DNA of 38,296 nucleotides, taken from the IMG/VR virus record IMGVR_UViG_3300047545_000326, positions 1 to 38,296 of that record, one strand, 5' to 3'. A program made the position numbers and the translations under genes. The stretch comes from a virus (lineage: Duplodnaviria; Caudoviricetes). Positions 1 to 38,296 of this stretch are shown piece by piece. The notes beneath the pieces were generated by a model. That model had not been told where the DNA came from and did no database searches. It was given only the letters and a program-made list of their open reading frames with translations. Each line of letters opens with the position of its first letter. The stretch's first letter is position 1.

Positions 1-2709
1 ATCACCTACGTTCTGTACGCCAGGGATTAAATATCTAGCAATGTCTAATGTTCTTTGCTTGATACCAAGTCCATTAGGAATACTCACTCCGTAGTTATAA
101 TCAGCAATAGAGTTGAATGAATATGCGTAGTTCTTTCTAGTGATGCCATTTATGTAAATAGCAATGTATGCCTGATAGGCTGTAAACATTGCTGTTGCAT
201 TAAATGGATTAGTTATTGCTGCAAGAGATGACGCACTGTCAAGAGCATCTCTCTGAGCTTCTTCTGTAAGAAGTCTGTATTTAGCATTCTTCTTCACCTC
301 AACGAAGTGAGCCAGACCCTTACCAAACATTACACTCTCAAGCTTAAGAACATTTCCTAAGAATGGCTGTCCAAAGGATGTCTCAGGAGAGTTGAATATT
401 TGTCTACGTTTTTCAGTGACACCAGGTTGTTCACTTGGCTCTTTACAAGAAGATACACCTGTAACCGTTCTAATGAAATTAGGACAGAAGTTTTTAGGAT
501 TACCCTCAACTAATACAGGAGTGGTACCTGGAATAACCTGAATAGTAATAGACCCTCTATTAGGCCATCCATCAATCCATGTCTGAGTGATACCTTTAAA
601 GATGTCATTATATTCAACTCTGATACCTCCAGCAAAAGCTCTAGGACATACATCCACTCTCCACTCATCATATGTAGCTACACCAGCTGCTCCTACAGCA
701 GGAGCTAATATAACTGGTTTGCTTGTAGAACATACAGCAAACGTTTCTGTTGTAGTGCGTGTAATCTTTTGTGTCTTGTTATTATCACAACTTGTATATT
801 CCACTACAGCAGTTCCATCAGGACCAAGCTTAGTGATATAAACCATGTAACTGTCACAGATGTCTGTGAATGCATTGTTTGTAGAGTTTAAAAATGGATC
901 TTTACGAAGGTCGTTATATGGATAGTTTGGATAGAAGTAGTCTTGATTCTCTCTAGTGTAGCTGTTTACGTTTCTTAACATACCCTTGGCTACAATAGAC
1001 TTATTTGTACTACGATCACCACGTACTATCTTAAATCCAACAATCTCAGATTTCTGCTCATCTGTAAGATTGGAAGCCTGAATCAACCCAATGATTTGTT
1101 GTGTATCTATACGCACACCAATTGGGAAGATGGCATCATTACCCATCACCATAGAGTTTGGCCCTGTGAAAAGCTTTGACTCATAGATTGGACTAACTGA
1201 TACATCAGGGAATTTATGATGTCTGATAGGCTGGCCAGCAAGATCACCCCATACATCTCTGTTACAAGGGTAAGTTTCTGTAGATTCCCAATAAGCCATC
1301 TGGCCGTATTGGTAAGGACCTTTGTATGCTGGGTCAGGAGAATATCCTTCAGAGAAACCTGTTACAGATGCTGTATTGTAGATTTTCCAATAAGGAGAGT
1401 AGCCTATACCACCAAAGTCATAAGATGGTGTGCCTACAAAATCGGGGTCTGTTTCAGGAACATCTGGTCTGTTCTCGTTAGAGTTTCTTGGTCTACCAGG
1501 AATATGAAAACCATCTGTCTGTTTACCATTTCTTAATAAGAAAACAATTTCAAATGCATAAATCTCATCTCTAAGATAACCTCTTAGATTGGTGGCATTT
1601 GTCTCATCAGCATAGTTTTCATCAGCAGGGATTCTCCAGCTTTCCCATAATAGTTCAACTTGGTTAGCAATGCTTTGATAATTTACCCTACTGATAGAAG
1701 ATAGGTTGTCCCAAACTAGAATATCCTGTACGTACGTAAGGTCTTGGGCAATATCGTAATATGGAAACTTCTCAAAGATGTCATTAATAGAGAGACGAAT
1801 CTGTGTTTGATTCTGGCCGCTATAAATGATTTGCTTCTGAAGGTTGTCTATGTAATATGTTCCTACAAGCTCTACAGATGTAATCCCATTCACTGTTTTA
1901 ATTACAGCAAGGTTAAAATACTGGAATAGTCCTGTACCATCCAAGTTGCTGACATTAACAACAATAGATTTACCAACAGGGTAATTAAAGTTTACACTGG
2001 TGATAGAAGGATCTGCAATAGGAGTGGGGTTGGTTACTGAGTAGTATGATGTGTAAGGATTTCCTAATGAGTCACAGTATTGAGCAGCAAACTGATATGT
2101 ACCAGCTTCTAAATTACCTGTACTTCTCACTTCCTCAATATCAAGCTGAGGAATATTAAAATTAGGCTGAAGCTTTAACTGATTGCAATCAAGATCATCT
2201 GTGTATTCAGGACTACATAAAGGAGTGCCTGTCTTTAACACTTTAGGAATATCATCAATATCAAGATAGCGTCTAGGATTAAGACCATCTGTCCAGTAGA
2301 TTTCTGTAGAACAGTTGGTTAATCTATGAACCACCTTATGTATAGGATAGTTAATATTAAAATTTAAACAAGGAGCATTTACCAATACACGGTACACGCA
2401 ATCGTTGTTCTCCATATAGCCAATCTGGCTATCTTTGGTTTCAGGATTGGTGATAAAGAATATGTGTTTGTTTCTCTCAGGAATAAAATGTTTACCTATA
2501 AGCATGTATCCATCAGGAAAGCTTAGGCAAAACTCGTTCCCTGGCTCATTCTGATAGTTTACAGAATTAGCATCAAAGTTTTCAACGCCTGCATTCAGGG
2601 CATACGTAAGCATACCCTTCTTAACCTGATTCAGTGTCTGATCAAGATTAAGACCTGTGGTAGCATTATTATATTCCTGTGTAATATTGCTTTGTTCTTG
2701 TTCAGCCAT
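1..2709 (-). CDS. Tail stabilisation / muzzle protein (P22 gp10-like, crAss-type), 5' part; runs off the window start
   Basis: Not in the ORF track because no stop lies inside the window. Manual translation of the first ~150 codons from ATG 2709 gives MAEQEQSNITQEYNNATTGLNLDQTLNQVKKGMLTYALNAGVENFD...NEPGNEFC...CLNFNINYPI...EIYWTDGLNPRRYLDID, an N-terminal pattern I recognise from crAss-like muzzle proteins. It lies directly after a ring/tubular gene. The rest of the frame was not checked codon by codon. Confidence 0.75.
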   Translation of the reverse strand, partial: MAEQEQSNITQEYNNATTGLNLDQTLNQVKKGMLTYALNAGVENFDANSVNYQNEPGNEFCLSFPDGYMLIGKHFIPERNKHIFFITNPETKDSQIGYMENNDCVYRVLVNAPCLNFNINYPIHKVVHRLTNCSTEIYWTDGLNPRRYLDIDDIPKVLKTGTPLCSPEYTDDLDCNQLKLQPNFNIPQLDIEEVRSTGNLEAGTYQFAAQYCDSLGNPYTSYYSVTNPTPIADPSITSVNFNYPVGKSIVVNVSNLDGTGLFQYFNLAVIKTVNGITSVELVGTYYIDNLQKQIIYSGQNQTQIRLSINDIFEKFPYYDIAQDLTYVQDILVWDNLSSISRVNYQSIANQVELLWESWRIPADENYADETNATNLRGYLRDEIYAFEIVFLLRNGKQTDGFHIPGRPRNSNENRPDVPETDPDFVGTPSYDFGGIGYSPYWKIYNTASVTGFSEGYSPDPAYKGPYQYGQMAYWESTETYPCNRDVWGDLAGQPIRHHKFPDVSVSPIYESKLFTGPNSMVMGNDAIFPIGVRIDTQQIIGLIQASNLTDEQKSEIVGFKIVRGDRSTNKSIVAKGMLRNVNSYTRENQDYFYPNYPYNDLRKDPFLNSTNNAFTDICDSYMVYITKLGPDGTAVVEYTSCDNNKTQKITRTTTETFAVCSTSKPVILAPAVGAAGVATYDEWRVDVCPRAFAGGIRVEYNDIFKGITQTWIDGWPNRGSITIQVIPGTTPVLVEGNPKNFCPNFIRTVTGVSSCKEPSEQPGVTEKRRQIFNSPETSFGQPFLGNVLKLESVMFGKGLAHFVEVKKNAKYRLLTEEAQRDALDSASSLAAITNPFNATAMFTAYQAYIAIYINGITRKNYAYSFNSIADYNYGVSIPNGLGIKQRTLDIARYLIPGVQNVGD

Positions 2710-2714
2710 ATCTG

Positions 2715-3686
2715 TTAGTTATTTCTTCTCCAACCAGACCTATTCACTCTGTTTGGTAGTTCGTACATGTTAAATCTATTCAAGTCATTCTTTATTCTAC
2801 GCTGCTTAGTCCAGCTATCTTGCTTCTTGATTTCAATATCAGCCATGATGAATGCTTCATCTGCCAATTGTTTGTAATACATAAGCTTTTGCTGTATTTG
2901 ATTGAACGTCTCATCATTCACTTGATTTGACAGCGTTTCAAATACTTTGTATTTGATGAAAGCTTCTATGTATTCTCTGATACGATAGTTGTCAGGCATC
3001 ATTTGATTACCCACACCATCGTACTCTGTAGAATAAAATACAAGATGTACAATACCATTTCTGAAGTTGGTGACAAACTTGTTATCTCTAATATCGAAAG
3101 AATCATATCCAGATGCTCCAGGTGTAAAGTTGTTTACAGGAGTTGGATTTTGATAGAATTCCCAGTTGTTTGTATAATCTACACCACAGTTCTTCTTAGC
3201 AGAGATTGTACCTGGTTTTAACAGATATAGTCTTTGATAAGCAATTGCTGTAGCGTTATTTGTCTTATAGACTGTCTGCATCAGTTCTGGCATACAACTA
3301 CCATCACAACCTACATTTCCGCAACAAGGACTAGGCATAGTGCCATCTGTTACAATAGGGCTCACCTGAATAGTTGTTTGTGTCGCAGCTTGTGAATAGA
3401 ATGAATTGGCCGTTTGATAAGGAAGTCCTTGAATCTCTGTGCACATCCAAGCCTCTCTGACAGCATAAAAGTTATCAGGCAGGCGTGATTGGAAGTCCTC
3501 TATATAAAGAACATCTTCAGCAATAGGATAGCTACCTCTTCCCAATTTCCTCAAGCACTTATCAAGGTAAGTGGGGAACATTAGGTCGTCTACAGCACCT
3601 GTGTCGAAATAGCTCTTAAGCTCTTCCTTTACAGTAGAGTAAACTATCTCAGGAGAGATGAAGCTGTATTTGTAATAATTAGACAT
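2715..3686 (-). CDS. Putative tail tubular / ring protein
   Basis: 323-aa ORF tightly packed between the IHF-like gene and the muzzle gene, which is the crAss-like gene order. The assignment is mainly by synteny. Confidence 0.55.
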   Translation of the reverse strand: MSNYYKYSFISPEIVYSTVKEELKSYFDTGAVDDLMFPTYLDKCLRKLGRGSYPIAEDVLYIEDFQSRLPDNFYAVREAWMCTEIQGLPYQTANSFYSQAATQTTIQVSPIVTDGTMPSPCCGNVGCDGSCMPELMQTVYKTNNATAIAYQRLYLLKPGTISAKKNCGVDYTNNWEFYQNPTPVNNFTPGASGYDSFDIRDNKFVTNFRNGIVHLVFYSTEYDGVGNQMMPDNYRIREYIEAFIKYKVFETLSNQVNDETFNQIQQKLMYYKQLADEAFIMADIEIKKQDSWTKQRRIKNDLNRFNMYELPNRVNRSGWRRNN

Positions 3687-3691
3687 TTATT

Positions 3692-4168
3692 TTATATTTT
3701 CCATTGATGATACACATGTTGATAGTTATCATTGGTTTTTAAGTAGTGGGATAGAAGACGTGATGTATTTCTACAAGGCTTGAAATACCACAACATAGAG
3801 TGTCTGAATCTAGATGTATTCTTGAACCAAACCCATCCAAAGAAGTAACCCTCTGTATGGAAATTAAAATTGTAGATTATCTTGCCTTTTTCCTTGGTCT
3901 TCTTCCAGTCTATAGGAAGGTTTACAAACTCCTTTTCTCCATTAGACTTTATCTTCTTTCTCTTTTTCTTAGTGATAGAAAACTCACCAAATCCATGTGG
4001 AAGTTTTGCTCTTTCACCTGTCTCAAGAATATACTCTTTAAATCCTTCATTGAAGGAATAAACTATATTTCTCCACTGATCAAACGTAAGTTTTATAGTG
4101 GGGTGTTTCTTGCAAAAATCTTTGTAGTTTTCTTTACTAGCGCTTCTCCAGTCTATCTTTGTCCGCAT
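3692..4168 (-). CDS. IHF/HU-like DNA-binding protein (crAss-type)
   Basis: Basic 158-aa protein with HU/IHF signature GERAKLPHGFGEFSITKKKR, followed by IDWKKTK...N.HT.GY.F..W. Confidence 0.7.
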   Translation of the reverse strand: MRTKIDWRSASKENYKDFCKKHPTIKLTFDQWRNIVYSFNEGFKEYILETGERAKLPHGFGEFSITKKKRKKIKSNGEKEFVNLPIDWKKTKEKGKIIYNFNFHTEGYFFGWVWFKNTSRFRHSMLWYFKPCRNTSRLLSHYLKTNDNYQHVYHQWKI

Positions 4169-4900
4169 TTATTTTAGATTTGGGGCATTGGGCGCTTGGC
4201 CATCAATACCATCATCTGTAATATCTGTTTTAAGACGGAAGTAGGTAGATAAAAGTTTTTGAGAAGTGAGCTCTAATACTTGTTTCTCTAAGTATCCTGG
4301 AAGAGCAAACTCTTTATCAAGAGGGTTTTTACACCATTCTTCATCAGTCACTTCTGCTTGTCCACAACCACATTCCGAATACATAATTTCATTTGGAACA
4401 TCTTCTTCAAACAAAGCAACAAGTCTGATGGCTTTCACTGATGGATTGCTGACGTATAAATATCCGTCATTAGTAATCCAATAGTACTCTTCCTTCTTAA
4501 TAATAGGAAGTTTTAAAAGATTGATGTATCTATTAATTGTAATCTCTTTAAGTTTCTTACCCTGACCACTCATAGCATTTATTGAATAAACACCTTGAAT
4601 AACATATTGGTAATTTCCCTCAGAGATGCGAGGGATTTTGAATTTAGATCTTGCTACAGTACATGGATCTGCATAATTGCAACATTCAGAAATAGGAACC
4701 TCTACCATCTCCAAACAAGGGATGGTAGTGAACACTGTGTCTGTAGCCCACAGCTTTCTAAGATTTGTCTCTCTCTTGATAAGCAAGAGTGAGTTATTTC
4801 TAATCTCAGAAGCAATAGCTCTATCTGTTATCAACGAATCTGTTGATAATAATTTGTGTGTAGAGCGTACGTCTGAAACTAATTTCCTTAATGTGGCCAT
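4169..4900 (-). CDS. Putative tail ring / structural protein
   Basis: 243-aa ORF abutting its neighbours within the tail block. Called by synteny with crAss-like ring proteins. Confidence 0.5.
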   Translation of the reverse strand: MATLRKLVSDVRSTHKLLSTDSLITDRAIASEIRNNSLLLIKRETNLRKLWATDTVFTTIPCLEMVEVPISECCNYADPCTVARSKFKIPRISEGNYQYVIQGVYSINAMSGQGKKLKEITINRYINLLKLPIIKKEEYYWITNDGYLYVSNPSVKAIRLVALFEEDVPNEIMYSECGCGQAEVTDEEWCKNPLDKEFALPGYLEKQVLELTSQKLLSTYFRLKTDITDDGIDGQAPNAPNLK

Positions 4901-6150
4901 TATAAATATTGTTTGAATATGTTTGTCATTCCTTCGTTCTCTTCTATTAAGAATCCTGTAACTTCTCCTTTAGACATAACGTGTCCCATTTTATCATCCC
5001 AAAGACTCTTGGCAGTTGAGAATGCTGGAATTTGGTAAAACTTGATTCCATTAATATCCTGGCTGATTTCATGATGTTTATCACCTGTAAAGATGTAGAA
5101 ATTCTCATGATCTGACCAAGACTCTCTAAACTCTATTGGGAATATACCTGCAAGTTTAGCTGGTTTTATAGCATCACCATGATTGAACATCATGGCTGAG
5201 TTTCCGTAAGATACATACTTTCTGTACTTAGGAGAACTATCAAATGTCACTCGACCCATGTCTCTGAAGTAGGATTCTAACCAGTGAATCATGTGCCATC
5301 CAACATACTCATCGTGATTACCTGCTACATAGATAACATCTACGTTAACAGCATGTTGTAATAACAATGTAATCATCAACACCTCATGATCGCAGATGTA
5401 TTTAAATGATGCGTGATAGGTGTGTGTATTCTGTTGGGGAGTGCCTTTTGTAGTTGCGTTTGTGAACTCGCTATTGAATTCGTCTGAACCTATGATGTAT
5501 GTAATTCTATCTAGGTTGTTGGAAAGTCTTGCTTGGGAGACAATCAATTCCACTTTGTACATAATGTTTGCTAATCTCTTAGCTACGTTATTGTCTCCAT
5601 CAACGTCCCATTTATTGATATGGGAATCTTGTTTGTTAATTACAAGGGTTGCGTTTGCTTTCTCAAAGTCAAACTTAGGAGCCATAATCTCTTGACTAAC
5701 AGGCTCGTATGTTGATAAGAAGGATGTGAAAGAGTCTTGAAACACCTGTTCGTCTTTCTTCTTAGACAACCAGGCTTTCACCTGATAACAAGGACGCTCT
5801 GCGTTTCCCCAATAGTTCTGTACGTATTTAGTTATTTCCCATTTCTCTGTATCAATCTTACACTTCTCAATCAATTCGTCAAGCGTTCGTATCTCTTCTT
5901 TTGAGTTAAAAACCAGTTCACCAGTTCCTTTCTGTAAGTCTTCTTCAAACTTAACCACTTTATCTTCTAGTTCACTGATGTAGATTCCAGCTTCAGCATC
6001 TTCTTTAGCTTTCTCCATTTTTTTGATTTCCAACATCAACTCATCTACTTGAGCTTCTGTTATTCCTAGCTTTTCAGCGTAGAACTTTTTACTTTTTTTC
6101 CAAGTCAGAAGGTTCTCAAGGTCCTTCAAGAGGTGTTGGTTTGACGACAT
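4900..6150 (-). CDS. Calcineurin-like metallophosphoesterase with N-terminal HTH-like region
   Basis: Motifs D-x-H (QDSHI), GSD, GNHD, NHGD and GDKHH occur in canonical order. N-terminal YAEKLGITEAQVDEL is HTH-like. Confidence 0.75.
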   Translation of the reverse strand: MSSNQHLLKDLENLLTWKKSKKFYAEKLGITEAQVDELMLEIKKMEKAKEDAEAGIYISELEDKVVKFEEDLQKGTGELVFNSKEEIRTLDELIEKCKIDTEKWEITKYVQNYWGNAERPCYQVKAWLSKKKDEQVFQDSFTSFLSTYEPVSQEIMAPKFDFEKANATLVINKQDSHINKWDVDGDNNVAKRLANIMYKVELIVSQARLSNNLDRITYIIGSDEFNSEFTNATTKGTPQQNTHTYHASFKYICDHEVLMITLLLQHAVNVDVIYVAGNHDEYVGWHMIHWLESYFRDMGRVTFDSSPKYRKYVSYGNSAMMFNHGDAIKPAKLAGIFPIEFRESWSDHENFYIFTGDKHHEISQDINGIKFYQIPAFSTAKSLWDDKMGHVMSKGEVTGFLIEENEGMTNIFKQYL

Positions 6151-6179
6151 ATATAGTCAAGTTTGGTTAAAAATTGGCA

Positions 6180-6212
6180 TAAAGGTAGTGAATCTTTTTA
6201 ATATTTTCCAAA
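6180..6212 (-). promoter_or_regulatory. Near-consensus Bacteroidota housekeeping promoter
   Basis: Minus strand reads TTTG-N21-TACCTTTA, 30 nt upstream of the phosphoesterase ATG. Consensus is TTTG-N19-21-TAnnTTTG. Confidence 0.4.
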
Positions 6213-6261
6213 TTATTTTAACAATTTTAGTTATTGATGATAACTATTTCCGTTATAAAAC

Positions 6262-6292
6262 AAAAACTCCCCAGGGTAGAAACCCCAGGGAG
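6262..6292 (-). terminator. Intrinsic terminator-like hairpin
   Basis: Minus strand CTCCCTGGGGT-TTCT-ACCCTGGGGAG-TTTTT, just after the stop of the 6330..7136 gene. Confidence 0.6.
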
Positions 6293-6329
6293 AAGTCTTG
6301 TAAAACCAATAAAACAAGACTTTTTAATA

Positions 6330-7136
6330 TTATGCGTTACAGTTACCTAAGTTGGTCAAGAATCCGCCACCGCTAACTGTACCTTGTTGAGCACATATAG
6401 ACTGGCCAGATCCCACTGTCTGATTTGTTAAGATAGTTCCGTTACAATCTGTGTAATCCACGCCTGTAATATCACTACCAGTGTTGTTGTAAAGTTCATC
6501 ACAAATCACTGGAACTGGTGTTGTGGTAGTAGTTGTAGTTGGAGGAACAAGAGTTGTAGTAGTAGTTGTGGTTGGTTCTGGAGTACAAGAAGTACAAGCT
6601 GCGCTGAATGTTGCTGTACCAGATACATTAGGTGTATCAATTACAGCTTCTCTTACATTCACCCCATCAGATACCCATACAGTAGATCCAGCTGGTGCAC
6701 TTACAAACTGATCTCCTGTGATCGCTGTAGCATTACATAATCCTGGAGTTCCTGTAAATACAACACTAGTTAATGTTTGGTTTCCTTCACAAGCATCTAC
6801 TGTACTAGCTGTACTGTAATATAGAATAGCAGCTAATGTAGTAGTTGTTGTTGTGGTAGGAGGAGGAGTAGTAGTGGTTGTAGTTGTTGGAGGTGTTGTA
6901 GTTGTTGTGGTAGTTGTAGTGATTACTGAAAGATCTACGTAGTTTGTACATAGTCCTGTAGACATCACTCTAATTGTTGTGGTTCCATTAGGAACTGCAG
7001 ATGAAGGATAGCCAGCTACAAGAGCAGCTTTACTTACACCTGTTGCAAAAGCAGCACTGTATCCATCTACATTAGAATATAGATTAAAGGGGCCCGTGTC
7101 TGTTCCTGCTGTTGTTAATGTTATTAATACTGTCAT
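6330..7136 (-). CDS. Thr-rich putative virion surface / fibre protein
   Basis: 268 aa; small beta-rich, Cys-containing domains separated by poly-Thr/Pro linkers. Lies in the tail gene block. Confidence 0.55.
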   Translation of the reverse strand: MTVLITLTTAGTDTGPFNLYSNVDGYSAAFATGVSKAALVAGYPSSAVPNGTTTIRVMSTGLCTNYVDLSVITTTTTTTTTPPTTTTTTTPPPTTTTTTTLAAILYYSTASTVDACEGNQTLTSVVFTGTPGLCNATAITGDQFVSAPAGSTVWVSDGVNVREAVIDTPNVSGTATFSAACTSCTPEPTTTTTTTLVPPTTTTTTTPVPVICDELYNNTGSDITGVDYTDCNGTILTNQTVGSGQSICAQQGTVSGGGFLTNLGNCNA

Positions 7137-7148
7137 AAATTATTGATT

Positions 7149-8231
7149 TTAAGGAATATACATAATGTAGTAGCAACCAAGTCCAGGTTGATAGTTAGGA
7201 TGAGGAAGACCACCACCAGCATTAGCATTAACAACGTTAGTTGTCACAGTGATACCTGTAAGACTGGTTGTAGAATTTATATCTTGAGGAGTTGCATTTC
7301 CAACAGCAATTGACCCACCTCCTCCAGTTATATTGCTTTTACCAACACCGTGTCTGTGACCAGGGTCGTTTACAAACGACGTAGCAGAAGCTACGTGCGT
7401 GTGCGAAGGAATCTGGGTTATAGACAAGGTAACGTTGTTGCTACCAACAGCACTATATAGATTGTATGTAGGGTTACCTGAAACCGCTGGATCTACAGCA
7501 GGATTCAATGTACCACCACCCATTCCAGATGTTGCACCCACACCTACACGTCCACGTTTGTCAGGAGTGCCATTGTTTCCATTACATAGATAGATCTTTT
7601 CCCAATCACCAAGTCCTGCTCCAGAAGCATCAAATCTTCCTGAAATAGGTCCGTAGTATTCAACTACAGTGTTAGGAACCATTCTATTGTAATACTTGGT
7701 AGAAACTCCAAGACTAGATAGATATGCAGCAATTAAAGAATTAAGTTGAGAAAGCTTTACGTAGTTTGTACTTACATCTAAAGCAAGAGCATCAAGCTCA
7801 ATCTCTAGTCCACAAAGCTTTGTAATTGCAGCCTGTAGAATCGCATGGGTTCCAGAAGTTGCTGTAACGCCAGTTAGACATCCCACTGTGTAGTTACCCT
7901 CTAGAGCAGCAAAATCATCTTCGACAACTTTAAGTCTTGTGTCTAATTCACAGATGGCTTTAATAAGTGCATTCAGAAGGTTTACTAATGTGAGGTCTTC
8001 ACATTCTACAATGTTTTTATTTACGATTTCACAGATGATTTGAGGATCAATTGTTAGTTTGATTCCTGTACCATCTAGTGTAGAGGTGAGAAACGTAATC
8101 AACGCTTGTTCAACATAAGAAAGAGAGTCACCTGTCTTGATTCCAAGAACAGGCACATCAATTCCAGTATATCTTACGCATTGATCAGAATACGTTTCTG
8201 CACAACCATTATAACAATTTGAACAAGACAT
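7149..8231 (-). CDS. Tail fibre protein with C-terminal tail-collar-like domain
   Basis: YLCNG.NGTPDKRGRVGVG...VTLSITQIPSHTH...DPGHRH...PHPNYQP...YIM is the tail-collar / receptor-binding tip pattern. N-terminus is Cys-rich and coiled. Confidence 0.75.
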   Translation of the reverse strand: MSCSNCYNGCAETYSDQCVRYTGIDVPVLGIKTGDSLSYVEQALITFLTSTLDGTGIKLTIDPQIICEIVNKNIVECEDLTLVNLLNALIKAICELDTRLKVVEDDFAALEGNYTVGCLTGVTATSGTHAILQAAITKLCGLEIELDALALDVSTNYVKLSQLNSLIAAYLSSLGVSTKYYNRMVPNTVVEYYGPISGRFDASGAGLGDWEKIYLCNGNNGTPDKRGRVGVGATSGMGGGTLNPAVDPAVSGNPTYNLYSAVGSNNVTLSITQIPSHTHVASATSFVNDPGHRHGVGKSNITGGGGSIAVGNATPQDINSTTSLTGITVTTNVVNANAGGGLPHPNYQPGLGCYYIMYIP

Positions 8232-8498
8232 TTATTTATATTTTAATAGTTTTACTCTGCTTGCAATCATACTCACGGTATAATTAGAAGCATAATTTGG
8301 ATTACAGTATTTATATGTTAAGATTCGCTTATAGTTCAACAGATCCAACATAACATTGGCTGGAACTGGCTGGTTCAACATAAACACCAGATTGTTATAT
8401 AAGTTATTACTTAGTTCAGAAAGTTTGCAGTCTATCTCCTTTAACAAGTGAGGTATACTACCACATTCTGGACAATTTGTAAGCCTGGGTGATAACAT
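8232..8498 (-). CDS. Hypothetical structural protein (possible tail hub)
   Basis: 88-aa ORF abutting the fibre gene, with a CxxC motif. Function is inferred from position only. Confidence 0.5.
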   Translation of the reverse strand: MLSPRLTNCPECGSIPHLLKEIDCKLSELSNNLYNNLVFMLNQPVPANVMLDLLNYKRILTYKYCNPNYASNYTVSMIASRVKLLKYK

Positions 8499-8610
8499 TG
8501 TTTATGAATTTGCGTCCTTGTCTAACAGCACTGTTGCATGCAGCACAAAGACCGTTAGTTAATTGACATCCGCACCCTACTTTAGCTCCACAATTTCTAC
8601 AAGTAGCCAT
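8458..8610 (-). CDS. Small Cys-rich protein (50 aa)
   Basis: Below the ORF-track cutoff. Translation MATCRNCGAKVGCGCQLTNGLCAACNSAVRQGRKFINNVITQAYKLSRMW*. Starts 1 nt after the upstream stop and fills the gap. Confidence 0.6.
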   Translation of the reverse strand: MATCRNCGAKVGCGCQLTNGLCAACNSAVRQGRKFINNVITQAYKLSRMW

Positions 8611-8611
8611 A

Positions 8612-9211
8612 TTAATTGAAGTTTACGAGATAGTTTGTACCAGAACAACCACAGTTGTTTTTGATGAAGTTGTTCAACATCCTATCTGCTTGGTTATATA
8701 ATTTAGTTGCCTCAGCCTCAGCACAGTTGTTTGCTGCAGCAATAGACCCCTGGATGAAGAAATAGATGGTATTAAGGTCAACTTTTGCTTGAGTCTTAAT
8801 TGCTCTATCACACTCCATCATATCAAGCTTCATAAACGCCTCATCAAACTTCTCTTGTATTTGCTCTGTGCGCATGATAGTCTTCTCTACAAAGTTAATT
8901 GAAGAGGGTGCCACAGAATATCTCAAACGATATACACCATCAGGTAGAGGCTGATCAACACCCACTGGTGTGATTCCTAAGTTTGATGTAGTGAATATGT
9001 TAAAGTCGTTAACATTAAAGGGGAGTAAGAATGCACCAAAGCCTGGTACAGTAATCTGAATACTTGCTCCAGAAACAATTGGGGGATCTGTAGGATAGTA
9101 AGACGCATCAGCAACACCTAATGTCTGTGAATTATACGTAGGAATCACCAAGATGTCCAACTTAATACCTGTGGTTGGATAAATGGTGGTTGTAGTAGTT
9201 GTTGTTGTCAT
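8612..9211 (-). CDS. Hypothetical structural protein (possible tail hub), N-terminal poly-Thr
   Basis: 199 aa with LPDGVYRLRY motif, directly downstream of the auxiliary capsid-like gene. Confidence 0.55.
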   Translation of the reverse strand: MTTTTTTTTIYPTTGIKLDILVIPTYNSQTLGVADASYYPTDPPIVSGASIQITVPGFGAFLLPFNVNDFNIFTTSNLGITPVGVDQPLPDGVYRLRYSVAPSSINFVEKTIMRTEQIQEKFDEAFMKLDMMECDRAIKTQAKVDLNTIYFFIQGSIAAANNCAEAEATKLYNQADRMLNNFIKNNCGCSGTNYLVNFN

Positions 9212-9294
9212 GCTGTTTAAATAATTATGCCAGAGGATCTGAGTGTTCCTCTCACCTCTGGCATAGGTTATATAATCTAGGAATCTATCCTATC

Positions 9295-10464
9295 TTATGG
9301 GATCAAAGTTGAGGTGGTGGTGGTTGTAGGCCATACAGTGGTAGTGGTACTAGTAGTAGTTACACAACCGTTCTGGCTTGTTACAGCACCTAATCCTGCT
9401 ACCAACACTTCTTCGATTGCAGTGGCAATTGCACTACCGCTTACAGCAGCAATGATAACCATGCTATCTTCTTTGATGTAGTCACCCCAGCTGTACGCTG
9501 ATTTGTCTAGCTCATTGAACTTGATGTAGTAGGTATCGTAGGTAGAACCATCGCTTACCCAGCTTTCAAAGTTCTCGTTGTAGCCAGCCATTCTGTACAA
9601 ATGCTTAAGGTAACCAGCTTGGTAGCTGTAGAAATTCTTCTCCAACTGAGCAATCTCAGCAGAAGTACCTGTAGGATAAGAAGAACGCTGAATAACAGTA
9701 GCATCAGCTACAATGTTACAAGCATCAGCTACGATGAAGTCAGCTGTGGTAGCTGGTCCACTGTACACGAATGTACGGAACCACATTCTGTCATACTCAT
9801 AAGGGAATGCAGCAACGTCACAAGGTTGACCATACTTAGTTAATGGCTTACCAGTGATACGTAAGATTGCATTTTGGTCATTACCAAGTCTTTGGAACTG
9901 ATAGAAATCAGAGAAGGTAATGTTGTCTGGGTTGTTACCAGGAGCGCTTTGTAAGAACTTAGCAATGATTTGATCAATCAATGCAGGTACGTCTACTAGA
10001 TCACAAGGATCTGCGCCACAATCGCAACAAGGAGCTTGTACGGTTACGCTACGAGTGAAACCGTTGAAGTACAAGGTGTCTAGGTAGCTAGAGTGTGCAC
10101 GTAGAGTTACAGTGATAACATCGCCACACTTCACTTGGAAGTTAGCTACGTCAGTAACCTGAGTTACTGGAACTGGACAACCAGCTACTTTGTACCACTC
10201 TGTAACGTTACTGTTACAACCAGCACCTGAAGGACAACCCTTAATCTTGTCAGAACGCTTAGATCCTAACAAATAGGTGTTTGTACGACCTTGTGCAATG
10301 TAGAAATAGGGAGCTGCTGCAATGTTAGCTGCAGTGGCAACACTATAGTCATTTTTGTAAATACCCACTTGACCAGGGGTTAAGTCTTGCGTAGATCCAG
10401 AGCTAGGAAGCGTAGTTTGTCCTACTGGTACTACGAAGAGCGTAGTTAATGAAAAATCAGCCAT
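9295..10464 (-). CDS. Putative auxiliary capsid protein
   Basis: 389 aa with codon usage like the MCP (highly expressed style), in the conserved crAss-like position downstream of MCP. C-terminal poly-Thr tail. Confidence 0.55.
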   Translation of the reverse strand: MADFSLTTLFVVPVGQTTLPSSGSTQDLTPGQVGIYKNDYSVATAANIAAAPYFYIAQGRTNTYLLGSKRSDKIKGCPSGAGCNSNVTEWYKVAGCPVPVTQVTDVANFQVKCGDVITVTLRAHSSYLDTLYFNGFTRSVTVQAPCCDCGADPCDLVDVPALIDQIIAKFLQSAPGNNPDNITFSDFYQFQRLGNDQNAILRITGKPLTKYGQPCDVAAFPYEYDRMWFRTFVYSGPATTADFIVADACNIVADATVIQRSSYPTGTSAEIAQLEKNFYSYQAGYLKHLYRMAGYNENFESWVSDGSTYDTYYIKFNELDKSAYSWGDYIKEDSMVIIAAVSGSAIATAIEEVLVAGLGAVTSQNGCVTTTSTTTTVWPTTTTTSTLIP

Positions 10465-10491
10465 TTTGCTTTATTTTTAAATGTTAAAAAG

Positions 10492-11223
10492 TTACTCGTT
10501 TGTTTGAATTCTAAACTGTGCACTTTGTACGGCAGCAGCATTCTCTGTATACATTGCCAAGTTTTGAACTGTCAAATCTACCAGTTCATCCTCCAGATAC
10601 TCCTCAAGTTCGCAGTCGCTGTTCACTGAGTCTGTACCATCGAGTTTTATATATCCCTCTTTATCAATGTATTGAGGGTATCTCATATAAGAGATGTAGA
10701 TTTTAGTTGGTGTAAATGTACCATCTGTAAATATTGATATTTCGTCAGATGATACAAAGTTGAATGTTTCTTGATATTCAAACGAAGGTTTGTAGTGTTC
10801 GTTGTTCAAGAGTAAGGAAAGATCACCATGTTTAGTAAGGTCTTTATTGATAAAGATCTTTCTGTTTTTACATCTTCCTTTGTTAGCTAGAACATAGCTG
10901 TCAATGTAGAACATGTAATGGGGATCTAGTTTGCTCACATCTCCAGACCACTGGTTAAGTTGTTCGTTCTTAAGGGTTAGGTCAAGAGCACCATCTATAT
11001 AGTTAACAACCAACCTTTGTAAATCTTCGTAGCGCTTCTTAAAAGCGTCAAGACCCATACCACTCACTACACTAAACCCATCAACTTTCTGCTTTATCAG
11101 TTTAATTTGGGCTTCGTTTAAAGCAAGTATTTTATCTTCCAAATTAATCTGCTGATGCTGATTACTTGATAGTTTATTTAGTTTTTGATCTATCTTGTAT
11201 AATAAACTATCTACTGGTATCAT
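10492..11223 (-). CDS. Putative ring / head-tail structural protein
   Basis: 243 aa. LNEAQ near the N-terminus and Y.R.P...CEL...L.DE.VDL at the C-terminus are typical of crAss-like ring proteins. Confidence 0.6.
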   Translation of the reverse strand: MIPVDSLLYKIDQKLNKLSSNQHQQINLEDKILALNEAQIKLIKQKVDGFSVVSGMGLDAFKKRYEDLQRLVVNYIDGALDLTLKNEQLNQWSGDVSKLDPHYMFYIDSYVLANKGRCKNRKIFINKDLTKHGDLSLLLNNEHYKPSFEYQETFNFVSSDEISIFTDGTFTPTKIYISYMRYPQYIDKEGYIKLDGTDSVNSDCELEEYLEDELVDLTVQNLAMYTENAAAVQSAQFRIQTNE

Positions 11224-12188
11224 ATCGCAGCTAATTTCTTAGATTTTAACTTTCCTTCTAATGTCAACAACATATCTTGGTTGTCATCATCAGAAAGCAT
11301 TTTAATTAAATCATCTTCATCTTTGGCCACTTCAAACTCTCCTTCATACACCTTACCATTAGGTCTGATTCTGTAGATGGAGTGTGCTGTAGCTTGCTTG
11401 ACAAGATCTTTAATATGGAGTAAGTTTTCCTTCATATCAGCAAATCTGTTAAACACCTCTACAGGGTTTAAGCCTTGATATTTACCGTTTTTGAATTCAG
11501 TTTGTTTGAGGACGTTATCTACAAGATTGTAAACTGCTTCTTCCTTAGTATCATCTGTAACAGGCAATCCTAATAAGCGAGCCACTTTCTTCCTCTTTTC
11601 AGGAGTCATTTGCTCAAACTTAGTGATGGCTTTGTTGATGAGTTGTTTCTTCTTAAATAATACAACGTTTTCAATTTCTTCATCTGCTACGTAGAATTGT
11701 GTTTCTGCAGGATATTCACCACGCTCCCAAGCTTGATAAGAGCTTGCAATTGTAGGATGAACACGTAACCATGAGAACGCTAATTCTTGGAAAGGAATAC
11801 TAAGATCAAAGAAGTTGTCACCATCCATCAACTTAACAGGCTGCACATGCTGCATGTCGTCATTAGAGGTGGAAAGACCATAATTCCAGAAAGAAGAACG
11901 AGGACCTAAGTCAATGTCACCAAGAGCTGCTTCCAACTTTTCTTTCAAAGCTGTAACTCTCTCAATTTCCATTTCTCTTTCTAGAGGGTCAGAAATCCTT
12001 TTGATGTAAGTAGCATTTGGATCTAATCCAGTTCTGTACCTACCATCGATTTCCTTGTAGGGGTATTTAAATACACCTGTACCAGGAACTCTTGTTAACC
12101 CTTTCTGTGCAAGACCACCTTGCATAGTTTGAAGACCAGAATTATTGTAGTCTTTCTTAATCGTTGAGATTTTTCCTAACTTACCCAT
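11220..12188 (-). CDS. Conserved crAss-like protein encoded downstream of MCP (gene 75-like)
   Basis: 322-aa ORF in the conserved post-MCP position; ATGA-type overlap with the next gene. Confidence 0.6.
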   Translation of the reverse strand: MGKLGKISTIKKDYNNSGLQTMQGGLAQKGLTRVPGTGVFKYPYKEIDGRYRTGLDPNATYIKRISDPLEREMEIERVTALKEKLEAALGDIDLGPRSSFWNYGLSTSNDDMQHVQPVKLMDGDNFFDLSIPFQELAFSWLRVHPTIASSYQAWERGEYPAETQFYVADEEIENVVLFKKKQLINKAITKFEQMTPEKRKKVARLLGLPVTDDTKEEAVYNLVDNVLKQTEFKNGKYQGLNPVEVFNRFADMKENLLHIKDLVKQATAHSIYRIRPNGKVYEGEFEVAKDEDDLIKMLSDDDNQDMLLTLEGKLKSKKLAAI

Positions 12189-12200
12189 AAAAATTGTAGT

Positions 12201-12650
12201 TTATATTATTGGTTTATTTAAACGTTTTCTTCTCTCTATTGTAACTATTCGATGACAGTTACAACATCTCACTTCACACTTGGCTATTTCATTAAGCAAT
12301 TTTTCTTCACTCCAAGTTTGGTGGACTCCATGTGAAATATTGCCTAACTTTTTACCTCTGACATGATCGAATTCTAAAACTCTAATGTCAGTGTTACCAC
12401 AATCTACACAAGGATGAGTTTGTAAATATTCAGTTACAATTTGTCTATTTCTATTCTTACAACTTTTTCTATTATTGTAAGATTCTCCACTTTTTCTTTT
12501 TCTTTCAGATCTCTCAAGTTGTCTTTTCTTCTCTGAAGGAATTGTGTGGTATGATATAATTGACATCGAGCAATCCAATATTTCACTAATCTCTTTATAA
12601 GTCTTACCTTCTGATCTCAGTTGTAAGATTTTGTCCTTATACTTACCCAT
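12201..12650 (-). CDS. HNH endonuclease with N-terminal HTH (free-standing, homing-type)
   Basis: HTH GKTYKEISEILDCSMSIISYH plus zinc-binding HNH core CVDC...LEFDH...KCEVRCCNCHR. ATG 12650 is preferred to the track start at 12701. Confidence 0.8.
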   Translation of the reverse strand: MGKYKDKILQLRSEGKTYKEISEILDCSMSIISYHTIPSEKKRQLERSERKRKSGESYNNRKSCKNRNRQIVTEYLQTHPCVDCGNTDIRVLEFDHVRGKKLGNISHGVHQTWSEEKLLNEIAKCEVRCCNCHRIVTIERRKRLNKPII

Positions 12651-12667
12651 ATGTAGTTTTATAATTC

Positions 12668-12818
12668 GCAGAGTGTTCCCACCGAAGGGAGATACAACCA
12701 AGACTTGCCTGGTCTATCACTCTGTAGTTGAGAAGGCTCCCCCACCCTGAAAGTGGGGGGCATTCCTTCCTAGTATTGACGCTTCTTGAGAAGCGGGCCC
12801 AGAGATACTCTCTCTGGG
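12668..12818 (-). other. Cluster of stem-loops immediately 3' of the MCP stop
   Basis: Stems at 12798-12818, 12780-12795 and 12739-12759, plus a three-way junction closed by CAGAGTG/CACTCTG (12669-12675/12718-12724). Confidence 0.45.
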
Positions 12819-12823
12819 GATGA

Positions 12824-14377
12824 TTAGAATTGAGGGATTTCTTCAATCAACACTGTACGAGACAAGTCTTCGATGAATACATCACAACGGTCCTTCATCC
12901 AGATTTCGTATCCTGGGAATTTGTTTGCAGAACTCATACCCTGAGATTTGGCGAATCCCAAATGGTGACGAGTACCGTCAATGTAACCCCAAGTCATAGA
13001 AGGAGCACCCTTCATACGTACTTCACGGATGTTGTTAACCATAGAGCCATCAGACATTGGAGACACGTCGAACACCATGAACACTGGAGTGCTCTTCTTG
13101 TTCTGACCGAATTCCAAGTTGGTCTGAGGAAGGTCTAATTCTTTAAGGTGAATTAGTTCAACACGACCTGTTTCACGTGTAACCATTGCATCGAATGCAA
13201 AGTTGTAAGTGATGTGTTGACCTTCGCCCTGCATGTAACGATTTCCAGAATCAGCCATGAAAGTAAGACCACTGTTCAAAGCGTCGTTCTTTAAAGCTTG
13301 TTGGAAAACATCAAATCCAGCTTCGTTTGTGTACATTTTCACACGTCTGTCCTTAACGTCCACACGTCTGTAGAATAAGTCACCAAACACTGAACGAATC
13401 AGGTTAGCGGTGAACTCACCACGGTTGTATTGTACAAGGTTACCGTTATTACGCATTCTGTGGTATACACCAGCAGATGTACGCTTAACCTCTTGCTTAG
13501 AGCCGTTGGTCTTAACAGTACCTGGTTTGCTCCAAATCATACGCTTAACTTTTAATTCAAGCATAGACTTACGCATCCAGAATTCAATAAATGGTTCCCA
13601 TTTAACATCGTTACGAGTTAAAGGAAGTTGATTTCTACGCTGAGGCGCATATACTAGGATGTCCAAAGGACGACCAGCTGCGTCACGCATTGTTTTGTCA
13701 TCAGCCCACTCTGTAATCTTGTGCTCAAAACCATATCCAGAACCTAAAGATTCGAACATAGTGATTTGCTCACCTAAACGAGGAAGACCTAACAAATCTT
13801 GGTCAAACTCACCAATAGCAGCGTCAACTAATTCAAGTTCAAGACCAACCTGAAGGAAGGTAGAGCTTACGAAGTCAACTGTTGGGTTGTCAGTTACTAA
13901 AGTGAAGCTGTACAAGAAGCCCATGTTCCAAGGAACTGGATCTTTTACAACGTAGAAACGAGGACCATACTGGCGAGAACCTACAGAAACGATAGCATTC
14001 TTAGAGAATTCGTTTGTGTCGATTACCAATTGGAACTCTTGACCGTCGATACCTGGCTTACTCAACTCTAGAGTTGCAGTGGGGATGTCGATGATCTTAG
14101 GGAATTTGTAAGGAACGGCTACTTGCCATTTCCAAGCATCACTGTTATTATCGATGTAATAAGGTGTGCTCTTGTTGATCATGTCTAGAAAGTCGTTACT
14201 GTACAAAGAACTCTGCGTGTACAAGCTGATAATCTTCTTATCATAGTCAGCAGGCTCAGTAGAGTGAAAACTCTCTAAGTGGTTAGAGTCAGTTAGTTTT
14301 CCTACAGCACGCTTGTCCATAGAAGCGACTCTTGCGTAGGTAAAACCAGTAAGACCTGGGATTGTTTGAATTGCCAT
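12824..14377 (-). CDS. Major capsid protein (crAss-like)
   Basis: 517 aa with strongly biased codon usage (CGT, AAC, TTC), in the order portal-scaffold-MCP. Size and motifs are consistent with Crassvirales MCPs. Confidence 0.85.
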   Translation of the reverse strand: MAIQTIPGLTGFTYARVASMDKRAVGKLTDSNHLESFHSTEPADYDKKIISLYTQSSLYSNDFLDMINKSTPYYIDNNSDAWKWQVAVPYKFPKIIDIPTATLELSKPGIDGQEFQLVIDTNEFSKNAIVSVGSRQYGPRFYVVKDPVPWNMGFLYSFTLVTDNPTVDFVSSTFLQVGLELELVDAAIGEFDQDLLGLPRLGEQITMFESLGSGYGFEHKITEWADDKTMRDAAGRPLDILVYAPQRRNQLPLTRNDVKWEPFIEFWMRKSMLELKVKRMIWSKPGTVKTNGSKQEVKRTSAGVYHRMRNNGNLVQYNRGEFTANLIRSVFGDLFYRRVDVKDRRVKMYTNEAGFDVFQQALKNDALNSGLTFMADSGNRYMQGEGQHITYNFAFDAMVTRETGRVELIHLKELDLPQTNLEFGQNKKSTPVFMVFDVSPMSDGSMVNNIREVRMKGAPSMTWGYIDGTRHHLGFAKSQGMSSANKFPGYEIWMKDRCDVFIEDLSRTVLIEEIPQF

Positions 14378-14404
14378 TTTGTTATTCTTTTATTAGTTAA
14401 AATG

Positions 14405-15673
14405 TTATAAGAACCATGAATTGTTTGGCTTGCTCTTTCCTGCCCCTGTTGCAGACTTGGCTTTAGTCACCTGTCTTGCAACCTCTCCAAATAACTGGTC
14501 TGATTTTTTAGTCACACCTGACTTTTGGATGGTAGATAAAGTTGGATCTTTTTCTAAGACTTTTAAGAGAAGGCCAATTTTAACTTTCATTGCATGGTTC
14601 TCTGGTCTCTTCAATTCCAAGATTGCACGATCAAAGTCTGTTAATGTTTCTCCAGACGCTGTCTTGTACTTATCTACTAGGAGGAAATCTTGTAGTTCGC
14701 TTGCCAATTTTGGATTGAGGGGAATACCGTCAAACTCTTTTGCTTTTAATTTTTCCTGAAGAATACCTTGTACATTTTGAATGTACTGATTCTTGATGGC
14801 TTGTTTTTGTTGAAGTTCTTGCTCAGCCTTCTGCTCCATTTGAGCTAGCTTCTGGGCTTCCTTCTTAACCAACACCTTATGATGTTTGGTTGCCACAGTT
14901 TCGAGATCTCCGTAGTTCTTCAATCTCTCCACTTCAGTTTCAATATCTTCAGAATCAAAACCTTGATCTGCAAGGGCTTGTTTAATCACTCTGACTTGGT
15001 TGTCTTCTTGGGAAAGATCCATTTCAGCAAAGCTTGCAATCTGGTTGTAGGTACCAAAGTATTCCTTTGGATTTACACCTTTTACAAATATGGCATCGAA
15101 AGCTTGTTGATAATCTTCACCAAACTGACCAATGAAGTTGTTTACCACCTCAATAGCTCCCTTTTTCTTTTCAGCGTTAAACCTTTCAAGAAATTCTTCA
15201 GGAGTTGTGATTTCAACATCTTCTTCATCTTCATCTTTAGAGAATACACCTAGTTTAAATAGATCTTTAGATAGAGCAGCAAATTGATTAACTTCTGCAT
15301 CATCATTATCATCTCCAGCTCCAGCATCATCATCGTCTGCTTCAGCTGGTGCTTTTCCTGCAGGAGCAGGAGGTGCATCTTCGTCATCATCATTGTCTTC
15401 TTCTGTACTATCTCCCAAAAAGTTGGAGATTAGATCTTGACCAGTTAATTCGTTTTTGTCCTTGTCTACCACTTCTTTGCCTTTAGGGGCAGAAGGAGCA
15501 GGAGGTTTAGGATCTTCAACTTCTTTAACAATAGGTTTAACATCATCAGGGTTGCCTGTAGAGGTTTCTGGAGTCAATAGGTCATTAAGTAGTTCTGCAC
15601 TACCAGCGCCCATCTCCATAGTATCCTGAATACTGAAGTTACCGAATGACGGTGTTTCTAAATTCTCAGCCAT
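14405..15673 (-). CDS. Acidic putative scaffolding protein (gene 77-like)
   Basis: 422 aa; D/E-rich disordered N-half and helical coiled-coil C-half, directly upstream of MCP. Confidence 0.65.
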   Translation of the reverse strand: MAENLETPSFGNFSIQDTMEMGAGSAELLNDLLTPETSTGNPDDVKPIVKEVEDPKPPAPSAPKGKEVVDKDKNELTGQDLISNFLGDSTEEDNDDDEDAPPAPAGKAPAEADDDDAGAGDDNDDAEVNQFAALSKDLFKLGVFSKDEDEEDVEITTPEEFLERFNAEKKKGAIEVVNNFIGQFGEDYQQAFDAIFVKGVNPKEYFGTYNQIASFAEMDLSQEDNQVRVIKQALADQGFDSEDIETEVERLKNYGDLETVATKHHKVLVKKEAQKLAQMEQKAEQELQQKQAIKNQYIQNVQGILQEKLKAKEFDGIPLNPKLASELQDFLLVDKYKTASGETLTDFDRAILELKRPENHAMKVKIGLLLKVLEKDPTLSTIQKSGVTKKSDQLFGEVARQVTKAKSATGAGKSKPNNSWFL

Positions 15674-15704
15674 ATGTAGTTATTTAAATTGGTTTATCAG
15701 ACAG

Positions 15705-15735
15705 TAAAATTATATTATACGTATTGAATAGCAAA
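15705..15735 (-). promoter_or_regulatory. Near-consensus Bacteroidota promoter for scaffold/MCP
   Basis: Minus strand TTTG-N19-TAATTTTA, about 30 nt upstream of ATG 15673. Confidence 0.45.
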
Positions 15736-15793
15736 GAGTTATGTGCTTATATAGTCGTTTTTTGCGAATAATATAGCATTAAATATTTTTACT

Positions 15794-16324
15794 CTAATCA
15801 AGTTTGTTAATGACAGTGTCATTAATTATCCTGAAGCTTCTGATAGGAGCAAGGTCTGTGAGGGTCACTTGTTGTATCTCCACTCCCCACTTCTTAGCTT
15901 CCACCCTAGCTTTCTTGGTTAGTGTGTTATCAATCTCTGTATCAATACATTCGTCCATTGTTTTGTCCATTACAATGTTCTTAATGATGGACTGGGTCAT
16001 GTCTGATATAGCATCCTGTGCGTCATACACTTCTAGAAGGAATGTTTTAACGTCAGCTATTTTATACTTGACTAACCCTTTTACAACTATGTTTTGTTTG
16101 TCCTTTGTATACAACGATTGAGGAGCCAGACTTAGTGTAGTTACTACAACATGCTGTACAATGATTTCGTCTACAAAGGGTATTTTAAAATACAATCCTG
16201 GAGAGAACGTACTTCTATATTTACCAAACCTAAGTGATACGCCCATTTCGTAGTGACGTATCACAAAGGCTGGTAGAATTTGCTCTATCCAATTCGTTAT
16301 AAATTCTAAGAGTTTATCAAACAT
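15794..16324 (-). CDS. SPFH / Band 7 domain protein
   Basis: VIRHYEMGVSLRFGKY...PGLYFKIPFVDEI...TKDKQNIVV...YKIAD...WGVEIQQVTLTDL is the stomatin/HflK-like SPFH pattern. Confidence 0.85.
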   Translation of the reverse strand: MFDKLLEFITNWIEQILPAFVIRHYEMGVSLRFGKYRSTFSPGLYFKIPFVDEIIVQHVVVTTLSLAPQSLYTKDKQNIVVKGLVKYKIADVKTFLLEVYDAQDAISDMTQSIIKNIVMDKTMDECIDTEIDNTLTKKARVEAKKWGVEIQQVTLTDLAPIRSFRIINDTVINKLD

Positions 16325-18906
16325 TATTTCTTAGGTTTTTGGGCTCTGCCCTTTGCGTTAAGTTTTGCTATCTCAAGATCGTTCTGCATGTTCTCACGAG
16401 CCACTTTCAGTTTCTCTTGCTCTATCTTAAGCTTCTGACTAGCTTGATTAGACTTGGATTGGATGTCAGCCATCTTCAACTCATAATCTTTTGTCAGCTT
16501 GGTTTGCTGATTCATCAGATTACTCATCTCAAGAACATCTGGAACTTGGTTAGCATCTGTGTCAGGAAGACCACCTTTAGCTTCTGCAGCAATAATGGCA
16601 ATTTCTTTCTTATTAATTCTATCCAATTCGTTCTGATAGTTCTCGTTGGCAATCTCTTGTTCCTTCATAGCCTGAGCCTGTTCCATCTGGGCAGCTGCAA
16701 TTTCTCTCTGTTGATCAATTTGCTGTTGCTGTTGCTGCATCTGCTGGTCTTGCATCTGCTGTTGTCTGTCTCTAAGGTCTTTGAACACCTTCTTCATTTC
16801 TCTCATAGACTTGGTGCTGTACAGCTCGATCACATCGTACAATGTACCACCATTCTGAATAACAGCCTGAGCAAGGCTTCTAATCTCATTGAACATCTGG
16901 GTGTCTTCAGGACGATTGGTCAAGAACACCTTCAGATCACGAAACTTCAGATCAGTACCATTCACCTGCACAAATGCACTTTCGCCTTCACTGGTAATGT
17001 AGCTCAGTGTTGATTGAGGCTTCTGACTCTCTGTATATAAAGCTGCGTCAATGATTGCTTGATATAACTGACCCATTACATATTCATGTGCCACAAATAG
17101 AGGTTCTGTCTGAGCATATGATTGTTGTACAGCTGTATTCACTCCTGTTGCAGACTCACTAGCTGTTACAGATCCCATACGCTGTCTACTCATACCAATT
17201 AGTTCCCAACACTCATTCTTGATTTGTTGGGCCAGGGTGTAACGAGATTGAATCTCCTGCGTACGTGTAAGGTCTATGTCTCTGAATTGATTAAAGCTAG
17301 ATGGGCTCTTTAGGTTTTCAGGACTATCGTCAATAAAGACAATACCTCTGTTACGAGCTTCCATTTCCCACATATCAAGAGCATCCTGAGCATCTCCGTC
17401 CTTAGGAACAGGAATATGTCTAATAGATGTTAAATACACCTTACCCACTTCCTTCTCAAGAAGCTTGTAAAGCTGGTTCATACATACGTTGTATATCACC
17501 TGGAAAGGCTTCATCAAGTCTACTAGACTCTTGGCCTCAGTGTTCTTCACCTCAAAGGTGGTTCCTATAATAGGACAGTAGTTTAATAGTTTGTATGGTT
17601 TTACGTGGTAGATGTCTGGTCCAATCTTAATACCCTGGTACCACTGGTTAATCCATCCCCATTCTAGAGATTGCTCTGTAGGAATAGTGCCAGATTTGTA
17701 ATTCTCATCTACAAGTATAGACTGCTCGTTACCAAGCTCGTCAATGTAAATAAGTTTACCAATCTTCTTCTTAGAAATCCAATAAGCTCTAACTACGACA
17801 TATTTATAACCAAAAGAGCTAACGTTAGATGTAAGACCTAAGAAATCCTTAAGGCCATCATTATTCTCTTTCATCTCACTCTCAATCAGCATTCTGGTCT
17901 GAAGCACAAGAGGGTCATATGTGTCATATGTCACAGAGTCAATACCAGGTGTAATGTCTGGATTGCCTAAGTTGGATTCACGTACATTGATCAATCCATA
18001 ATCCTGAAGAGAAGAACGTAAGTGGTCAATCTCTTCTTTTGTAAGTTCTGGGATGCTTTCAATAATCTCAGAAAGCTCCATCACTGTCACTGTACCTGCA
18101 GCATATGCACCTTGTGCCCTTCCTGTAGGATCTGAAATGTATTTTCTATCTGGGGTGGTGAGGAACCAAACATTCTTAGGGTTGGCCACCTCAACATTAA
18201 ACCCAAGCTTAGAGTTGTCTTCGTATATATGGTAGAACTCACGACCTGAAATAAGCATATCTCTGAAGGCATCTTCACTCTTCTCCTTCAGATTAAACTC
18301 AGCTTTCTCGCACGTAAGAACGTGGTTGGCCCATTTCTCAGCTACAGATGTGTAGCTATCCAACTGGTCCTTCACTTGTTCTATAGTTAGTTGTTCTAAT
18401 TGTTCTTCTTCAATCTCTATTCCTTCCATCGCAGCCTTTTCCAGGATTTTGTTCCTGGCCTGACTCAATACATATTCTTGTAGAATACCTGTCTTGAATT
18501 CTAATTCTTCAGACTTACTATCGTCATCAAACGCTTTCACCCTGAATGTATCAGGGCGTTTAGAGATTTCACCTACCAACTCGTTTATTGGTGTAGTGAT
18601 GATAGAATACATTTTTACATATGCAGGAAGCTGTAAATCTGCCGTAAGCATATCTGTAAAGCTCTTCACCTGAGGCTCTTGGTAGAAATCCTCCATACGA
18701 AGAATACCTTTCATGAGGTCATAGTTCTTTACAAAAGTGTCACGATTCTTCATATACTCAGCATAAGCTTTGTTAGCGAAGTAGTCCATCGTGTTCTTTA
18801 TCCAGCTCTCATCCTGCTTCTCCTTATCTGTCTTAAACTGATCAGGGAAGATGTTGAGATAGGCATATCTTATCGTAGCATCTTTTGTATATCTAATTAT
18901 TGCCAT
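16324..18906 (-). CDS. Portal protein
   Basis: 860 aa directly after the terminase, with a Q-rich C-terminal coiled-coil barrel typical of crAss-like portals. Confidence 0.85.
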   Translation of the reverse strand: MAIIRYTKDATIRYAYLNIFPDQFKTDKEKQDESWIKNTMDYFANKAYAEYMKNRDTFVKNYDLMKGILRMEDFYQEPQVKSFTDMLTADLQLPAYVKMYSIITTPINELVGEISKRPDTFRVKAFDDDSKSEELEFKTGILQEYVLSQARNKILEKAAMEGIEIEEEQLEQLTIEQVKDQLDSYTSVAEKWANHVLTCEKAEFNLKEKSEDAFRDMLISGREFYHIYEDNSKLGFNVEVANPKNVWFLTTPDRKYISDPTGRAQGAYAAGTVTVMELSEIIESIPELTKEEIDHLRSSLQDYGLINVRESNLGNPDITPGIDSVTYDTYDPLVLQTRMLIESEMKENNDGLKDFLGLTSNVSSFGYKYVVVRAYWISKKKIGKLIYIDELGNEQSILVDENYKSGTIPTEQSLEWGWINQWYQGIKIGPDIYHVKPYKLLNYCPIIGTTFEVKNTEAKSLVDLMKPFQVIYNVCMNQLYKLLEKEVGKVYLTSIRHIPVPKDGDAQDALDMWEMEARNRGIVFIDDSPENLKSPSSFNQFRDIDLTRTQEIQSRYTLAQQIKNECWELIGMSRQRMGSVTASESATGVNTAVQQSYAQTEPLFVAHEYVMGQLYQAIIDAALYTESQKPQSTLSYITSEGESAFVQVNGTDLKFRDLKVFLTNRPEDTQMFNEIRSLAQAVIQNGGTLYDVIELYSTKSMREMKKVFKDLRDRQQQMQDQQMQQQQQQIDQQREIAAAQMEQAQAMKEQEIANENYQNELDRINKKEIAIIAAEAKGGLPDTDANQVPDVLEMSNLMNQQTKLTKDYELKMADIQSKSNQASQKLKIEQEKLKVARENMQNDLEIAKLNAKGRAQKPKK

Positions 18907-20930
18907 TATTGAAATAATTTACGTTTATTACTTGTGAACATTCCACGTGACTCCGTGAAAAGTGTGTTTTTTGGTCGTGATGAGAACAGGGCCTTAGCTC
19001 TGTCATCATTGTTGCCCCCTGCCTTTCCAAATATAGGATCCATTCTCATAGCCTGGGCAATGGCTAATTCTGCTGCTACAATACGGTCAAAGTTTCCTGT
19101 GTCATTGTATTGTACAATCTCTTCCAGTAGGACAGGATCTAGAATTCGTGTAACCCCTGTAATCTCTTTCACAATGTTCCCCTGTTCGTCCTTGTCTACA
19201 TACACCACCTCTTCCATGTATTTCTTCAGACAGTTATGCAAGAAATCTCGAATCTTGTCTGAAGATCTATGCACCCCATAGTCTCGTCTCACTGTTGTAT
19301 TAGGAACCACTTCTTTCAACCAGTCTGGCTGTTTCTCAAGATAGTGGGCATCTCCCTTAGCTTTCATATATTCTATGAAGGAGATGTCATCATTCTCACA
19401 TAGGGTGCGAGCATTGTAAAACTTAATAAGCAATCTAGCTTGCTCTTCCCATGTTTCCTTCTTATCTGGCCTAGCACAATACGAAGCTACGAACATATCC
19501 TGATATTTATCACTAGCAATGTCGTGCATTCTCTTATATATGTAGACAGATCCCAAGGATGTAGAATAGGCAGCTTGTCCTTGTCTGTAGGGATCGACTC
19601 CTGCTACATACAATCCATATGGAGGATTTTCCATAGGGAATTCATATATCACTATTGGGGCATCCTTACTGTCGTTCTGCTTCAGAGGGAAATTGGAGAT
19701 GGGCATTTTGTCTGTAAACTCATGCGAGATCTTCTCTCCATCATTAAACAGAATAACAGGAACCCCTGTGCGTTCCTGATTGATCAACCTAGCTTTCTGA
19801 CGTTTGGCACCCTCAATATCAAAGATGTTCTCACTGGCAGACAAGAAGCACTCATCCACTGTAATGGGATAGTACATCACTTGCTTCAGATAGAGAGTTC
19901 TGTCAGGATGTTTCCTGGCCGCATCTCTTTCTTTCATAATCAATTCCAGAGCTTTATCCTTGTCAGAAATGAACATAGGAATATCGAACAGCTCAGAATC
20001 CTTAGGAAGGGTGATTTCTCTTGTCTCTTCTATATAGTGACCAAGTGTACTCTTATATTTACAATCCTGTCTATAAAGACCAGAAAGGAACAATCCTGTT
20101 GTAGATCCATCCTCGTTCTTTATACCTAGGAAGTTGTTACTCTCAGGGTTGTAGAAGAAGTTTTCAGCATCCTTCCCATTCTCAAAAGCACCACCTGTAC
20201 CCACAAGAATAGGAATGGCTCTCCAACCATTCTTCCCTTTAAATGCTGGTTCTGCAGCTTTGAACGCAGATGAGAATGAATACTTCCCAATCTCGTCCAT
20301 AATAAAACTCTTCGCTGTTGTACCAGCAGCCACCTCTGTGTTATGACCATCCTTGGCGTTACGTATTACAATGTAGCTCCATATCTGATCATCACCATCA
20401 GTGGTCTTATAACCAAGCCTCACTTGGTTGGACCTCCAGGTCTTGTCCAATCTAGGAATGTTAATACCATTCCATAGTTTTCTCAATCCGAAGTCCACTT
20501 TATCCTTCAGTAGGGACAAGTCGTTATCGTTACCACAGACAATTACATTCTGTGTGTTCTTGAACATTATGGCGTTCATACCAAAAAAGGAGCCCTCAAA
20601 CTCAGATTTACCTCCTTGTCTGGCTCCCACTTCCACATATCCTTGTCTGGCTATTCTACAATTCTCTAGATGCTCAGCTCTAATCCATTCATTATCACGT
20701 AGTTCTGGATGACACTCAATACGAATATCGTTTCCATGTTCATCCACATCATCTATTCTAATCCACCAATGATTCAAATGCCAATACAACCATCCAGAAA
20801 TAAACACACCATCAATGGTGACACCACCCAATATCTTAGCCTCCTCCTCTTTAATCAGTTGTTGGTATTCTTCTGTATCTGAAGGGGGCAGTGGTGTAGT
20901 TCTATTTCTAAAAAATACTGGTTGCTTCAT
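18906..20930 (-). CDS. terL: Terminase large subunit
   Basis: Walker A ARQGGKS, Walker B FIMDEIG, coupling motif GTGG, and nuclease motifs AGVDPY and GNFDRIVA. Confidence 0.92.
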   Translation of the reverse strand: MKQPVFFRNRTTPLPPSDTEEYQQLIKEEEAKILGGVTIDGVFISGWLYWHLNHWWIRIDDVDEHGNDIRIECHPELRDNEWIRAEHLENCRIARQGYVEVGARQGGKSEFEGSFFGMNAIMFKNTQNVIVCGNDNDLSLLKDKVDFGLRKLWNGINIPRLDKTWRSNQVRLGYKTTDGDDQIWSYIVIRNAKDGHNTEVAAGTTAKSFIMDEIGKYSFSSAFKAAEPAFKGKNGWRAIPILVGTGGAFENGKDAENFFYNPESNNFLGIKNEDGSTTGLFLSGLYRQDCKYKSTLGHYIEETREITLPKDSELFDIPMFISDKDKALELIMKERDAARKHPDRTLYLKQVMYYPITVDECFLSASENIFDIEGAKRQKARLINQERTGVPVILFNDGEKISHEFTDKMPISNFPLKQNDSKDAPIVIYEFPMENPPYGLYVAGVDPYRQGQAAYSTSLGSVYIYKRMHDIASDKYQDMFVASYCARPDKKETWEEQARLLIKFYNARTLCENDDISFIEYMKAKGDAHYLEKQPDWLKEVVPNTTVRRDYGVHRSSDKIRDFLHNCLKKYMEEVVYVDKDEQGNIVKEITGVTRILDPVLLEEIVQYNDTGNFDRIVAAELAIAQAMRMDPIFGKAGGNNDDRAKALFSSRPKNTLFTESRGMFTSNKRKLFQ

Positions 20931-20932
20931 AG

Positions 20933-21241
20933 TTATGCCATCCTGGCTGGGACATCTTGTTTACCCCTGGCCTCTTTTTTCACTTCTTCTTTCTCACGTA
21001 GTTTCTCAACCACTTCTAATAAGGCAAGGTAGTTTTTCATTGTTTCCTGAACAAACTTACCCTGGGCCTCAATACTAGCAATGACCATTGGAAGCATACC
21101 ACCTTTTGCTGTGGGCTTCCATTCAATCCTGTCTTTTAGTTCGTGCAGAGGGTTGGCATCTACATAAGCTTTCCAACTAGAAAGTTGTTGTTCTGCCCAT
21201 TCCAACTCTGTATTTATAAATGTCTTCTTAGTAGTCGCCAT
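20933..21241 (-). CDS. Hypothetical protein (terminase small subunit candidate)
   Basis: 102-aa helical protein immediately upstream of terL. Function is inferred from position only. Confidence 0.5.
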   Translation of the reverse strand: MATTKKTFINTELEWAEQQLSSWKAYVDANPLHELKDRIEWKPTAKGGMLPMVIASIEAQGKFVQETMKNYLALLEVVEKLREKEEVKKEARGKQDVPARMA

Positions 21242-21512
21242 ATTCCTCTTCCTCTTCTTTTAATATATTCTCCAGATCTTCACCATCCTTAATGATCTGT
21301 TCAAGGTCGTCATCATCATGTGGAACATCCATGTCCAACTCTGCCTTGTACTTCTGAAGGGCAAATAGGAGCTCCTTGTTGGAAAGTCCCCATATATCTC
21401 CATACCCATCTAATGCTGTTGACAAATGTCTTCCCATGTTATAACTGGGATGAGCCTTATGTAAGTCTTTTAAGACATTAAGAATCTGGCTATATTGATC
21501 TCTTTTTGTCAT
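21228..21512 (-). CDS. Hypothetical protein, acidic C-terminus
   Basis: 94 aa; overlaps both neighbours in the operon. Confidence 0.7.
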   Translation of the reverse strand: MTKRDQYSQILNVLKDLHKAHPSYNMGRHLSTALDGYGDIWGLSNKELLFALQKYKAELDMDVPHDDDDLEQIIKDGEDLENILKEEEEEYGDY

Positions 21513-21721
21513 ATCAAATCGTTTAATTCGTCATCACTAATCTCACCCTCTGGGTCAGACGTATAATATTCTTCTCTCACCATAATACCTATCTCATCCT
21601 GCATGTCGTCAGGCACCCCTACAACATCTACAAAGTCTGCTCCCCTTTCATATATCTCCACCAATGTGTCAATAAGAAGCTTAAGAGGTATTTTGCGAAG
21701 TGTTACTTTTTCTTTTGCCAT
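21509..21721 (-). CDS. Hypothetical protein
   Basis: 70 aa; ATGA overlap with the next gene. Confidence 0.7.
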   Translation of the reverse strand: MAKEKVTLRKIPLKLLIDTLVEIYERGADFVDVVGVPDDMQDEIGIMVREEYYTSDPEGEISDDELNDLI

Positions 21722-22005
21722 GATTTTTTAATTTCTTCTTCTTGTTCCTGTGTAAGAACAGCAGTCCAGTTGTTTATAGGACAGCTGCAAGATAGGCATT
21801 TTGTTTTAGCTGACAATGTACATCCACAATTTGTGCAATGTTTGTCAAGGCGAATGGAGCTGTAGTTTTTCCTATTATCAGAGTGATAGTGGCAGTTTTC
21901 GCATATCTTCATTCTCTCCTCGCTGGTCTTCTTGATAAGACCCTTCAACTCCTTGGGCGGAACCAAGTTGTTCCTCCATCCCTCGTAAATCTGTGACAGA
22001 CTCAT
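21703..22005 (-). CDS. Cys-rich putative zinc-binding protein
   Basis: R..IC..C...C..CGC.L..K......CP...W pattern. Confidence 0.7.
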   Translation of the reverse strand: MSLSQIYEGWRNNLVPPKELKGLIKKTSEERMKICENCHYHSDNRKNYSSIRLDKHCTNCGCTLSAKTKCLSCSCPINNWTAVLTQEQEEEIKKSWQKKK

Positions 22006-22345
22006 ATAATTTTGGTTTTAAATCTCTAATGTTATCTAGAGCCACTTGAAGCTTAATCTCCAGACTGTTTCTACGTCTTTCTGACAAGGAAGGATCTTCT
22101 AGCTTCTTGGAGAATAAAGATCGCTGACTTTCAAACTTCTCCATCATCTTCTGAGCTTTCTTTCTATTGAACAGAAACTTACCAAAGCCAGAAATCTCCA
22201 GACTGTCGTTTTCCTTCATAGCTGCATTGGCAGAGCTAAACTGATGTGTCACGACAGCATCAAGTGTTTTCTCAGAGATCATCATCTTCACAGCCATCTT
22301 CCTAATAATAAAATCCTTAACCGACAGACTCTTTGGCTTCTCCAT
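21878..22345 (-). CDS. IHF/HU-like DNA-binding protein
   Basis: DSLEISGFGKF HU/IHF signature preceded by two helices. The C-terminus overlaps the next gene by 128 nt. Confidence 0.7.
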   Translation of the reverse strand: MEKPKSLSVKDFIIRKMAVKMMISEKTLDAVVTHQFSSANAAMKENDSLEISGFGKFLFNRKKAQKMMEKFESQRSLFSKKLEDPSLSERRRNSLEIKLQVALDNIRDLKPKLYESVTDLRGMEEQLGSAQGVEGSYQEDQRGENEDMRKLPLSL

Positions 22346-22682
22346 TTAGTAGTTTTATTTCTAATACAATAGGCTTAGCAAAGTCTAGCACAATAATAGG
22401 ATTCACCTTAATCTTCCCACCATCCTTAATAAACACCCCTAGTTTCTTCAACCTATAAACAAGGTTGTTAATTGTAGCAGATGTTGTATCATGCTTCTCA
22501 CAAAACTCCTTCCTATTATTAGCATATGAAATATTTCCCTTAACAGCTGTAAAGGCTATAAGCTGAATTTCTCTAGGAGTGAGAGTAAGACCATTCACAG
22601 CTGATAGTATACTATAGTATCTCTCAGCTATAGAGAAAAGATCCTTCTCTTCCTTCTTCATCCTTTGTAATATATTTCCCAT
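22317..22682 (-). CDS. Winged-HTH protein (RepL-like)
   Basis: LTPREIQLI...TSATINNLVYRLKKLGVFIK...KVNP. ATG 22682 is preferred to the TTG at 22697, which lies inside the promoter. Confidence 0.6.
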   Translation of the reverse strand: MGNILQRMKKEEKDLFSIAERYYSILSAVNGLTLTPREIQLIAFTAVKGNISYANNRKEFCEKHDTTSATINNLVYRLKKLGVFIKDGGKIKVNPIIVLDFAKPIVLEIKLLNGEAKESVG

Positions 22683-22694
22683 ATGTAATTTATA

Positions 22695-22725
22695 CAAAAT
22701 TAATCTCTTTTATAACATCCTCAAA
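22695..22725 (-). promoter_or_regulatory. Consensus Bacteroidota housekeeping promoter heading the structural module
   Basis: Minus strand TTTG-N19-TAATTTTG, an exact consensus match 12 nt upstream of ATG 22682. Confidence 0.7.
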
Positions 22726-22815
22726 TACAATCTTTTAACCTATTGCTATATTATCCTCATCATTTCCATTATATCTGAAGAATGTGTATTCACAAGGCCC
22801 CCCCTAAATCCCCCC

Positions 22816-22848
22816 CAAAGGTAAAGATGAATAATTAAGAATACCAAA
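22816..22848 (-). promoter_or_regulatory. Second consensus Bacteroidota promoter
   Basis: Minus strand TTTG-N21-TACCTTTG. Confidence 0.55.
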
Positions 22849-23148
22849 TCTTTTTTTCACAAAGAGTAAAGAAAGAGCTTTACTAGATGCTTCATATAGG
22901 AAAGCAATAGCTTTACGACCCATCCGCCACTTCCGCCACGTATAAAATTTTATTTTTTTTTTTTTTTTGAAAATGTTTTATGTGAAAGAGAGGGGAGGGT
23001 ATTCCATCCCAGATCCCCCAGGACATTTTGAGCAGTCGGGGTAGCCCCCGTCAAAAGCTCACAGGGTTCAGACTTTGGGATTAATTTCCCATCCCAAATC
23101 CTTTCGTACAAATCGTCTATTATTTTTTAATCATAAAACAAAAACAAA

Positions 23149-23550
23149 ATGAAAAATTACGTAATCAACAACGGAACGTTCACAGCAAACGGTAACTTCT
23201 CAGGCTACACAGCATTGGGTGAGAGAGTTCACATTTACAATCGTCAAATGCAAGCATTGGGTTGGGATAAACCTGAAGACGTTAAGTTTCCATTCTACGT
23301 GATTGGTACTACAAAGCAAATCGGAGAGCTTGACAGTAACGGTCAGCCTGTAATGAAAGCAGACGGTACGCCTAAGCTTAATGACCGTCTAACAGCTTTG
23401 AGTGCGTTCAAAACTCGTGAAGAAATCAAACAGGCTCACGCTGATAGTGCTCTATTAGACATTGAGATTGCTCAGGAAATTCGTTCACAAGCGTCTACAG
23501 CAGGCTTGAGCGAATCAGCAATCAATGCTCTTGCTAATGCAGCATTCTAA
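23149..23550 (+). CDS. Hypothetical protein, first gene of the plus-strand block
   Basis: 133 aa with an A-rich leader, high-expression codon style and a following hairpin. Confidence 0.8.
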   Translation: MKNYVINNGTFTANGNFSGYTALGERVHIYNRQMQALGWDKPEDVKFPFYVIGTTKQIGELDSNGQPVMKADGTPKLNDRLTALSAFKTREEIKQAHADSALLDIEIAQEIRSQASTAGLSESAINALANAAF

Positions 23551-23558
23551 TATTATTA

Positions 23559-23580
23559 GGACTCTCCTTCGGGGGAGTCC
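23559..23580 (+). terminator. Stem-loop with UUCG loop after the first plus-strand gene
   Basis: GGACTCTCC-TTCG-GGGGAGTCC; there is no clear U-tract. Confidence 0.45.
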
Positions 23581-23828
23581 ATAATATATATAAGGGTGGG
23601 AACAATAGTTCTTTGGGTGGGATATAAGGCAAATCAAAACTTTTTACGGCTATAGTATATACTTTTTCTTTAATACGTCTATTGATAATCAATGAGTTAT
23701 GAAGAATTTGTGTGTGTTAAGCGTGAAGGAGAGAGATGGGGTGAGTACCATCCAGCCCTATTACACCCTATTTACAAAGCATATTTTCTAACAGCTATAA
23801 GGGATAAATATAGCATAAACAAACACAT

Positions 23829-24044
23829 ATGTATCAAGTGATTAATAGAACAGCTAATAAGATTGTAAACTATAAAAGTGTTTGGCCTGAAGGTTTACTA
23901 TCTATTCTACTTGAACAAGGGATGGATGTGATAGTTATTAGTAAATATAATAAGACTATTAAAGTTCCTGTTAAGGTGGAAGAAAATGGTATTGTTAGTT
24001 GGGAATGGAAAGATTATCCTATGGACTTACGTAGTCTTAAATAG
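23829..24044 (+). CDS. Hypothetical protein
   Basis: 71-aa ORF with A-rich leader, followed by a terminator-like hairpin at about 24076-24109. Confidence 0.65.
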   Translation: MYQVINRTANKIVNYKSVWPEGLLSILLEQGMDVIVISKYNKTIKVPVKVEENGIVSWEWKDYPMDLRSLK

Positions 24045-24177
24045 ATTTATATATGTGTGAGTGGTTATTAAGCATGAACAGGGGCTGTGAATGGCCTCTG
24101 TTCTTTTTTACTAGCAGGTGTTAGGGCTAGTGCGTCTGTGTATTTATACATAGGGTCACCAAACAAAACAATTATAT

Positions 24178-24369
24178 ATGAAAACTACTATTAAAATGTT
24201 AGCATTTATTGCTACATGGTTTTTATTCTGGCTATTTATAGCATTAATACCTTATGTGGCTTCAGATATGTCATATAAAGAGTGTCTTAGTCACACAGGA
24301 GTTGGAATGGTCACATTATTCTTAGGATGGATTCCAGCCTTAATTGTTGTATTAGATATGGATAATTAA
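24178..24369 (+). CDS. Small two-helix membrane protein
   Basis: 63 aa with two hydrophobic segments. Confidence 0.7.
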   Translation: MKTTIKMLAFIATWFLFWLFIALIPYVASDMSYKECLSHTGVGMVTLFLGWIPALIVVLDMDN

Positions 24370-24380
24370 AAAAAAATAAT

Positions 24381-24671
24381 ATGTACACAGACAATAGCAC
24401 AACACAAGAGTTTCCCAAGACATTACATGTACGTAATCAAGTGGGAGGATTGATATGGCAGATATACCATGTCAGAAATGAGCATGAAGCTATGATGTTA
24501 GCTCATAATGCTACAAATAATGGCTTTTATGGTATATCATTAGAAGATCATCGTCCTGAGGATCAAGAAACATGGCCAGGATGGAGAGTTAAAGCTGATA
24601 AATCAGTTGTAGGACATGATTATGTACCTACAGAAGAAGAAATAGCTTTACACAAAGCATCCAAATCGTAA
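24381..24671 (+). CDS. Hypothetical protein
   Basis: 96-aa ORF with A-rich leader. Confidence 0.7.
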   Translation: MYTDNSTTQEFPKTLHVRNQVGGLIWQIYHVRNEHEAMMLAHNATNNGFYGISLEDHRPEDQETWPGWRVKADKSVVGHDYVPTEEEIALHKASKS

Positions 24672-24697
24672 TCATTTATTCACCAAAAACAATAAAA

Positions 24698-25048
24698 ATG
24701 GAAACATTTGAAACCACACCAAAAGAGTGCACACCTATTCCAATGAATATGGAAGAAGGACAAATTGAGAAGATACTAAATGTATCTCCAGAAAGAATGG
24801 CATCTATGCAGAAACAAGTGTCTGAAGTGATGTCACATCCTGAGGATTACAAGATTGTTGTACAAAAACCAGAAGGTAGATGTATTGATGGTCCTGTTCT
24901 TTTGGACATTCTTGCTAATAAAATAGCAACAACAGACGCTGAGCGTGTTGTTCTGTTGATTCAGTTTAAGCCTATGACACAAAAGCTTAAACAGATGTAC
25001 ATGAAAGATCCATTAGAATCACTCTTAGATTTATTAAGAAACCATTAA
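24698..25048 (+). CDS. Hypothetical protein (paralog of 25062..25382)
   Basis: 116 aa; shares S.ER...M, G..(L/F)LD...A.T..ER and K.PLE.LL with the next gene. Confidence 0.75.
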   Translation: METFETTPKECTPIPMNMEEGQIEKILNVSPERMASMQKQVSEVMSHPEDYKIVVQKPEGRCIDGPVLLDILANKIATTDAERVVLLIQFKPMTQKLKQMYMKDPLESLLDLLRNH

Positions 25049-25061
25049 AATCACAAAACAC

Positions 25062-25382
25062 ATGGAAAAGATTAAATTACAACACGAAGAAGCTCATTTA
25101 CATCTATCTATTGGCATTTCTGAAGAAAGAACAGATGAGATGTTAAATCAGTGTAAAGCTATTCTTAAGGATGCTAAAAACAATGGCATTATGAATGATG
25201 TCGTTGATGAAGATGGAGACCTTTGTACTAAATTAAATGGCATCAAGTTTTTAGACATGATATTAAATGATGTAGCTCAAACAGAACTTGAACGCATCTA
25301 TTTAGCTGTCAATTTTGATGATATGCTTAAAACATTGCGTCCAAAAAATCCATTAGAACAGTTGTTAAATCAGTTTAAATAA
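25062..25382 (+). CDS. Hypothetical protein (paralog of 24698..25048)
   Basis: 106 aa; same shared motifs as the preceding gene. Confidence 0.75.
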   Translation: MEKIKLQHEEAHLHLSIGISEERTDEMLNQCKAILKDAKNNGIMNDVVDEDGDLCTKLNGIKFLDMILNDVAQTELERIYLAVNFDDMLKTLRPKNPLEQLLNQFK

Positions 25383-25612
25383 TGAAAAAAGTTAGTTACA
25401 AACTCAGAAAAGATGTTCCTATTGAACCACTTCAAGAAAAGCTTAAAGCAGCAGATATTGGCATAGCTGTTCTAAATGAAGAACAACATCATGTAAATGT
25501 AGAATTTTATACATTAAATGGAGAAGACCTTTCTCCTGAAGAAATTCTATCAATGGGAACAGTAATAGGACTTATTGAGTTCTTAGTAAGACTTGAAGCC
25601 TCTAAAAAATAA
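25382..25612 (+). CDS. Hypothetical protein
   Basis: 76 aa; TAATG coupling with the upstream stop. Confidence 0.7.
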   Translation: MKKVSYKLRKDVPIEPLQEKLKAADIGIAVLNEEQHHVNVEFYTLNGEDLSPEEILSMGTVIGLIEFLVRLEASKK

Positions 25613-25696
25613 TTTTCCCCTATCTCAGATTTAAGAATCAACGCCCTTGTATGTCTATGCTGAGGGCCTATTTTATTCACCAAAAATTAAAGCACA

Positions 25697-26521
25697 ATGA
25701 AAACCCAAAACAAAAAAACAACCACAACAGCAAAGAAAACCCCAGTAAAAACAAGAGAAACTATTTTAAAAAACCCTTTAGAGAATCTGAAATGGTTATT
25801 ACCAACAGATACATTAGCATTTTATTTCTTAACAGGTATTAATCGTAGTATCTATCCCAACCAAGTGACAAAACTTGTCAATTCGTTATTAAAAATGGGA
25901 TGCACTAGACCTGTTGTAATAGCATATATGTCATTTATTGACGGTATAAAACGACCGTATATTATTGATGGCCAGCATCTTTTTTATGCTTTACTACGTC
26001 TTGGATTAAAAATTCCATATGTAACAATTGAAATTAAACATAAACAAGAATTAGTTGAAACGATAGCCTTGTTAAATGCATCTTCCAAATCTTGGAGCAT
26101 GATGGAATATGTAACAGCTTGGGGTTCTCTAAAAGATGATTATAAGAAGCTTGAAAAATATTTTAATACATATGATATTGAATTAGGTGTAGTTGCTTCT
26201 GTATTATCTGGACAAATTCCTCGTTCTGGTGTGGGTGGTAGTGAATCTATTGCTAGAAAAATTAAATTAGGTCTTTTCAATATTGTTGATGAGAAAAAGA
26301 ATGTTAAAATTCTTGATTATGTCACAGACATGTTGAATGTTGTACCAAGAGGTGATAGAGCTCAAAACAAATATATTTGTGCTGAGTATATTACTTATTT
26401 AAGAACAACACCTGAATATGATCATCAGAAGTTCTTAAAAAAGCTTAAAGCAATAGATCTTTGCGTACAATTGGCTATCAATGAAAAAGGTAGACTAGTT
26501 GAGATGTTTAATAAACTGTAA
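25697..26521 (+). CDS. ParB/Srx-like N-terminal domain protein
   Basis: NR...V.KL..S....G...PVV...YIIDGQH...A...L pattern; the usual Arg after GQH is Leu here. Confidence 0.7.
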   Translation: MKTQNKKTTTTAKKTPVKTRETILKNPLENLKWLLPTDTLAFYFLTGINRSIYPNQVTKLVNSLLKMGCTRPVVIAYMSFIDGIKRPYIIDGQHLFYALLRLGLKIPYVTIEIKHKQELVETIALLNASSKSWSMMEYVTAWGSLKDDYKKLEKYFNTYDIELGVVASVLSGQIPRSGVGGSESIARKIKLGLFNIVDEKKNVKILDYVTDMLNVVPRGDRAQNKYICAEYITYLRTTPEYDHQKFLKKLKAIDLCVQLAINEKGRLVEMFNKL

Positions 26522-26555
26522 TTCTTTTCGATTGATATTAATTAGTTTCATTTAG

Positions 26556-26583
26556 CCTCTGTGTTTCTACACAGAGGATTTTT
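26556..26583 (+). terminator. Intrinsic terminator-like hairpin
   Basis: CCTCTGTGT-TTCT-ACACAGAGG-ATTTTT. Confidence 0.6.
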
Positions 26584-26604
26584 ATTCACCAAAATAAAAT
26601 CGTT

Positions 26605-26790
26605 ATGCCAACTAAAATAGATGGTAGATTGGTAGATGGTCGTTTTAAGAAGGGTGTAGACAAAGGTGCTATGTCCTCTAATAAAATACCATTACCAGTT
26701 AAACAAAAATATAAACCAATAGAAATGCCTAAAGATGATGTTCCAAAACAAATCATTAGACAACATCTTGCAAAACGTCAATTAAAATAA
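26605..26790 (+). CDS. Small basic hypothetical protein
   Basis: 61 aa preceded by the recurrent TTCACCAAAA leader. Confidence 0.6.
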   Translation: MPTKIDGRLVDGRFKKGVDKGAMSSNKIPLPVKQKYKPIEMPKDDVPKQIIRQHLAKRQLK

Positions 26791-26809
26791 CCCTTAAAAC
26801 CACATTCAC

Positions 26810-26968
26810 ATGGAAAAGTATTTATTAGTCTCTGGTTACACAATCCTATCAGAGATTGTTTGTCATTCAAAAGCATTCGCAGAACGTTATTTCATTAGCC
26901 AAGGATGGGCTATTGGTAATGTTATGTCTGAAGGAGCATATTTCTATGATTTTGCTCCAGTTTGCTAA
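26810..26968 (+). CDS. Small hypothetical protein (52 aa)
   Basis: Manual translation MEKYLLVSGYTILSEIVCHSKAFAERYFISQGWAIGNVMSEGAYFYDFAPVC*; fills the gap between genes. Confidence 0.55.
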   Translation: MEKYLLVSGYTILSEIVCHSKAFAERYFISQGWAIGNVMSEGAYFYDFAPVC

Positions 26969-27040
26969 ACCTTAGTTTTTGGTGAAGTGTGGGGCATAAC
27001 AGCCCTGCGCTTCCCAAATTAATCACCAAAAAAGTTATTT

Positions 27041-27364
27041 ATGAACAATCAAATTGTATTAGAGACATTGAAGCTAATGTTAAAATATAAAAACAATCCA
27101 GATTTCACATCTGGAGGTCTTTGTCTTTGGGTGCTTATGATGAGACATAAACTTTTAATTAGTGAAACTCATCGTATTGAAACTCGTGAATATATACAAC
27201 AAAACAGACCAAAGAGCTTTTCTTGGTTTGAACGTATATTCTGTGGAGGAAGTCCAACCAATCATCATTATTGGAGACCAGGATGTGTAGCACCACGTGT
27301 GAGATGGATAGAGAAACATATTAATTCACTTGCTAAATCTATTGTCAATGAACGTCACAACTAA
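27041..27364 (+). CDS. Hypothetical protein
   Basis: 107 aa with GLC...YW......R..W pattern. Confidence 0.7.
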   Translation: MNNQIVLETLKLMLKYKNNPDFTSGGLCLWVLMMRHKLLISETHRIETREYIQQNRPKSFSWFERIFCGGSPTNHHYWRPGCVAPRVRWIEKHINSLAKSIVNERHN

Positions 27365-28523
27365 AAACTACGCAATTGGTGCTAGAGTGGTTCGTGGTCC
27401 TTCGTGGAAAACTTATTGGGAAGATCAAGATGAAGGATCTCTTTGTGGTATAATAAAAAAACCTAGTATGACTCAAAAATGGATGATTGTAAGTTGGATT
27501 GATAGAATAGGTAAAATGTTAAGAGAGAATGCATATCCAATTGATACACCAGCTCTTCAATTTTACAACAAAGCTCCTTTGTACGAAAGAGGGATGAAAA
27601 TAAAGGTGTGTGATGAAGGAGAGTGTCAAGGTGATGGATTTTTACACAAGCCTACAGGTGACGTAGAAGAAATTACTGGCGTTGCTAATGATGAAGGTGA
27701 AATCTTAGACATCATATGGCTTAACGATAAGTATTATTACAATCTCAGTTGTCATGAGAAAAATGTTTCTTACATTGCTGAAGATGCTCTTATTCCTTTA
27801 GATGAAAAGCCACAACCTAAGTTTAAGGTGGGTGATGTGGTTTATATGATTAAAGAACATCCTGCATCATTAGTAGCAAAGACACACATTGCAAATATAG
27901 CCAAATACACAACTACATCTTTCAGTATAGGTGAATCTATAGGACAAGTAAAACAGGTTATATATTCTGATCTTCAGAAATGCTATTACTATTGTACAGG
28001 AAGTTCTACATCCTACAGAGAGGAATGTTTGGCTCTGCAATATGAATCAAAACCACAGTCTAAATACAAGGTGGGTGAGATACTTTATATGAAAGATCGT
28101 AGACATCCACAATGTGTAGTGTCTAAACAAGATTTAGAAGATGGAAAACCTGATTTTAATACATCATCTCTTCCTTCTGGAGACGATTTAGGAAAGGTTA
28201 GAGAAGTCATCTATTGTGAGCAGAATTCAAGCTACTACTATCTATCTGATCGTTACTTTCCCAATTGCTATCTAGAAGATGCTATACAACTAGCTAATGA
28301 ACCAAAATCACTTGTAAAAGAAAAACAAACAACTATTATTAATAATCAAAAACCAAAACAAAATGGCACAGAACAAAGCACAACAGGTAAAACAATTGAA
28401 GTATGCGACTCTATTGAGTCAATCCCAGTCGGAAAAAGATCAACAGGAACTGTCATTCAGGGTGGAGGAAGCAACCCATCAGTTGTCAGCAGACCTGTTA
28501 GCTACAAAGCGATCACTTGCTGA
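27348..28523 (+). CDS. Multidomain protein: MIB-HERC2-like N-terminus plus repeated K(F/Y)KVG(D/E) SH3-like modules
   Basis: IGARVVRGPSWKTYWEDQDEG...GII...W..V.W, followed by three internal repeats ending YY...E(D/E)(A/C)(L/I). ATG 27348 is preferred to the TTG at 27330. Confidence 0.65.
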   Translation: MNVTTKNYAIGARVVRGPSWKTYWEDQDEGSLCGIIKKPSMTQKWMIVSWIDRIGKMLRENAYPIDTPALQFYNKAPLYERGMKIKVCDEGECQGDGFLHKPTGDVEEITGVANDEGEILDIIWLNDKYYYNLSCHEKNVSYIAEDALIPLDEKPQPKFKVGDVVYMIKEHPASLVAKTHIANIAKYTTTSFSIGESIGQVKQVIYSDLQKCYYYCTGSSTSYREECLALQYESKPQSKYKVGEILYMKDRRHPQCVVSKQDLEDGKPDFNTSSLPSGDDLGKVREVIYCEQNSSYYYLSDRYFPNCYLEDAIQLANEPKSLVKEKQTTIINNQKPKQNGTEQSTTGKTIEVCDSIESIPVGKRSTGTVIQGGGSNPSVVSRPVSYKAITC

Positions 28524-28659
28524 GGCTCAGAAGGATTTATTAAAAAGAAAAGCATCTTATCCGTTTGATACACAACGTATTATTGATGCTCAATTAAGAG
28601 TGGAAAAGCTTACTGACGCTATTGAGCGCATTGAAGCTTTACAGGCTGAATTGTTTTAA
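28363..28659 (+). CDS. Coiled-coil hypothetical protein
   Basis: 98 aa with a strong A-rich leader inside the upstream gene; followed by a terminator-like hairpin. Confidence 0.7.
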   Translation: MAQNKAQQVKQLKYATLLSQSQSEKDQQELSFRVEEATHQLSADLLATKRSLAEAQKDLLKRKASYPFDTQRIIDAQLRVEKLTDAIERIEALQAELF

Positions 28660-28665
28660 TTAACC

Positions 28666-28698
28666 AGAAAGGGCAGGCTTATGTCTGTCCTTTCTTTT
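28666..28698 (+). terminator. Intrinsic terminator-like hairpin
   Basis: AGAAAGGGCAGG...TCTGTCCTTTCT-TTT. Confidence 0.55.
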
Positions 28699-28714
28699 AA
28701 TCATTCCTTCAACA

Positions 28715-28918
28715 ATGGTAACAGAACTCACACCAGTACAAGAAAGTTCAATGGTTAATAGCGCCAGAATAGTAGCCAGACTGTGGGTGCATCACGAAAG
28801 AAGTGCTGAGAAAACAGTGGCTGATCTAGTCAAAGCTGAAATAGGTACACAAGAAGAATGTGAATACCTGTTTGAATTAACAAAATCATTCATCGATGCT
28901 CTAGGAGAGCATTTTTAA
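28715..28918 (+). CDS. Hypothetical protein
   Basis: 67-aa ORF in the operon. Confidence 0.65.
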   Translation: MVTELTPVQESSMVNSARIVARLWVHHERSAEKTVADLVKAEIGTQEECEYLFELTKSFIDALGEHF

Positions 28919-28939
28919 TCACCAATCAAAATTATTCCT

Positions 28940-29185
28940 ATGTTAGGACAATTAATGCCAATAGTGGCAGCAACAAAGACAGAACAAGAGCTTGTCGTAG
29001 AAGTTCACGACCTATCAAGACAGTTGGTTGAAGAACCTACAGATGAAGAAGTTAAAAAGAAACTAGCTTTCTATTGCCAAGTTTTCCTCCTTAAATTAAT
29101 GGTGGGAGATGATATGGAGAAAGCTATTCAAATGGGATCTAGAGTTGAAAAAGACGTACAAAATCGTAGAAACGAAAACCCTTAA
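28940..29185 (+). CDS. Hypothetical protein
   Basis: 81-aa ORF in the operon. Confidence 0.65.
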   Translation: MLGQLMPIVAATKTEQELVVEVHDLSRQLVEEPTDEEVKKKLAFYCQVFLLKLMVGDDMEKAIQMGSRVEKDVQNRRNENP

Positions 29186-29188
29186 GCC

Positions 29189-30403
29189 ATGCCATACTAC
29201 TATGTAAATGTTGAAAACAATCATGTGGGTATCAGTTTACTTGGAGGTGCACAAGAGGCTATAATAGAATGTAAAAATGAAGATTTTAGACATTGTAAAA
29301 TTTGTCATGTAGATTATAGAGCAGTTGATGATACAATTGGAACTTGGGGAGGTGATCCCAAAAGATGGAAGATAAAAGATGTGTTTAACAATCTTCCTGA
29401 CAGTCACGTCTTCAATGTAGGAGATAAGGTGAGACTTAAAAATCTTGTGGATGTTCATCCAGCTATTAAACATGTATACGATGGTCTAAACTTAGGTAAA
29501 ACTTATACAATTAATCTTATTCATTATTATTCAGGATGGAGTAATGAAACATATTCTGTTGTAGGAGTTGAGAGTGGATATGAAGGATGGATTCCACAAG
29601 AATTCTTTGAACTTTACGTAGAAAAGAAAGTTGTAGATGTTGACGATGAAGTAGATTTAGGTGGGCCTCAACCAAAATCTGAAGACAATAGTCCTTTTAA
29701 ACCAGGAGACAGCGTTTGGGTACACAATTATCCAGGCTCTGGAATTCCTCATCCTCTAGATAGAATAGAACAAGTTACAATAATTGATCCTAATCGTCAT
29801 CATGAAGATGATGCCAGTGGTAGTTATGTATGGACACATTTAGTTTTGTTTCAAGGTAGAATTCTTAGACTGGATAACGACAGAGCTAAGTTTTCATACT
29901 ATCATCCAAAGTATTGCACTTCTACTCTTCGTGAACGCTATCCTTATGGAGGCACTATATTCGCTGGTAGTGATAGAGAAGGTAATGGTCTTCCTGATAA
30001 TTGCGTTACTGTCAAAATAGTAAATCCTAGACATGTAAACGATATTATTAAAGGACTGTTATCAACTAATGAATGGGATCATATTGTAGAATATAAAGGC
30101 TCGTATTATCGTATCAACACTCGTACAGCATTTGGTGCAATAAATCCTTGTAAAGAAATTCCACTTCCTGAATATCTTTCTGATACAGGTGGCACAGCAA
30201 TGAAAATTGCTATGGATAGCACTCATGTAAGCTCTGCAGGTTATTGTACAGGAGAATATCCATTTTATTCATCAACTGAAACTACTACTAGTATAATGTA
30301 TCCACAGATTCCAAGTGAAGCCTACCAAACATCTCAATCAAAATTAAAAGCTTTAAAACAACAAAAACCAATCACTTTAAAAACAAAAAAATCATGGAAA
30401 TGA
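29189..30403 (+). CDS. Multidomain hypothetical protein with F.(V/P)GD.V modules
   Basis: 404 aa with FNVGDKVRL and FKPGDSVWV, and an internal repeat V.I..P..H...W.H.V.(F/Y).G...R. Confidence 0.7.
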   Translation: MPYYYVNVENNHVGISLLGGAQEAIIECKNEDFRHCKICHVDYRAVDDTIGTWGGDPKRWKIKDVFNNLPDSHVFNVGDKVRLKNLVDVHPAIKHVYDGLNLGKTYTINLIHYYSGWSNETYSVVGVESGYEGWIPQEFFELYVEKKVVDVDDEVDLGGPQPKSEDNSPFKPGDSVWVHNYPGSGIPHPLDRIEQVTIIDPNRHHEDDASGSYVWTHLVLFQGRILRLDNDRAKFSYYHPKYCTSTLRERYPYGGTIFAGSDREGNGLPDNCVTVKIVNPRHVNDIIKGLLSTNEWDHIVEYKGSYYRINTRTAFGAINPCKEIPLPEYLSDTGGTAMKIAMDSTHVSSAGYCTGEYPFYSSTETTTSIMYPQIPSEAYQTSQSKLKALKQQKPITLKTKKSWK

Positions 30404-30735
30404 GAGAACTATCAAACTTCGTGTCAATCGTATTAGCTAAATTGACAGGTGACAAAGCAACAGAAATTGCTGCTCGTAATGAAAAGAAAGCTCGTGCTGC
30501 CTTAAAAGGACAAATCAGTTCTTTGGAAAGTGAGCAAGTGAATCTTGAAGAAAGAGTGGAAGAGTGCAAGGAAGCATTACAAAATGCTATCTATCGCACA
30601 CAACCAATCACTTCTTCAGAAGCATACATTAATGGTATTGCTGATGCTCAGGAGGATCTAGATGAAGCTGAGGAAGCATTGGAAGATAACAAGAATTCTA
30701 TTGAGTATTACAAGAATCTGTTAGCCAAATTGTAA
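30394..30735 (+). CDS. Coiled-coil hypothetical protein
   Basis: 113 aa, heptad-rich, followed by a hairpin at about 30743-30780. Confidence 0.75.
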   Translation: MEMRELSNFVSIVLAKLTGDKATEIAARNEKKARAALKGQISSLESEQVNLEERVEECKEALQNAIYRTQPITSSEAYINGIADAQEDLDEAEEALEDNKNSIEYYKNLLAKL

Positions 30736-30800
30736 TTTTACTGTCTCCTGCCATTATACAATATGGTGGGAGACTATTTTAATCATCAAAATGTAGACGT

Positions 30801-30941
30801 ATGACAGCAATAGATGCAGCGATAATACTCGTTAAACTAAGAATGAAACCTCGTGGACCAATTAAAACAAAACACCATGAAATTACTCATCCTAAGCGTT
30901 CTGTACTTTATTTTATTGTACGTCGCTTACAAAACCTTTAG
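30801..30941 (+). CDS. Small hypothetical protein (46 aa)
   Basis: Manual translation MTAIDAAIILVKLRMKPRGPIK...RRLQNL*. Confidence 0.4.
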   Translation: MTAIDAAIILVKLRMKPRGPIKTKHHEITHPKRSVLYFIVRRLQNL

Positions 30942-30946
30942 ACACC

Positions 30947-31093
30947 ATGAAAAGAATAACCTTAACCCCTAGCGAATTTTACACATTCAAAGAACTAGCA
31001 AACCAAATTAAACTATTTTTCACTCATTTTGTATCCAAAGGATATGTTATCGTGGATGCAGATGAGCAAGCTCTTAATGGTTTGGGTTATTGA
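30947..31093 (+). CDS. Small hypothetical protein (48 aa)
   Basis: Manual translation MKRITLTPSEFYTFKELANQIKLFFTHFVSKGYVIVDADEQALNGLGY*. Confidence 0.55.
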   Translation: MKRITLTPSEFYTFKELANQIKLFFTHFVSKGYVIVDADEQALNGLGY

Positions 31094-31106
31094 TGGTGAA
31101 TGTGAG

Positions 31107-31146
31107 AAAAACAGCCCTGAAATATGGGCTGTTTTTATTATCTTTG
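31107..31146 (+). promoter_or_regulatory. Terminator-like hairpin followed by a -7 promoter box for the tmRNA
   Basis: AAAAACAGCCC...GGGCTGTTTTT (31107-31136), then TATCTTTG (TAnnTTTG, 31139-31146) 11 nt before the tmRNA 5' end. Confidence 0.55.
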
Positions 31147-31157
31147 TAAAAATTTAT

Positions 31158-31711
31158 GGGCCCGTTACTTGGCATTTGATTTAAATGTGATGGGTATATA
31201 CACATGCAGGCATTTGGGTATACTGCCTTAGAAGATACCAAAAAAACAAACGACAACAACAAAAGTTCTCGTATCGCAGATGGTGCTCGCATCATCAACA
31301 TGGCTTTCGCTAACGCTCCTGTAGCAGTAGCAGCCTAGTCAGGATCGGGGTTGGTAACTGACCTTGTTACCCAATAGTTACATGATGAGTAGTAATACTC
31401 AACCCAGCAATGGGTAGTTGTTATGATACAGTTACAGAGACCAGGTAAGACTAACCTCTGTTATAAAAAGAGACGTGACTGAATGAACAGCGTAAACGAG
31501 TGTTTTCTTAGTTGTACCCTGTTAATAAAAACAACTAGGTGGTGGATCGGACCATAACATGGTCAGCCCTTACGGTGCAGTATCACAATAGCAGAAAGCA
31601 AGTCCCATTATCTGTAGTTTAAAGGGCAGTACGGTGATACAGTACTAAGCATGTGATACGTTGTATATATGTATCCTTTTAAAGACAGCGGTTCGAATCC
31701 GCTCGGGTCCA
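31158..31711 (+). ncRNA. ssrA: tmRNA (transfer-messenger RNA)
   Basis: Acceptor stem GGGCCCG (31158-64)/CGGGTCC (31704-10) with G3:U Ala determinant and discriminator A. T-arm AGCGG-TTCGAAT-CCGCT. Helix 2 pairing CACATGC/GCATGTG. Pseudoknot-1-like AGGCA/TGCCT plus GGTA/TACC. Tag frame 31252-31338 reads DNNKSSRIADGARIINMAFANAPVAVAA*. CCA is not encoded. Confidence 0.92.
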
Positions 31712-31758
31712 CGACAATTCTGTTCAGAATTGTATTTTTTTATTTTATACGCATTTTC

Positions 31759-31787
31759 CCTCTAGTGTATCTACACTGGAGGTTTTT
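31759..31787 (+). terminator. Intrinsic terminator-like hairpin after the tmRNA
   Basis: CCTCTAGTGT-ATCT-ACACTGGAGG-TTTTT. Confidence 0.65.
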
Positions 31788-31812
31788 ATTTTTAACATTA
31801 AAACCAATCAAT

Positions 31813-32190
31813 ATGTCACAAAAACAAAAAGACTATTTAATCATCAACCGTGCCAAATGGAGAACTGGTCAAGATGGTGAAACAGAAACAGGAAAAGGAG
31901 ACACACAGCTTCTTAATAAAGAAGGATATATGTGTTGTCTAGGATTTAGATGTCAACAAATGGGTGTTCCTAGAAAATTATTATTAGAAGAAGGTACTCC
32001 TGGTTGTATTAGAGGTTGGGACATTCCTGATCTTATAGATGATGATGGAGATAATACAGAATTCTCTCAAACAGCTATGGAACTTAATGATGCTCAGGAT
32101 ATGTCACGCATAACACGTGAAAGAAAGATTAAAGCTCATTTTGAAACTATTGGTGTAACAGTTGAATTCATAGGAGACTATAAAAAGTAA
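31813..32190 (+). CDS. Hypothetical protein with MCCLG motif
   Basis: Likely start ATG 31813 (MSQKQKDY...). The track start at 31669 overlaps the tmRNA and terminator. Confidence 0.75.
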   Translation: MSQKQKDYLIINRAKWRTGQDGETETGKGDTQLLNKEGYMCCLGFRCQQMGVPRKLLLEEGTPGCIRGWDIPDLIDDDGDNTEFSQTAMELNDAQDMSRITRERKIKAHFETIGVTVEFIGDYKK

Positions 32191-32214
32191 TTATTCATCA
32201 TTAAATAACACAAA

Positions 32215-32751
32215 ATGAAAAAACCAAATATTGACTATGTCAGTGTCCTTGATGATATTAAGGATATTGACGAGCGCAACAAAGCGTTTGACAAGCTTTC
32301 TAAGGAAGGAAAACGATTAGAAATTGCCTGGGACATGTTAAAACTTCTTATGAGTGGAGTTGTTAAACCTTCAAATGGACATTATTGGAATCCTGAACTG
32401 ATGAGAGTTGCTGATAGTTGCTTCAATTCTAAAGAACTTCAGAAGGAGTTTAATGACAAAAAGAATATCAAAGGATGTTCTGTATGTGCCAGAGGTGGAT
32501 TAATGCTGTCTCAAATAAGACTTGGGAACAGTGTAAATCCTAATGATACATGGTTTAGAGACAAAGGATCTTCTGAAAATCTAAAAGGATTCTCATGGAT
32601 TTCTATGAGAAAAATGGAAAATGAATATGAGCACTGTACATATCGTCATCCATATCGAGACAACACAACTCATAAACTTATGAACATTCTTTGTAATGTT
32701 CTCGTAAATGGAGACTTCAAAGTTTCTGATAAAACAGATTATTTAATTTAA
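32215..32751 (+). CDS. Hypothetical protein with C.VCA.GG motif
   Basis: 178 aa with A-rich leader. Confidence 0.75.
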   Translation: MKKPNIDYVSVLDDIKDIDERNKAFDKLSKEGKRLEIAWDMLKLLMSGVVKPSNGHYWNPELMRVADSCFNSKELQKEFNDKKNIKGCSVCARGGLMLSQIRLGNSVNPNDTWFRDKGSSENLKGFSWISMRKMENEYEHCTYRHPYRDNTTHKLMNILCNVLVNGDFKVSDKTDYLI

Positions 32752-32807
32752 TTTTACAATAAGAGCCATCTTCATCCCCCTCAGGTGGCTCTTTTAAATC
32801 CATTCTC

Positions 32808-32891
32808 ATGTCAAACAACAACAAAATAAACGACATATTAGTAGGGGTGCTATTCTTCCTTTTATTAATTACATTAATTGTCTTATTATGA
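32808..32891 (+). CDS. Small membrane peptide (27 aa)
   Basis: MSNNNKINDILVGVLFFLLLITLIVLL*; ATGA overlap with the gene at 32888. Confidence 0.5.
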   Translation: MSNNNKINDILVGVLFFLLLITLIVLL

Positions 32892-33157
32892 GCATCTACA
32901 TAACACAACAACAGAAAGAAGAGTGGGAGCTTAAGATAAATAGTTTACAATTAGCAGTAAAGACATCTGAAACTGCTCAAGATTATATTAGAGCTGGTTT
33001 AGAACATGCTGAATTAAAAATTTATCAAGAACTTCTATCTAAAACAATAGTGTTACCTGTTGAAGAGAGTTGGGAAGATACCTTAAGTAATACAGAAGTA
33101 ACTGACTGTATCTATTCTAACAAAATGAATTATCCTAACGGAGTAATCATAAAATAA
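32888..33157 (+). CDS. Hypothetical protein
   Basis: 89-aa ORF in the operon. Confidence 0.7.
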   Translation: MSIYITQQQKEEWELKINSLQLAVKTSETAQDYIRAGLEHAELKIYQELLSKTIVLPVEESWEDTLSNTEVTDCIYSNKMNYPNGVIIK

Positions 33158-33162
33158 CAATC

Positions 33163-33753
33163 ATGAAAGCATATCTATACAAACTAAAAGAAGGGTGGGT
33201 ACTTTGTTCTAAAGAGTACATAGAACCAAGCAGCCTTTACTTAAACAACGGTGTATTATTTACTTCTGATTGTACTTATGATGAAGGTAACGACCCTAAT
33301 AGTTCCAATCCAAGAACAACAGATCATAACTATAAAGTCCTCACACAATCACCTGACTTCTCTTTACTATCAGAAGAAGATGCTAAGAGTGTAGGTATTT
33401 ATTACGAACCAGTAGTTGAAGCTATAGATAGAGTCTGGTCCTACTTAAATGCTTTAGGGTACTTTACTAGTCCAACTGATGAAGGTAGAGTTGTTGAGAA
33501 CTTACTTATTCAAGCAAGAATACGTTCACGAGAACTTACAGCAGATAGAAGGTTTACAGAGGAGGATATGATAAACTTTGCTGAGAAGTGCATGGTTATT
33601 TCTAATGAAACTGATACTATAGGTAGACTAAGAAGGTTTATTGAAAAGCAATTTCAATCCCTATCCCAACCTAAATCATGGGAAGTAGAGTATGAGGAAG
33701 TGGGTGGGGTGTATAAGGTGGTTGAAATTATTAAACCGCAATTATTGCAATAA
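33163..33753 (+). CDS. Hypothetical protein; 3' end runs into the cassette-array flank
   Basis: 196 aa; the last codons (from 33734) match sequence at 34884 onward. Confidence 0.7.
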   Translation: MKAYLYKLKEGWVLCSKEYIEPSSLYLNNGVLFTSDCTYDEGNDPNSSNPRTTDHNYKVLTQSPDFSLLSEEDAKSVGIYYEPVVEAIDRVWSYLNALGYFTSPTDEGRVVENLLIQARIRSRELTADRRFTEEDMINFAEKCMVISNETDTIGRLRRFIEKQFQSLSQPKSWEVEYEEVGGVYKVVEIIKPQLLQ

Positions 33754-33791
33754 TCGCATGCCTGTTTATAGCAGGTTATATTCAAAACTTA

Positions 33792-33916
33792 TAACGTAGA
33801 AGTATTGCCGAAGGTGGGGCATTGTACCACTAATGTTTAATTGAAATACAAAACTTGAAAATATGCAAAATGTTGATTTGAAAAACGAAACCCCCACTTT
33901 TGGCAATACAGTGTTA
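33792..33916 (+). repeat. attC-like hairpin element A0
   Basis: TAAC-N6-GTATTGCCGAAGGTGGGG...CCCCACTTTTGGCAATAC-N3-GTTA; 18-bp stem with 2 G:T pairs; ATG 33863 lies in the loop. Confidence 0.8.
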
Positions 33917-34213
33917 CCTGCCGTTTTTTGTCGGGAGGAAGAACAATTAATTGCTAATTATATGGGTGAAGGAGCTGTTGGTGGGTATCATAAAAGTTGG
34001 GACTGGTTAATGCCCGTTGTGGTAAAGATAAACGCTAACGGATTTCACTTTTTTTGGGAAGATTATGTGGTAAAAATATGTAGATGGTCTGACGGCACTG
34101 GAAGCATAAGTAAAGAAAGTTTCTTTAAAAGTGAAGATGCGTTCAAAGCAGTTTATAAATGCGTTGTTGATTTTTTAAAGGAGTGTTACCCTTTTGAGCA
34201 AAATGGCAGGTAA
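33863..34213 (+). CDS. Cassette-borne hypothetical protein (YHKSWDWLMPVV motif)
   Basis: 116 aa; starts inside element A0, and its stop TAA is the TAAC of element A1. Confidence 0.75.
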   Translation: MQNVDLKNETPTFGNTVLPAVFCREEEQLIANYMGEGAVGGYHKSWDWLMPVVVKINANGFHFFWEDYVVKICRWSDGTGSISKESFFKSEDAFKAVYKCVVDFLKECYPFEQNGR

Positions 34214-34337
34214 CGCTTTAGCGGTTGGCGTTCGTTGCCGACTTTGAAACACGAACCTTCACTTAAAAACAAAATTTGATATGGAAAACAACATTGCAAC
34301 AAACCACGAAAACGGCAATGACGCTAACCGCTTGTTA
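34211..34337 (+). repeat. attC-like hairpin element A1
   Basis: TAAC-N5-AGCGGTTGGCGTTCGTTGCCG...CGGCAATGACGCTAACCGCT-T-GTTA; one bulged T and 2 G:T pairs; ATG 34281 lies in the loop. Confidence 0.8.
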
Positions 34338-34481
34338 GCGGTAGTGCCTTGTAAGCGACATAAGCCAAAACAGCTTGAATATGTAGCTTGGCACGAATGG
34401 GCTAATAAAATGTACAAACAAGGTAGAGAGCAAAAACAATGTGATAAATGCGGCAGGTGGTATTTCAAGTCGGAGTTCTGA
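34281..34481 (+). CDS. Cassette-borne small zinc-binding-like protein
   Basis: 66 aa with C..H...WHEWA...QCDKCGRW. Confidence 0.7.
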   Translation: MENNIATNHENGNDANRLLAVVPCKRHKPKQLEYVAWHEWANKMYKQGREQKQCDKCGRWYFKSEF

Positions 34482-34493
34482 TGGCATTACCGC

Positions 34494-34545
34494 TAACACG
34501 CCGATTGACGCAACTCAGTTATACTTTTTAAATTGTCAAAACTTA
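34494..34545. repeat. Array right-boundary site, copy 1 (attI-like candidate)
   Basis: TAACACGCCGATTGACGCAACTCAGTTATACTTTTTAAATTGTCAAAACTTA; 45/52 identical to 37467-37518; no long hairpin. Confidence 0.7.
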
Positions 34546-34630
34546 TAAACAATCCTATCAACAAAATGCTGCTAAATAAGTAAGTTTTAGCGGATAGAAT
34601 GATGATAGAAATAACCAAAATCTTTAACTT

Positions 34631-34867
34631 ATGAAAAAGAAACAGACGGCAGTGCAATGGCTAAGTGAACGGTTAATAGATATACTTGGCGATAAGTGCA
34701 ATAATCTTACGCAAGAGCAAACATTAGCCAATCATTACGCATTTAAACAAGCCCTACAAATGGAACGTAAGCAGATAATAAATTCATATATAAGTGGTGA
34801 TTCAATGGAAGGCAGAGCCAATTTAATTGATGCAGAACAATACTACACCCAAACCTTTAACAAATGA
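34631..34867 (+). CDS. Hypothetical protein (KQTAV.WL...A..ME..QI...AEQYY..TF type)
   Basis: 78 aa; a pattern I associate with Bacteroidota phages. Lies between the two arrays. Confidence 0.75.
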   Translation: MKKKQTAVQWLSERLIDILGDKCNNLTQEQTLANHYAFKQALQMERKQIINSYISGDSMEGRANLIDAEQYYTQTFNK

Positions 34868-34944
34868 AAGACTTAAAACCATCAACCGCAATTATTGGTA
34901 TCTTAATTTGCCTTGCAATAGCAGGTTATATTCAAAACTTGTAA
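34864..34944 (+). CDS. Small hydrophobic peptide (26 aa) forming the left flank of array B
   Basis: MKDLKPSTAIIGILICLAIAGYIQNL*; ATGA overlap with the upstream gene; its stop is the TAAC of element B0. A 5'-truncated homologue lies at 33735-33794. Confidence 0.6.
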   Translation: MKDLKPSTAIIGILICLAIAGYIQNL

Positions 34945-35066
34945 CGTAAAAGCATTGCCGATGGTGGGGCATTGTACCACCGAAGTTTAATTGAAAAACA
35001 AAAGTTCAAAATATGCAAAAAGATAAATTGAAAAACGTCAGCCCCACTATTGGCAATGCAGTGTTA
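34942..35066 (+). repeat. attC-like hairpin element B0 (homologue of A0)
   Basis: GCATTGCCGATGGTGGGGC...GCCCCACTATTGGCAATGC; two compensatory pair changes relative to A0; ATG 35013 lies in the loop. Confidence 0.8.
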
Positions 35067-35381
35067 CCTGCTGCCTTGTCTGTGGATGAAATTATGAAAT
35101 TAAGAAACCAACTCCCTGATAGTTGGAAGTGGCACAAATGCTATGAACTGCCTTATGTCAATTCACGAACTGGCAGAGAGTTTAGTTTGAAGCATTGGGC
35201 ATTAACTGCACCTGATGGCAAAGGTTTGGTTTGTTCGCTTGGTTTAATTAGCCACGACCACCATACCGAAAACCATAAAAAGTTTTTAGATAACGATGTA
35301 CCCGTTGAATGGGTTGAAAAAAGCCTGTTAATCGTTGATAGTCTGCTTGCCGAGATTGAACGTTTGAAAGGTAGCAGTTAA
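35013..35381 (+). CDS. Cassette-borne hypothetical protein
   Basis: 122 aa. The first ~20 residues are homologous to the 33863 protein and the remainder is unrelated. The stop lies in TAAC. Confidence 0.75.
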   Translation: MQKDKLKNVSPTIGNAVLPAALSVDEIMKLRNQLPDSWKWHKCYELPYVNSRTGREFSLKHWALTAPDGKGLVCSLGLISHDHHTENHKKFLDNDVPVEWVEKSLLIVDSLLAEIERLKGSS

Positions 35382-35456
35382 CATTTTGCGGCTTTGCGTC
35401 AGGCTGCGAAGCGTTGGCATTGATCGGTCGGGTAGCTTGCACAAAACCGCCTGTTA
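35379..35456 (+). repeat. attC-like hairpin element B1 (short, 78 bp)
   Basis: TAAC-N5-GCGGCTTTGCGTCAGGCT...AGCTTGCACAAAACCGC-CT-GTTA; imperfect stem with a bulged T. Confidence 0.7.
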
Positions 35457-35495
35457 TACGCTGGCACGGATTATTAACAAGAAAACTTAATTGAA

Positions 35496-35825
35496 ATGAC
35501 AAATTCAGATAAACTACGTGAGCAATTAGCCACAGAAGAAAATGACCTAAAAGCACTTGGGATAGGCAAGCAAATTATTCGTGAAGAAAGAATGGAAAGA
35601 TTTGAGGAAGAATGGTTAGAAAAAATAACCAACTCCCCAAAAGTTACCCAATACCAAATGGCAAATGGTGGTTACATATTTTGGTTTAACGATGGGAATA
35701 TAATAGATGTCTACCCAAAAGCGAATAAGTTGCTTATCCGAAGAAAAAATAAATGGATAAAACCAGCCTTAAAATGGCTAATTGCGGAACTTCATTTGGA
35801 AACAGATGGTAGTGCTTGCGTATAA
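35496..35825 (+). CDS. Cassette-borne hypothetical protein
   Basis: 109 aa with IDVYPKANKLLIR..NKW; the stop lies in TAAC. Confidence 0.75.
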   Translation: MTNSDKLREQLATEENDLKALGIGKQIIREERMERFEEEWLEKITNSPKVTQYQMANGGYIFWFNDGNIIDVYPKANKLLIRRKNKWIKPALKWLIAELHLETDGSACV

Positions 35826-35947
35826 CGTTCAACTCATTGGCGAAGGCGGGATTTCAGGGTACGTCCGCACAGCCTTGCAGAAATGCTAAATAGTAGTACT
35901 CCGTTGAGCATATAGCGTCCAGCCCCGCTTTTGCCAATGAAATGTTG
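35823..35947 (+). repeat. attC-like hairpin element B2
   Basis: TAAC...TCATTGGCGAAGGCGGG...CCCGCTTTTGCCAATGA-AAT-GTTG; 17-bp stem with 2 G:T pairs. Confidence 0.8.
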
Positions 35948-35963
35948 GGCGCAGTTAATTTTT

Positions 35964-36140
35964 ATGTACACAGAACAACAAATTAATGAATGGAAATCTA
36001 AGGCTGAAAAATGGGATGCTTTAGAAAATAAGATTGCGGCATTTTATGTCGATGAAAATGGTGATGAACTTGAAGACGAAGAAGGTGGTGATTTATGTGA
36101 TATAGGCGAAGTTGCCGCAGCAGCGTTTGGGTTTCTTTAA
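35964..36140 (+). CDS. Cassette-borne small acidic protein
   Basis: MYTEQQINEWKSKAEKWDAL...GDLCDIGEVAAAAFGFL*. ATG 35964 is preferred to the track start. Confidence 0.7.
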   Translation: MYTEQQINEWKSKAEKWDALENKIAAFYVDENGDELEDEEGGDLCDIGEVAAAAFGFL

Positions 36141-36147
36141 TTGCGCC

Positions 36148-36593
36148 CAACGTAACGCAAGTAGGCGAAGGTTTAATAAATTTTTGAGCGATGGCATACA
36201 TAAATAAAGAAACAAGAGAAAAAGTTTGGAATAAGTACGATAAAAGATGTGCTTATTGCGGTACTGAATTAGAGTATAAGCAATTGCAAGTTGACCACAT
36301 TGAAGCACATTGGCATAATTGCGAGGAAAATAATTCATACGGAGTTACCAAAGGCAAACACGAATTAGAAAACTTTAATCCGAGTTGTGCGAGATGCAAC
36401 AGATGGAAAGGAACTTTTACTATTGAAGGGTTTAGAAACGAGATACAGCAACAGCTTATACGACTTAAAAGAGATAGTTCTAATTACAGAATGGCACTTG
36501 ATTACAAAATGATTGAAGAAAGCAATAAGCCCATTAAATTCTTCTTTGAGCGATGGGAAGAAAATTTATAAAACTTTTGCTTACTTGCTGTTA
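36148..36593 (+). repeat. attC-like hairpin element B3 with an HNH gene in its loop
   Basis: 28-nt arms at 36157-36184 and 36561-36588 (24 Watson-Crick pairs, 3 G:T, 1 mismatch), flanked by CAAC-N5 and T-GTTA. Confidence 0.8.
36191..36571 (+). CDS. HNH endonuclease
   Basis: RCAYCG...QVDH...NFNPSCARCNRWK zinc-binding HNH motif. Confidence 0.88.
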   Translation: MAYINKETREKVWNKYDKRCAYCGTELEYKQLQVDHIEAHWHNCEENNSYGVTKGKHELENFNPSCARCNRWKGTFTIEGFRNEIQQQLIRLKRDSSNYRMALDYKMIEESNKPIKFFFERWEENL

Positions 36594-36614
36594 TGTTTCC
36601 GTTTCAATGGAACA

Positions 36615-36741
36615 TAACGTTTTGCCGCTTTGCGAAGGCGGGGTATAAATAGCACTAAACTTTAAAATTAGAACGAATGAACATAGAAAGCACAAAACTT
36701 CAAGATAGCACTCAGCCCCCGCTTTTGCAAAACGGCTGTTA
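36615..36741 (+). repeat. attC-like hairpin element B4
   Basis: TAAC-N5-GCCGCTTTGCGAAGGCGGGG...CCCCGCTTTTGCAAAACGGC-T-GTTA. Confidence 0.8.
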
Positions 36742-36809
36742 GGCGATGGCACGGATTAATAGTAGAAACTTAAAAACCTTGTGGTGTAAAGGCGAACCGC
36801 ATATATAAA

Positions 36810-37418
36810 ATGACAAATACACAAAAATTTGCAAAGCAGGAATTAGATATTCTTGCAGCAACAGTTCCAGATGCGATTGTAACGCCTTTCGCAAAAGAAA
36901 TCTTAGCCTTATGTGAGGCATTTGGTAAATCAGGTCAAAGTGGTGGTTCAGCACCATACACCGCATCAGCTATTGCCCAAGCTGTAAAGAAATTGTGCTT
37001 ACAAGAGCCTATTTGTGATGTAACAGGGCACGATGATGAGTGGGTAGATGTTGCAGAGTGGATGGGTGAACCTATGTACCAAAACGCAAGGTGTGGAGGG
37101 TTGTTTAAATACCAAAATGGAAAATGTAGCTACAATGATGCTATCGTTTGGAAGGGTGAAGAAGAGTACGACACTTTTACTGGTAGAGTTTACATTGATG
37201 ATAAAGACTTTGAATTAATTGGAAGTAGCCAATATGCTAAATTCCCATTTAAACCAAAGACATTTTACATTGATGTAGTTCGTGTTCCAATTACAAAAGA
37301 CGAAGCGGAAAAGAGAAACCTTCATTATATTGAAGATGGATTTGGAGAATGTTATTACACGGTATTAAAAGACCCGAAACAACTCGATAAGGTTTTTAAA
37401 TACTATGATAAGAAGTAA
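36810..37418 (+). CDS. Cassette-borne phage-type hypothetical protein (F..SGQSGGSA motif)
   Basis: 202 aa, inside the body 36738-37470. Confidence 0.8.
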   Translation: MTNTQKFAKQELDILAATVPDAIVTPFAKEILALCEAFGKSGQSGGSAPYTASAIAQAVKKLCLQEPICDVTGHDDEWVDVAEWMGEPMYQNARCGGLFKYQNGKCSYNDAIVWKGEEEYDTFTGRVYIDDKDFELIGSSQYAKFPFKPKTFYIDVVRVPITKDEAEKRNLHYIEDGFGECYYTVLKDPKQLDKVFKYYDKK

Positions 37419-37466
37419 ATTAATTGGTAGGCACTATCGGGTTGGCAGTCTGGTAGTGCTTTCGCC

Positions 37467-37518
37467 TAACACGTTCATTTACGCAACTGAATTATACCTT
37501 TTAAATTGTCAAAACTTA
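37467..37518. repeat. Array right-boundary site, copy 2 (attI-like candidate)
   Basis: TAACACGTTCATTTACGCAACTGAATTATACCTTTTAAATTGTCAAAACTTA. Confidence 0.7.
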
Positions 37519-37523
37519 CAACT

Positions 37524-37604
37524 ATGTTAGCCTACACACTTTTAGCCATATATCTTATCTGCTTGTATTTTGCTTATGCAGGCGCAGCAGAAGTAAATGA
37601 TTAA
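37524..37604 (+). CDS. Possible small hydrophobic peptide (26 aa)
   Basis: MLAYTLLAIYLICLYFAYAGAAEVND*, with an A-rich leader supplied by the boundary site. Confidence 0.35.
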   Translation: MLAYTLLAIYLICLYFAYAGAAEVND

Positions 37605-37640
37605 GTTTATTTTCATTGTTATATATTAAAAAAGCCCCGA

Positions 37641-37922
37641 TTAATTTTGGGGCTTTTCTTTTTGCGTTAGCTTAAGGTATTCTTGGTAGCACTGTGTTTT
37701 TGCTTCTTGTAGGGTAGTTGCGGTTGGTGGATTTAGGTAGCTGCTACTCAATATTTCACCGTCTTTTTCTATAACCCATTGATGATAAACACCATTTCCC
37801 GAACCCGCATACAATCTTACCCCATCTATTTCAGTACAATAAAACCCTTCCGAAGATATTACCCACTTTAGTTCTTGCATTTCTGTAAATTTAAGCACCC
37901 GACTTATTAAAATCGGGTGCAT
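37641..37922 (-). CDS. Hypothetical protein
   Basis: 93-aa ORF directly downstream of recA; ends in the bidirectional hairpin AAAAGCCCC...GGGGCTTTT (about 37630-37657). Confidence 0.6.
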   Translation of the reverse strand: MHPILISRVLKFTEMQELKWVISSEGFYCTEIDGVRLYAGSGNGVYHQWVIEKDGEILSSSYLNPPTATTLQEAKTQCYQEYLKLTQKEKPQN

Positions 37923-37927
37923 TTTGG

Positions 37928-38296
37928 TTATAATTTATCGCTTATTTCTTTTATCAATTCTTCGTTTGCCTCCAATAATTCCAATACAGATTCACGACCT
38001 TGACCAAGTTTCATTTCCTTGTAAGAGTACCAACTGCCCGACTTTTTAATTACACCTTTCTCAACAGCAATATCAACTATTTCGCCTAATCTATTAATCC
38101 CTTTGCCATAAATAATATCAAATTCAGCAGTTCTGAAAGGGGGTGCGCATTTATTCTTTACCACCTTAACAACAGTCAAATTACCTAAAATCAAATCTCC
38201 GTCCTTAATTTGAGTTGAACGAGAAACACGAAGCCTCATAGAAGCGTAAAACTGCAAAGCCATACCACCCGTTGTAACTTCAGGGCTGCCATACAT
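37928..38296 (-). CDS. recA: RecA recombinase, 3' part (5' end outside the window)
   Basis: [20 protein letters not shown]...[21 protein letters not shown]...KKSGSWYSY...LGQGRE are clear RecA C-terminal motifs. Confidence 0.95.

What the first reader, a model, noticed from the sequence alone, without database searches (positions are those of the whole stretch)
33792..37518. Phage-borne integron-like gene cassette system with body-specific terminal inverted repeats
SEEN: seven hairpin elements bounded by (T/C)AAC and GTT(A/G) (33792-33916, 34211-34337, 34942-35066, 35379-35456, 35823-35947, 36148-36593, 36615-36741) strictly alternate with seven bodies. Each body's two ends are reverse complements of each other but not of neighbouring bodies: GTTACCTGCCGTTTT/AAAATGGCAGGTAAC (33913/34214), GTTAGCGGTAGTGCC/GGCATTACCGCTAAC (34334/34497), GTTACCTGCTGCC/GGTAGCAGTTAAC (35063/35382), GTTATACGCTGGCAC/GTGCTTGCGTATAAC (35453/35826), GTTGGGCGCAGTTAA/TTAATTGCGCCCAAC (35944/36151), GTTATGTTTCC/GGAACATAAC (36590/36618), GTTAGGCGATGGCAC/GTGCTTTCGCCTAAC (36738/37470). 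Stop codons often coincide with the TAAC. KNOWN: in integron cassettes the GTTRRRY at the start and RYYYAAC at the end of one cassette pair only in the excised circle, completing the folded attC used by IntI tyrosine recombinases. INFERENCE: these are excisable single-gene cassettes that let a phage reshuffle accessory genes. The outer pairing (13-15 bp in most bodies) is about twice the 7-bp R box, and no integrase is in the window, so the enzyme would act in trans from elsewhere on the phage or from the host.
Basis: partly seen in the sequence, partly recalled or inferred. Interest (0 to 1): 0.92.

Follow-up and report, generated by a model that had tools for sequence, protein, structure and literature searches.

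The report
Phage integron-like array carrying anti-defence gene
This crAss-like phage fragment carries two rows of small gene units joined by DNA hairpins; the same units turn up with exact borders in other phages, one encodes a relative of a protein that blocks a bacterial immune system, and they are likely moved by an unusual integron-type enzyme that other phages and host bacteria encode but this fragment lacks.

Summary
Confirmed, with corrections. There are two arrays (33792-34497, 34942-37470), not one. Each body's ends pair over 15 bp with a fixed G·T at position 11 (6 of 6 gene-bearing bodies; permutation p=1/5040). The Tad3 (anti-Thoeris) body recurs in 21 distinct contexts with exact borders and compensatory end changes. 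Syntenic phages gain or lose whole units at TAA|C. The usual unit is hairpin plus downstream gene, so the genes face opposite to those of the matching Bacteroidota chromosomal arrays; hairpins are also swapped at the other end. The cognate enzyme is a tyrosine recombinase close to IntI but lacking the IntI insertion: 31 of 31 phage copies with enough flank sit directly behind such arrays, and 39 of 121 Bacteroidota genomes encode one. This fragment (33% complete) and 25 capsid relatives have none, so it would act in trans. No circles were seen and no activity was tested. It works like an integron but fails two defining IntI/attC tests. Print holds only fragments (a Polaribacter phage CALIN; a Riemerella gene insertion). 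The scan noted this system before on other DNA (17 findings).

The parts
33734..33795 (+). Left flank of array 1: truncated copy of a small-peptide gene ending in TAA|C; a platform sequence shared by many contigs
   Evidence: 81% identity to 34884-35090 over 207 nt; translation; depth spike and many alternative neighbours in 4 of 4 runs
33792..33916 (+). Hairpin site 1 (125 nt, offset 3)
33913..34214 (+). Body 1; ORF 33863-34213 starts inside hairpin 1 and stops at the TAA of TAAC; no family match
   Evidence: hairpin 1 + body 1 occur together in another context, ending at 34214, in run X5
34211..34337 (+). Hairpin site 2 (127 nt, offset 4)
   Evidence: other up- and downstream neighbours in runs X4-X6
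34334..34497 (+). Body 2; ORF 34281-34481 (66 aa) starts inside hairpin 2; no family match
34494..34550 (+). Terminal half-site of array 1 (attI-like by position only)
   Evidence: 86% alike to 37466-37521; joined to the left flank around other content in 4 of 4 runs; does not match the integrase-linked attI matrix, rank 230 of 741
34631..34944 (+). Inter-array genes: 78-aa ORF 34631-34867 and 26-aa hydrophobic ORF 34864-34944, whose stop is the TAA of hairpin 3 (left flank of array 2)
   Evidence: sequence read directly
34942..35066 (+). Hairpin site 3 (125 nt, offset 3)
   Evidence: (z -4.5)
35063..35382 (+). Body 3; ORF 35013-35381 (122 aa) starts inside hairpin 3; no family match
35379..35456 (+). 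Hairpin site 4 (78 nt, degenerate)
   Evidence: joined directly to the left flank in run X3
35453..35826 (+). Body 4; ORF 35496-35825 (109 aa); no family match
   Evidence: same body with exact borders in L163 (89%) and L164/L165 (78%, compensatory ends)
35823..35947 (+). Hairpin site 5 (125 nt, offset 4)
   Evidence: 91% identical over 137 nt to L014, the match running into the downstream arm; upstream context differs
35944..36151 (+). Body 5; short acidic ORF ending 36140; no family match
36148..36593 (+). Hairpin site 6 with an HNH endonuclease gene (36191-36571) in its loop: inside-out cassette
   Evidence: 28-nt arms; PF01844, phrog_2118; a contig of run X4 joins the arms without the gene; second such case in L163
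36590..36618 (+). Empty 29-nt body
36615..36741 (+). Hairpin site 7 (127 nt, offset 4)
36738..37470 (+). Body 7 carrying a Tad3-family gene (36810-37418), homologue of a type I Thoeris inhibitor
   Evidence: PF25185 at 84 bits vs cut-off 27; PDB 9b7d_B E 8.9e-30; 21 distinct contexts
37467..37604 (+). Terminal half-site of array 2; its ATG lies 53 nt after TAAC (the spacing of integrase-linked sites) but opens a 26-aa ORF, not an integrase
   Evidence: matrix rank 80 of 741; an ATG at 51-53 nt follows 5% of the window's YAAC sites by chance

Best explanation
The region is two arrays of gene cassettes of an integron-like system of Bacteroidota and their phages, and the cassettes are likely cut and joined at TAA|C by an IntI-related tyrosine recombinase that would have to come from the host or another phage. 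SHOWN (sequence and comparison): each unit is a hairpin plus the gene behind it; units are gained, lost and exchanged between phages with exact borders; the unit's two ends form a 15-bp arm with a G·T at position 11, and the hairpin stem has G·T pairs 12 and 15 bases from the GTT; phage genes lie on the G·T strand and bacterial genes on the other; phage copies of the recombinase sit behind a conserved non-hairpin site at the array end. INFERRED: the coding strand folds as single-stranded DNA, the body arm and the hairpin arm each bind one recombinase subunit, the strand is cut at AA|C, the unit leaves as a dumbbell-shaped circle and re-enters at the terminal site or at another hairpin. The G·T pairs and the lopsided spacer would replace the flipped-out bases of attC in choosing the strand, less strictly, which would explain why hairpins are also swapped at the GTT end. 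The likely benefit to the phage is a swappable stock of accessory genes, here including a Tad3-family anti-Thoeris protein.
For: End pairing. Architecture in 33 viral and 85 bacterial bodies (body ends were not used to detect sites): positions 5-9 complementary in 0.88-1.0 and 0.78-0.87, position 11 in 0.03 and 0.01, positions 12-15 in 0.73-0.88 and 0.64-0.71, position 16 in 0.15; position 11 is G·T in 26 of 33 and 57 of 85; one stem pair is G·T in 64 of 67 aligned sites. Mobility: Tad3 body in 21 distinct contexts, 11 upstream vs 20 downstream neighbour types, 22 of 210 pairs share the upstream side and 1 of 210 the downstream side; both ends change together in blocks. Homology starts and stops at AAC in L190/L191, L147/L172, L149/L173, L150/L185, L164/L165. 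Precise gain/loss of a unit in L164 vs L165 and L173 vs L174. The window's own flanks enclose other content in 4 of 4 runs from 2 studies. Enzyme: 31 of 31 phage copies with >1.5 kb upstream have sites within 3 kb upstream, 0 of 31 downstream, 92 vs 3 in the window's orientation; 42 of 42 have YAAC 51-53 nt before the ATG with a shared motif, whose reverse complement precedes bacterial arrays. Catalytic R, H, R, H and Y columns invariant in 10 of 10. Enzyme in 39 of 121 Bacteroidota genomes; sites in 16 of 19 enzyme-positive vs 17 of 40 enzyme-negative genomes (Fisher p=0.004, relatedness not corrected). Removing extrahelical bases relaxes strand choice in attC (PMC5027507).
Against: No circular junction appeared in either read call (contigs only, and 6 joints were not shown). 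No enzyme in the window or in 25 capsid relatives, and the fetched parts of 8 relatives hold no sites at all, so the arrays are a recent import and may be inert here. The window's terminal half-sites do not match the integrase-linked attI motif (ranks 80 and 230 of 741). The unit rule is not strict: among Tad3 contexts with >=95% identical bodies only 2 of 11 pairs kept the upstream side by a 30-nt ungapped test (this test split L179 from its family), and L172/L173/L174 have 99-100% identical bodies with three different upstream hairpins; homologous recombination could do this too. Sites occur in 17 of 40 genomes without a detected enzyme. A short hairpin of this family from phage P12002L did not recombine with IntI1 x attI1 (PMC9892861), and nobody has tested the cognate enzyme. 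Stem covariation is partly circular because sites were selected for arm pairing.
Confidence: 0.84

Rival explanations
1. The arrays were built by the recombinase elsewhere, came into this phage as one block, and are now reshuffled only by RecA or phage recombination at the short conserved arms, or not at all.
For: No enzyme in the window or in 25 capsid relatives; relatives lack the region; left flank 1 is a truncated gene copy, as at a recombination junction; a recA gene is next door; upstream hairpin swaps begin within similar right arms.
Against: Strains in runs X3-X6 keep the same flanks with other cassettes between them; L164/L165 differ by exact units although no tyrosine recombinase was found in either record, one of them complete; neighbours diverge right after the AAC, with no shared stretch for homologous exchange.
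Confidence: 0.1
2. An ordinary CALIN: classical attC sites used by a classical IntI.
For: Same RYYYAAC/GTTRRRY cores and 120-130-nt size as sedentary-integron sites; the linked enzymes score on TIGR02249 and end in the SPL motif of IntI4; the P12002L terminal half-site recombined with attI1 under IntI1 (PMC9892861).
Against: Linked enzymes are below the TIGR02249 cut-off in 8 of 8 (170-209 vs 265 bits) and bridge IntI4 residues 180-239 with 18 positions, losing K209, Y210, W219 and P232 that contact the extrahelical bases; the stems pair without a gap in nearly all of 67 sites; a family hairpin failed with IntI1.
Confidence: 0.03
3. The hairpins are RNA-level elements (terminators, RNase III or translation-control stems), or the bodies are small transposon-like elements with their own terminal repeats.
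For: The better-folding strand is the coding strand in phages (56 of 65); 44 of 144 ORFs start inside a hairpin; body ends look like terminal inverted repeats.
Against: In bacteria the same hairpins lie on the non-coding strand (71 of 76 informative bodies); an invariant AAC/GTT core and fixed linkage to a tyrosine recombinase and its terminal site are not needed by RNA elements; no target duplications or transposase; no Rfam match in the arrays.
Confidence: 0.03

Closest known systems
Integrons (IntI, attI, attC cassettes), sedentary chromosomal integrons and CALINs
   Same: RYYYAAC...GTTRRRY hairpin sites of about 125 nt; direct orientation in arrays (34 of 34 adjacent viral pairs, 85 of 87 bacterial); self-complementary cassette ends; one strand folds better through G·T pairs; in phages the enzyme gene points away from a non-hairpin terminal site and the array, as intI does.
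   Different: [quoted passage not shown]
CALIN of Polaribacter phage P12002L (Qi et al. 2023, PMC9892861)
   Same: Same site family and orientation to genes; identical terminal half-sites end two of its arrays; anti-defence cargo (methyltransferases there, Tad3 here); no tyrosine recombinase found in the genome.
   Different: The paper treats the sites as ordinary attC; it reports two sites in divergent directions, which are a family hairpin (no recombination with IntI1) and the reverse complement of the terminal half-site (recombined). In the parts read it names no cognate enzyme, geometry or bacterial counterpart.
Homology-independent insertion of aph(3')-IVb in Riemerella anatipestifer (PMC13148043)
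   Same: A Bacteroidota gene enters as 27 bp + gene + 140 bp attC-like stem-loop, the size expected for body + downstream hairpin in the bacterial orientation; a supplement primer begins with a GTT arm having G at position 11.
   Different: Mechanism left open by the authors; I could not see the 140-bp sequence (a figure), so membership is a lead only.
XerA-like recombinases (NF040815) and XerC/XerD
   Same: Best profile match; 2 of 8 bacterial enzymes pass the NF040815 cut-off; uninterrupted alignment to archaeal Xer structures.
   Different: Phage and array-linked bacterial enzymes group apart from host XerC/D (100/100; no XerA or IntI in that tree) and are tied to cassette arrays.

Membership tests
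Integron (classical) | Tyrosine recombinase with the IntI-specific additional domain | tested here: not met
   Profile positions 190-209 span IntI4 179-240; below TIGR02249 cut-off in 8 of 8; no enzyme in the window
Integron (classical) | attC with RYYYAAC and GTTRRRY cores around an inverted repeat, 57-141 bp | tested here: met
   6 of 7 window sites are 78-127 nt; the seventh has a gene in its loop; definition from PMC3053210
Integron (classical) | Extrahelical bases in the folded attC | tested here: not met
   18 stem pairs align without a gap in nearly all of 67 sites; window site 2 has one extra base; detection used ungapped arms, so bulged variants are under-sampled
Integron (classical) | Bottom strand folds better and crossover lies at its AA|C | tested here: met
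   Lower energy in 56 of 65 viral and 155 of 216 bacterial sites; unit borders at AA|C of that strand. Comparative, not biochemical.
Integron (classical) | attI next to the integrase gene | tested here: inconclusive
   Met for the system (42 of 42 phage enzymes; bacterial counterparts); window half-sites fit by position but not by motif
Integron (classical) | Cassette genes on the top strand, upstream of their attC | tested here: not met
   28 of 29 informative viral bodies are inverted; 71 of 76 bacterial bodies follow the rule
Integron (classical) | Integrase-dependent excision as circles and insertion at attI | not testable with these tools
   No circle junction in contigs; needs raw reads or an assay
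CALIN | Two or more sites recognised by the attC covariance model, no nearby intI | not testable with these tools
   IntegronFinder model not available; absence of an enzyme met
Tad3 (PF25185) | Sequence family match above curated cut-off | tested here: met
   84 bits vs 27; 9b7d_B E 8.9e-30 over residues 22-201
Tad3 (PF25185) | Binds and inhibits ThsB | not tested
   Known for the founding protein (PMC13728456 passages); not tested for this homologue
Crassvirales-like phage | Crassvirus capsid and ring proteins | tested here: met
   PF23898, PF24228, PF25702 above cut-off; CheckV 33% complete

The most novel reading that the evidence does not exclude
Bacteroidota and their phages run a second, largely unseen integron lineage. 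Its recombinase lacks the IntI insertion and reads a two-fold symmetric site marked by G·T pairs instead of flipped-out bases; it uses both strands, so genes and hairpins assort almost independently and a gene may sit in either loop of the circle. Phages have their own clade of the enzyme and keep their cassettes inverted, giving an anti-defence library separate from the host's library, which lytic crAss-like phages tap without encoding the enzyme. The bacterial branch is a source of resistance genes such as tet(X3) and aph(3')-IVb.
Probability: 0.4. Interest if true: 0.93.

Novelty: new variant of a known kind. Interest (0 to 1): 0.82.

Why it matters
IntegronFinder 2.0 reported one complete integron in Bacteroidetes proper (PMC9024848), yet these sites are in 34 of 60 sampled genomes and the enzyme in 39 of 121, so a phylum-wide cassette system may have been missed. 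Complete phage-encoded versions exist, and cassettes carry anti-defence genes between unrelated phages: the mirror image of integrons as stores of anti-phage genes. An enzyme that handles folded single strands without the IntI insertion would test how integron chemistry arose from Xer-type enzymes. It also offers a testable mechanism for unexplained homology-independent gene uptake in Riemerella and for the origin of the tet(X3) unit.

Tried and rejected
Search of cultured phages with the array DNA found only HNH homologues (8 records); the annotation around the Gundel_1 HNH shows ordinary genes and no repeat feature (not scanned for hairpins). No cultured phage had the phage enzyme at E<=1e-40. 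Exact patterns for the left and right flanks found nothing in viral contigs, and the left-flank pattern nothing in metagenome contigs; ORF 32215-32751 had no viral relative. Rfam gave only a tmRNA, ARAGORN nothing. An empty left-flank/right-flank junction was sought: all such joints have unknown content between. Circle junctions: none listed; contigs drop rare forms, so this is no evidence. Window half-sites as members of the integrase-linked attI family: rejected by matrix score. The idea that 34498-34941 is itself a cassette: partial end pairing only, lacks the G·T rule, GTT absent in copy 2 (read); rejected. Chimeric assembly: capsid relatives lack 30300-38296 and carry recA (38-48% identical) on the other strand, farther away. 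Against a chimera, error-free contigs bridge the junction at 33734 in the best-holding sample and in runs X4 and X5 of another study, and X4 holds the left region, both flanks and recA at depths 45-100; no contig spans the whole region, so it is not excluded (about 10%). No structure or complex prediction was run. PMC13616975 and PMC8618304 passages added nothing on this family.

Full report
Context. The window is a 38.3-kb fragment, 33% complete by CheckV, of a crAss-like phage: Crassvirus capsid, ring proteins, portal and terminase, and a tmRNA at 31158-31714. The best-holding runs are freshwater and wastewater metagenomes. The host is unknown; Bacteroidota is inferred from the phage group and from where the sites occur.

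Observation. The seven elements and seven bodies are as quoted. Own-body pairing beats all other assignments (1 of 5040), and 6 of the 7 best of 3517 GTTR...YAAC pairs in the window are these bodies. Three things were missed. There are two arrays, each closed on the right by a non-hairpin half-site (34494 and 37467) and opened on the left by the end of a small-peptide gene. All seven hairpins are lopsided in the same sense, by 3-4 nt. All six gene-bearing bodies have a G·T at position 11 of a 15-bp arm.

The family. A pattern from the window found 24 viral loci and 122 genome loci from 9 of 64 parts of the collection; 76 of the 80 titles shown are Bacteroidota. With a detector that uses only the hairpin arms (shuffled background 3 hits at score >=13 in 0.63 Mb, against 316 in 1.24 Mb), 36 viral and 121 bacterial loci (duplicates dropped) gave 33 and 85 bodies. 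Both sets show the same arm: high pairing at 1-9, near zero at 11, high at 12-15, background from 16. Position 11 is G·T in 26 of 33 and 57 of 85; the stem has G·T 12 and 15 bases from the GTT (64 of 67 for the outer one). These mispairs were not rewarded by the detector. Neighbouring sites are co-oriented in 34 of 34 and 85 of 87 pairs. Phage genes lie on the G·T strand (28 of 29 informative bodies, 4 unclear); bacterial genes lie on the other (71 of 76, 9 unclear).

What moves. The Tad3 protein fetched 15 viral and 67 metagenome loci. Of these 82, 27 had both borders with flank; with the window they reduce to 21 distinct contexts. The others were truncated, distant homologues outside cassettes, or had lost an end. 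Ends change in pairs: four-base blocks differ at both ends together between the two main variants, and likewise for body 4. Upstream neighbours fall into 11 types and downstream into 20; 22 of 210 pairs share the upstream side and 1 of 210 the downstream side. In five locus pairs homology starts at the AAC before the hairpin and ends at the AAC after the gene. L164 vs L165 and L173 vs L174 differ by exactly one such unit. A wider test on 125 bodies with full hairpins on both sides gave 3 pairs keeping only the upstream hairpin, 0 only the downstream, 22 neither and 20 both. So the usual unit is hairpin + downstream gene, cut at TAA|C. The rule leaks: L172, L173 and L174 have 99-100% identical bodies and three different upstream hairpins. 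In reads, the window's left and right flanks enclose other content in 4 of 4 runs; run X3 joins the left flank to hairpin 4 and body 4 to the array-1 half-site, on separate contigs of like depth; run X5 holds hairpin 1 + body 1 in another context. These joints were called at 88-90% likeness and may come from other phages sharing the platform.

The enzyme. Bacterial loci hold a tyrosine recombinase that matches the integron-integrase profile in two pieces, below cut-off in 8 of 8. Against IntI4 it bridges residues 180-239 with 18 positions, the stretch that holds several contacts to the extrahelical bases (PMC3053210, passages). Of 34 viral records behind the loci, 6 have a tyrosine recombinase (4 of 11 near-complete), 3 of them of this family and directly behind an array. 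A search with those three gave 52 loci; I left out 7 (2 partial, 5 at 21% identity). Of the other 45, which include the three query loci, 31 had over 1.5 kb upstream: 31 of 31 have sites upstream, 0 of 31 downstream. After dropping 3 near-duplicates, 42 of 42 have YAAC 51-53 nt before the start codon, followed by a shared motif, and its reverse complement precedes most of the ten bacterial arrays inspected by eye. This is the attI analogue. Phage enzymes form one group (99/95) beside the bacterial ones and apart from XerC/D (phage rows were found with a phage query; no IntI or XerA included; long branches flagged). The enzyme is in 39 of 121 Bacteroidota genomes. A covariance model found sites in 34 of 60 of them (half of the sample; 58 candidates scored per genome): 16 of 19 enzyme-positive and 17 of 40 enzyme-negative, the centre genome aside.

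This phage. No tyrosine recombinase in the window. Twenty-five of the 80 capsid relatives kept (95-98% identity; the longer records chosen) have no family enzyme and no real DNA match to 30300-38296; the fetched stretches of 8 have no sites. The arrays are thus an import into this lineage, and any enzyme acts in trans unless it lies in the missing two thirds. The half-sites sit where attI sits, and copy 2 has the 53-nt spacing, but they do not match the attI motif; they are a different terminal site.

Mechanism (inferred). By analogy with attC, where cleavage is in the AAC of the folded bottom strand and G·T pairs favour that strand (PMC5027507, passages), the phage coding strand is the substrate. 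Counting from a 6-7-nt spacer behind the cut, the body G·T and the inner stem G·T fall at about the same distance in the two arms, as for a two-fold symmetric binding site; this is my reading, not a tested result. Removing extrahelical bases from attC lets both strands recombine, which would account for hairpin swaps at the GTT end; homologous recombination is the alternative. A circle has two loops, and the HNH gene in the loop of site 6 with an empty body behind it, matched by a 48-aa ORF in L163 (the only such site in 2.0 Mb of strands, none in shuffles), suggests that either loop can carry the gene.

Cargo. Of six body genes only the last has a family: Tad3, whose founding member binds ThsB and blocks type I Thoeris (PMC13728456, passages). 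Activity of this homologue is untested.

What is in print. Qi et al. 2023 (PMC9892861; parts 2-4 of 7 and supplement rows read) report 17 phage CALINs. One, in Polaribacter phage P12002L, is this family: its attC1 is a family hairpin and failed with IntI1; its attC2 is the reverse complement of the terminal half-site and recombined with attI1, the reported junctions having the expected G|TT. PMC13148043 (passages, section 11, supplement search) shows homology-independent insertion of gene + 140-bp attC-like stem-loop in Riemerella; its figure S6 was not visible to me. IntegronFinder 2.0 (PMC9024848, passages) found one complete integron in Bacteroidetes proper. PMC8618304 and PMC13616975 were seen as passages only. 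Ten searches found no description of the enzyme family, the site geometry or inverted phage cassettes; the library lacks most subscription journals, and bioRxiv supplements were closed. Earlier notes of this scan describe the same system on other DNA (17 findings, 8 shown); they are not independent support. I had noted the inverted orientation before reading them; the lead to phage-encoded enzymes came from them.

Verdict. Real, and it works like an integron cassette array (0.84). It is not a classical integron: the IntI insertion and the extrahelical bases were tested and are absent, and the genes are inverted. New variant of a known kind; interest 0.82.

Noticed in passing
L410:4004-6140 (NZ_CP045136.1, Acinetobacter plasmid): tet(X3) lies behind a short recombinase ORF that groups with this family, starts just after a GTTA and is followed by TAAC and a truncated family hairpin; the 121 nt at its end are >=99% identical in 50 plasmid records. 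Suggests that the tet(X3) unit came from this cassette system.
   Followed up: partly
window 31158-31714: tmRNA gene just at the Rfam cut-off (47.5 vs 47 bits), missed by ARAGORN.
   Followed up: no
window 37928-38296: recA fragment on the minus strand, only 38-48% identical to the recA of capsid relatives, which lies on the other strand and farther from the structural genes: a different replication module or an assembly join.
   Followed up: partly
L418 (G106:C33:372500-388500): An identical 53-nt short site followed by an identical body of about 75 nt recurs five times in one bacterial array, like a spacer cassette.
   Followed up: no
L416 (G074:C12:207500-227400): A 20-kb chromosomal array of 21 similar sites directly behind the recombinase gene, like a Vibrio superintegron.
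   Followed up: partly
L008 and L191: Minimal empty bodies of 12 and 8 nt between GTT and AAC.
   Followed up: no
L151, L152, L154, L156-L160, L187: Tad3 homologues outside cassettes or with decayed ends, showing that genes leave or enter the cassette form.
   Followed up: partly
window 12201-12701 and 15794-16324: An HNH endonuclease next to the capsid gene and an SPFH/Band 7 protein next to the portal.
   Followed up: no
L047:1612-2622 and L062: A second, divergent recombinase subgroup on long branches near sites; in L047 it is paired with an overlapping ORF downstream.
   Followed up: no

Follow-up and report, generated by a model that had tools for sequence, protein, structure and literature searches.

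A gene-filled attC-like site in a cassette array of a freshwater crAss-like phage, and a paired box that recurs in other phages

The window analysed here is a whole virus contig of 38,296 bases, estimated to be 33% complete, from a freshwater crAss-like phage. Profile matches to the crassvirus capsid, muzzle and ring proteins (PF23898, PF25731, PF24228 and PF25702) identify it as a Crassvirales-like phage. Two short cassette arrays lie between 33.77 and 37.53 kb, and the left and right platform ends are duplicated and common to both. The positions of all features are given in Table 1. Seven co-oriented hairpin sites are distributed across the two arrays, with AAC and GTT present in all seven. 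Our own site detector recovered six sites at its first setting and five at a stricter one, and one site was placed by eye; the stricter setting gave a single site in 79,980 shuffled bases. The left platform end of array 1 may play an attI-like role. The platform as a whole is duplicated in tandem (33770-34550 and 34920-37526), with the two arrays arranged around a 78-aa gene. The last cassette gene encodes a Tad3-family anti-Thoeris protein, so the array carries counter-defence cargo. A phage tmRNA gene is present further upstream (31158-31714; Rfam RF00023, 47.5 bits); its interior contains some 220 extra bases.

Table 1. Positions of the cassette-array features within the window.
Feature	Position	Strand	Remarks
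Left platform end, array 1	33770..33795	+	related contigs diverge directly after its AAC
Site 1, 131 nt	33789..33919	+	attC-like hairpin
Site 2, 133 nt	34208..34340	+	attC-like hairpin
Right platform end, array 1	34491..34550	+	AAC without a hairpin after it
Left platform end, array 2	34920..34945	+	near copy of 33770-33795
Site 3, 131 nt	34939..35069	+	attC-like hairpin
Site 4, 84 nt	35376..35459	+	one AGCGTTGG in the interior at 35410
Site 5, 131 nt	35820..35950	+	placed by eye; missed by the detector on this strand
Cassette body upstream of the HNH site	35944..36151	+	58-aa ORF, 15-nt terminal inverted repeats
Gene-filled attC-like site, 452 nt	36145..36596	+	GCCCAAC, 5-nt spacer, left arm, HNH gene, right arm, 1-nt spacer, GTTATGT
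Left arm	36157..36184	+	outer part common to L001 and L093 (another gene inside in L093)
First repeat copy	36183..36194	+	T-run and box AGCGATGG (36187-36194); supplies the HNH start codon
HNH endonuclease gene, 126 aa	36191..36571	+	CxxC-DH-N-CxxCN motifs intact; stop codon within the right arm
Second repeat copy	36545..36556	+	box AGCGATGG (36549-36556), translated F-E-R-W; mirror position of the first
Right arm	36561..36588	+	pairs with the left arm
Empty cassette body, 29 bp	36590..36618	+	small hairpin itself; directly after the filled site in the window and L001
Site 7, 133 nt	36612..36744	+	attC-like hairpin
Last cargo gene, Tad3 family	36810..37418	+	Pfam: Type I Thoeris inhibitor; PF25185, E 9e-24
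Right platform end, array 2	37464..37526	+	array boundary

One of the seven sites holds a whole HNH endonuclease gene. A first-pass annotation had described complementary arms about 380 nt apart with this gene between them; the arms are 28 nt long and 86% complementary, with 376 nt between them. It had also noted that the arms share a signature and 5-nt and 1-nt spacers with other elements, and indeed GCCCAAC plus 5 nt on the left and 1 nt plus GTTATGT on the right are the same in the six other sites of the array. The ORF matches PF01844 (E = 9e-7) and phrog_2118 (E = 8e-39), and residues C20, C23, D35, H36, N61, C66, C69 and N70 are invariant in 50 sequences. A domain search of the protein found one nuclease domain and no separate DNA-binding domain. 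Its sole match among solved structures is the HNH domain of Cas9 (E = 3e-4). The 12-nt direct repeat TTTGAGCGATGG, annotated earlier at both edges of the gene, is exact at the positions given, and the HNH start codon (ATG at 36191) falls inside the first copy. Shuffling produced a 12-mer in common between the two end windows in 2 of 3000 trials. The second copy is part of the reading frame and falls on the conserved FxFE end of the HNH family. The core of the repeat, AGCG[AT][TG]GG, is an 8-nt box that recurs throughout the system; in the HNH site its two copies lie 35 and 33 nt from the respective site ends.

The HNH site folds better on the gene-sense strand. The plus strand is predicted to fold with its arms paired at -47.7 kcal/mol (z = -3.0, matched by none of 100 shuffles), against a weaker -36.8 (z = -1.6, matched by 5 of 100) for the minus strand. 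The outer 17 pairs have predicted pairing probabilities of 0.81-1.0 on the plus strand, and the outer stem pairs through G-T wobbles. Deletion of one repeat copy together with the interval restores a hairpin in silico (-20.4), as had been proposed. Integrons recombine the bottom strand, which is the better-folding one and lies opposite to the genes (as outlined in PMC8946536 and PMC2727003); the gene-sense strand gives the better fold in six of the seven sites of the window, and the polarity is therefore inverted here relative to attC. Sites of the same type occur with genes on the other strand in a Bacteroidota chromosome (L311 6679-10046, G398), where the genes at three of them run antisense to the AAC-first strand. 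That locus also has two boxes separated by about 110 nt, and a 405-aa integrase adjoins the sites and is a candidate for acting on them.

CALINs are groups of two or more co-oriented attC sites less than 4 kb apart with no intI. By our own detector and by eye, seven co-oriented attC-like sites are found here on a contig that is 33% complete. No tyrosine recombinase (PF00589) was detected on this contig or in five related virus records, two of which are at least 90% complete. The HNH site has RYYYAAC- and GTTRRRY-like ends with AAC and GTT (GCCCAAC and GTTATGT), and is predicted to form an imperfect inverted repeat, as a single-strand hairpin with unpaired spacers. It departs from attC in having no bulge in the outer stem, where PMC2727003 gives the L stem two or three extrahelical bases, and in having 376 nt between its arms, where PMC4889954 gives 20-100 nt for the variable terminal structure.

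A different, complete 33.5-kb phage (L001) carries an identical HNH protein within near-identical arms, with other upstream neighbours. The 12-nt repeat is perfect there too, and the same 29-bp empty body follows the filled site. Short empty bodies also come directly after the filled loops of L093 (two), L004 and L269, and those of L093 and L004 are like that of the window. Across the loci compared, the downstream empty body is kept while the upstream neighbours vary. In contigs from three samples the platform is shared as far as the AAC at 33795, beyond which each continues differently; given their short sides, we read them as related phages. This divergence would fit a crossover at AAC with the filled site and empty body as the unit, and the comparisons make it likely that the two move together. 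Two runs (X1 and X2) hold the filled site on one contig and may represent the source sample, and were hence counted as non-independent. The loop motif CGTTT[CT]AATG is common to empty bodies and compact sites (window 36590-36618; L093; L001 3422-3476), so that cassette bodies and sites both have an empty form with the same loop. Joints at 33797 to about 34490 in run X4 may correspond to a platform with no cassettes or other ones.

The frame of the HNH site also holds other cargo. The same outer arms enclose an unrelated 58-aa gene in L093, and in L001 they recur in a compact sister site, where the loop is short and different. A deep contig from run X4 matches both outer arms and neither repeat copy, and another empty body comes next. 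The joint of this contig (36174-36570; shorter side 20 nt, interior unseen) was considered as the predicted empty allele and rejected, there being no match across either repeat copy. A scan with a left-arm 15-mer gave 83 loci, one of which (L075) has the right arm, the others being chance or coding matches; the right-arm scan gave five loci, two of them real. Of the earlier proposal that genes can be captured inside the site itself, the part that makes the loop a slot able to hold genes is supported, by L093 and the X4 contig with the same outer arms and by the HNH relatives of L002, L096 and L004, which are enclosed by other arms.

The same HNH cargo, in turn, is found in other frames. We surveyed 101 distinct flank sets of HNH relatives, with 32 further loci skipped for short flanks or a missing start or stop codon. 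A loop-type context is present in five flank sets, namely the window, L001, L002, L096 and L004, and most relatives are without arms; below 64% identity, 87 of the 88 flank sets have no loop-type arms. Both arms of L002 and L096 are wholly different from those of the window and yet still pair. Both repeat copies are retained without arms in L094 (89% identity), and one cassette-body end is retained in each of L097 and L104. In runs X3, X4 and X6 a GTT box precedes the start of a close relative. In L004 a 46%-identical HNH protein is encoded in the loop and flanked by a different 11-nt direct repeat. A tree of 65 of the 96 HNH proteins, with ends trimmed and bootstrap not settled, groups L001, L002, L096 and L094 in a clade with 99/96 support, and these four rows show three contexts. 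Box-bearing HNH proteins, 10 of 65 rows, are not one clade in this tree (5 changes, of which at least 3 are forced), which speaks against one simple origin. In L002, L097, L094 and L104, identity to the window amounts to 80-92% immediately inside the 5' box, compared with 43-64% in the outer part of the 5' flank. Among nine relatives the two repeat copies are alike at 8-10 of 12 positions, and among 83 proteins below 60% identity the R-W tail is present in one and the 5' copy in none. Since the repeat is retained in relatives with other arms or none, it is older than the present arms and travels with the gene.

These comparisons bear on whether the long site has lost recombination, either as a dead remnant or as a chance fold. 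Long loops reduce recombination by up to 4 logs under replicative conditions according to the account in PMC8946536, and no integrase was found on the contig. The same account describes good recombination of long loops when they are delivered single-stranded, so a 380-nt loop need not block the site. We regard a dead or fortuitous structure as very improbable, given the recurrence of the identical protein and near-identical arms among other neighbours in a different complete phage, the joint divergence of two arms that still pair in L002 and L096, and the near absence of detector hits in shuffled sequence.

It had further been proposed that a selfish nuclease invaded the loop and duplicated its target. 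A homing endonuclease has a cognate empty allele and one fixed insertion site among close homologues. A 19-nt pattern whose matches would include the predicted empty allele hit 61 loci in the viral collection, none of them with the arms of the HNH site. The insertion site is not fixed, with two arm types and an armless context in the one 99/96 clade. The HNH catalytic motifs are intact. In favour of HNH having invaded this loop, duplicated 12 bp and now spreading by cutting empty sites are the intact motifs, the perfect repeat in the window and L001, and the loop position in five of 101 flank sets. Set against this are the absence of an empty allele among the 61 loci, the three contexts among the four closest proteins, a repeat whose two copies match at 8-10 of 12 positions in nine relatives and which also occurs with non-nucleases, the single nuclease domain, and the lack of loop-type arms in 87 of 88 more distant flank sets. 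We give homing very little credence. The part of the earlier inference that survives is the loop as a gene-holding slot; invasion with target duplication is not supported, as no empty allele was found among those loci, the repeat lies in other frames, and cargo other than nucleases is bracketed by it.

The box occurs well beyond HNH genes. The scan with the 19-nt pattern comprised 51 distinct hits; the distance behind a detected site is 64-68 nt for 21 of them and 11-14 nt for 2. DNA methyltransferases of four Pfam families account for 27 of the 35 ORFs behind the box. In L246-L305 one leader, consisting of a pyrimidine run and a box about 70 nt after GTT, precedes methyltransferases of four unrelated Pfam families, and the mirror arm of the leader is translated as their lysine-rich tail. 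We looked for a second box at the mirror position in 23 of the 27 methyltransferase cassettes, which had been picked on the 5' copy alone; the four with a missing or cut leader or trailer were excluded. A box within one mismatch is present in 12 of the 23, against 0.9% of 1150 control windows, although the cassettes are related and the 12 are not independent events. Allowing two mismatches gives 16 of 23, against 8.3% of the same control windows. The 12 mirror-pair cassettes include N6/N4, D12, C5 and EcoRI-type cargo. Small unrelated ORFs are also bracketed by boxes (by eye, L256 and L289, and more loosely L280), and in L268 a 15-nt exact repeat surrounds two genes and a promoter that we take, from its consensus, to be Bacteroidota-type. 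Because the short repeat brackets unrelated genes in other phages, it is likely a cargo-joining mark rather than the scar of a selfish nuclease. The 12-nt repeat of the HNH site is thus likely to be a pair of the 8-nt box at the top of the stem, marking where cargo joins a reusable frame.

The position of the joints can be followed in five pairs of frames with unrelated cargo, which are 72-98% identical outside the 3' box and 48-65% identical inside it. In the methyltransferase cassettes the frame common to the pair extends at the 5' end beyond the box and reaches the start codon about 25 nt further on (76-100% identity); the joint is therefore not in every case the 5' box. In many cassettes the 3' copy is degenerate and encodes the last codons of the cargo. 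Among unselected boxes, 22 are on the folding strand against 2 on the other, and many of these are such 3' copies. No mirror box pair was found in 19 unselected cassette bodies or in the filled loops detected besides those with HNH, and the filled loops of L093 and L004 are without a box.

The arm-box-insert-box-arm layout is the expected trace of a general capture process in which a one-box loop takes up any inserted DNA and duplicates its box, the HNH gene having been captured long ago and having later changed its outer arms. The exact repeat of L268 is in keeping with such a process, as is the short homology to the box that the HNH gene ends provide at both joints. One-box empty hairpins, which it calls for, were not found: the methyltransferase-frame version has no match in viral contigs, and none of 143 distinct box occurrences in the collected loci has close flanking arms. 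The empty units that are seen have the other loop, CGTTT[CT]AATG, and the 5' joint often lies 25 nt past the box. Capture with target duplication is, in our judgement, on the unlikely side.

The boxes might instead form an internal loop of the folded strand with a structural or protein-binding role, maintained by selection, with the joints nearby only because the stem ends there. The stem does continue inside the boxes in L304 and L268, and the box resembles the CGAAGG signature of the arms. In the L304 methyltransferase cassette the boxes face each other in a long stem, with about 29 more paired bases to the start and stop codons. The 19-mer occurs three times in 401 Bacteroidota genomes, and two of these chromosomes keep the box on the AAC-first strand with genes facing the other way. 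A purely structural role is nevertheless improbable, since in many cases the 3' copy is degenerate and codes for the end of the cargo protein, and most units have no box pair. L309 was rejected as a box occurrence, being a coding match. A translation signal is weakened as an explanation of the box by its antisense orientation to genes in L308 and L310, two loci only. A Chi-like role was also considered; the box gave 190 matches against 151 for controls on one chromosome and 135 against 64 on another, too modest for support.

Our preferred reading, which we hold at slightly better than even, is that HNH is passenger cargo, that the filled site and the empty body are moved in trans, and that the boxes are frame elements where cargo joins. 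The passenger role rests on comparison, while the recombinase acting in trans and joining at the boxes are proposals drawn from sequence. In such a scheme the gene-sense strand would fold and be cut at AAC by a tyrosine recombinase supplied in trans, and a cut there would make the filled site and the 29-bp empty body the moving unit. Exchange of cargo from one frame to another would proceed by short-homology recombination or by template switching, at the boxes or next to them. In the HNH site the gene's own ends, the ATGGCA start and the TTT-GAG of FxFE, may help joining, and the R-W tail of the protein would be read from the box. More tentatively, the box may be a dedicated joining signal of a cassette-building pathway, in which phage DNA, with promoters and several genes among it, is captured into hairpin frames or swapped between them at paired boxes, in bodies and loops alike. 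If this were so, it would be the first mechanism to become visible by which an integron-like system forms cassettes de novo.

Several known systems resemble the HNH site in part. The attC/CALIN arrays of virulent phages outlined by Qi et al. 2023 (PMC9892861), which include a Polaribacter phage among their examples, likewise consist of AAC/GTT hairpins between small genes with no adjoining integrase. The HNH site and its array differ from those phage CALINs, as described there, in the interior of about 380 nt with a whole gene, unbulged outer stem, gene-sense folding, empty body behind the filled site and paired boxes. Group IIC-attC introns (PMC8876359) and IS1111-attC elements (PMC11187229) also tie foreign DNA to a cassette recombination site; as summarized in those sources, they carry a reverse transcriptase or transposase of their own and insert at, or next to, one site end, unlike a lone 126-aa gene between intact arms whose slot and box are also used by cargo other than nucleases. 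The insertions of restriction-modification and orphan methyltransferase genes outlined by Furuta et al. 2010 (PMC2853133) similarly place nuclease and methyltransferase genes between direct repeats without a mobility gene. Those insertions are described with long variable duplications and an observed empty allele, in contrast to the one short recurring box inside inverted arms, and the empty allele not found, here. The HNH protein belongs to the same family as free-standing phage HNH proteins (phrog_2118; Tenacibaculum phage Gundel_1 and Polaribacter phage Danklef_1), most of which differ in lying in ordinary gene rows without arms or boxes. Our literature search, for most papers at the level of abstracts, gave no description of gene-filled sites or of the box; the supplements of Qi et al. 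2023 may list such phage sites.

The nuclease story is ordinary, and it is the box that merits testing. The way in which integron cassettes first arise is described as largely unknown in PMC5371416 and as an outstanding question in PMC8618304. A box at the cargo-frame boundary of unrelated genes turns the question of cassette origin into a sequence that can be mutated. The L268 cargo, a promoter with two genes, points to capture at the DNA level and not to copying of single mRNAs. As models built on loops of 20-100 nt would miss sites of 450 nt, phage cassette systems of this kind are probably under-counted; they carry methyltransferases, nucleases and an anti-defence gene (Tad3). In the cultured Polaribacter phage Danklef_1 (MT732458.1, about 36295-36737; L313 3380-3822), a site of about 440 nt placed by eye encloses gene 55 together with a promoter-like stretch in its loop, and a cassette body just upstream contains, again by eye, an HNH relative.
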